A stretch of DNA of 39,327 nt from positions 1 to 39,327 of the forward strand of contig CACYCG010000194.1 of the NCBI GenBank assembly GCA_902772855.1, written 5' to 3'. The notes below the pieces were generated by a model. That model made no database searches. It was not told where the DNA came from and saw only the letters and a list, made by a program, of their open reading frames with translations. A program made the translations under genes and the position numbers. The stretch comes from an uncultured Ruminococcus sp. Lineage in GTDB: Bacteria > Bacillota > Clostridia > Oscillospirales > Acutalibacteraceae. This document shows, piece by piece, positions 1-39,327 of the stretch (positions within the stretch are counted from its first letter, which is position 1; each line of letters begins with the position of its first letter).

Positions 1-189
1 GCCAGCGTGACGCTGGACCCGGGATTTTCAGGCGTCCTTCTTCTGACAGCCTATTGCAAATAATCCCAGAAATATTTTACACCAACGGCCAGCCAGCGTG
101 ACGCGCCCAGCGGAAGTGTCCTTGGGGTACTGCATCCGGGATTTTCAAGCCGACTTCTTCTCATCAAGTTTCACTTTGAATCCGGCTAT

Positions 190-222
190 GAAAACACTGC
201 CGGACCTTGGTGACCCGGCAGT
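190..222 (-). terminator. Intrinsic terminator downstream of the AAA+ protease gene
   Basis: On the minus strand: ACTGCCGG-(11 nt loop)-CCGGCAGT, an 8-bp stem, followed by GTTTTCAT. It begins about 20 nt after the stop codon. Confidence 0.55.
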
Positions 223-242
223 TGAGAATGTTCCCTATCTGG

Positions 243-3200
243 TTATTGTGCCCGATACAGTTCCTGAATTTCTTCAGAGGTCAAGTGGTTTTTCTGAAGA
301 AGAGCCTGTGTGATCGCATCAAAAACAGTGCGGTGCTGTTCGATGATGTCGATAGCATTCTGAAGTTCTTCCTTCATGATCCGGTTGACAAGGGAACGCA
401 CTTCGGAGGCCAGCGGTGCCGAAGAAAGTTCTTCACTGCTGAGCACATACATACCGAATTCCTCAGACATACCATAGGTGCAAAGCATCTTTTTGGCGAT
501 CGAGGTGGCGGACGCTAAATCGCTGGAAGCGCCGGTCGAGATACCGTCATCTGCTCCGTAGCAAACGATTTCGGCCGCTCTTCCGCCCAAAGCTACCCGG
601 ATCCGATTGGTCAGTTCTTGTTTGGTGTAGCCGCTCTTATCCTCATTGTCGTCATACTGCATATAGCCGCCAAAATCCGAACGGGATACGATGGTGACGT
701 AGGAAGGCTTTTCGCCGGCATGACAGCAGATAAGGGTATGACCGGCCTCATGACGAGCGGTTCGCAGCATGATCTCATCGCTCCATTTTTTCTTTTCGCC
801 GCTGTTATAGGTCTCCAGTGCATCATCGAGCAGTTTACCCGTGACGACACGGCTTCCCATGCGAAAAGCGGAGCGCATGGACAACTCCAGAACGGACTCT
901 AAATCGGCAAGGCTTTTGCCGACCGAACGAGCGGCTAAGTTGTCCGCATCCTGATCGGATACATCGAAAACAGCGTTGGCATCGAATTTCATTTGCAGAT
1001 ACCGGCGGCGTTCTTCTCTGGTGGGCAAATCGACATACATCTGGCGGTCAAATCGGCGGGACAGCGCCGGATCCAGCCGTTTTTTGCTCTTTTCCGATAC
1101 ATCGTAGTTCGTGGCTGCCAACACGAACACGGGCTTGGAAGGATCAGTAGAGAAACCGTCCATCTCCGCCAGGAGGGCAGTGAGGGTATCTTCTCCCCCA
1201 TGCAGATTCATTCCGGTCCTCTCCGAACCAATGGCATCAATTTCATCAATAAAGATAACGGACGGGGCGTATTTGCGGGCGGTGCGGAACAGCTTGTGGA
1301 CGGTTTCGGAGCCAAGACCTACCAGCGGCTGGAGGAATTGGTTTCCCTGTGCGCTGATAAACGTGGTTTCGGATTCGCCGGCCAGCGCTTTGGCCAGCAG
1401 GGTTTTACCGGTGCCGGGAGGACCGTACAGCAGCACGCCGCGAGGAGTACGCAGGCCGCTCATAGCATATTTGCGGGGGTTTTTCAGATAATCGGAGAAG
1501 TAGCGCAGTTCTTCTTTAACGTCATCAGCGCCGATGACATCGGAAAACTTGACGTCGGGACGGGAAAGGCTGCTGACGAGGCTATCGCCGTCTTCCGCTT
1601 CTATAGCCGTTTTGGTGTCGAGATTGATGATTTTGATCTCTGCTTCCAGTCCGGCTTCGGTTTCGGTGAGGATCTGAGCGGTTTCAAAGGTCAGCACATT
1701 ATTCCGGCTGGTCATAGCCAGCATTTCCTTCTCCTGATGGATGGCCATGGCGATCTCACGGAGTTTGTCCAGTTCATAGGGACCGACAATGTCCCTCACG
1801 CCCTGATGGAGCAGGGACACTCTTTCTTCCGGACTGTATTCGTGGGTCTTGGTCTGAAGAATATAAACGGGAACGGAGGGGTATTTTTCTGTCATCGTTT
1901 TGATCAGTTTTTTACCCAGCGATTCTACGTCTTTGATGCTCAGGTAATTATGGTGGTTTTCTTCCGTGCCGCATTCGATATCGACCAGCACGAATTTGAT
2001 GTCCTGCTCCACCAGCTGCTTTTCTACAACGGTCAGATCGTCTGTGTAGATGAAATGACAGTTGCAGGGGTCTTCCGCCCGGTTGAGAAGAGTTTTATCG
2101 GAAGAGAATACCAGCACATTTGTTTTTCCCTCTGGGGCAAACACCCGGTGCAGGGTCTCATCGGTCGGAAAATCCAGTGTGAAGTGGATCTGCTTGATGT
2201 CCTCGATCTTATGCGGAACGCTTTCCGAATCGACAATGCGGAAGAGTTCAAACAGTTCGCTGTTGAAGAAGGACTGCGCGCGGGCTTTAACGGTCCGGGC
2301 ATCGCATCCCTTCCCTTCTGCAAACAACAGAGCGGTACTGATTTCATCGGAGATCTGGACTGTGATGTTCAGATTGTCGGCCACTTCATAAGAATTGCGG
2401 TCGAGTTCCCGTTTGACGATCGTAGTCAGGCTTCCCACGTTCATTTTATTGAACATGACCACGTTTCCGGTCGCAAACCGGGAGCAGATGGCCGGCGGGA
2501 AGAACGGAATGCCGGTGAGAGGATTGATGTCCTTTTCCAGAGCATTCAGAATCACTTTTCGGGGCATGGAAGCGAAGTTTTCCTGCTCCGAGTTTTCATA
2601 GGCCTGACGGCCAGCGTTGGTGGTGAAAATCAGGATCGTATCCTTAAAAGAAACTTCCTGTTTGGTAAAATTATCTTTCACCCGTCCGGCATCGAGCATT
2701 TGCAGGAAAATGTGAATGACAGTGGTGTGGCATTTTTCGATTTCATCAAACAGCAGAACACAGCGGGGGTGTTCCTTGACAAAAGAAGTCAGGTGACCTT
2801 CTGCGGAGTTTTTGTACACTGTATCCGAGCCGCAGAACATTAAAGCTGCTTCCTTATCAGAATATTCGCTCATGTCAAAGCGCTGATACGGAAGCCCCAG
2901 CACTTCGGCGGCTGATTCTGCCAAAAAGGTTTTTCCAACGCCGGGAGGTCCGGCAAAAAGAAACGTGGCTCTGGGAGTGGTTCTGGTGCGGTCGGTCAAA
3001 TCCAGCATCAGCGACTGGAAATATCCAGAAGCAAAGGTGGAAATGGCGTTATTCTGACCGCAAAGACGATCCAGCAGGAAGTTGGTGATCTTCTTGGTCT
3101 TTTCAACATAGGAAGCGACTTTCTGGAGCCTTTGACAGCGAAGCTCCTCTAACTGCTCTTCCGTCATCTGTTCCGTCGGAATATCCGGCAGGCTTTCGGC

Positions 3201-3644
3201 TGTCTCTTCTTCTGCCGAAGGTTCCGAAGCGGAAGAAGCACTTTCCACATCGTTTTTCTGGAATAATTGTGAAATCAGATGTGTGGGAGAAGCTATGATA
3301 CAGGAAGCCACCGTATCGGCGGTGATTTCGGTGCGAGAGAGTTTTTTACTCATCGTCTCCGCTTCGTTCATCAGTTTCTGGAGCATGATCGAGTCCATAA
3401 AAGTTTCTTTGCGGGATTTGAGTATTTTTGAAAGCTTTCTTTCGGCCTTCATCGGATCGCACATTCCGCTGATGCAGTTTTTCATTTTGATCTGTTCCTC
3501 TGTCATATCCATGGCATCGGAATTGACAATGTAGTCCAGCATGGCCAGAAATAAGACTTCCACGCTGAGGCTGTTTCCTGTTTTTTTCGTTTCTGCCGTT
3601 TTCAGCAGAAGGTTCATAAATACACTGTTTGACAACGTTGCCAT
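243..3644 (-). CDS. Soluble multi-domain AAA+ protease (1133 aa): Clp_N-like N-domain + ClpA/B-D2-type AAA+ module + receiver-like domain + FtsH-type AAA+ module + M41 zinc metallopeptidase
   Basis: Uninterrupted 1133-codon ORF. ATG at 3644 has GGTGGG 6 nt upstream. First ATPase: Walker A GPPGVGKT (nt 2928-2951), Walker B VLLFDEIEK, sensor IFTTN. Second ATPase: Walker A GPPGTGKT (nt 1401-1424), Walker B VIFIDEIDA, second region of homology LDPALSRRFDR. Peptidase: HEAGH (nt 738-752), GGRAAE and TGASSDL..YGMS as in FtsH M41. No hydrophobic TM-length stretch anywhere. Confidence 0.88.
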   Translation of the reverse strand: MATLSNSVFMNLLLKTAETKKTGNSLSVEVLFLAMLDYIVNSDAMDMTEEQIKMKNCISGMCDPMKAERKLSKILKSRKETFMDSIMLQKLMNEAETMSKKLSRTEITADTVASCIIASPTHLISQLFQKNDVESASSASEPSAEEETAESLPDIPTEQMTEEQLEELRCQRLQKVASYVEKTKKITNFLLDRLCGQNNAISTFASGYFQSLMLDLTDRTRTTPRATFLFAGPPGVGKTFLAESAAEVLGLPYQRFDMSEYSDKEAALMFCGSDTVYKNSAEGHLTSFVKEHPRCVLLFDEIEKCHTTVIHIFLQMLDAGRVKDNFTKQEVSFKDTILIFTTNAGRQAYENSEQENFASMPRKVILNALEKDINPLTGIPFFPPAICSRFATGNVVMFNKMNVGSLTTIVKRELDRNSYEVADNLNITVQISDEISTALLFAEGKGCDARTVKARAQSFFNSELFELFRIVDSESVPHKIEDIKQIHFTLDFPTDETLHRVFAPEGKTNVLVFSSDKTLLNRAEDPCNCHFIYTDDLTVVEKQLVEQDIKFVLVDIECGTEENHHNYLSIKDVESLGKKLIKTMTEKYPSVPVYILQTKTHEYSPEERVSLLHQGVRDIVGPYELDKLREIAMAIHQEKEMLAMTSRNNVLTFETAQILTETEAGLEAEIKIINLDTKTAIEAEDGDSLVSSLSRPDVKFSDVIGADDVKEELRYFSDYLKNPRKYAMSGLRTPRGVLLYGPPGTGKTLLAKALAGESETTFISAQGNQFLQPLVGLGSETVHKLFRTARKYAPSVIFIDEIDAIGSERTGMNLHGGEDTLTALLAEMDGFSTDPSKPVFVLAATNYDVSEKSKKRLDPALSRRFDRQMYVDLPTREERRRYLQMKFDANAVFDVSDQDADNLAARSVGKSLADLESVLELSMRSAFRMGSRVVTGKLLDDALETYNSGEKKKWSDEIMLRTARHEAGHTLICCHAGEKPSYVTIVSRSDFGGYMQYDDNEDKSGYTKQELTNRIRVALGGRAAEIVCYGADDGISTGASSDLASATSIAKKMLCTYGMSEEFGMYVLSSEELSSAPLASEVRSLVNRIMKEELQNAIDIIEQHRTVFDAITQALLQKNHLTSEEIQELYRAQ

Positions 3645-3716
3645 TCAAATCCCACCTTTTTTATTGATTCCCACAGGCATTTTTGGGAACTCTTTCCATT
3701 TTTCTTCTTCTTTTTT

Positions 3717-3756
3717 GCATAAAATCAGGCGGCAGATCTTTGCAGACAGCCGCCTG
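3717..3756 (-). terminator. Intrinsic terminator between the YbjN-like gene and the AAA+ protease gene
   Basis: On the minus strand: CAGGCGGC-(15 nt)-GCCGCCTG, a GC-rich 8-bp stem, followed by ATTTTAT. It starts 12 nt after the stop at 3769. Confidence 0.5.
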
Positions 3757-3768
3757 AACATGACTGAA

Positions 3769-4260
3769 TCAATCGTCTTTGTGGAACCATTCCAGGAACT
3801 CTTCCAGCGTGCTGATGCCTTTATTCAGGGCAAACAGACGATAGCTGTAATTGTCCACAGTATTAGCAGACACACGGACCAGGTAATCCAGAAGATCCTT
3901 GGTGATGGTCGTTCCGGTAAAGCTGGTGTTGATGCGGAAGAAAACGGTGCCGTCGCTCATGTCCAGATCGAAGGAGCCGTTGAGCAGGCTGTAATTGATA
4001 GCAGTCAGAGCGATCATGCCGTCCATGATCTTATCTTCTCTGAAATTGAAGGTGAACGGAGAGAGAATCGAGATCAGTTCCTGCTTGGGTTTGATGCGCC
4101 AAACGAACTTCATCGGGAAATCGTCTCCCGTTACGCTGAAAGTGATTTTCAGATCCTGTCGGTTAGGGTCGAATTTTTTGATGCCGACTTCGGGAAGCAG
4201 ATCCACCACTGCGTCGAAGATCTGGTTTGCTTTTCTGAGTTCAGAATCGGTGATAGCCAT
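3769..4260 (-). CDS. YbjN-family (type III secretion chaperone-like fold) protein, 163 aa
   Basis: ORF with GGAGGT RBS 8 nt upstream of the ATG. Small, acidic, no TM or signal peptide. The pattern LKITFSV..FVWRIKP..LISILSP..ALTAINYSLLNGSFDLD..GTVFFRINTSF is typical of YbjN-domain proteins. Assignment is by eye only. Confidence 0.6.
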   Translation of the reverse strand: MAITDSELRKANQIFDAVVDLLPEVGIKKFDPNRQDLKITFSVTGDDFPMKFVWRIKPKQELISILSPFTFNFREDKIMDGMIALTAINYSLLNGSFDLDMSDGTVFFRINTSFTGTTITKDLLDYLVRVSANTVDNYSYRLFALNKGISTLEEFLEWFHKDD

Positions 4261-4298
4261 AGATATACCTCCATATCAATAAAATAATGTAAACTCAC

Positions 4299-4313
4299 GA
4301 CAGAAATTCTGTC
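4299..4313 (-). promoter_or_regulatory. Inverted repeat GACAGAAATTCTGTC at the predicted transcription start of the YbjN-like gene (candidate operator)
   Basis: 6-bp arms GACAGA/TCTGTC around a 3-nt centre. It lies 10-24 nt downstream of the -10 hexamer at 4323-4328. Confidence 0.35.
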
Positions 4314-4322
4314 ATCTTCTAC

Positions 4323-4351
4323 ATGATACCATATCTGAAAATGTTTGTCAA
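4323..4351 (-). promoter_or_regulatory. Sigma-A promoter of the YbjN-like gene
   Basis: Minus strand: TTGACA (4351-4346), 17-nt spacer, TGG-TATCAT (extended -10, 4328-4323). Confidence 0.7.
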
Positions 4352-4374
4352 TGAATCTTTCCTAAACTGAAAGT

Positions 4375-5736
4375 TTAATTCGGATCCGGGCTGGTTGATC
4401 CGGCTTTGTCCCGCACGATCCGAATGCTCCGGATTCCTGCCTGAAGCAGTTCTTTTTGAACGGACTTTGAGATGATCTCCCCCGGCATGATCAGCGGGAC
4501 TCCGGGAGGACAAGGGCAGGCGGTGTCTGCTGCAATATGCCCTTCTGCTTGTTCAACAGGCAGACAAACGGATGGCGACAGCACGGCCTGGCGGAGAGAT
4601 AGACGCTGCTGCGGGAGAAAGAAGGATCGTTTGCGGGGCAGGAGAGCTTCCTTCCGGGGCATTTGCCGGACAGCGGTTTCCAGGCGGAGAAAATCCTCTT
4701 CTGTATTGAATGGTGTGCAGATCATGACGGCGTTTTCTCCGTCACAGAATTCGCAGTCGATTCCGCAGGATTCAAAATAGGCGATTTGCTGTTTTCCTGT
4801 CAAGCCGACGGAGGCTGTGTTCAGGGTGATGCGAAGCGGATCGCAAAGGCCGGAAGGCAGTTGCAGACCGCATTGTACAGCGGTTTGACGAATGGACTCC
4901 ACTCGTTTTTCGCAGGCTTGATAGGCGCTGATGCCGTCCTGATGCAGCAGGTAGTCAACGCAAAGGTCAATGGAGCACATGATCGGGTAAGAAGGGCTGG
5001 TAGAGCCGAACAAAGCCATCGCTTCCTTGGCTCCTTCGGCATGGGCCTGCGATCGGATCTGCAGTGCTGCTCCCCCGGTCAGTACCGGGAGGGTTTTGTG
5101 CAGGGAGCAAGCAGTCATATCCGCTCCGAGATGCAGCGGATGAAGGTTTTCCTTCATAAAGGCCAGATGAGAACCGTGTGCATTATCCACGATCAACAGG
5201 GCGCCATGCTGATGACATATGTCCGAAAGAACCGGAATATCACTGATTTCTCCGTAATAACTGGGAGAAGTGATGTATAAAGCAGAAGCATCCGGATAGT
5301 TTCGGAACGCCTCCTCCACCTCTTCCGGCCGAATCGTTCCGGTGAATCCGTTGTCTCCTGTTGGCAGCAGCCAGACGGGGTCAATCCCGAGCAGGGCGGC
5401 GGCGCTGACGGCACTCCGATGGGCGTTGCGGGCAAAAAGAATGGTTTTGCCCCGATCGGAAGCTATCTTGAGCATGGTTTGAATGGCCAATGTACATCCG
5501 CCAGCGGAGATCAGGGACCTCCCGGAATGAAACAGGTGTGACAGCGCTTCTTCTGTTTTTCGGATAGCGCCGGCCGCTTCGTACAAAGCGTCTGTATCCG
5601 GAAGTTCCGTATAATCCAGCCGAAGCAGCTCAAGCGGAAGAAAAGATGAGCATTTGTGGCCCGGCGTGTGAAAAGAGGAGCGGTGGAGTTTGTCGTGTTC
5701 CTGCAGGCAGGTCAGCAGAGGAGTTCGCTGCTCCAT
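4375..5736 (-). CDS. PLP-dependent Orn/Lys/Arg decarboxylase family protein (453 aa)
   Basis: SLHKTLP PLP-lysine motif and family-typical N-terminus FHTPGHK. Start moved to the ATG at 5736 because it has AGGAGG 7 nt upstream. The track start at 5796 lies inside the promoter -35 element. Confidence 0.85.
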   Translation of the reverse strand: MEQRTPLLTCLQEHDKLHRSSFHTPGHKCSSFLPLELLRLDYTELPDTDALYEAAGAIRKTEEALSHLFHSGRSLISAGGCTLAIQTMLKIASDRGKTILFARNAHRSAVSAAALLGIDPVWLLPTGDNGFTGTIRPEEVEEAFRNYPDASALYITSPSYYGEISDIPVLSDICHQHGALLIVDNAHGSHLAFMKENLHPLHLGADMTACSLHKTLPVLTGGAALQIRSQAHAEGAKEAMALFGSTSPSYPIMCSIDLCVDYLLHQDGISAYQACEKRVESIRQTAVQCGLQLPSGLCDPLRITLNTASVGLTGKQQIAYFESCGIDCEFCDGENAVMICTPFNTEEDFLRLETAVRQMPRKEALLPRKRSFFLPQQRLSLRQAVLSPSVCLPVEQAEGHIAADTACPCPPGVPLIMPGEIISKSVQKELLQAGIRSIRIVRDKAGSTSPDPN

Positions 5737-5767
5737 AATAATGCCTCCTAACCGATGAGATGCTTTC

Positions 5768-5796
5768 ATTATAGCATTACGGATGCCCTTCTGCAA
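5768..5796 (-). promoter_or_regulatory. Sigma-A promoter of the decarboxylase gene
   Basis: Minus strand: TTGCAG (5796-5791), 17-nt spacer, TGC-TATAAT (extended -10, 5776-5768). Confidence 0.7.
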
Positions 5797-6066
5797 GCAG
5801 ACCTGTCCTCTATGTGGGTGTGCCTCTTGTTTCTTTGTTCATTCTGTTTTTGTTCCCATTGGGTCCACCCTCTTTCTTGATTTGTTTTTTCTGGTATTTT
5901 CAGTATATCGTGTCGGGTTCCGGAATCGGCAGGGGGGAAGAAATCCGGAAGCCCGGCGCATTCTTTTGGGAGTACAGCCTGCGACCAGAAGTACATCTTC
6001 CTGGATTCCTCCCCTTTGTAAGTGCAAGTTTTCAGGAAAGGTTTTCCCCGGCTTGGAGAAGGCGGG

Positions 6067-6095
6067 TTGCAAATCATATTCTGAGGGGGTATACT
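6067..6095 (+). promoter_or_regulatory. Sigma-A promoter of folC
   Basis: TTGCAA (6067-6072), 17-nt spacer, TATACT (6090-6095). This gives a leader of about 70 nt to the ATG at 6172. Confidence 0.7.
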
Positions 6096-6171
6096 ATATA
6101 TATATCGTGGTGGGCGATCGTAACAGGGGCCTGATCATGATGGTGACCTGACAGGAAAGGGAGAAAGTAAA

Positions 6172-7470
6172 ATGACGTATGAAGAGGCTGTGGCAGCTAT
6201 TCATTCCCTGCTTCCATTCGGGGTCAAGCCCGGATTGGATAGGATCCGGGAATTGACGGATCGTCTGGGAGCAAAAGACCGTGTTCTGAAGTTCGTTCAT
6301 GTTGCCGGTACCAACGGAAAAGGAAGCACCTGCACTTTGATGGCGGCTGCGCTGACGAAGGCCGGATACCGGACGGGGCTGTTTATTTCGCCGTATGTGC
6401 TGGATTTCCGGGAAAGGATCTCTGTGGATGGGGAAATGATTCCCCGGGACGCATTGGCCGGGATCGTGGAGCGGATCCTTCCGGTGGTGAAACAGATGAA
6501 TGCGGAGGGAAAGATCATCACGGAGTTTGAGCTTGTGTTTGCAGTGGCTCTGGAATGGTTTGTGCAGACGGAGTGCAGCGTTGTGGTGCTGGAAACCGGT
6601 CTTGGCGGCAGATTCGATGCCACGAATATCATAGACTGTCCACTGGTTTCGGTCATTACTTCCATTTCTCTGGACCATACCCATATCCTGGGAGATACCT
6701 ATGAGCAGATTGCCTTTGAAAAATGCGGGATCATGAAGGACGGCGGCGATACCGTGGTATATGGCGAACAGGAAAAAACCGCTATGGCGATGATTCGCAG
6801 GCGGGCCGGAGAAAGCCGTACTCGTCTTTGGACAGCACTTCCCGAAAAAGCCACGGTGCTGTCTTCCGACATCCACGGAACCTTTTTTGATACGGTTTAT
6901 ATGGGAGAGCCTTTGCACTGTTTTCTGAAAATGATCGGAGCCCATCAGGTTAAAAACGCCGTGACAGCGCTGACGGCTTTGGAAGTGCTGAAGGAAAAAG
7001 GGTTTCCGGTTCCGGCGGAAGCTGTTCGGGAGGCGTTTGCTGCCGTTTGTTTTCCGGCCCGGCTGGAAGTGCTGGGAAAAGATCCGCTGATCCTTCTGGA
7101 CGGAGCGCATAATCCGGACGGAGCGGCTGCTTTGGGGGCGGCTGTGAGACAATATCTTTCCGGGAAAACGATTGTGGGGATCGTTGGGATGCTGGCGGAT
7201 AAAGATGTGGACCGTTCTCTGAAGGAAGTACTGCCGCTGCTTCAGGAAGTGATTGCAGTTGAGCCGGATAATCCACGAAAGATGACGGCAGAAGAACTGG
7301 CTGAGGCCGCAAAGCCTTTGTGCCCGTTGGTTTCGCCCGGAAAAGATCTGCTGTCCGCCTATCGGGAGGCCCGCCAAAAAGCCGGACCTTCGGGCGTGGT
7401 TCTGGTTTTTGGTTCGCTGTATCTGGCGTCTGCTGTCAGACCGATTATTTTATCCGAAACCTCTGAATAA
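6172..7470 (+). CDS. folC: Bifunctional folylpolyglutamate synthase / dihydrofolate synthase
   Basis: Mur-ligase P-loop HVAGTNGKGST, with FISPYV, GLGGRFDATN and LLDGAHNP motifs. GGGAG RBS 8 nt upstream. Confidence 0.9.
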   Translation: MTYEEAVAAIHSLLPFGVKPGLDRIRELTDRLGAKDRVLKFVHVAGTNGKGSTCTLMAAALTKAGYRTGLFISPYVLDFRERISVDGEMIPRDALAGIVERILPVVKQMNAEGKIITEFELVFAVALEWFVQTECSVVVLETGLGGRFDATNIIDCPLVSVITSISLDHTHILGDTYEQIAFEKCGIMKDGGDTVVYGEQEKTAMAMIRRRAGESRTRLWTALPEKATVLSSDIHGTFFDTVYMGEPLHCFLKMIGAHQVKNAVTALTALEVLKEKGFPVPAEAVREAFAAVCFPARLEVLGKDPLILLDGAHNPDGAAALGAAVRQYLSGKTIVGIVGMLADKDVDRSLKEVLPLLQEVIAVEPDNPRKMTAEELAEAAKPLCPLVSPGKDLLSAYREARQKAGPSGVVLVFGSLYLASAVRPIILSETSE

Positions 7471-7577
7471 GGCGACCTGCTTCTCCCATTTCCCCTGCTT
7501 TCGCCCTCGTCATATGGTATATTGAATGCAGCGGCAAACGAATTGGTTTTGCCAACAGGTGCCGGGAGGAGAAACTC

Positions 7578-8018
7578 ATGACTCTTATTGCGTCAAAATC
7601 GTGGGAAAGTTATTGCTCGCTATGCCGAGCATTGGAACGAATGGAGATCCGATATGAAAAAAATGATAAGGAATTGTCGGTCAAATGCGCAGTCAGCGGG
7701 TGTGCGCTGGAACAGAAATACCGCATTTCTATTGATCCTTCCAAAATGCTGATGACGCTGTTTGCGCCGCTGCCTCTTCCAGTGACAGATGAAACAGCGG
7801 GCGATTTAGCGATTGCGGCTTCTATGGTGAATCATTCGATCCGGGATGGATGTTTGTGCATTGATTTTCGGGAAGGGCTCATGTATCTGAGACTGACCGC
7901 CAGCTTTTATGAATCGGCTTTCAGTGGGACGGTGTTTGAATATATGCTCTCCACAGCGGCAGATATTTTAGATGAATATTTTCCGAAATTGTCTCAGTTG
8001 GCTTCTTTGGTAAAATAG
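7578..8018 (+). CDS. Second YbjN-family (chaperone-like) protein, 146 aa
   Basis: GGGAGGAG RBS. The secondary-structure-like pattern is collinear with the 3769-4260 product: LSVKCAVSG..YRISIDP..LMTLFAP..AASMVNHSIRDGCLCIDF..LMYLRLTASF. No TM segment. Confidence 0.55.
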   Translation: MTLIASKSWESYCSLCRALERMEIRYEKNDKELSVKCAVSGCALEQKYRISIDPSKMLMTLFAPLPLPVTDETAGDLAIAASMVNHSIRDGCLCIDFREGLMYLRLTASFYESAFSGTVFEYMLSTAADILDEYFPKLSQLASLVK

Positions 8019-8031
8019 GTTTACACTCCGG

Positions 8032-8066
8032 ATGCTGTCCGCTTTTTGCGGGCAGCATATTTTTTC
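8032..8066 (+). terminator. Intrinsic terminator after the second YbjN-like gene
   Basis: ATGCTGTCCGC-TTTTT-GCGGGCAGCAT, an 11-bp stem with one G-U pair, followed by ATTTTTT. Confidence 0.75.
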
Positions 8067-8104
8067 AGGGAGGAGCATAGGTTGAAGGGAAGTCTGATGT
8101 TGGG

Positions 8105-8932
8105 ATGGTGAGGGGAATGTATCTGATCTTTAACCGGAAAAGTCTGGTGGCCTCCGGTGTGGCCCTGCTGCTGGCGGTGGCGGTTCTTCTGGTCGGAAGC
8201 GGTGTATATGATCATTACGCCCTGCCCGCAGCGGCAGAGGCGAATTGGGGACTGTCGTTTCCCAAGGAGGGCGGAACCCCTGTCGGAAACGCTTCTGCAG
8301 AGCATCTGAAACAATGGAACGCTTATTATATCGGCGATTCTTCTCAGAAACAGATTTATCTGACCTTCGATGCGGGGTATGAAAACGGGCAAACGGAACG
8401 GATCCTCGATGTGCTGAAAAAGCATCAGGCGCCGGCTGCCTTCTTTCTGGTCGGAAACTATATCAGCAGTGCTCCGGAATTGGTCAGGCGGATGGTGCGG
8501 GAAGGACATACTGTTGGCAATCATACGTTCCATCATCCGGATATGTCGAAGATCTCCGATGAGGTGACCTTTGCAAAAGAACTGACCTCTCTGGAAGAAC
8601 TGTTTGAAGAAACGACCGGCGAAAAGATGAAAAAATACTACCGCCCGCCTCAGGGAAAATACAGTGAAAATAACTTGAAAATGGCACAGGAATTAGGCTA
8701 TACAACGGTATTCTGGAGTCTGGCGTATGTAGACTGGTATACCGATCAGCAGCCATCGGAAGAAGAAGCCCTCGGAAAACTGCTTCCCCGCATTCACAAC
8801 GGGGCCATCCTGCTGCTGCACAGCACCTCCGAAACCAATGCTAAAATACTGGATACTCTTTTAACAAAGCTGGAACAGCAGGGGTATCGCTTTGCGGATA
8901 TCTCCACCCTGACAGAAGATATTCCGGCTTGA
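8105..8932 (+). CDS. pdaA: Delta-lactam-biosynthetic de-N-acetylase (spore cortex polysaccharide deacetylase)
   Basis: NWGLSF..YLTFDAGYENG..FFLVGNY..EGHTVGNHTFHHPDM..YRPPQG..FWSLAYVDW..LLLHS matches the PdaA-type NodB domain closely. N-terminal signal anchor present. Alternative start at the ATG at 8117. Confidence 0.85.
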   Translation: MVRGMYLIFNRKSLVASGVALLLAVAVLLVGSGVYDHYALPAAAEANWGLSFPKEGGTPVGNASAEHLKQWNAYYIGDSSQKQIYLTFDAGYENGQTERILDVLKKHQAPAAFFLVGNYISSAPELVRRMVREGHTVGNHTFHHPDMSKISDEVTFAKELTSLEELFEETTGEKMKKYYRPPQGKYSENNLKMAQELGYTTVFWSLAYVDWYTDQQPSEEEALGKLLPRIHNGAILLLHSTSETNAKILDTLLTKLEQQGYRFADISTLTEDIPA

Positions 8933-8980
8933 CAGGTGGTTTTGTCTGGAAAATTATTTCCACGGGATTTTGAAATGCTA

Positions 8981-9009
8981 TTGACTAACTGGAAAAATCT
9001 CTTTATAAT
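8981..9009 (+). promoter_or_regulatory. Sigma-A promoter of the multi-zinc-ribbon gene
   Basis: TTGACT (8981-8986), 17-nt spacer, TATAAT (9004-9009). Confidence 0.75.
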
Positions 9010-9095
9010 GTATTACAGCAAGTTATGCCATAATTTGCTGGATTGTCTTGTTTTCAAGCCAATAGTATTGTGAAGAAATGGAGGATATGCAATTT

Positions 9096-11342
9096 ATGAG
9101 ATGTAAAAAATGTGCTTCTCTCCTGAAAGAAGGGGATACTGTCTGTCCGGTTTGCGGAGCGGCTGTATCGGAAGAACCTGCTTCTTCCGGTGATACTTGC
9201 TCTAAATGCGGCGCTGAGCTGAAACCCGGTGCAAAGTTCTGCCCGAAATGCGGCGAAAAAACGGCTGCTGCACCCGCTTTTCCGCAGCCCTCTGCTGACA
9301 GTGTCAAAAGCGATTCGTTTATCTCTTTGAGCAAAGAACCGGAAACTCCGGAAAAAACGGATTCCGTTCGTGCTGATGTCTGCCCCAAATGCGCAGCGGA
9401 ACTGAAACCCGGCGCAAAGTTCTGCCCGAAATGCGGCGCCAAAACAGAAGCTGCGGGTGCGGCTCCTGCACCGGTCCCGGCTCCTGCTGCGGGTGGAAAT
9501 GCCTGCGCTAAATGTGGAACGGAACTGAAACCCGGCGCAAAGTTCTGCCCGAAATGCGGCGCTAAAACGGAAGCGGCGGCTTCCGCTTCCGCTCCTGCTC
9601 CGGTCCCGGCTCCTGCTGCGGGTGGAAATGTCTGCTCCAAATGCGCAGCGGAACTGAGACCCGGCGCAAAGTTCTGTCCGAAATGCGGCACAAAAACGGA
9701 AGCGGCGGCTTCCGCTCCGACCTCTGCTCCGACTCCTGCTCCTGCAGCAGCATCTGTTTCCGGAGATACGAAGGTCTGCCCCAAATGTCACGGCGTCATG
9801 AAGCCGGGCACAAAGGTTTGTGCGGTTTGCGGGTATAAGCTCGGCGATCCCCTGAAGCCGGATCTGGACGCTACGGCTCCGATCCCGGAGGGGAAGGATT
9901 CCTTCTCTTCTCCCGCCCCGGCTCCCACTCCTGCTCCGGCCGCTTCGGCTGTTCCGAAAAAACCGCTGAGCCCCCTCCCCTTTATTCTGATCGGTATTGC
10001 ACTGGTTGTGATCGTGGGAATTATTATTCTTGTCAATGTGATCTCCGGTCTTCTGAATAAGCCTCAGTCGATCGACCTGGACAAATATGTCACGGTGGAA
10101 TTTGAGGGTTATACCGGCTCCGGCACAGCTACTGTAAGCTTTGATGAGGACAGCTTCTCCTCTGATTGGAAATCCAAACTGAGCTACAAAAAGGAAGCCC
10201 GTCAGTTCAAACACGCCGGGGAGATTGAAAGCGGAGACCCCACCACGCTGATTGCTTATTATGCTAAAAAGAGCCTGAAGCTGGATAAGTCGGAGGAACT
10301 TTCCAACGGGGATGTTGTGAAAGCAAAATGGAAGATCTCCGACACGGCCAAGAAAGATATTCTCGAATTTCTGAACTGTGAAGTGACCGGTTCCAATCCG
10401 GAGTTTACCGTGGAAGGTCTGAAAGAAGTGGAAGCGGTGGATCTTTTCGCAGGTATTTCCGTAACCTTTGAGGGTACCGCTCCTAATGGATATGCCTATG
10501 TCAAAACCTCTTCTTCCGATTATTATTTCAGCTACTCAATCGACAAGGAAAGCGGTCTGAGCAACGGTGACAAGGTCGTTGTGGAACTGAAAAGCCCCTA
10601 TTCTTCCTACGACAGTCTGGAAAGCTACATGATCGAAGAATACAAGAAGAAGCCGGCTGCTCTGAAGAAAGAATATGAAGTCACTGGTCTGAAGGTAAGA
10701 ATGGCCAAGTTGGAACAAGTTTCCGATTCGATCCTGACCGATGTGAAGAGCGAAGTGGAGTCCTTTATTGACAGCGATACCAGCAAAACCGGTGTGACCC
10801 TGAACTCGAAAGAGTATCTCGGTCTGGTGCTGGGAGCGAAAACGGAATCCAGCTCCTATGATTTCAATCGTCTGTATGCTGTGTATAAAGTGACGGTTTC
10901 CTTGAAGGACGATTCTTCTAAGAAGCCGGTGGAGCTGACCTATTATACGGCAGAGTATTTTGAGGACCTGGTGCTGACCAGTGATGGTTCTCTGGAATCC
11001 TCTTATCTCAGCGGCTATCATAACTATGATACCGTTCGTCCCTCTACGAAGAATTATTACAGCTTCTATGGTTATGAAACCTATGATAAACTGTATGAAG
11101 TCATTACCAAGAAAACCGGATATTCCTACGAAACCAATATAACGGCTGAAGCGTCCGAACCGGAAGAGGAAAGCAAGACGGAAGAAAGTTCCGAAACTTC
11201 CGGAGAAGGTTCTGATGTTTCTAAAACGGAGAGCGACGCTTCCGGAGATTCTTCCGAGAAACCCGAAAGTGCGCCTGAATCCGGTGAACCGGCGGAAGGC
11301 TCTGAAAAAGTATCCGAAGTAGAAACTTCCGAAACAGAATGA
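9096..11342 (+). CDS. Single-pass membrane protein with six N-terminal (cytoplasmic) zinc ribbons, Ala/Pro linkers, one TM helix, a beta-rich extracytoplasmic region and an acidic Ser/Glu tail
   Basis: Six CxxC-N10-CxxC units. TM helix LPFILIGIALVVIVGIIILVNVISGLL at about nt 9966-10056. The start at 9096 has GGAGGA 10 nt upstream. The track start at 9078 is the alternative. Confidence 0.8.
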   Translation: MRCKKCASLLKEGDTVCPVCGAAVSEEPASSGDTCSKCGAELKPGAKFCPKCGEKTAAAPAFPQPSADSVKSDSFISLSKEPETPEKTDSVRADVCPKCAAELKPGAKFCPKCGAKTEAAGAAPAPVPAPAAGGNACAKCGTELKPGAKFCPKCGAKTEAAASASAPAPVPAPAAGGNVCSKCAAELRPGAKFCPKCGTKTEAAASAPTSAPTPAPAAASVSGDTKVCPKCHGVMKPGTKVCAVCGYKLGDPLKPDLDATAPIPEGKDSFSSPAPAPTPAPAASAVPKKPLSPLPFILIGIALVVIVGIIILVNVISGLLNKPQSIDLDKYVTVEFEGYTGSGTATVSFDEDSFSSDWKSKLSYKKEARQFKHAGEIESGDPTTLIAYYAKKSLKLDKSEELSNGDVVKAKWKISDTAKKDILEFLNCEVTGSNPEFTVEGLKEVEAVDLFAGISVTFEGTAPNGYAYVKTSSSDYYFSYSIDKESGLSNGDKVVVELKSPYSSYDSLESYMIEEYKKKPAALKKEYEVTGLKVRMAKLEQVSDSILTDVKSEVESFIDSDTSKTGVTLNSKEYLGLVLGAKTESSSYDFNRLYAVYKVTVSLKDDSSKKPVELTYYTAEYFEDLVLTSDGSLESSYLSGYHNYDTVRPSTKNYYSFYGYETYDKLYEVITKKTGYSYETNITAEASEPEEESKTEESSETSGEGSDVSKTESDASGDSSEKPESAPESGEPAEGSEKVSEVETSETE
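9381..9700 (+). repeat. In-frame tandem DNA repeat (about 123-129 bp unit, about 2.6 copies) encoding ribbon-plus-linker modules
   Basis: Ribbon units start at 9381, 9504 and 9633. A run of more than 40 nt, GAACTGAAACCCGGCGCAAAGTTCTGCCCGAAATGCGGCGC, is identical in the first two. The linker GCTCCTGC.CCGGTCCCGGCTCCTGCTGCGGGTGGAAATG.CTGC is nearly identical at 9466-9506 and 9592-9635. Confidence 0.85.
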
Positions 11343-11376
11343 TGCACCGGCCTGAAAGAGTCTGTTTCATCTAATC

Positions 11377-11415
11377 AAAGCGGGAACCTTCTGACAGATG
11401 GTTCCCGCTTTTCTG
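11377..11415 (+). terminator. Intrinsic terminator after the multi-zinc-ribbon gene
   Basis: AAGCGGGAACC-(11 nt)-GGTTCCCGCTT, an 11-bp stem, followed by TTCTG. Confidence 0.7.
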
Positions 11416-11418
11416 CAT

Positions 11419-11452
11419 GATAAAGGGGGCCGTCTGTTCAAGGACGGTCCCC
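11419..11452 (-). terminator. Intrinsic terminator after the HAD hydrolase gene (convergent with the previous terminator)
   Basis: Minus strand: GGGGACCGTC-(8 nt)-GACGGCCCCC, a 10-bp stem with one mismatch, followed by TTTATC. Confidence 0.5.
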
Positions 11453-11485
11453 TTAAATATTTGTGGGTGCTGAAAAAGGATGCTC

Positions 11486-12214
11486 TTATTCCCCAAAGAG
11501 GGCGATGCGTGCTTCGTGCAGGCTGCCGCTCATGATCTGGTATTTGGCCAGCAGTTTTCCCTGGACGTCCGGGGAAATATTGGTGTGCAGATACAAAGAA
11601 TCCAGTCCGGCTTGATAGGATCCTTTGATGTCAGAAACAGAATCGTTGCCGATCATAATGGTTTCTTCCGGAAGCAGGTGATGTTTCTCCAGCATCTTCT
11701 GATAAAACTTGACATCGGGCTTGGCGCAGCCTTCATCGGAAGAAATCAAGATGTCATCGAATTCATCGTAAAGACCAAGCATCCGGATCTCCGGTTCGGT
11801 GAAGATTCTTTGAGCGTTGGAAAGCAGATAGATCTTTCCGCCATGTGAGCGGATAGCCTCAAAAAGCTCCTCTACCCCATCGTACAGCCGGATATATTTG
11901 AGTGAAAGCGCCCGGAAAACCTTTCCGGTCCAGGCAGCGATCTCTTCGCTGCAGGGAACAGATTTTTCGGTGAATAGGCGCTGGAAGACGTGAAGGATCT
12001 GCGGTTCGGGATTAGTGGTGTATTTTTCGTGAGGAATCGATTTTATTTCTTCGATCACATAGGCATTGTAAGTTTGCTGCAGTTCTTTCGGAGTGTAAAT
12101 GGCTCCGGACATGGCGTAGATCTTAGCCATATTCTCCCACAGTTCGTCATTCCATTCGTTGGTGTTGATGTCAACCAATGTTCCGTACAAATCAAAAAAA
12201 TAATTGCGATACAT
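11486..12214 (-). CDS. HAD-superfamily hydrolase (DxYGT variant of motif I, as in the type II haloacid dehalogenase-like subfamily)
   Basis: Motif I FFDLYGTLVD, motif II LLSN, motif IV IGNDSVSDI. GGAGGG RBS. Confidence 0.8.
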   Translation of the reverse strand: MYRNYFFDLYGTLVDINTNEWNDELWENMAKIYAMSGAIYTPKELQQTYNAYVIEEIKSIPHEKYTTNPEPQILHVFQRLFTEKSVPCSEEIAAWTGKVFRALSLKYIRLYDGVEELFEAIRSHGGKIYLLSNAQRIFTEPEIRMLGLYDEFDDILISSDEGCAKPDVKFYQKMLEKHHLLPEETIMIGNDSVSDIKGSYQAGLDSLYLHTNISPDVQGKLLAKYQIMSGSLHEARIALFGE

Positions 12215-12311
12215 GATTTCCCTCCGTTATTATTTTGTCTGTGTTTTGTGTTTAATGGTTTTCGGTGATTTCAAGAAGAATCCCCGCTGAAAAACTCGGC
12301 GGGGAAAAAAA

Positions 12312-12764
12312 TCAGAAATAGGTTCGATAATCAAACATCGGGAACGGCATGGGAGGTTCTGCAAAGGCGTAAATGATGTAATACCCCTGAGGAGCAGAAT
12401 CATGCTGATTGAACCGCAGCTTGGAATCAAAATCTGTTCCGAACGTTTTGGCTGCATCGGACAGGGGGATGATCTGCAGGGTCAGGCCATCGGGCTGTCT
12501 GGAAAGATAGTGGCTGCGCATTTCACCCAGTGATTGATTGCTTTTGACCAAAATGGCTCCGTAATACTGAAGAGCGCCTGTTTTGGAGGTGAGCTTTCCG
12601 GTTTTGGAAATAGAAGCTTCTTTGGAGGCACCGGCGGGGAGTTCAATGGCGTTGAGCTGGCTTTCTACGCTGCCGGAAGCTAATTCATCCATGACAAAGG
12701 AAGTTACTAACAGTCCGACGAAGGATAAAATCAGCAGCGTGAGAATGATTTTGAATGCTTTCAT
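12312..12764 (-). CDS. Hypothetical signal-anchored or secreted protein, 150 aa
   Basis: AAGGAGAG RBS. N-terminal hydrophobic segment IILTLLILSFVGLLVTSFV. Has its own consensus promoter. I recognise no family. Confidence 0.6.
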   Translation of the reverse strand: MKAFKIILTLLILSFVGLLVTSFVMDELASGSVESQLNAIELPAGASKEASISKTGKLTSKTGALQYYGAILVKSNQSLGEMRSHYLSRQPDGLTLQIIPLSDAAKTFGTDFDSKLRFNQHDSAPQGYYIIYAFAEPPMPFPMFDYRTYF

Positions 12765-12825
12765 GTTTTACTCTCCTTTTTGTGTATTGGCCCGATCGGT
12801 AAGACACGGGCATTGTCTTTTTGTT

Positions 12826-12854
12826 ATTATACTACCTCTCCGGCCATTTTGCAA
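12826..12854 (-). promoter_or_regulatory. Sigma-A promoter of the 150-aa secreted-protein gene
   Basis: Minus strand: TTGCAA (12854-12849), 17-nt spacer, TATAAT (12831-12826). Confidence 0.7.
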
Positions 12855-12957
12855 CTATTTTTTAACAAATTATGAAGAAACCAATGGGAACTGTCAAGAT
12901 CGTTCCAAAATACCGGATTTTCGCCTTTGCGCCCGGGGACCGGACCGGGATCGGCGG

Positions 12958-12987
12958 TTGAAAAGAAGAGAGTGAGTGTGATATAAT
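12958..12987 (+). promoter_or_regulatory. Sigma-A promoter of the RecQ-UvrD fusion helicase gene
   Basis: TTGAAA (12958-12963), 18-nt spacer, TGA-TATAAT (extended -10, -10 hexamer at 12982-12987). Confidence 0.65.
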
Positions 12988-13037
12988 CTTCTCAGAATAA
13001 GTATGGATCGGTTCCGGGCAGGAAAGGGAGGTTGACG

Positions 13038-16000
13038 ATGAGCGGTATCGTGTTTTTTGATCTGGAAACAGATCCTTCCGGAAAAACCTTGCAGTGCATA
13101 CACGGTCTTCGGGAAGATGGCGCTGTTTTTGCATCCGATTCTCTAAAGGAATGGCTTCGGTTTGCACAGGGAGCTTCCTTCTGGTGCGGATTTGACATTC
13201 GGGAGAAAGTTTCTCTTTTGTCCGAATGTCCTGATTTTTTGAATGATCCGGAAGTGGTCGATGTCATGCTGCTGATGCCGCTCTTTCTTTCTGCCCGGCA
13301 GGCTTCCCGTTTCTGGGAAGAGGAACAGGGAGAAAGGGTTTTGTCGGGAGAAGAAAAAGTCCGACGGATCCGAGAACTGTTCGAGCAGGAGAAAACAGCT
13401 CAGAAAGCCCTTTCTTCCGGATGGACGGACATCCTTTCTTCCTTAGTGTATCGGGAGCGTTGGGCAAAGTGTTTCTTTGAGAAAAGACATCGGATGGTGC
13501 TTCCCTTTGTGCTGTCTGCGAAGGTTCAGGAGGAGCTGAAGGGGCAACTATGCGAGAATGTGAATATTGCTTCCTTTCTGCTTCGCTATCCGGTAGAGTC
13601 GGCTTATGCGCTGGCTTCCATAGAGCGTCGGGAAATGCTCCCTGTCTGGCTTTCCCGTTACTATCCGATGGCGGAAGAGTTGGTTCGGATCCTGCAGCAA
13701 ACACCCTGCCGGAAAGGATGTGCCTACTGCAGCAGTCGGTGGGATATTCATGCGGCATTGAAGCGCTTTTTTGGCTATGATTCTTTTTTGACATACCGGG
13801 GCGAGCCGCTTCAGGAAAGGGCTGTGCAAAAAGCCGTCTGTGGGAAATCAATTGCCGCTGTTTTTCCGACAGGGGGAGGAAAATCGCTGACCTTTCAATT
13901 GCCTGCCCTGATGGCCGGACAGATCGAGCAGGGATTGACGGTAGTGATCTCTCCCCTGCTTTCTTTGATGAAGGATCAGGTCGATCAGCTTGTGCAGAGA
14001 GGCATTACGGAGGCGGAAGCTCTGAACAGCCTGCAGGATCCTTTTGAACGCTCGAAAACGATTCGCAGATTATTGGACGGAGAGGCTTCGATCGTCTATC
14101 TATCGCCGGAATCTCTTCGAAGCGCTTCTGTGGAAAGGATCCTGCTGCAGCGCAGAGTGGTCCGGTTTGTTATTGATGAAGCGCATTGTTTTTCGGCCTG
14201 GGGGCAGGATTTCCGGGTGGACTATTTGTATATCGGAGATTTTTTGAAAGAGCTTCAGCAGAAAAAAAGGCTGCGTGACCCAATCCCTGTATCCTGTTTT
14301 ACCGCTACCGCCAAACCGGAGGTGCTCGAGGATATCTGCCGGTATTTTCAGGAGAAAACCGGCTGTAGCATGGAGATCCTGAGTGCCCCTTCCGATCGGG
14401 AGAATTTGCATTACCATGTGCTGAAAACCGGGAAATATGAGGAAAAATATAACAGTCTCCGGCACCTTCTGACCTTTCATGTCTGTCCGACCATTGTGTA
14501 TGTTTCTACTACGAAAGCGGCGGAGAAGCTGGCAGAGTCTTTGACAAGAGATGGATTTCCTTCTCTTCCCTATCACGGAAAAATGAGATCGGAGCAAAAG
14601 ATCGCTCATCAGGAAGCGTTTATCCGCAACGAAGTGCGGGTGATGGTGGCCACTTCGGCGTTCGGGATGGGGGTGGATAAAAAGGATGTTTTGATGACGG
14701 TCCATTTTGATATTCCGGATTCGCCGGAAAACTTTGTGCAGGAATCCGGGCGGGCCGGACGGGATCCCGCTGTGCAGGCAGATTGTTATCTGCTGTACAG
14801 CAGGGATGATATTCGCCGTCATTTCATGCGGCTGCAGCGCTCCAAAGTGAATATCAGCGAAATCAAGCAAATCTTCAAAGCCATCAAAGCGCTGACAAAA
14901 GAAGATCGGCACTTATCCTGTTCTCCGGAAGAACTGGCTTCCGAAGCCGGATGGGATCCGTTTGAGCCCCATATGGAAATGCACCTGAAAACCGCTTTGG
15001 CCTCTTTAGAGCACAGCGGCTATATCCGGAGGGATCCGAACCGGATGCAGGTGTATGCTTCGGCTTTGCAGGTAGGTTCTATTACCGAAGCGATCGGAAA
15101 GATCCGTTCTTCTCAGTTGATGAGCGACAGCGAGAAAACGATATGCATCAAATTGACGGCCGCTTTGATCTCCGCTCATAACACGTCTATCGTGCGCCAC
15201 AGTCAGCTTCGTTCCCGGGTGGATTGTCTGGCGCAGCAGATCGGCGTGGAGAAAAAACAAATTATCTCCTGCATCAGCCTGCTGCGTCAGGAAGGAATTC
15301 TGGCCGATGAACGGGATCTATATGCCGGCATCGTGATCAAAGGAGGAAAAAACAAGTCTGGAGCGATTTTTGAGGATTTTGCTGCTTTGGAATGCTTTTT
15401 GCTTGAACACATGGAAGAAAAGGAAAAAGAAATCTCCATAAAGGAATTGAATGAAATGGCTCAGCAGGAGGGTCTGTCATTCTGCACCGTCAAAAAGCTG
15501 CGGCAGTTGTTCCATTTTCTGCTTCTTGCCGGGGATCTTCGCCGGACGGGATTTGAGCATCATGGCTATTATTCCCTGACGCCTGCTATTTCCTTATCTG
15601 TTTTGCGGGAAAAAACCAAACGGCGCCATGCATTTGCCCGCTATCTTTTGTCAAGACTCTTTGTATCCGCCCAAAAGCAGTTTTCTCCTTCTCGTTATCT
15701 GCGGACCATCAGTTTTTCTCTTGTGACCGTCTGCGGGGAGTTTTCCCATGAACACCCGGAACTGTGCGGGGAAAAGCCCTTTTCTATCCGGGAGACCGAG
15801 GAGGCAATCTGGTATTTATCCCGGATTCGTTCCATGCGCTCCATCGGAAATTTTTTAATCCGGTATCATAGTCTTGAAATCGAACGGCTGGTGGAGGATT
15901 CCCGGATCCAATATAAAGCGGAGGACTATCGTCCTCTTCAGGAGTATTATACGCAAAAAAACAGACAGATCCACTTTATCGCCGAATGGGCTGAACGGGT

Positions 16001-17834
16001 GCTGCGGGATCCTTCTGTCTCCCAAACGTATCTTCATGATTATTTTCATCTTCGTTCCGGGAAGTTTATTAAAAAGTATTTCAAAGGAGAACGTCTGACG
16101 GAAATCTATCGGCAGATCACCCCGGATATGTATCAGGAGCTGTTTGCTTCTTTGTCCCCTCTGCAGACCCGTGTGCTGCAGGACGACACATCCCGGTGCA
16201 TTGTGATCGCAGCCGGACCCGGAAGCGGAAAGACCCGGGTGCTGGTGCATAAGCTGGCCTGTTTGCTGATGCTGGAAGACGTCCGCCCGGAGCAGCTTCT
16301 GATGCTGACGTTTTCCCGTGCGGCTGCAACCGAATTCAAGCTGCGGCTGATTGAATTGGTGGGAAGCCTTGCCTATGGAGTGACGGTAAAGACGTTTCAT
16401 TCGTACAGCTTTGATCTGTTGGGGCGCATCGGAAGTCTGAACCGGTCGGAGCATATTGTGAAAGCGGCTGCTCAGGCGATCCGGGACGGAGAAGCGGAAA
16501 ACAGAAAATGCGCCTTGTCGGTTCTGGTTCTGGATGAAGCACAGGACATGGATGAAGAGGAATATACGCTGGTGGAGGCTTTGATGGCTCAGAATGAAGA
16601 GATGAAGGTGATCGCCGTTGGGGACGATGACCAGAATATTTACGGATTCCGGGGAGCGGATGCCCGTTATATGAAGCAGCTTCTTTCCTCTTCAAAGGCG
16701 GTCCAATATGAAATGACGGATAATTACCGCAGTGAAAAAAGCATTGTATCCCTGGCGGAAGCGTTTGTATCCACTTTCCGGAATCGGATGAAAACCCGTC
16801 CGCTGCATTCGGTTTCGGGCCTGAAGGGTCGGACGGTGATCGTGGAGCATACTTCTCCCCTGTTTTTAACCGCTGTGGCGCAGGCGACGGCGGATCAGCC
16901 GGGAAATCAGAGCATAGGTATCCTGACCGAAACCAATGAAGAAGCCTTACAGATGGTCTGCCTGCTGAGAAAACTCGGGATCCGGGCGCAGCTTTTACGC
17001 TCAGCCGGAGGCTTCTCCATGTTTGATGTAGCGGAGGTACGGTTTTTGCTCAAAGCGCTTGACTATGACAGCGATGAACCGATGATTTCCGAAACCCAAT
17101 GGCAGCAGGCCGGAGAGCGTTTGCAGAAGGTGTATGCGGACAGCCGGTGTCTGCCGAATTGTCTTTGTATGATGGAAAAGTTTTCCTCCCTGTATCCTCA
17201 GCGGTATCGGTCGGATTTAGAGGAGTTTCTGAAGGAGTCCCGATTTGAAGATTTTTATGAAGATCATTCGCTTTGTGTAACGGTTTCTACCATTCATAAG
17301 GCCAAGGGACGGGAGTATGATACTGTGTTTCTGACCTGGCGGGGAGATCGGGCCGATCAGGAAGAAAAGAAGCGGCTGCTGTATGTGGGCATGACCCGCG
17401 CCAAAAAACAATTGTTTATCCATTATGAAACGGGTACGGTACAATGGCCGGCGTGCAAAGGGGTCGAGCGGGTGCGGGACGACAGCCATCCGGAAGAACC
17501 GGAGGAACTGTGGCTGGATATGACGTTCCGGGATGTCTTTCTGGATTTTTTCCGGGATAAGAAAAGGCGTATTGTACGGCTGCACAGCGGAGCCTTGCTT
17601 GCCGTAGAAGGAGAGTATCTTTGCACAGAACCTTCCGGAGAAAGGGTGGCGAAGTTTTCTCGGGCGTTTTCTGCGGAATTGGAGTCGTTCCGGCAAAAAG
17701 GCTATGAGCCGGTGGAAGCCCGGGTCGCTTTTGTGGCCGCTTGGCGTCCGAAGGGTGAAACAGAGGAAATAGCGGTGTTGCTGCCGGAATTGAAATTGAA
17801 AAAAAACGAGCCGAGAACACGCAATTTATTGTAG
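13038..17834 (+). CDS. Giant fusion helicase (1598 aa): degenerate DnaQ-like N-terminus + complete RecQ-type SF2 core + winged-helix-like middle region + complete UvrD/Rep-type SF1 core
   Basis: ATG at 13038 with GGGAGG 6 nt upstream. RecQ motifs: FPTGGGKS (nt 13866-13886), DEAH (14175-14186), CFTATA, ATSAFGMGVDK, QESGRAGRD. UvrD motifs: GPGSGKT (16215-16235), LTFSRAAA, LDEAQD (16533-16547), VGDDDQNIYGFRGA, DNYRS, TIHKAKGREYD, LYVGMTRAK. Confidence 0.9.
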   Translation: MSGIVFFDLETDPSGKTLQCIHGLREDGAVFASDSLKEWLRFAQGASFWCGFDIREKVSLLSECPDFLNDPEVVDVMLLMPLFLSARQASRFWEEEQGERVLSGEEKVRRIRELFEQEKTAQKALSSGWTDILSSLVYRERWAKCFFEKRHRMVLPFVLSAKVQEELKGQLCENVNIASFLLRYPVESAYALASIERREMLPVWLSRYYPMAEELVRILQQTPCRKGCAYCSSRWDIHAALKRFFGYDSFLTYRGEPLQERAVQKAVCGKSIAAVFPTGGGKSLTFQLPALMAGQIEQGLTVVISPLLSLMKDQVDQLVQRGITEAEALNSLQDPFERSKTIRRLLDGEASIVYLSPESLRSASVERILLQRRVVRFVIDEAHCFSAWGQDFRVDYLYIGDFLKELQQKKRLRDPIPVSCFTATAKPEVLEDICRYFQEKTGCSMEILSAPSDRENLHYHVLKTGKYEEKYNSLRHLLTFHVCPTIVYVSTTKAAEKLAESLTRDGFPSLPYHGKMRSEQKIAHQEAFIRNEVRVMVATSAFGMGVDKKDVLMTVHFDIPDSPENFVQESGRAGRDPAVQADCYLLYSRDDIRRHFMRLQRSKVNISEIKQIFKAIKALTKEDRHLSCSPEELASEAGWDPFEPHMEMHLKTALASLEHSGYIRRDPNRMQVYASALQVGSITEAIGKIRSSQLMSDSEKTICIKLTAALISAHNTSIVRHSQLRSRVDCLAQQIGVEKKQIISCISLLRQEGILADERDLYAGIVIKGGKNKSGAIFEDFAALECFLLEHMEEKEKEISIKELNEMAQQEGLSFCTVKKLRQLFHFLLLAGDLRRTGFEHHGYYSLTPAISLSVLREKTKRRHAFARYLLSRLFVSAQKQFSPSRYLRTISFSLVTVCGEFSHEHPELCGEKPFSIRETEEAIWYLSRIRSMRSIGNFLIRYHSLEIERLVEDSRIQYKAEDYRPLQEYYTQKNRQIHFIAEWAERVLRDPSVSQTYLHDYFHLRSGKFIKKYFKGERLTEIYRQITPDMYQELFASLSPLQTRVLQDDTSRCIVIAAGPGSGKTRVLVHKLACLLMLEDVRPEQLLMLTFSRAAATEFKLRLIELVGSLAYGVTVKTFHSYSFDLLGRIGSLNRSEHIVKAAAQAIRDGEAENRKCALSVLVLDEAQDMDEEEYTLVEALMAQNEEMKVIAVGDDDQNIYGFRGADARYMKQLLSSSKAVQYEMTDNYRSEKSIVSLAEAFVSTFRNRMKTRPLHSVSGLKGRTVIVEHTSPLFLTAVAQATADQPGNQSIGILTETNEEALQMVCLLRKLGIRAQLLRSAGGFSMFDVAEVRFLLKALDYDSDEPMISETQWQQAGERLQKVYADSRCLPNCLCMMEKFSSLYPQRYRSDLEEFLKESRFEDFYEDHSLCVTVSTIHKAKGREYDTVFLTWRGDRADQEEKKRLLYVGMTRAKKQLFIHYETGTVQWPACKGVERVRDDSHPEEPEELWLDMTFRDVFLDFFRDKKRRIVRLHSGALLAVEGEYLCTEPSGERVAKFSRAFSAELESFRQKGYEPVEARVAFVAAWRPKGETEEIAVLLPELKLKKNEPRTRNLL

Positions 17835-17853
17835 TAAATGCAAAATATTCCTC

Positions 17854-17882
17854 TTTACATATGTATTTTAATGTGTTACAAT
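17854..17882 (+). promoter_or_regulatory. Sigma-A promoter of the XRE-S24 / Y-polymerase operon
   Basis: TTTACA (17854-17859), 17-nt spacer, TGT-TACAAT (extended -10, 17877-17882). The 10-bp palindrome TACATATGTA (17856-17865) overlaps the -35 element. Confidence 0.7.
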
Positions 17883-17908
17883 AGAATCAAGCGGAGGAGG
17901 TGCTGTCA

Positions 17909-18733
17909 ATGGCGAGAAGAACCAGAAAATCTTTTCAACAGGAGACAGGTGCCGCAGAGGACCTTTCGGTCATCTGCAAAATGATCAGGCACTATCGGGA
18001 GCAGTGTGGGATGGAGCAGAAAGCATTGGCATCGGCGCTTGGCATTACGTCCAATTCTGTCAGTAATTGGGAAAATGGCCGTTCCCGTCCGGATGTGGAT
18101 CTGCTGCCTGCTATCTGCGCACAGCTTCATATCAGTCTTTATGAACTGTTTGCTCTTTCTTCCCCTGCTCCCTCCTGGAACCGAGAGCAGCAGGCGTTTA
18201 TGCAGCAATTCGGAACCTTGTCGGAGGGACATCGGAAGGCTGTCTGTGCGTTGATGACGGCTTTGCAGCAGGAAGAAGAAAACCGCTGTATTCCGGAGCT
18301 TCGGGTGCTGATGCGATATGATCGGTCGCTGGCAGCCGGCATCGGGGACCCGACGGAGTTTGAATGTCATTCCTGTCCGCTCTATGTCTATGCCAGCGCT
18401 AAAACTGCTCGGGCGGACAGTGTTTTTTCCGTCAGCGGGGATAGTATGGAACCGGTGTTTCATCAGGGACAGGAGGTGCTGGTGCAGCGCCTCTCCCCTT
18501 TCGATACGCTGCAAAGCGGGGAAATCGGAGCTTTTATTGTGGGGAATGAAACCTATATCAAAGAATATCGTCCGGATGGTCTTCATTCTTTTCATCCGGA
18601 TTATCCGGTCATGCAGTTCGGAGAAGAGGAATCGGTGTATCTGATCGGCCGGGTGTTGGGAGTGCTTTTGCCGGAAGACTATGCCTCTCAGGAGGAAATT
18701 GAAAGGTATAGACGGATGGAAGAGGAAGCGTAG
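17909..18733 (+). CDS. XRE-family HTH + S24 (LexA/CI-type) self-cleaving repressor, 274 aa
   Basis: GGAGGAGG RBS 8 nt upstream. HTH segment EQKALASALGITSNSVSNWENGRSRP. Ala-Gly cleavage motif LAAGIG (nt 18332-18340). Catalytic SGDSMEP (Ser codon 18443-18445) and a downstream Lys in ETYIKEY. Confidence 0.85.
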   Translation: MARRTRKSFQQETGAAEDLSVICKMIRHYREQCGMEQKALASALGITSNSVSNWENGRSRPDVDLLPAICAQLHISLYELFALSSPAPSWNREQQAFMQQFGTLSEGHRKAVCALMTALQQEEENRCIPELRVLMRYDRSLAAGIGDPTEFECHSCPLYVYASAKTARADSVFSVSGDSMEPVFHQGQEVLVQRLSPFDTLQSGEIGAFIVGNETYIKEYRPDGLHSFHPDYPVMQFGEEESVYLIGRVLGVLLPEDYASQEEIERYRRMEEEA

Positions 18734-18802
18734 AGATGACAGAGCCGGACAGACGCTTTGTTTTTAGAAGGGAAATGTTCCGTGACCGGGGAGGCGAACA
18801 AC

Positions 18803-19084
18803 ATGAAACGAAATCGTGACAGAGTGTATGTAAAAGTGAATACCGATTTTGATTCTACCGGGTATATGTGGCCACGATCCATCGTATGGTCAGACGGCCG
18901 TATTTTCAAAATTGATGAGATCAGGGATTTTCGTCCGGCTGATTCGCTGGAGCATCATCGCAGCGGCGATTGCTATACGGTGGTGATCCGCGGAGAAGAG
19001 AGGCATCTGTTTTTTGAAAAAACCAGCGAATTGTTTGCTTCCCGGGTCGGACGATGGTTTGTGGAATGTCCTGTATCGAAATAG
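18803..19084 (+). CDS. Hypothetical 93-aa protein embedded in the SOS-type cassette
   Basis: ATG at 18803 with GGGGAGG 8 nt upstream. Its stop lies 11 nt before the polymerase ATG. Soluble, beta-rich looking sequence (VYVKVNTDF..SIVWSDGRIFKIDEI..CYTVVIRGEERHLFFEK). I recognise no family. Confidence 0.6.
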   Translation: MKRNRDRVYVKVNTDFDSTGYMWPRSIVWSDGRIFKIDEIRDFRPADSLEHHRSGDCYTVVIRGEERHLFFEKTSELFASRVGRWFVECPVSK

Positions 19085-19095
19085 GAGAAACCGGG

Positions 19096-20658
19096 ATGGA
19101 ACCTGTTTATATTGCGATCGATCTGAAAAGTTTTTACGCCAGTGTGGAATGTGTGGAGCGGCATCTGAATCCTCTCACCACCAATTTAGTGGTGGCAGAT
19201 CTTTCCCGGACAGAAAAAACCATCTGTCTGGCGGTGTCGCCATCTTTGAAAGCACACGGCATTCCCGGGAGGGCCCGTTTGTTTGAAGTGATCGGACGAG
19301 TGCGGGAAGTGAATCAGGAACGTCTTCGGAAGGCTGTTCGCAGCGGTCGGATCCGTCCGGACGAACAGGGAGACTATTCTTTTTCGTCCTCTTCCTTTGA
19401 TGCGTCTGCTTTGCAGGAGGACCCCTCCCTGCAGCTCACCTATATCACGGCCACTCCTCGGATGAAGCTGTATGAAGAGTATAGTACCCGGATCTATTCG
19501 ATCTATCTCAGATATGTAGCGCCGGAAGATATTCATGTCTATTCAATCGACGAAGTGTTTTTAGACGTTACACATTATTTGCAGACCTATCGGCTGACGC
19601 CCCATGAATTGGCGATGACAATGATTCGAGAGGTGCTGTATACGACCGGTATCACCGCCACAGCCGGGATCGGTTCCAATCTGTATCTTGCCAAAATAGC
19701 AATGGATATTGTGGCTAAGCATATCCCGGCCGATCGGGATGGAGTGAGGGTGGCTTCTCTGGATGAGATCTCTTACCGGAAACTGCTTTGGTGTCATCGG
19801 CCGCTGACGGATTTTTGGCGGGTGGGTCCGGGGCTGAGCCGAAAACTGGAGTCGCTGGGACTGTATACAATGGGAGATATTGCCAGAGCATCCCTGGAGG
19901 CGCCGGCAGTGGAACGTCTGTACCGCACCTTTGGTGTGAATGCGGAATTGCTGATCGATCATGCCTGGGGATGGGAACCGGTGACTATGAGGGAGATCAA
20001 AAAATATCGGCCGGAGACGCATTCTCTCTCTTCCGGACAAGTCCTGAAAGAACCGTACGAATATGACAAAGCCTTATTGATCGTCAAAGAGATGGCGGAA
20101 CTGCTTTCACATGATCTGGTCGCCCAAAAAGTGGTGACAAAGCAAATCGTTCTTACCATAAATTACGATAAGGAAAGCCTGCGTGCGGATTCCGTTTCGG
20201 ACGATGGACAGGTGATCTATACGGTGCGAAAAACCGGGAAAGTGTATCGGGGAAAAGTAGTGCCGGATCATTATGGCCGTGCCCATCCATCCCACGCTCA
20301 TGGGACGCAGGTGCTGGGCGGATATACTTCTTCCGCTTCCAGGATCGTGCAGGCAGCAGCGGAAGTGTACCGCCGCATTACGGACCCGGATCTGCTGGTC
20401 CGGCGCATTACCATAGCGGCCTGCGCTTTGATTCCCGAAGAAGCAGTGCCTCAGCCGGAGCCGGAACAGCTTAGTTTCTTTGCGGATGCTGTGCCTCAGG
20501 AAGACGAAGAGCGGGAGGAAAAAGAAAGGCGTATGGTGCAGGCTATGCTGCGGCTGCAGGAACGGTTTGGGAAAAACGCCGTGCTGCGGGGCATGAACTT
20601 TTTTGAAGGCGGCACTACGATAGAACGAAACGGGCAGATCGGGGGGCATAAGGCATGA
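19096..20658 (+). CDS. Y-family (UmuC/ImpB/MucB/SamB-type) translesion DNA polymerase, 520 aa
   Basis: N-terminal IAIDLKSFYASVE catalytic motif, YSIDEVFLDV, and a Firmicute-type C-terminal extension ending ..GQIGGHKA. AGGAG RBS 7 nt upstream of the ATG at 19096. Confidence 0.9.
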   Translation: MEPVYIAIDLKSFYASVECVERHLNPLTTNLVVADLSRTEKTICLAVSPSLKAHGIPGRARLFEVIGRVREVNQERLRKAVRSGRIRPDEQGDYSFSSSSFDASALQEDPSLQLTYITATPRMKLYEEYSTRIYSIYLRYVAPEDIHVYSIDEVFLDVTHYLQTYRLTPHELAMTMIREVLYTTGITATAGIGSNLYLAKIAMDIVAKHIPADRDGVRVASLDEISYRKLLWCHRPLTDFWRVGPGLSRKLESLGLYTMGDIARASLEAPAVERLYRTFGVNAELLIDHAWGWEPVTMREIKKYRPETHSLSSGQVLKEPYEYDKALLIVKEMAELLSHDLVAQKVVTKQIVLTINYDKESLRADSVSDDGQVIYTVRKTGKVYRGKVVPDHYGRAHPSHAHGTQVLGGYTSSASRIVQAAAEVYRRITDPDLLVRRITIAACALIPEEAVPQPEPEQLSFFADAVPQEDEEREEKERRMVQAMLRLQERFGKNAVLRGMNFFEGGTTIERNGQIGGHKA

Positions 20659-21107
20659 AACCGGAAGAACAGGCAGAAAAAACCTATGCGGATATTCTCC
20701 TTCTTCCCTATCCGAAATCAAAGCGGCCGACCTATCTTTCTCTTCGGGAACGGGCCGCCCAATTTGCTCCGTTTGCGGCTTTGGCGGGATATGAGGAAAT
20801 GGTTCAGGAAGAAGCCCGGCTGACAGAGCCGGAAAAAGAATTGTCCGAGTGGGAACTGCAGCTTTTAGATGGTACGCTTCATCAGATGGAAGAACAGATG
20901 AAAGAGGGCAGGAAACCGCAGGTTCGGGTGGACTATTTTGTCAGAGATCTCCGAAAACCGGGAGGGAGCCGGGAAACGGCGGAAGGCATGGTCAAAGAAA
21001 TGGACCCTGTTTTTCGCAGGCTGATCCTTTTTGAAAAAGGCGGCACGGATCTATTGGTACTTCCGTTTTCCGATATTTTGAACATGGAGATCCTGTCTGA
21101 AGGTTAG
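20655..21107 (+). CDS. YolD-like protein (accessory partner of Y-family polymerases)
   Basis: ATGA start/stop overlap with the polymerase gene. The motif RERAAQFAPFAALAGYEE is characteristic of the YolD family. Its position downstream of a Y-polymerase parallels the Bacillus yolD-uvrX and yqjX-yqjW pairs. Confidence 0.65.
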   Translation: MKPEEQAEKTYADILLLPYPKSKRPTYLSLRERAAQFAPFAALAGYEEMVQEEARLTEPEKELSEWELQLLDGTLHQMEEQMKEGRKPQVRVDYFVRDLRKPGGSRETAEGMVKEMDPVFRRLILFEKGGTDLLVLPFSDILNMEILSEG

Positions 21108-21158
21108 AACAGCATCGCACAGAGCTATCCGGCTGATGGCTGCGGTGCTGTTTTTTTG
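21108..21158 (+). terminator. Intrinsic terminator closing the SOS-type cassette
   Basis: AACAGCATCGCA-(21 nt)-TGCGGTGCTGTT, a 12-bp stem with one G-U pair, followed by TTTTTTTG. It begins immediately after the stop codon. Confidence 0.7.
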
Positions 21159-21224
21159 CCGATACAAAAGGACGGCCAAAAAACAGCTTCTCCGGCTGGT
21201 ATCCGCAGAAATGCGATGAAAAAT

Positions 21225-21253
21225 ATTGAAAGATATGCGGGACTGTGGTATAA
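21225..21253 (+). promoter_or_regulatory. Sigma-A promoter of the two-gene paralog operon
   Basis: TTGAAA (21225-21230), 17-nt spacer, TGG-TATAAT (extended -10, 21248-21253). Confidence 0.75.
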
Positions 21254-21329
21254 TAAACAAAACAATTTTGACATAGATGACAGAAATATGCTGAATTGAT
21301 GAAAACCTTCAGACAGGAGGAATGCTGAA

Positions 21330-22610
21330 ATGATCAAAGAAGTACAATGCCCGAAATGTCATGCCCATTTTTCATGGGATACTTCTTCTGCAGTAGCAGC
21401 GTGCACAAACTGCGGAACAAAGTATCAACTGCGTTCCCGCAGCAGTCAGCAGCCGGTTCTGATGCCGCCGCAAGGCAGAGGATGCGTGGATTATGTAACC
21501 GTTCCCAACGACAGCACTGTGGGGAATCGTCCTCTGATCAAAACCTACATCCCCAAAAACTGGACATATCAATGCGCTCCCGTATCCGATCGGTTTGATC
21601 TGGTCAGCAATCCCCTGGTCCTTTCCATTACGTTTCTGGCGCCGGATCAATCGGCTAAAATAGTATTTGTGGGAGAATCGTTCTATAAGCATATTGACTA
21701 TATGCCCCAGACAGCGGCTTTGCAGAATCGTCTGGAGGATTCCACCACCGGACGGAATCCGACTTTTTTCCGTTTGAAAAGCTATCATACCGCTGCGGAA
21801 TACTGCGATGCCTTGGCGCAGAGCTGCGGGCTGTCTCAGCTTTCTCTGGTGGATGAAAGCCGCCCGGAAGCCACTGAACGAGAGCGGCAGGAACGAATTA
21901 TTCAGAACTTTTTGCGAAACGGTTTTTTGAACGCTTCCGGCGAATGGGCAGGCAGAACTTATTCGGGCGTATCCCCGGAAGGACAAAAATTGAAGGTGTA
22001 TGCAGAAACGCGGGTAACGCAGCTTATGCGGATCGCTGCTGTACAGTCGCTGCAGATGCAGCCCATGGGAAGTGTGTTCGGAATGCGGTATATGCCGCAA
22101 ATGGTGCAGCAGCAGGTGGAAGAGTATTTTTGGGATACTTCCTATGAACTGGTGCTTTTAGCAGCAGAAGCCGCTTTTGACAAGGCTTTTCAGGAACTGA
22201 AGCAACTGGATAAAACACTGGATTATCTGCCCGGAATGCAGGATGTTCGTGCAGAATTGATCTCTCTGGCACAGAATGCGCAGATGAATATGGCACAGGT
22301 CCGGTCGGAATCGTTTGCGCGGCAGTCTCGGATTATTGCGGACACGAATGCCTACACGTCCAATATCCAGCATCAGATGATGGCGGATAATGCTGCTTCC
22401 CATGATTGGGTGGCCAGAATGCAGTCGGAAATGATCCGGGAAGTGAACAGTTACGCTGTGCCGGGAGGCGGAGTGGCGGAGGCTTCCACCCGTTATGACC
22501 ATGTGTATCAAAGTACCAGAGATCCGAATGTTTTCGGACTCCAGCAGGGAGATGCCTTTGAGTTTGGAGTAGATTTTGTGGAACTTCCCCGGACAAACGG
22601 GAATTATTAA
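21330..22610 (+). CDS. Hypothetical cytoplasmic protein with an N-terminal zinc ribbon, 426 aa
   Basis: AGGAGG RBS 9 nt upstream. CPKC-N15-CTNC ribbon in the first 30 aa. No TM segment. The remainder is unassignable by eye. Confidence 0.7.
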   Translation: MIKEVQCPKCHAHFSWDTSSAVAACTNCGTKYQLRSRSSQQPVLMPPQGRGCVDYVTVPNDSTVGNRPLIKTYIPKNWTYQCAPVSDRFDLVSNPLVLSITFLAPDQSAKIVFVGESFYKHIDYMPQTAALQNRLEDSTTGRNPTFFRLKSYHTAAEYCDALAQSCGLSQLSLVDESRPEATERERQERIIQNFLRNGFLNASGEWAGRTYSGVSPEGQKLKVYAETRVTQLMRIAAVQSLQMQPMGSVFGMRYMPQMVQQQVEEYFWDTSYELVLLAAEAAFDKAFQELKQLDKTLDYLPGMQDVRAELISLAQNAQMNMAQVRSESFARQSRIIADTNAYTSNIQHQMMADNAASHDWVARMQSEMIREVNSYAVPGGGVAEASTRYDHVYQSTRDPNVFGLQQGDAFEFGVDFVELPRTNGNY

Positions 22611-22632
22611 CCAAATGAGAAAGGATGAGCAA

Positions 22633-23811
22633 ATGATGAAAGCGAAAAACAGACTGGCTATTCTCATGGCGGCGGTATGTCTGCTGCCGATGCTGTCTGC
22701 CTGCAGTCAGACGGGGACAACCACCGGAAAGGAAGGTGGAGAATCCTCCGTCAGCAGCAAGGAGACCAGCAAAAAAACCCAAGAAACAGAGTCTTCCGGC
22801 GATACAAGCTCTAAAACGGAAGAAAGCAAAGAAGAAAAGGATAAGGAAGGCACCAAAACAGTGGAAGATGAATCTTCTGAAGAAGCTTCTTCCGGCGCAG
22901 GCAGTTCCGGGCTTCCAGTGGCAGAACCTACGGTCAGAATGGCAGAGTGGAATTCAGTCAATTGGACAAAATATGAAAGCGCCTATTTCACCCTTTCCAT
23001 CCCCGATGGATGGGTGGTGGAATGGAACGGGGATGTGAACGGCCTGTTCTGGAGAGCCAGAAGCACAGACGGAAAAGAAGGGATCTTCTATCAGGATCAC
23101 CGCTATTGCGCCAAAGATGCCAATGCAGCCGCTATGACAGGAAATACCTTTGTGATGCCGACCGGTACGGTGCAGAACTATTTTGATATTATGTTTTCCG
23201 GACATGTAGAGTATTTTGACGTTAAAAACTCCTGTGTTCCGGCCAACAGGGATCTTCTCCAGGCCATTCGTCCCAGAGCAGTGCTGACGGATTATCAATC
23301 TATGTATGCTCTCTTTAAGGACAGCGATGTCGGAGAAGGAGAAGGCATTTATTCAGCCCTTATCTATGATACCGGAGATGTCTGGAACGGCGGTATCAAC
23401 TATGGGATGTGGGAAGTGGATTTCACCAGCGCCGAATATGCACAGGTCGGTCAATTAGTCAACTGGAAGCCGGTGTTTGCTCAAATTGCTTCTTCCTTTG
23501 CCTATACAGAGTTTTATATGCAGCAGTTCCGGGCAGCTATGGGGTCTACTTCAGACGTTCTTCCGAACAATGATAATGATGTGGTGATGGAGGCGTTTGA
23601 AGAAAGAAGCAAATCCGATACGATCATTCAGGAAAAACGTTCCGATATGATCGGTGAATACGAACGGGTGTACGATAATAACGACGGACAGATCTACCGG
23701 GCTTACAATGGGTTCTTAGAGGATATAGGAGGATCGGAGCAATCCCGATATACCTCGATAACAGACTCCCAGTATGCTGACGGCTTTGTAGGGTGGATCG
23801 ATAAAGATTAA
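22633..23811 (+). CDS. Hypothetical lipoprotein with a Ser/Glu/Lys-rich linker, 392 aa
   Basis: Signal peptide plus lipobox LSAC (Cys codon 22702-22704). AAGGA RBS 7 nt before the ATG at 22633. The track start at 22576 would overlap the upstream gene. Confidence 0.75.
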   Translation: MMKAKNRLAILMAAVCLLPMLSACSQTGTTTGKEGGESSVSSKETSKKTQETESSGDTSSKTEESKEEKDKEGTKTVEDESSEEASSGAGSSGLPVAEPTVRMAEWNSVNWTKYESAYFTLSIPDGWVVEWNGDVNGLFWRARSTDGKEGIFYQDHRYCAKDANAAAMTGNTFVMPTGTVQNYFDIMFSGHVEYFDVKNSCVPANRDLLQAIRPRAVLTDYQSMYALFKDSDVGEGEGIYSALIYDTGDVWNGGINYGMWEVDFTSAEYAQVGQLVNWKPVFAQIASSFAYTEFYMQQFRAAMGSTSDVLPNNDNDVVMEAFEERSKSDTIIQEKRSDMIGEYERVYDNNDGQIYRAYNGFLEDIGGSEQSRYTSITDSQYADGFVGWIDKD

Positions 23812-23817
23812 AACAAA

Positions 23818-23860
23818 ACACAGCGGATAGCAGGTATGCATCCGCTGTGTTTCGTTTTGT
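23818..23860. terminator. Bidirectional intrinsic terminator between the convergent lipoprotein and C-S lyase genes
   Basis: ACACAGCGGAT-(11 nt)-ATCCGCTGTGT, an 11-bp stem. It is flanked by AAAACAAAAC on the left and TTTCGTTTTG on the right. Confidence 0.75.
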
Positions 23861-23872
23861 AAGAAAAGGCGG

Positions 23873-25036
23873 TCAGGAATGGATCAATGATCCTATCCCG
23901 TTTTGGAATCGGGTCAGTCCTTCTGACAGCAGGGATTTCGGGCAGGCTGCGTTCAAGCGCAGAAAGCCCTCCCCTCCCCGGCCGTATTCGGAGCCGGCCA
24001 TCAGATACACTCCGGCCTCTCGGCGCAAATAATGGGAAAGAAAGCGGCTGTCTCGGTTTAGCAGACGGCAGTCCAGCCAGAGAAGATAGGTGGCATCTCC
24101 CCAGATCATCCGCACGCAGGGCAGCTCCTTCTGCAGAAAATCCCGGACAATGCATTTGTTTTCATATAGATAGATATTCAGTTCATCAAGCCAGCCTTCC
24201 CCTTTGGTAAAAGCAGCAATAGCGGCGGCTGCGGCAAAGGAATTCGGCATAGACAGTTCATCTTTTTGGATCGCAGAGCGGGCTTTCTTCTGCAGATCCT
24301 GGTTGGGAACATAAAGGGCGGCAGTCTGCAGACCAGCTAAATTAAAGGTTTTAGTGGGTGCCAGACAGGTGATGCTGATAGTCCGGCAGGTGTCCGATGC
24401 GGCGGCAAAGGGAGTATATTGTTGGCCGGGAGTAATCAGGTCGCAGTGGATCTCATCGGAGAGGACGATCGTTCCAAAGCGGCTGCACAGTTCTCCGATG
24501 GTTTTCAGATCATCTGCTGACCAGATCGTGCCGGTGGGGTTTTGCGGATTGCAAAGGATCATCAGAGGACAGCGGACAGAAGAAAGCGTCTTTTCCAGCC
24601 GTTCCTTATCAATCGAATAGGACTCCCCTGAAAAAAGCAGCGGAATTTCGCAGACCTTCCGGTTTTGATTCCGGATACAATCATAGAAATGATTATAGAC
24701 AGGGGTCAGCATGGCAATGCTGTCTCCCGGATGGCTTAAAGCCCGGATAAGAGAAGAGATGGCAGGAACGATACCGGCGCAAAAAAACAGGTTTTCTGTT
24801 TCTATTTCCAGAGAATGACGGCGTTTCCACCAAGACTGATACGCAAGGCCCCACTCCTGCGGCAGCCGGCCGTAGCCGAAAACCGGATGGTTCAGCCGCC
24901 GGGAAAAAGCGTCTATGATCTCGGGAGGAGCGGCAAAATCCATATCAGCCACCCACATGGGAAGGACGGTATCGTCTATGCCCCATTTGAAGGAATCGGT
25001 ATGGCGGCGCTCAATAATCTGATCAAAGTCATACAT
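23873..25036 (-). CDS. PLP-dependent C-S lyase / aminotransferase of the MalY/PatB family
   Basis: N-terminal DFDQIIERRHTDSFKW, PLP-lysine context PTKTFNLAGLQ, and class I/II aminotransferase length. ATG at 25036 with GAGGAG 8 nt upstream. Confidence 0.85.
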   Translation of the reverse strand: MYDFDQIIERRHTDSFKWGIDDTVLPMWVADMDFAAPPEIIDAFSRRLNHPVFGYGRLPQEWGLAYQSWWKRRHSLEIETENLFFCAGIVPAISSLIRALSHPGDSIAMLTPVYNHFYDCIRNQNRKVCEIPLLFSGESYSIDKERLEKTLSSVRCPLMILCNPQNPTGTIWSADDLKTIGELCSRFGTIVLSDEIHCDLITPGQQYTPFAAASDTCRTISITCLAPTKTFNLAGLQTAALYVPNQDLQKKARSAIQKDELSMPNSFAAAAAIAAFTKGEGWLDELNIYLYENKCIVRDFLQKELPCVRMIWGDATYLLWLDCRLLNRDSRFLSHYLRREAGVYLMAGSEYGRGGEGFLRLNAACPKSLLSEGLTRFQNGIGSLIHS

Positions 25037-25080
25037 AACTATCACTCCTCTTCAAACAGTCCAAAAACAAACTCTCGCAG

Positions 25081-25112
25081 CAAAAAGCCGGGGGGGATCA
25101 TTCCACCCCGGC
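25081..25112 (-). terminator. Intrinsic terminator overlapping the engB stop codon
   Basis: Minus strand: GCCGGGG-(11 nt)-CCCCGGC, a 7-bp GC stem, followed by TTTTTG. Confidence 0.5.
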
Positions 25113-25685
25113 GGCCTCGGAAATCAGGCGCTGTATGGCATCAATTCCCTGTCCGTTTAGGGAAGAACAAGGATACAGACAAACGCCCGGATACTCCGAA
25201 AGCTCTTCTCGGAGCGCTTCGATGCGCGGCTGATATTGGGATTTTTTCAGCTTATCCAGTTTGGTTAAAACGATGGCAAAGGGATATTGTTCCCGATACA
25301 AAAAGTCGATCATGTTCCTGTCGTCTGCGGTGGGACTGTGGCGGATGTCACAGATCTGTATGACCAGAGAAATGTTCCTGTCCTGAGAAAAATATCCCTC
25401 CACCAGTTCAGCCCAGCGGTCTTTTTCCTGTCTGGATACTTTCGCATAACCGTATCCCGGCAGATCAACAAAACGAACATCCCGCAGACGGAAAAAATTG
25501 ATGGTAGTGGTTTTGCCCGGCGTGGCGCTGACACGGGCGATAGATTTCCGGTTGAGGATCTTATTGATCAAAGAGGATTTGCCGACATTGGATTTTCCGG
25601 AAAAAACGATTTCCGGTACGTCGGAGGGAGGAATCTGTTTTGATTTGCCAAAAGAAGCCTCAAAATCTACGATTTGAAAGTTCAT
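25098..25685 (-). CDS. engB: Ribosome-biogenesis GTPase EngB (YihA/YsxC)
   Basis: G1 motif GKSNVGKSSLIN, G3 motif DLPGYG, G4 motif TKLDK. The lon-ysxC synteny matches Bacillus. ATGA overlap with the lon stop. Confidence 0.9.
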   Translation of the reverse strand: MNFQIVDFEASFGKSKQIPPSDVPEIVFSGKSNVGKSSLINKILNRKSIARVSATPGKTTTINFFRLRDVRFVDLPGYGYAKVSRQEKDRWAELVEGYFSQDRNISLVIQICDIRHSPTADDRNMIDFLYREQYPFAIVLTKLDKLKKSQYQPRIEALREELSEYPGVCLYPCSSLNGQGIDAIQRLISEAAGVE

Positions 25686-28054
25686 GCTCTGCCCTCCGAT
25701 GCAGTCTGATAGCCAACCAAAGCTCTGGCCAGCACGTCATTGATGTGATTGACATAAACAAACTCAATCTGGTTTTTAACGACCTCATCTACCTCGTCAA
25801 TATCCGGGCGGTTGGCTTCGGGAAGAATAATCGTTTTGATTCCGAGCCGATAAGCCGCCATTGTTTTCTCTTTTAATCCGCCGATGGGAAGCACCCGTCC
25901 ACGGATGGTGATCTCCCCCGTCATGGCTAAATCCCGCCGCACGGGAAGTCCCGTCAAAGCGGAAGCGATCGCTGTGGCAATCGTTACACCGGCCGAGGGG
26001 CCGTCTTTTGGCACAGCTCCTTCCGGAACATGAACGTGAATATCCTTTGTCTGATAAAAAGAAGGGTCGATCCGAAGCTCATCACACATGGTGCGCACTA
26101 CGGTGATGGCCGCCTGAGCAGATTCTTTCATCACATCTCCGAGGGAACCGGTCAGTTCGATTTTTCCGCTTCCGGACATGACCGCCACTTCCACGGGCAG
26201 GGTATCCCCTCCCACGGAAGTCCACGCAAGGCCAGTGACCAGTCCGACTTCATCCGAACGGGAAAGCTCATCTAATTTGTATTTTTCCGCCCCGAGATAA
26301 TGCTCTACCTCTTCCAGCGAAACCTTTACGGTTTTTTGTTCCCCGGAAACAATTTTGACAGCGACTTTGTTCATGATGGTAGAAATACATCTTTCCAAAT
26401 TTCGTACACCGGATTCTCTGGTGTAGCTGTCGATCAGGCGGTAGATGACATCGTCCTGAATTTTACATTGACGGGCACTCAGGCCATGTTTTTTTAATTG
26501 TTTGGAGATCAGATGGCGTTTGGCAATCTGATACTTTTCTTCCCGGGTATAGCTGTCCACATGGATAATATCCATTCTATCCAGAAGCGGAGCCGGAATC
26601 CGGGTGTAGTCATTGGCGGTGGTGATAAACATGACCTTGCTCAGATCAAAAGGAAGGTCAATGTAATGGTCAAAGAAGGTGGAGTTTTGTTCTCCGTCAA
26701 GCACTTCCAGAAGTGCCGAAGTGGGATCGCCGTGAAAATCGTTTCCTAATTTATCCACTTCGTCCAGAAGGATCAATGGGTTTGCAGAGCCGGCCTGATC
26801 GATGGCATACATGATTCGTCCCATCATGGCGCCGATATAGGTTCTGCGATGTCCTCTGATCTCCGATTCATCGTGAACACCGCCCAAAGCGATCCTCTGA
26901 TATTTTCTGCCGATTGCATCCGCTATGGAATGAGCGATGGAAGTTTTTCCTACACCGGGAGGACCGGCCAGACAGATGATTTGCCCGTTGCTGTCCGGAT
27001 TAAGCTTCCGCACCGCCAATGCTTCGATCACGCTTTCTTTGACTTTTTTCAGTCCGTAATGGTTTTTATCCAGTTTGGCGGTCATGCGGGAAATGTCGAT
27101 TTTTTCCTTGGTGTAGACGCCCCAGGGCAGGTGCAGGCAGGCGTCCAGATAGTTTCTGGTGACGTTGGCCTCCGGCATCATGCTTCCGGCCATTTTTTCC
27201 AGTTTCCGCACTTCCCGGTGGAGTTTTTCTTTGTTTTCCTGGGTGGTTTGAAGGGCATCAATGGCTTCGTGGTAGCGGGCCGAGCTTTCTTCGGTATCTT
27301 CCGGGTCATCTCCTAATTCTTCGTGAATGGCTCTCAGGCGTTCCTTCAGATAATACTCCTTCTGCCCTTTATCCATGAACTCTTTTGTTTTGGTGTAAAT
27401 CTCCGCCTCAATCGACAGCAGTTCCAATTCATACAGGAGCATTTCATTTGCTTTTGTCAGACGCTCCAGTTCATTGAAAGTGGAAAGAATCTCCTGTTTT
27501 TTATGATAGTTTCTGAGGATGTTGTCGGCAATATAATCCGCTAACTGTCCGATGTCATCCATATCCTGAGTGGCAATCAGATAATCTCTCGGGATCTGCG
27601 GATTATTGGCGCATAAGGTGCTGATGTTCTCTTTGGCTACATTGATCATGGCCTCCGCACGAACCGGATCATGGGTGCGGATCGTTTCTTCTTTTACTAA
27701 ATCTGCCGTGAAATACGGACCGTCTTCTCGAATGGAAACTGCAGACGCACGGCACTTTCCTTCCGCAACCACTCGCACCAGATCATCGCTCATTTTGACG
27801 ATCTGCAGGACTTTGGCATAAACGCCGACCGTGTAGAGATCGGAGGGCATTGGATCAGTCACCGCAAAATCGATCTGAGCGGTGATAAAAACGTGCTGTC
27901 CCATCCGCATCGCTTCACTCAGGGCCAGCAGGGATTTGTTTCTGGTCACATCAAAATGCAGGATGGTTCCGGGAAAAATCACTAATCCTCTTAAAGGAAG
28001 CACCGGAACGGATTTCCAGATTTTGTTTTCTATTTCCATTTTATCATCATTCAT
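25682..28054 (-). CDS. lon: ATP-dependent Lon protease (LonA type)
   Basis: LAN N-domain [12 protein letters not shown], Walker [10 protein letters not shown], Walker B LLDEVDK, catalytic DGPSAG. Start set to the ATG at 28054 (MNDDKMEIE), just downstream of the upstream gene's stop at 28060, with GAGG 11 nt upstream. Confidence 0.92.
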
Positions 28055-28059
28055 GTGTA

Positions 28060-28578
28060 TCAATACCTCTTTACGTTGGCTTTCTTCTGACGTCTGATGT
28101 ATTCCCACAAGGCAGGAGCTTCCCAAAAAATCACGCTCAGGACCAATATGACGACGGTTCCTAAAGGAGATTCAGCCCACAGGACCAGCGGCCCCACAAA
28201 CGGGATACTGAAACAGCATTTTCCACGGATACTCGTTGCAAAGATGACGACCATTTCACGATTGGTCATCAGATAGATGCTGTCCTGATCAAAATGATCA
28301 ATTTGTCCGAGAACGATCTCCCGCCGGACATTTTCATATAGCACGACATCGCCCACTGCATAGGAGTTTTGTTTCAAGGTGCCGATCCAGTCCCCGGAGG
28401 AATATCCAAGGGAATCGTCTTTTTTCACGGCTGAATAATTTCCGTATCCCAGAATGACCGGATATTTTTCATTATCGAAAACGTGCAGATACATGAGAAA
28501 TATGTTATGTAAAAACACAAGGAAAAGCAGGAGCAGGACAATTTTTCGCAGAGTATCTGCTATTTTCATTCGGATCAC
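28060..28578 (-). CDS. Membrane protein with SipW/ER-type signal peptidase-like topology, with catalytic residues apparently replaced
   Basis: N- and C-terminal TM helices. GDVVLY.., ..IRGKCCFSIPFVGPL are collinear with SipW-type SPase boxes, but no SGSMEP-type Ser box and no THRI-type His box. Alternative start at the ATG at 28569. Confidence 0.5.
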   Translation of the reverse strand: MIRMKIADTLRKIVLLLLFLVFLHNIFLMYLHVFDNEKYPVILGYGNYSAVKKDDSLGYSSGDWIGTLKQNSYAVGDVVLYENVRREIVLGQIDHFDQDSIYLMTNREMVVIFATSIRGKCCFSIPFVGPLVLWAESPLGTVVILVLSVIFWEAPALWEYIRRQKKANVKRY

Positions 28579-28598
28579 CAGACTTTTGACGAAATTGG

Positions 28599-31500
28599 TT
28601 ACATAAAGGTCAACTGACTGCTTTCGGGGAGGTTTGAGAAAGCGCCGATTTCTTTGAGGATCTCCACAACAGTTTTGGATACTTTTGCTCTTTGCTGAAA
28701 ATCTTCAATAGAGATAAACTCCCCTCCCTCACGAGCCTGTGCAACGGCCGTGGCAGCTGCTTCGCCAATGCCCGGAACGGAGGCGAACGGAGGACGGATC
28801 TTTTCCCCTTCGATCAGAAATTTCCGTGCATCGGATTTATAGACATCCACCGGAAGTACTTCGATTTTCCGTGCGAGCATTTCATTGATAATCTGCAGGG
28901 CCGCGTAGGTTGATTCTTCTTTGGCAGAAGCTTCTTTGTTCTGCATTTTCAGGCTGATCTCCTGCATTTTATTTCTGACAGCGTCTTTCCCCTTGCAGAC
29001 CAGCACGGCATCGAAATCATCATAGCGAACAGTAAAATAAGCTGCGTAATATTCTTTTGGCTTGTGGACCTTGTACCACCCCAGACGAAGGGTTGCAATC
29101 ATATAGGCGGCTGCATGAGCTTTGGGGAACATATATTCAATTTTCATGCAGGAATCAATGTACCATTCCGGAACGCCATGATCCCGCATGGCCTTGATAT
29201 GGTCTTCTGTCAGCAGTTTTTTGGCATTTCCTTTTCGCACGATTTCCATGATCTTAAAGGCCATATCCGGTTCCAGTCCCTTATGCATCAGGTACACCAT
29301 GATATTGTCACGGGTTCCAATCACTTCAGAAATGGTGCAGATCTTTTTTTCGATCAAAGTGGCTGCATTATCGATCCATACGTTGGTTCCGTGCGACAAA
29401 CCGGAAACCTGCAGCAAGTCCGAAAACGTTTTAGGCTGCGTTTCAATGAGCATATTCCGCACGAACTTGGTTCCCACTTCCGGTAGCGCAAAGGTTCCGG
29501 TTTTGGAATCGATCTCCTCAGGTGTGACGCCGAGTGCTTTGGTGGAGGTAAAGAGTGACATAACCTCCGGGTCGCTCATGGACACATCCATCACGCTGAT
29601 CCCGGTGAACTCTTCCAAATAATGATAGGTAGTGGGAACATCATGCCCCAGTTCATCAAGTTTACAAACGGTATCGTGAATGGAATGGAAATCAAAGTGG
29701 GTGGTGATGATATCCACCTTCTGATCATTGGCCGGACGCTGAATGGGACAAAACTCGTAAATATCGTTCATTCTCGGCACAACGACCATGCCCGCCGGAT
29801 GCTGTCCGGTGGTGCGCCGCACGCCGGTACAGCCCAGCGCCAGCCGCAATTCCTCAGCCCGGTTCAGGGTCTGCCCGGTCAGTTCAGCATATTTCCGGAC
29901 AAATCCCAAAGCGGTTTTATCTGCGACCGTAGCGATCGTTCCGGCTTTGAAAACGTTTTCTTTTCCGAATAACTGTTCGGTATACCGATGCGAGGAGGTC
30001 TGGTATTCGCCGGCAAAGTTCAGGTCGATATCGGGGGTTTTGTCCCCTTTGAAGCCGAGGAAGGTTTCAAAGGGAATATCATGTCCGTCCCGCAGATAAT
30101 CTGCTCCGCAATTAGGACATTTTTTGTCCGGAAGGTCAAAGCCGGAGCCGTAGCTGCCGTCATCAAAAAACTCGGTATTGTGGCAGACCGGGCAAACATA
30201 ATGCGGACAAAGGGGGTTTACTTCCGAAATACCGGACATGGTCGCCACAAAAGAAGAACCGACCGATCCACGGGAACCGACCAGAAAGCCGTTTTCGTTT
30301 GAATTGGCAACTAACTTCTGTGCGGTCATATACAGAACGGAAAAACCGTTTTTGATAATGGAGTTCAGTTCTTTGTCGATGCGGGCTTTCACGATCTCGG
30401 GAAGGGGATCTCCATAAAGATTTTTGGCCCGTTCCCAAGTAATTTTGGTCAACTGTTCTTCGGCGCCTTCTATGAACGGCGGGAAATTTCCCTTGGGGAC
30501 AGCCCGGAGATTTTCAATCATATCGGCGATCCGGTTGGTGTTTTCCACTACGACTTCATAGGCTTTTTCCTGTCCCAGATAATCAAATTCCCGGAGCATC
30601 TCTTCCGTGTTCCGGAAATACAGCGGCGCCTGCTCGGAAGCATCAGAAAAGCCTTGAGAAGTCATCAGCACTTTCCGGTAAATGCTTTCATGAGGATCCA
30701 TAAAATGGACGTCACAGGTGGCCACCACGGGAAGGTGAAGTTCTTCTCCCAGCCTGATCACCGTGCGGTTAAACTCCCGAAGGTCTTCCACGGAAGAAAC
30801 CGTCCCGTCTCGGTACATATACATATTATTTCCAATCGGCTGGATCTCTAAATAATCGTAAAAGGAGGCGATCTGTTTGAGTTCTTCCCAGCTTTTTCCT
30901 TCCACAATACCTCGGAAGAGTTCACCGGCTTCGCAGGCACTTCCGACAAGAATACCGCTGCGGTGCTTAATCAGTTCGGATTTAAGAATACAGGGTTTTT
31001 TATAAAAATGCTCGATATGGGCATTGGAGATGAGCTTATACAGGTTTTTCAGCCCCATCTGGTTTTTGGCTAAAAGGATCTGATGGTAAGATTTCAGGGA
31101 TTTCCAATCCGGCTTCGGAAGCATGGTGTTGACCTGAGAAATATGCGTGATGTTATATTCTTCCGACAGCTTCTGCAGCATGGCCTGAAAGATCCGGGCC
31201 AGCATAGCGGCATCGTCCAGTGCACGGTGATGATTGAAATCCCCTAATTTCAGGAATTTGGCGATAGCATCCAGTTTATGCTTTTTGAGCTGGCTGTAAA
31301 TGCCTCTGGAAATCACCAGCGTATCGACGTGCGTCAGTGTATACGGCAGCTTGTTCCGCTCCGCAGCAATTTTGATGAAAGAAGTATCAAAGGACGCATT
31401 ATGGGCTACCAAAACGGCGTTCTCCCCACAGAAGTCTAAAAATGCACGGACAGCGTCCATTTCTTTGGGAGCGCCCGCCACCATTTCGTTGGTGATCCCG

Positions 31501-32993
31501 GTGATCTCCGTGATTTTTTTGCTGATCGGCATTTCGGGATCAACAAATGTTGAGAAGGATTCACCGATCTCACCGTTAGAAATACGCACGGCGCCGATTT
31601 CTGTGATGCGTTCTCTGGAAGGGTTCAGGCCGGTGGTTTCGATATCAAAAACAACAAAATCTCCGGTCAAGGGCTGATCGGCAAGTCCGGTAACGGCGCT
31701 GGCGGTCTCATCGTTGATGAAGTAGGCTTCTACACCGTAAATGATTTTCATGCTGCCGCCTTTTTTGCGGATGGCATCGCAGGCATTCATGGCGTCCGGA
31801 AAGGCCTGTGCTACGCCGTGGTCGGTGATGGCGATGGCAGGCATTCCCCATTCATAAGCTCTTTTTACCAGATCGCCGGCTCCGGTGATGGCGTCCATGG
31901 CAGACATATTGGTGTGTAGGTGCAGCTCAACTCGCTTTTTTTCGGCATGATCGACCACTTTAGGCAGGGTGACCCGGCTGATGGCTCTGGCGTTGATCAG
32001 CAGATCGTGTTCAAATTTATCGACCTGCGCCTCCCCCCGCACAAGGACGCTCATTCCCGCCTGAAGATTCGACAAGCCCTCGCATTTATCGTTGCTATCA
32101 AATACCTTTACAACGATGGAGCTTGTAAAGTCGGTAATCGTCAGCAGGAAAATCCGGCGCTTGTCTTTAATATCCCTGGATTCTATGCGGACGATCTGCC
32201 CCCACACTACGACTTTTCCCGTTTCGGGAGTAACCTCTTTTAACGGAACAGCCGGTCCGTGGATCAGTGAGCCGTAGACAGGATTGGCACTTTCGGGAAT
32301 ATAGGTGGGCACATAATCCATGCCGCTTCGGGCGGATATCTCCGTCAGTTCCTTGGGAATGGTATATTCTTTTTTAACTGTGGACAGGGCTTCGCTCCGG
32401 GCGGCTGCCACTGCCATCATGGAATCGTACTGTTCCATTTTTTCAATCTGAGCTTCCCGGAGAATTCGCTCCTCATTGATTTTCTGACGTTCGATATAGG
32501 CATCGCTTTCGTAATCAATTTCAGTGATGCCGCTGAAGCTGACCTGAAAGCTCAGTCCGAATTCGCTTTGGATCAGCTCGGCAAGATTCTTATCAAAATG
32601 CAGTTGTTGCAGCACGTCTTTTCCGCCGTGCTGCAATTCGACGATTAGCTGATGCCCGTTGACACGGATCAGGGAATCATTCAGAGAACCATTCAGGGAT
32701 GCATTTCTTCGCTTCAATTCTAAAACCAGCTGCGGGTAATAGTCCGGATCGAAGCATTCACTGTCATAGGAAGGAAAAAGCAGACAGGTATTCAGTTCCA
32801 GCGGACTGTTCTGCAGAACTTTTTCCGTAAAAAACAAATCTTCCCGATTCACTAATTCCGACAGACGAAGATGCAGTTCCAGCAGCCGCTCTTTCTGATC
32901 AATGCGTGCGCTGATGACTTCCGCCTGACGAATGGGTTCCTTTATGTCCGAGATCTGGATATACTTAGAGAATAATTCAAAAAACTGTTTCAA
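28599..32993 (-). CDS. polC: DNA polymerase III alpha subunit, PolC type
   Basis: 1464 aa. PHP motif HLHTNMSAMD, inserted DnaQ exonuclease FVVFDIETTGL..HNASFD..HRALDDA, and zinc module CPHYVCPVCH..CPNCG. TTG start at 32993 with GGTGAGG upstream. Confidence 0.95.
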   Translation of the reverse strand: MKQFFELFSKYIQISDIKEPIRQAEVISARIDQKERLLELHLRLSELVNREDLFFTEKVLQNSPLELNTCLLFPSYDSECFDPDYYPQLVLELKRRNASLNGSLNDSLIRVNGHQLIVELQHGGKDVLQQLHFDKNLAELIQSEFGLSFQVSFSGITEIDYESDAYIERQKINEERILREAQIEKMEQYDSMMAVAAARSEALSTVKKEYTIPKELTEISARSGMDYVPTYIPESANPVYGSLIHGPAVPLKEVTPETGKVVVWGQIVRIESRDIKDKRRIFLLTITDFTSSIVVKVFDSNDKCEGLSNLQAGMSVLVRGEAQVDKFEHDLLINARAISRVTLPKVVDHAEKKRVELHLHTNMSAMDAITGAGDLVKRAYEWGMPAIAITDHGVAQAFPDAMNACDAIRKKGGSMKIIYGVEAYFINDETASAVTGLADQPLTGDFVVFDIETTGLNPSRERITEIGAVRISNGEIGESFSTFVDPEMPISKKITEITGITNEMVAGAPKEMDAVRAFLDFCGENAVLVAHNASFDTSFIKIAAERNKLPYTLTHVDTLVISRGIYSQLKKHKLDAIAKFLKLGDFNHHRALDDAAMLARIFQAMLQKLSEEYNITHISQVNTMLPKPDWKSLKSYHQILLAKNQMGLKNLYKLISNAHIEHFYKKPCILKSELIKHRSGILVGSACEAGELFRGIVEGKSWEELKQIASFYDYLEIQPIGNNMYMYRDGTVSSVEDLREFNRTVIRLGEELHLPVVATCDVHFMDPHESIYRKVLMTSQGFSDASEQAPLYFRNTEEMLREFDYLGQEKAYEVVVENTNRIADMIENLRAVPKGNFPPFIEGAEEQLTKITWERAKNLYGDPLPEIVKARIDKELNSIIKNGFSVLYMTAQKLVANSNENGFLVGSRGSVGSSFVATMSGISEVNPLCPHYVCPVCHNTEFFDDGSYGSGFDLPDKKCPNCGADYLRDGHDIPFETFLGFKGDKTPDIDLNFAGEYQTSSHRYTEQLFGKENVFKAGTIATVADKTALGFVRKYAELTGQTLNRAEELRLALGCTGVRRTTGQHPAGMVVVPRMNDIYEFCPIQRPANDQKVDIITTHFDFHSIHDTVCKLDELGHDVPTTYHYLEEFTGISVMDVSMSDPEVMSLFTSTKALGVTPEEIDSKTGTFALPEVGTKFVRNMLIETQPKTFSDLLQVSGLSHGTNVWIDNAATLIEKKICTISEVIGTRDNIMVYLMHKGLEPDMAFKIMEIVRKGNAKKLLTEDHIKAMRDHGVPEWYIDSCMKIEYMFPKAHAAAYMIATLRLGWYKVHKPKEYYAAYFTVRYDDFDAVLVCKGKDAVRNKMQEISLKMQNKEASAKEESTYAALQIINEMLARKIEVLPVDVYKSDARKFLIEGEKIRPPFASVPGIGEAAATAVAQAREGGEFISIEDFQQRAKVSKTVVEILKEIGAFSNLPESSQLTFM

Positions 32994-33034
32994 CGTACCT
33001 CACCTTTATATGTTGGAAAGCCTTTGGCTGGCTG

Positions 33035-34084
33035 TTACATCCGTTCGATCTCCAGCATCAATTCTGTCAGGAGCTGTTCTTCCGGAACTTTTTTAATGAT
33101 TTCGCCCTTTTTGAAGATCAGACCGCAGCCTTCTCCTCCGGCAATACCGATATCGGCTTCTTTTGCTTCTCCCGGACCATTGACCACACAGCCCATGATA
33201 GCGACTGTAATGTCTTTCCGGCAGTTTTTCAGCATTTCCTCCGCCTGATGCGCCAGAGCAATCAGGTCGATGCGGGTGCGTCCGCAGGTCGGGCAGGAAA
33301 TGAATTGTACGCCCTTATGATACAGTCCCAGCGCCTTCAGGATATCCTGTGCGGCATAGACTTCTTTGACCGGATCGTCCGTCAGGGAGACCCGGATGGT
33401 ATCTCCGATTCCCTGCAGCAGCAGAGAACCGATGCCGATGGCGGATTTGATGACGCCCATTCTTTCGGTGCCGGCTTCGGTCACGCCAAGATGGAGAGGA
33501 TACCGGCACTGTTCTGCGGCCAGCTGATAGGCTTCTGCCATAAAATCAACGTGAGAGGATTTCATGGATAACACAATATCGGTAAAATCAAACTTTTCCA
33601 GCAGAGAAGCGTGATACAGGGCGCTGTCGCAAAGAGCCTGCGGGGTCGGGTGACCGTATTGGGCTAAAATATGTTTTTCCAGAGAACCGGAATTCACACC
33701 GATGCGGATGGGCACATGATGCTCCCGGCAGGCATCGGCCACCGCTTTCACTTTGCTGTCATCGCCGATGTTTCCGGGATTGATGCGGATTTTATCAATA
33801 CCGGCTTCCACAGCCCGCAGGGCTAGACGATAATCAAAATGAATATCCGCTACCAGCGGCACGGAAACCTCTTTTTTGATAGCGGGGATGAGTGAGATGG
33901 CCTGTTCATCGGGAATAGCCAGCCGGATAATATCGCAGCCGGCTTCTTCTAATTGTTTTGCCTGCAAAACGCTTCCTTCTACGTTCGTGGAAGGGACGTT
34001 CAGCATGGATTGAATGGAAACAGGCTCTCCCCCGCCAATGGTAACGGAGCCTACACGAACTCGTTTTGTTTCTCGTCTTTTCAC
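33035..34084 (-). CDS. ispG: 4-hydroxy-3-methylbut-2-enyl-diphosphate synthase (flavodoxin)
   Basis: VRVGSVTIGGGEPVSIQSM and RINPGNIG motifs. Cluster cysteines in ISCPTCGR and GCVVNGPGE. Confidence 0.93.
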   Translation of the reverse strand: MKRRETKRVRVGSVTIGGGEPVSIQSMLNVPSTNVEGSVLQAKQLEEAGCDIIRLAIPDEQAISLIPAIKKEVSVPLVADIHFDYRLALRAVEAGIDKIRINPGNIGDDSKVKAVADACREHHVPIRIGVNSGSLEKHILAQYGHPTPQALCDSALYHASLLEKFDFTDIVLSMKSSHVDFMAEAYQLAAEQCRYPLHLGVTEAGTERMGVIKSAIGIGSLLLQGIGDTIRVSLTDDPVKEVYAAQDILKALGLYHKGVQFISCPTCGRTRIDLIALAHQAEEMLKNCRKDITVAIMGCVVNGPGEAKEADIGIAGGEGCGLIFKKGEIIKKVPEEQLLTELMLEIERM

Positions 34085-34096
34085 AACGTCACCCCA

Positions 34097-35179
34097 TTAG
34101 ATAAATAATTGGATCAGATCTTTGACTGAGATCAAAAGGATAAACCCAAAGAGCAGAACGATCCCGACAAGATTAATGGCTACTTCATATTTCGGATTCA
34201 GGGGTTTTCTGCGAATCAGTTCGATAAACAGCAAAACAAACCGACCGCCGTCCAGAGCAGGAAACGGAAGCAGGTTGACGACCCCTAAATTGACGGTGAT
34301 GATCATCATCATAAACAGCAGGTTTTCAAAACCCGCCCGAAAACTTTCTTTCATTCCGCTGGCGGTGACCTGAGAAACGCTTGAGGTGATGCCAATCGGG
34401 CCGGCCACATCATTCAGACTGGCCTGACCGGTGAACATTTGTATCAGTCCGGCCCATACGGTGCGAACGGTTGAAATGGTATAGAGAAAGGTCTGGGAAA
34501 TCAATGTGCCCGGGTTATTGGGAATGCCGTAGGGAACAAAATCAAGATTGATCTGGAGCCGCTCCTGTCCATTGATCTCTACTTTTTGGGAGGGCAGACG
34601 GACATTGGTGTAGGAGATGGTCTCCCCGTCCCGTTCTACCGTGATATCTAAAGAGTCGTCTTTGGCCAGCGCAAGCGCCGTATTCAGATCCATCCAGGTA
34701 TAAACCGAATAGCCGTTAATGGATTTGATGGTATCATTTACCTTCAGATGCTGTGATGAAACAGAATCATCCGAAAACTTTGCAATCTGGTTGATGGCAA
34801 AGGAATGAAAAGGGGCCAGAAAAATCATCATCATGATAAACCCCAGAATGAAGTTCATACAAGCCCCGGCAACAATGACGATCATTCGCTGCCAGACCGG
34901 TTTTTTGCTGAAAGCCCGCTCCGAAGTGCTTTCACCGTCCTCCCCTTCCATGGCGCAGTAGCCGCCGATGGGAAGAAGTCGGAAAGAATACTGTGTTTCA
35001 CCGATCTTGAATCCGAACAGCTTCGGCCCCATGCCCAAAGCAAATTCATTCACCTGTATCCCGAACAGCTTGGCCGTGACAAAATGACCGCCTTCGTGGA
35101 TCAGGATGATCAGTTCAAACAGTAGCACTCCAATCAGGATCATCAATGCGGATTCTATAGAAATCATCTCCTTGTTCAA
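34097..35179 (-). CDS. rseP: RIP (site-2) zinc metalloprotease RseP/RasP
   Basis: HEGGHF in the first TM helix, a central PDZ-like segment, and C-terminal NLLPFPALDGG. The TTG start at 35179 overlaps the dxr stop. Alternative start at the ATG at 35167. Confidence 0.85.
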   Translation of the reverse strand: MNKEMISIESALMILIGVLLFELIILIHEGGHFVTAKLFGIQVNEFALGMGPKLFGFKIGETQYSFRLLPIGGYCAMEGEDGESTSERAFSKKPVWQRMIVIVAGACMNFILGFIMMMIFLAPFHSFAINQIAKFSDDSVSSQHLKVNDTIKSINGYSVYTWMDLNTALALAKDDSLDITVERDGETISYTNVRLPSQKVEINGQERLQINLDFVPYGIPNNPGTLISQTFLYTISTVRTVWAGLIQMFTGQASLNDVAGPIGITSSVSQVTASGMKESFRAGFENLLFMMMIITVNLGVVNLLPFPALDGGRFVLLFIELIRRKPLNPKYEVAINLVGIVLLFGFILLISVKDLIQLFI

Positions 35180-36321
35180 TAATAGGCTTTGATTTTGGCC
35201 CGAGTTTCCTTGTCGGCTGCTGTGATCGAATCAAGGGTGACCGTTTCTTCTTCCCAGCGGAAGGAAGAAACTGCATTTCCAACGATCTCTCCAATATCGG
35301 TAAACTTGATTCTTCCGGCCAAAAACAGCTCCACAGCCGCTTCATTGGCAGCATTGGCGACAGCGGGATATACTCCGCCCAGACGCAAAGCCTGTCGGCA
35401 AATGCCAAGACAAGGGAAGGTTTCGTCATCGGGTTTGGAAAAATGAAGGGCACCGATCTCCGTCAGATCCAACTCTTTGGAAGGAGATGGCAGCCGCTGG
35501 GGATAGGTAAGGGCATACTGGATCGGGATCTTCATATCCGGAACGCCTAATTGAGCGATGATGGCATTGTCTTCCAATTCGATCATGGAATGGATAATGC
35601 TTTCCCGATGAATGACGACATCAATCTGTTCATCGCTGCATCCGAAAAGCCAGGAGGCTTCGATGACTTCCAGTCCCTTATTCATCATGGTGGATGAATC
35701 TACCGTGATCTTGGCGCCCATGCTCCAATTAGGATGGGTCAGAGCCTGTTTAATAGATACGTTCTCCAATTCGCTTTTTTTCTTTCCATAAAAAGAACCG
35801 CCGGAAGCCGTTAAAATGACTTTTTTCAGCGCTTTTTCGGGGCATCCCTGAAGGCACTGGAAAATAGCGGAATGCTCGCTGTCTACGGGATAGAGCTTTA
35901 CGCCTCTGCTTTTGATCTCTTTCATGACCAGGCTGCCGCCGGCCACTAAGGTCTCTTTGTTGGCAAGCGCTATATTCTTGCCTGCCCGAATGGCAGCTAA
36001 AGTCGGGAAAAGCCCTGCAACACCAACGATTGCATTGACGACCATATCGGCGTCTGACTCCGCAGCCGCACGGAGAATCCCTTCTTCCCCGCAGTATACC
36101 TCTACCGGAAGATCCCGCAAAGCTATTTTTAACTGGGCGGCCGCTCCCATATCCATCACACAGACCATCTTTGGGTGAAATTGTCTGACCTGCTGTTCCA
36201 GCAGCCGGATATTCTTATTGGCTGTCAGGGCCGTTACCTGGATGTGATGCATTTGCGCTACTTCAAGCGTTTGAGTACCGATAGAGCCGGTTGAACCTAA
36301 GACGGCGATTTTTGATGTCAT
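35176..36321 (-). CDS. dxr: 1-deoxy-D-xylulose-5-phosphate reductoisomerase
   Basis: LGSTGSIGTQTL NADPH motif, plus NKETLV, DSEHSAIFQC, HPNWSMG. ATG at 36321 with AAGGAG 9 nt upstream. Confidence 0.93.
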   Translation of the reverse strand: MTSKIAVLGSTGSIGTQTLEVAQMHHIQVTALTANKNIRLLEQQVRQFHPKMVCVMDMGAAAQLKIALRDLPVEVYCGEEGILRAAAESDADMVVNAIVGVAGLFPTLAAIRAGKNIALANKETLVAGGSLVMKEIKSRGVKLYPVDSEHSAIFQCLQGCPEKALKKVILTASGGSFYGKKKSELENVSIKQALTHPNWSMGAKITVDSSTMMNKGLEVIEASWLFGCSDEQIDVVIHRESIIHSMIELEDNAIIAQLGVPDMKIPIQYALTYPQRLPSPSKELDLTEIGALHFSKPDDETFPCLGICRQALRLGGVYPAVANAANEAAVELFLAGRIKFTDIGEIVGNAVSSFRWEEETVTLDSITAADKETRAKIKAYY

Positions 36322-36350
36322 AACGATCACTCCTTGTCGTTTCTGATTCC

Positions 36351-37172
36351 TTATGCCACGATAGGCAAATATTTTACTATAATATACAGTAAAGGGACGA
36401 CAAATATTACGCTGTCAAACCGATCCAGCATGCCACCGTGACCGGGAATCAATTCTCCGTAATCCTTGACGGCATAGGAGCGCTTGATGACCGAAAAACT
36501 CAGATCACCTAAAATGGACAGTACCGCCCCGAAAAACGAAACCAGAGCAACCATCCAATAATTCAGTGTGATCTCATTTCCGTAGATCCATTCATCAAAC
36601 AGCAGCCCGGCCAGACAACTGACGCCAACGCAGATGGCGACCCCGCCAACAGCGCCTTCGATGGTTTTTTTGGGGCTGATCTGCGGGCACAGCTTATGCT
36701 TTCCAAAAAAAACGCCGACAAAATACGCTCCTGCATCGGCCAGCCACGGAATGGCCAGCGAAAAAACAAAATACATGGTAGAATGAGCCATATCATCATC
36801 CTTCAGCAAAACAAGCATGGATAAGGACAGGGTGATGATCATGGTCATACTGTAAGTGTAGGCGAAATCCTTAAACGATATTTTTTTGTAAAAAAAGACG
36901 ATCATGGAAAGCATCAAACCGGTGTAGACACTGCATACGATGGTGGAAAAGCCATAGGAAACAAGGGTCGGATAGGCAAAGGCAAACAGCAGGCTTGGAA
37001 TGCTCACCTGAAACAAGGTGGCGGTTTTGACAGCCTTCATAAATTCAAACACCGAAACAGTGCAGACGACCACCGCAAAAACAACAATGCTGACCGGATG
37101 ATAAAGGCTGACAAAAATAACAGCCAAAATCAAAGAAATGCCGATAATGGCCGAAACAATCCGTTTGCGCAT
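36351..37172 (-). CDS. cdsA: Phosphatidate cytidylyltransferase
   Basis: Polytopic membrane protein with SPKKTIEG..GD.. and GHGGMLDRFDS signature motifs. The uppS-cdsA-dxr synteny supports the call. Confidence 0.88.
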   Translation of the reverse strand: MRKRIVSAIIGISLILAVIFVSLYHPVSIVVFAVVVCTVSVFEFMKAVKTATLFQVSIPSLLFAFAYPTLVSYGFSTIVCSVYTGLMLSMIVFFYKKISFKDFAYTYSMTMIITLSLSMLVLLKDDDMAHSTMYFVFSLAIPWLADAGAYFVGVFFGKHKLCPQISPKKTIEGAVGGVAICVGVSCLAGLLFDEWIYGNEITLNYWMVALVSFFGAVLSILGDLSFSVIKRSYAVKDYGELIPGHGGMLDRFDSVIFVVPLLYIIVKYLPIVA

Positions 37173-37892
37173 TTACACACCCCCGAAACGCCTGTTTCTT
37201 TTATTATATTCGATGACGGCTTTATTAAACTCCTCTTCATTAAAATCCGGCCACAGGGTTTCTGTGGAATAAAACTCTGAATAGGCGCACTGATACAAGA
37301 GAAAATTGCTTAAACGGAACTCTCCGCCGGTACGGATGATCAGATCCGGGTCCGGCTGATGGGCTGTGTACAGCCGATCGGCAATATCTTTTTCCGTCAG
37401 GCTTTCCGGATCCAGACCGTTCTGCTGAACGTCACGGCAAAGGGATCGGACCGCCATGAGAATTTCATCTCTGGAGCCATAGTTCATAGCGATATTCAGC
37501 ACCATGCCTTCCCGGTTTTTGGCAACCTCTTCCGATTCGTTGATCAGATCGATCAATACTTTATTAAAGGCGCTGCGGTCCCCGATGAACCGGACTTTTA
37601 TGTCATCGTCACGGAAATCGGTGACCAGATCAATAAGATTCTGTTTGAACAGCTTCATCAGGGCACTGACTTCTTCCGGAGGACGCTTCCAGTTCTCAGT
37701 GGAAAAAGCATATAAAGTAAGCACCTTTACACCGCATTTGCTGATGTAACGTGTGACCTTCCGGAAATTCTGAGCACCGTATTTATGGCCTATGGTTCTG
37801 GGAAGCCCTCGCTTTTTGGCCCAGCGGCCGTTGCCATCCATTATAATGCCAACGTGTTCCGGAATATGCAGTCCTGCCAAGGCGTCTGACAT
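37173..37892 (-). CDS. uppS: Isoprenyl transferase (undecaprenyl-diphosphate synthase)
   Basis: HVGIIMDGNGRWA, LTLYAFSTENWKRP and RTGGE.RLSNFLLYQ motifs. GGGAGG RBS 8 nt upstream. Confidence 0.93.
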   Translation of the reverse strand: MSDALAGLHIPEHVGIIMDGNGRWAKKRGLPRTIGHKYGAQNFRKVTRYISKCGVKVLTLYAFSTENWKRPPEEVSALMKLFKQNLIDLVTDFRDDDIKVRFIGDRSAFNKVLIDLINESEEVAKNREGMVLNIAMNYGSRDEILMAVRSLCRDVQQNGLDPESLTEKDIADRLYTAHQPDPDLIIRTGGEFRLSNFLLYQCAYSEFYSTETLWPDFNEEEFNKAVIEYNKRNRRFGGV

Positions 37893-38080
37893 AAAAAAAC
37901 CTCCCTGTTATCCTTGTTGCTTTGTTTTTCCCGAGCGGGTCGGGACTGGAAGAAAAGGCAAGGCAACACCGCATGAAACCATTCTGCTGGCTTGAACCCG
38001 AGGGTGTCTGTATCCGCACAGAAGCGCATCGGATGAAAACAGGCAGCGCTGAGCGGCACTTTCTTTTGCGGTATTGCCTT

Positions 38081-38116
38081 AAAAGACCTCGGCAAGAGAG
38101 CGATTTCTTGCCGAGG
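38081..38116 (-). terminator. Intrinsic terminator after frr
   Basis: Minus strand: CCTCGGCAAGA-(8 nt)-TCTTGCCGAGG, an 11-bp stem, followed by TCTTTT. Confidence 0.7.
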
Positions 38117-38181
38117 CATTTCCGTTTTTCTTTCTGATCGGCTGCCTGCTGAAAACTGCGAAACAGTCAAGTGATACCTGC

Positions 38182-38736
38182 TTAGATCTCCATGATCTGT
38201 TTTTGCTTTGCCTCGGTAAGGCTTTCGATTCTTTTAATATGGCTGTCGGTAATTTCCTGAATTTTTTTCTCGCCGTGTTTCAGGTCATCCTCAGTGATCT
38301 CTCCGTTTTTCTTCATGGCCTTGAGTTTCTCCATCGCTTCCCGGCGAATGGAGCGAACAGCCACTTTGGCCTCCTCCCCCATTTTTCCGATCTCCTTGAC
38401 GATTTCTCTGCGTCGGTCTTCCGTCAGCGGCGGGAAAACCATGCGGATCACTTTTCCGTCATTCTGCGGATTGATGCCGATATCGGAGGTCTGGATGGCT
38501 TTTTCGATGGCCCGGAGCATGGACATATCCCACGGCTGAATGGTAAGCGTACGGGCTTCTGTGATAGACACAGCGGCAATCTGGTTGATGGGAGTGGGCG
38601 TGTCGTAGTAATTCACCCGAAGTTTATCCAGAACAGCGGGATTGGCCCGGCCTGCCCGGATCTCGGCAAATTCGGTTTCGAGATGCTTGACGGATTTTGA
38701 CATTTTTTCGTCATAGGTTTTAATGACTGTATTCAT
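38182..38736 (-). CDS. frr: Ribosome recycling factor
   Basis: 184 aa with typical RRF sequence (RAGRANPAVLD..V.YYD.PTPINQIA..PWD..IEKAI..SD.G.NP..DG..IR). AGGAGG RBS. Confidence 0.95.
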   Translation of the reverse strand: MNTVIKTYDEKMSKSVKHLETEFAEIRAGRANPAVLDKLRVNYYDTPTPINQIAAVSITEARTLTIQPWDMSMLRAIEKAIQTSDIGINPQNDGKVIRMVFPPLTEDRRREIVKEIGKMGEEAKVAVRSIRREAMEKLKAMKKNGEITEDDLKHGEKKIQEITDSHIKRIESLTEAKQKQIMEI

Positions 38737-38787
38737 GGTTATTTCCTCCTGCTCGTCTTATAGATTGATGGTTTGAAGAACCGATGA

Positions 38788-39327
38788 TCACCGCACGATG
38801 GTTCCGACGTTTTCACCGCAGACGGCGGCCACGATGTTTTCCGGCTTCTCCAGGCTGAACACGATGACCGGGATATTATTGTCATTACAAATCGCTGCGG
38901 CCGTGCTGTCCATCACACCCAAACCCAGATTCAGAACATCATGGAAGGACACTTCATCAAATTTTTTGGCATTGGGGTTTTTCTTGGGGTCGCTGTCATA
39001 CACACCGTCCACCATCGTGGCTTTCATGACAATATCTGCTTCAATCTCTGCCGCACGAAGGGCTGCTGCCGTATCCGTTGAGAAGAAGGGATTGCCGGTG
39101 CCGCAGCCAAACACCACGATCCGTCCCTTTTCCAGATGACGGATAGCCCGGTTGCGTATGTACGGTTCTGCGACCTGCTGCATGGAGATAGCGGTCTGCA
39201 CCCTGACTTCTACTCCTAATTGTTCCAGTGTATCCGAAACGCCGAGCGCATTGATGACGGTGGCGAGCATTCCCATATGATCAGCTCTGGTGCGGTCCAT
39301 TTTTCCGCTGGAGCGTCCTCTCCAGAA
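38788..39327 (-). CDS. pyrH: UMP kinase, with the 5' end outside the window
   Basis: [39 protein letters not shown] and DGVYDSDP motifs. The reading frame stays open to the window edge upstream of the track's internal Met at 39300. Confidence 0.9.

What the first reader, a model, noticed from the sequence alone, without database searches (positions are those of the whole stretch)
243..3644. Cytosolic TM-less FtsH-type protease fused to a Clp N-domain, a second (ClpA/B D2-type) AAA+ motor and a receiver-like module
One uninterrupted 1133-aa ORF reads in this order:
- A Clp_N-like double repeat (SLSVEVLFLAMLDYI ... EITADTVASCIIASPTHLISQLF).
- An acidic linker.
- A ClpA/B-D2-type AAA+ module ([36 protein letters not shown]).
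- An alpha/beta insert of about 115 aa.
- A complete FtsH cassette: GPPGTGKT, IFIDEIDA, LDPALSRRFDR, HEAGH, GGRAAE, TGASSDL..YGMS.

Canonical FtsH is anchored by two N-terminal TM helices and has a single AAA+ ring. Here I see no TM-length hydrophobic segment, and there are two different motors in series. The FtsH pore-loop position reads PLVGLG instead of the usual MFVGVG, so the aromatic residue is lost. All catalytic motifs look intact, so this looks like a working self-contained unfoldase-protease rather than a decayed gene. I do not recognise this architecture as a characterised family.
Basis: partly seen in the sequence, partly recalled or inferred. Interest (0 to 1): 0.75.

Follow-up and report, generated by a model that had tools for sequence, protein, structure and literature searches.

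The report
Soluble two-motor FtsH-type protease family
This gene encodes a membrane-free relative of the FtsH protease that carries a second, Clp-type unfolding motor, a Clp-style docking domain and a degenerate receiver domain; it belongs to a widespread but unstudied family in gut Clostridia whose neighbouring genes suggest signal-controlled protein destruction.

Summary
The ORF is real: window 243..3644, minus strand, 1133 aa.

- **Domains.** Pfam and NCBIfam support a ClpA/B-D2-type AAA+ module and a complete FtsH AAA+/M41 cassette. There is no TM segment.
- **Fold-level support only.** The Clp_N-like domain and the receiver-like insert get no Pfam hit. AlphaFold2 plus Foldseek support both clearly.
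- **Receiver.** It is degenerate. The acceptor Asp is kept, but the acidic pair and the Lys are missing.
- **Pore loop.** The "lost aromatic" in the FtsH pore loop is peculiar to this ortholog. 112 of 120 relatives keep Tyr or Phe.
- **Not a chimera.** More than 100 full-length homologs exist. At least 299 species genomes, mostly gut and rumen Clostridia MAGs, encode the family, annotated only as "AAA family ATPase".
- **Neighbours.** Recurrent partners are a pair of YbjN-like genes (both present in the window), membrane proteins with a RyR nucleotide-binding domain, and CARF nucleases. Less often: type III CRISPR-Cas genes, TIR proteins, and sigma/anti-sigma-like pairs.
- **Fusions.** Some variants carry a kinase, a NADAR domain or an RNase-H hybrid-binding domain at the N-terminus.

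I read it as a self-contained hexameric unfoldase-protease used for regulated proteolysis. I found no paper describing this architecture.

The parts
3261..3644 (-). Clp-N-like helical domain (aa 1-128), fast-evolving (median 20% identity within the family)
   Evidence: No Pfam hit. Family profile best PDB hit is the ClpA N-domain, E 0.0037. AF2 pLDDT 92.9. Foldseek top 28 hits are all Clp/Hsp100 N-domains. Identity figure.
3117..3260 (-). Acidic linker (aa 129-176)
   Evidence: 13 D/E against 4 K/R in 48 residues. Poorly conserved and gappy in the family alignment.
2235..3116 (-). ClpA/B-D2-type (HCLR-clade) AAA+ module, large plus small subdomain (aa 177-470). Walker A GPPGVGKT, pore-loop Y277, Walker B DE300-301, sensor-1 N343, Arg finger R389, sensor-2 R450.
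   Evidence: Pfam AAA_2 2.7e-36. NCBIfam ClpA at 180-440 matching ClpA 445-690, ClpB at 178-439. Motifs invariant or nearly so in 120 relatives.
1770..2234 (-). Extra strand plus receiver-fold (CheY-like) domain (aa 471-625), degenerate. D555 sits at the acceptor position. There is no acidic pair and no Lys. Family motif LNxEDVxS (568-575), plus conserved EE606-607, S610, G615, R617.
   Evidence: Profile best PDB hit is the ArcA receiver, E 0.083. AF2 pLDDT 81. Foldseek: 97 hits at E<1e-3, all but one of the top 50 being receiver domains. Column census.
1575..1769 (-). Long helix plus beta-hairpin (aa 626-690) leading into the FtsH module
   Evidence: Secondary structure of the AF2 model. One PAN equivalog alignment starts at residue 637. 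Its role is not tested.
795..1574 (-). FtsH-type classical AAA+ module (aa 691-950). Walker A GPPGTGKT, pore loop NQFLQPLVGLG (L774), Walker B DE800-801, sensor-1 N846, SRH RR863-864.
   Evidence: Pfam AAA 4.3e-48. FtsH_fam 694-1126. 4ww0 alignment. Motif census.
243..794 (-). M41 zinc metallopeptidase domain (aa 951-1133 plus stop). HEAGH 965-969, E1025, D1042.
   Evidence: Pfam Peptidase_M41 1.2e-36. H965, E966, H969, E1025 invariant and D1042 in 119 of 120.
3769..4260 (-). YbjN-like gene directly upstream (163 aa), apparently co-transcribed
   Evidence: Pfam YbjN 1.4e-6. Family HMM 3.3e-51. YbjN-like genes occur in 39 loci, in 30 of them as two copies.
7578..8018 (+). Second YbjN-like paralog (146 aa), 3.9 kb upstream on the opposite strand
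   Evidence: No Pfam hit, but the neighbour-family HMM gives 4.1e-43.
4323..4351 (-). Sigma-70-like promoter match ahead of the YbjN-like gene (TTGACA-17-TATCAT with TG)
   Evidence: 11 of 12 consensus matches. Consensus scan only. The number of sites in the region is not above shuffles.
3652..3657 (-). Shine-Dalgarno AGGTGG, 7 nt before the ATG
   Evidence: Read directly from the sequence.
196..222 (-). Terminator-like hairpin (11-bp stem, 7 GC pairs, T-rich tail), 21 nt after the stop codon
   Evidence: Consensus scan only.

Best explanation
**What it is.** The gene encodes a soluble, self-contained AAA+ zinc metalloprotease. It most likely forms a hexamer with two stacked ATPase tiers.

**How it most likely works.**
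1. A fast-evolving Clp-N-like domain at the top docks substrates or adaptors.
2. A ClpA/B-D2-type ring grips the polypeptide with a conserved Tyr pore loop and starts unfolding.
3. The chain passes to an FtsH-type ring and then into the fused M41 chamber, where the HEAGH zinc site cuts it.
4. A degenerate receiver domain, followed by a helix and hairpin, sits between the two motors. It probably acts as the regulatory or coupling element.

**Operon and partners.** In the window the gene forms a two-gene operon with a YbjN-like gene (type III secretion chaperone fold). I take the YbjN-like pair to be a cofactor: adaptor, anti-adaptor or substrate chaperone.

**Biological role.** Across the family the module is wired to signal-sensing and defence-type partners. 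The role is therefore more likely regulated, signal-dependent proteolysis than bulk quality control.

**Shown versus inferred.**
- Shown: domain identities, motif conservation, absence of a TM segment, family spread, gene neighbourhoods.
- Inferred: hexamer formation, ring stacking, direction of translocation, the role of the receiver, the role of YbjN, and any link to immunity for this particular locus.
For: **Domains and motifs.**. Both Walker A/B sets, sensor-1, the Arg fingers, module-1 sensor-2, HExGH, E1025 and D1042 are invariant or nearly invariant in 120 relatives.

**Pore loops.** Y277 is kept in 118 of 120. Position 774 is Tyr or Phe in 112 of 120.

**No TM segment.**

**Clp-N fold.**

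**Receiver fold.**. Acceptor-position Asp is kept in 116 of 120, but the acidic pair and Lys are absent.

**Divergence pattern.** The N-domain is 20% identical within the family, against 61% for both motors. That fits a specificity domain.

**Family size.** More than 100 full-length homologs. At least 299 species genomes. 272 clusters at 50% identity carry the receiver-plus-hairpin module, nearly all at the same position in proteins of 1100-1250 aa.

**Operon signals in the window.**

**Neighbourhoods.**
- YbjN-like genes in 39 loci, two copies in 30 of them.
- RyR-domain proteins in 45 loci.
- CARF-PD-(D/E)xK nuclease in 18 loci.
- Type III CRISPR-Cas genes directly downstream in L086/L087 and L050. 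Cas6 is also adjacent in L037. In L042, a double-TIR protein lies immediately downstream, with Cas6, a CRISPR array and RT-Cas1 a few kb further.
- Sigma-like plus HxxxCxxC anti-sigma-like pairs in 8 loci.

**N-terminal fusions.** Ser/Thr kinase, NADAR and RNase H1 hybrid-binding domain.
Against: - No experiment exists on any family member.
- Oligomeric state and ring stacking were not modelled.
- The 230-residue insert between the motors could prevent coaxial stacking.
- In this ortholog the FtsH pore loop has Leu instead of an aromatic. This may weaken grip in the second ring.
- The window itself shows only housekeeping neighbours, including PolC, Lon, FolC and a decarboxylase. No RyR, CARF or cas gene is visible. 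Only 242 nt of the downstream side are visible, and they hold a terminator-like hairpin.
- Ten of 58 loci with both flanks available carry neither a YbjN-like nor a RyR-domain gene.
- The protein has no recognisable CARF or SAVED sensor.
Confidence: 0.6

Rival explanations
1. It is a general cytosolic protein-quality-control or disaggregase-protease. On this view it is a housekeeping enzyme that merges a Clp/Hsp100-type unfoldase with an FtsH protease, and degrades misfolded or aggregated proteins without any dedicated signal.
For: - The window context is chromosomal and housekeeping.
- The family is present in at least 299 species genomes.
- The Clp-N domain plus D2-type motor resembles ClpA/B/C.
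- E. coli YbjN has been proposed as a protein stabiliser (reference list of PMC9503650).
Against: - The same window already encodes a canonical Lon.
- The N-domain evolves fast.
- Partners are modular and of the signalling or defence type: RyR, CARF nuclease, TIR, type III cas genes, sigma/anti-sigma-like pairs.
- Sensor-type N-terminal fusions exist.
- A built-in regulatory receiver fold is present.
Confidence: 0.2
2. It is a dedicated extractor and regulator of the RyR-domain membrane partner. The soluble FtsH-like machine would pull this membrane protein out and degrade it, holding a potentially toxic effector in check or resetting it.
For: - A TM-Rossmann-RyR protein lies directly downstream (typically 10-60 nt, median 48 nt for the raw neighbour cluster) in many loci. 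These include the closest full-length relative, P0002.
- FtsH enzymes are known to dislocate membrane proteins (established knowledge; review PMC9020784).
Against: - The window locus ends in a terminator-like hairpin, with no such gene in the 242 nt available.
- Nine of 58 loci have YbjN-like genes only, and 10 have neither partner.
- Some partners are soluble 99-aa RyR-only proteins.
Confidence: 0.12
3. It is an assembly chimera or a decaying fusion of two genes.
For: None beyond the unusual architecture.
Against: - The same full-length architecture appears on many independent contigs from independent samples.
- All catalytic motifs are invariant.
- An identical 1003-aa fragment exists in another assembly (P0001).
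Confidence: 0.01

Closest known systems
FtsH (M41 AAA+ zinc metalloprotease)
   Same: - Residues 694-1131 align end to end with the cytosolic region of FtsH (4ww0, E 5e-79).
- It has a classical AAA+ module with SRH, HExxH, and the Glu and Asp candidates for the third zinc ligand.
   Different: - There are no TM helices and no periplasmic domain.
- About 690 extra N-terminal residues carry a second motor.
- It scores 360.7 bits against the FtsH equivalog cut-off of 600.
- This ortholog has Leu at the pore-loop aromatic position.
ClpA / ClpB / ClpC (Hsp100 unfoldases)
   Same: - The N-domain fold matches.
- The D2-type AAA_2 module has a Tyr pore loop, an Arg finger and sensor-2.
   Different: - There is no D1 ring and no M-domain.
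- The order of clades is inverted: the HCLR-type ring comes first and the classical ring second.
- The protease is fused rather than a separate ClpP.
- Neither Clp_N nor ClpB_D2-small reaches a Pfam hit.
Response-regulator receiver domains
   Same: - It has a (beta/alpha)5 fold, with Foldseek TM about 0.7 normalised to the target.
- Asp is kept at the acceptor position.
   Different: - The acidic pair after beta-1 and the Lys after beta-5 are missing.
- The beta3-alpha3 loop is longer and carries a family-specific LNxEDVxS motif.
- There is no Pfam Response_reg hit.
CalpL-CalpT-CalpS and other CRISPR-linked proteases
   Same: - It works like a protease placed next to type III CRISPR-Cas and CARF genes in some loci.
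- Sigma-like and anti-sigma-like genes sit next to it in others.
   Different: - CalpL is a Lon-type protease with a SAVED sensor and no ATPase motor.
- Here there are two AAA+ motors, an M41 site and no CARF or SAVED domain.
- The association holds for a minority of loci and is not seen in the window.
FtsH ternary conflict systems (Kaur et al. 2020, PMC7159879)
   Same: Both have tandem AAA+ modules, with an FtsH-type second module, in a conflict-system setting.
   Different: - In those systems both modules are FtsH-type, the first is inactive, and the proteins work with MoxR and vWA partners.
- Here the first module is an active ClpA/B-D2 type, an M41 protease is fused, and no MoxR-vWA pair was seen.
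PADLOC DolB (Dodola) and PDC-M37B
   Same: Residues 78-344 match DolB (9.5e-27) and residues 79-352 match PDC-M37B.
   Different: The match covers only the Clp-like part. Those profiles are about 375-520 positions long and have no FtsH/M41 half.

Membership tests
FtsH | N-terminal membrane anchor (two TM helices flanking a periplasmic domain) | tested here: not met
   The highest 19-residue hydropathy mean is 1.28, and no TM-length segment exists. The N-terminus folds as a Clp-N-like helical domain.
FtsH | Classical AAA+ module with Walker A/B, SRH Arg fingers and a pore loop | tested here: met
   Pfam AAA 4.3e-48. Motifs are invariant. The pore-loop aromatic is kept in 112 of 120 relatives but is Leu in this protein.
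FtsH | M41 peptidase domain with HExxH and a third zinc ligand | tested here: met
   Peptidase_M41 1.2e-36. HEAGH, E1025 and D1042 are conserved.
FtsH | Reaches the curated equivalog score (NCBIfam TIGR01241, 600 bits) | tested here: not met
   360.7 bits over profile positions 155-598.
Hsp100/Clp (ClpA/B/C) | Clp N-terminal domain | tested here: inconclusive
   No Pfam Clp_N hit. A weak profile hit to the ClpA N-domain, E 0.0037. A clear fold match: the top 28 Foldseek hits are all Clp/Hsp100 N-domains, though with E-values of 0.008-1.
Hsp100/Clp (ClpA/B/C) | D1 ring (classical AAA+) between the N-domain and D2 | tested here: not met
   Only an acidic linker lies between residues 129 and 176. 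AAA_2 begins at about 224.
Hsp100/Clp (ClpA/B/C) | D2 (AAA_2) module with its small subdomain | tested here: met
   AAA_2 2.7e-36. ClpA and ClpB equivalogs align up to residues 439-440. ClpB_D2-small itself gives no Pfam hit, so the small subdomain is supported only indirectly.
Response-regulator receiver | CheY-like fold | tested here: met
   97 Foldseek hits at E<1e-3, and all but one of the top 50 are receiver domains.
Response-regulator receiver | Phosphorylation pocket: acidic pair, acceptor Asp, Thr/Ser, Lys | tested here: not met
   D555 is kept in 116 of 120. The acidic-pair positions are Ala/Ser and Ser/Asp. Thr or Ser occurs at position 598 in 63 of 120. There is no Lys after beta-5.
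Type III CRISPR ancillary effectors | cOA sensor domain (CARF or SAVED) in the protein | tested here: not met
   No such Pfam or PADLOC hit on the protein. The alpha/beta insert matches receivers, not CARF.
Type III CRISPR ancillary effectors | Encoded next to cas10 and RAMP genes | tested here: inconclusive
   Met in L086/L087 and L050, and partly in L037 and L042. A CARF nuclease is adjacent in 18 loci. Not met in the window or in most loci.
FtsH ternary conflict systems (Kaur 2020) | MoxR plus vWA partners and an inactive first FtsH-type AAA module | tested here: not met
   The first module is an AAA_2 type with intact Walker motifs. No MoxR-vWA pair appeared among the recurrent neighbours.

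The most novel reading that the evidence does not exclude
The family could be a previously unrecognised ATP-driven protease arm of nucleotide-based immune or stress signalling in Firmicutes.

- It would be operonic with type III CRISPR-Cas, CARF nucleases, TIR proteins and RyR-domain membrane proteins. RyR domains were recently shown to bind cADPR-type signals (PMC13232231).
- It would either reset the response by destroying activated effectors, or trigger it by degrading an inhibitor such as the HxxxCxxC anti-sigma-like protein.
- The YbjN-like pair would act as adaptor, and the pseudo-receiver as the switch.
- The window's copy would be a minimal two-gene version of this system.
Probability: 0.3. 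Interest if true: 0.85.

Novelty: new variant of a known kind. Interest (0 to 1): 0.68.

Why it matters
FtsH is defined as a membrane-anchored, single-ring protease. A soluble version would be a new design of AAA+ protease. This one has an active Clp-D2-type ring ahead of the FtsH ring, in the reverse clade order to ClpA/B/C. It also has a regulatory receiver fold between the motors.

The family is common in gut and rumen Clostridia, yet it is annotated only as "AAA family ATPase". Its partners (YbjN-like pairs, RyR-domain membrane proteins, CARF nucleases, type III CRISPR-Cas, TIR, kinase and NADAR fusions) give testable leads on two open questions:
- what bacterial RyR and YbjN proteins do;
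- whether ATP-dependent proteolysis controls nucleotide-based immunity.

Tried and rejected
- **Pfam on isolated segments** (1-194, 361-494, 480-703) at E<=10. No Clp_N, ClpB_D2-small or Response_reg hit. I had to rely on profiles against the PDB and on fold.
- **The search for related loci with the receiver alignment A2.** It failed for lack of a conserved stretch. I used the AAA_2 alignment A3 instead.
- **Exact look-up of the window protein.** Not on record, so the missing downstream flank could not be recovered.
- **Rfam on the whole window and on 1-400.** No hits.
- **PADLOC on the partners.** Only the CARF nuclease matched. The YbjN-like, RyR-membrane, TerB-like and transglutaminase proteins did not.
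- **Pfam on the RyR-membrane partner.** Only a sub-threshold RyR hit. A profile against the PDB was needed.
- **The sigma-like neighbour.** Its only PDB hit is an ECF sigma at E 0.24, so this stays tentative.
- **Ten literature searches.** None found a description of the architecture.
- **Chimera or pseudogene.** Rejected.
- **Kaur 2020 FtsH ternary system.** Rejected as a match.
- **Not done.** No full-length or hexamer structure model was made, because both prediction jobs went to the two unassigned domains.

Full report
**1. Observation**

The ORF exists as described: window 243..3644 on the minus strand, ATG start, 1133 aa.
- The start codon is credible. Met1 is invariant in the family, and AGGTGG lies 7 nt upstream.
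- Pfam finds AAA_2 (224-369, 2.7e-36), AAA (737-872, 4.3e-48) and Peptidase_M41 (961-1129, 1.2e-36).
- NCBIfam aligns ClpA D2 to residues 180-440 and FtsH to 694-1126.
- Residues 694-1131 align end to end with the cytosolic part of Aquifex FtsH (4ww0, E 5e-79).
- No 19-residue window exceeds a Kyte-Doolittle mean of 1.28, so I see no membrane anchor.
- The linker 129-176 is acidic: 13 D/E against 4 K/R.

**2. The two domains that Pfam does not see**

Isolated segments gave no Clp_N, ClpB_D2-small or Response_reg hit, even at E<=10. I built family alignments to test them: A1 for residues 1-135 and A2 for residues 470-700.

*Clp-N-like domain.*
- The best PDB hit of A1 is the ClpA N-domain (E 0.0037).
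- The AlphaFold2 model is confident (pLDDT 92.9).
- Its top 28 Foldseek hits are all N-domains of ClpA, ClpB, Hsp104, ClpV or ClpC (TM about 0.6-0.68).

*Receiver-like domain.*
- The best PDB hit of A2 is the ArcA receiver (E 0.083).
- The model (pLDDT 81) gives 97 Foldseek hits at E<1e-3. All but one of the top 50 are receiver domains.
- The model also shows a long helix and a beta-hairpin (about 626-690) leading into the FtsH module.
- The receiver is degenerate. The acceptor-position Asp (D555) is kept in 116 of 120 relatives. The acidic pair after beta-1 and the Lys after beta-5 are absent.
- A family-specific motif, LNxEDVxS, fills a lengthened beta3-alpha3 loop.

**3. Is it an active enzyme?**

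I aligned 120 relatives.
- In both ATPase modules, Walker A/B, sensor-1 and the Arg fingers are invariant or nearly so. The same holds for sensor-2 of module 1, HExGH, E1025 and D1042.
- The module-1 pore-loop Tyr is kept in 118 of 120.
- In the FtsH pore loop, position 774 is Tyr (87), Phe (25), Leu (7) or His (1).
- The N-domain is 20% identical within the family, while both motors are 61% identical. That pattern fits a specificity domain mounted on a conserved engine.

**4. Is it a real family?**

- More than 100 full-length homologs (1120-1250 aa, 44-57% identity) exist. Where named, they are called only "AAA family ATPase".
- At least 299 species-level genomes encode a relative. The best 80 are nearly all uncultured gut or rumen Clostridia: Oscillospiraceae, Acutalibacteraceae, Ruminococcus, Faecousia, Coprococcus, Acetatifactor, Christensenellaceae.
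- The gene is intact in about 75 of those loci.
- The receiver-plus-hairpin profile finds 272 clusters (50% identity) at E<=1e-10 among 1.84 billion representatives. Nearly all carry it at about 450-730 of a protein of 1100-1250 aa.
- A chimera or a pseudogene is excluded.

**5. Context in the window**

- The surroundings are chromosomal Firmicute housekeeping genes: PolC, Lon, FolC, an Orn/Lys/Arg decarboxylase and a Y-family polymerase.
- A sigma-70-like promoter match (11 of 12, with TG) precedes the YbjN-like gene (4260..3769).
- The protease follows 124 nt after that gene.
- An 11-bp-stem hairpin with a T-rich tail lies 21 nt after its stop codon.
- The locus therefore looks like a two-gene operon.
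- A second YbjN-like paralog sits at 7578..8018 on the plus strand.

**6. Context in relatives**

I clustered ORFs around about 75 loci and searched them with HMMs.

*YbjN-like and RyR-domain partners.*
- YbjN-like genes occur in 39 loci, with two copies in 30.
- RyR-domain proteins occur in 45 loci. Most are about 600-780 aa with N-terminal TM helices, a GxGxxG middle region and a C-terminal RyR domain. They usually lie 10-60 nt downstream. Some are 99-aa RyR-only proteins.
- The RyR assignment rests on a profile hit to RyR Repeat12 and to the Bacteroides RyR-like protein. The His, Trp, His and Asp ligand residues are conserved.
- Of 58 loci with both flanks available, 16 have both partners, 9 have YbjN-like only, 23 have RyR only and 10 have neither.
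- The closest full-length relative (P0002, 57% identity) has both.

*Nucleotide-signalling and CRISPR partners.*
- A CARF-PD-(D/E)xK nuclease (PADLOC CARF4, 2.6e-24) is adjacent in 18 loci.
- In L086/L087 and L050 the order is protease, YbjN pair, Cas6, Cas10, then Cmr3 and/or RAMP genes.
- L042 has a double-TIR protein, Cas6, a 25-repeat CRISPR array and RT-Cas1 next to the protease.
- L001 has FHA, kinase-TIR and TIR-STAND neighbours.

*Other recurrent neighbours.*
- Eight loci carry a sigma-like gene and a 90-aa HxxxCxxC protein upstream. This is tentative.
- TerB-like proteins, M10-like proteins and giant TM-transglutaminase proteins also recur.

*N-terminal fusions.*
- Long variants fuse a Ser/Thr kinase (with TPR in at least one), a NADAR domain or an RNase H1 hybrid-binding domain to the N-terminus. 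One has an about 600-aa N-terminal extension that looks like several tandem Clp-N-like repeats, but it gave no Pfam hit. Each fusion cluster looked up was seen on at least two contigs, except the single-member P0211 kinase fusion.

**7. Mechanism**

The best reading is a soluble hexameric two-tier unfoldase-protease.
- The N-domain docks substrate or adaptor.
- The D2-type ring engages the substrate and unfolds it.
- The FtsH ring passes the chain to the M41 chamber.
- The pseudo-receiver regulates or couples the two motors.
- The YbjN-like pair is a cofactor.

The neighbourhoods point to regulated, signal-linked proteolysis. A recent preprint shows that phage RyR-domain proteins bind and cleave cADPR immune signals, and that the RyR fold is a nucleotide-recognition module (PMC13232231). 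This makes the RyR partners plausible sensors.

Everything about quaternary structure and biological role is inference. The window's own locus shows none of the immune-type partners.

**8. Comparison with known systems**

- It works like FtsH joined to a Clp unfoldase, but it fails membership of each. It has no anchor and a sub-threshold equivalog score for FtsH. It has no D1 ring and an inverted clade order for Hsp100.
- The FtsH ternary systems of Kaur et al. differ: two FtsH-type modules, the first inactive, with MoxR-vWA partners.
- Two catalogues of CRISPR-linked accessory genes do not list it: one of type III accessory genes (PMC6546367) and one of rare CRISPR-Cas systems (PMC10910872).
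- An FtsH review treats the family as membrane-anchored throughout.

**9. Verdict**

This is a new architectural variant of AAA+ proteases that founds a sizeable uncharacterised family. Interest: 0.68.

Noticed in passing
window 1-161: Just beyond the terminator-like hairpin lie two 32-nt direct repeats, 81% identical and 117 nt apart. Each is followed by the exact 13-mer GCCAGCGTGACGC. The second copy runs to the window edge. There is no Rfam match and the spacing is not CRISPR-like.
   Followed up: partly
window 7578-8018 (+): A second YbjN-like paralog has no Pfam hit but a strong match to the neighbour-family HMM (4.1e-43). In 30 related loci the two paralogs are both present, usually side by side. 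Here they are split by a decarboxylase gene and folC, and face opposite ways.
   Followed up: partly
related loci, e.g. L001:9557-11635, L084:4283-6124: The frequent downstream partner is an uncharacterised membrane protein: TM helices, a GxGxxG Rossmann-like region and a C-terminal RyR Repeat12-like domain. The His/Trp/His/Asp nucleotide-binding residues are conserved. It has no Pfam family at threshold.
   Followed up: partly
L086:155-10159, L050:5854-16241, L042:3045-14169: In these loci the protease and the YbjN pair abut type III CRISPR-Cas genes (Cas6, Cas10/Cmr2, Cmr3, RAMPs). In L042 the protease abuts a double-TIR protein, a 25-repeat CRISPR array and RT-Cas1.
   Followed up: partly
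L019:2028-3213, L074:7006-8137 and six other loci: A 300-aa protein has as its only PDB profile hit an ECF sigma factor, at E 0.24. It is followed by a 90-aa protein with a conserved HxxxCxxC motif, as in zinc anti-sigma factors. Both lie upstream of the YbjN pair and the protease.
   Followed up: partly
L036:2031-7235 and eight other loci: A giant (about 1730 aa) membrane protein with a C-terminal transglutaminase-like domain is encoded just upstream of the protease.
   Followed up: no
window 13032-17834 (+): A 1600-aa ORF fuses a DEAD/Helicase_C (SF2) helicase to a UvrD-type (SF1) helicase.
   Followed up: no
window 9078-11342 (+): A 754-aa ORF has at least four zinc-ribbon units at its N-terminus. 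The rest is unassigned.
   Followed up: no
window 21330-23811 (+): Two overlapping ORFs of 426 and 411 aa have no Pfam match.
   Followed up: no
window about 25000: Cumulative GC skew peaks near 25 kb. Long ORFs switch there from mostly plus-strand (6-25 kb) to minus-strand (25-39 kb, including Lon and PolC).
   Followed up: no
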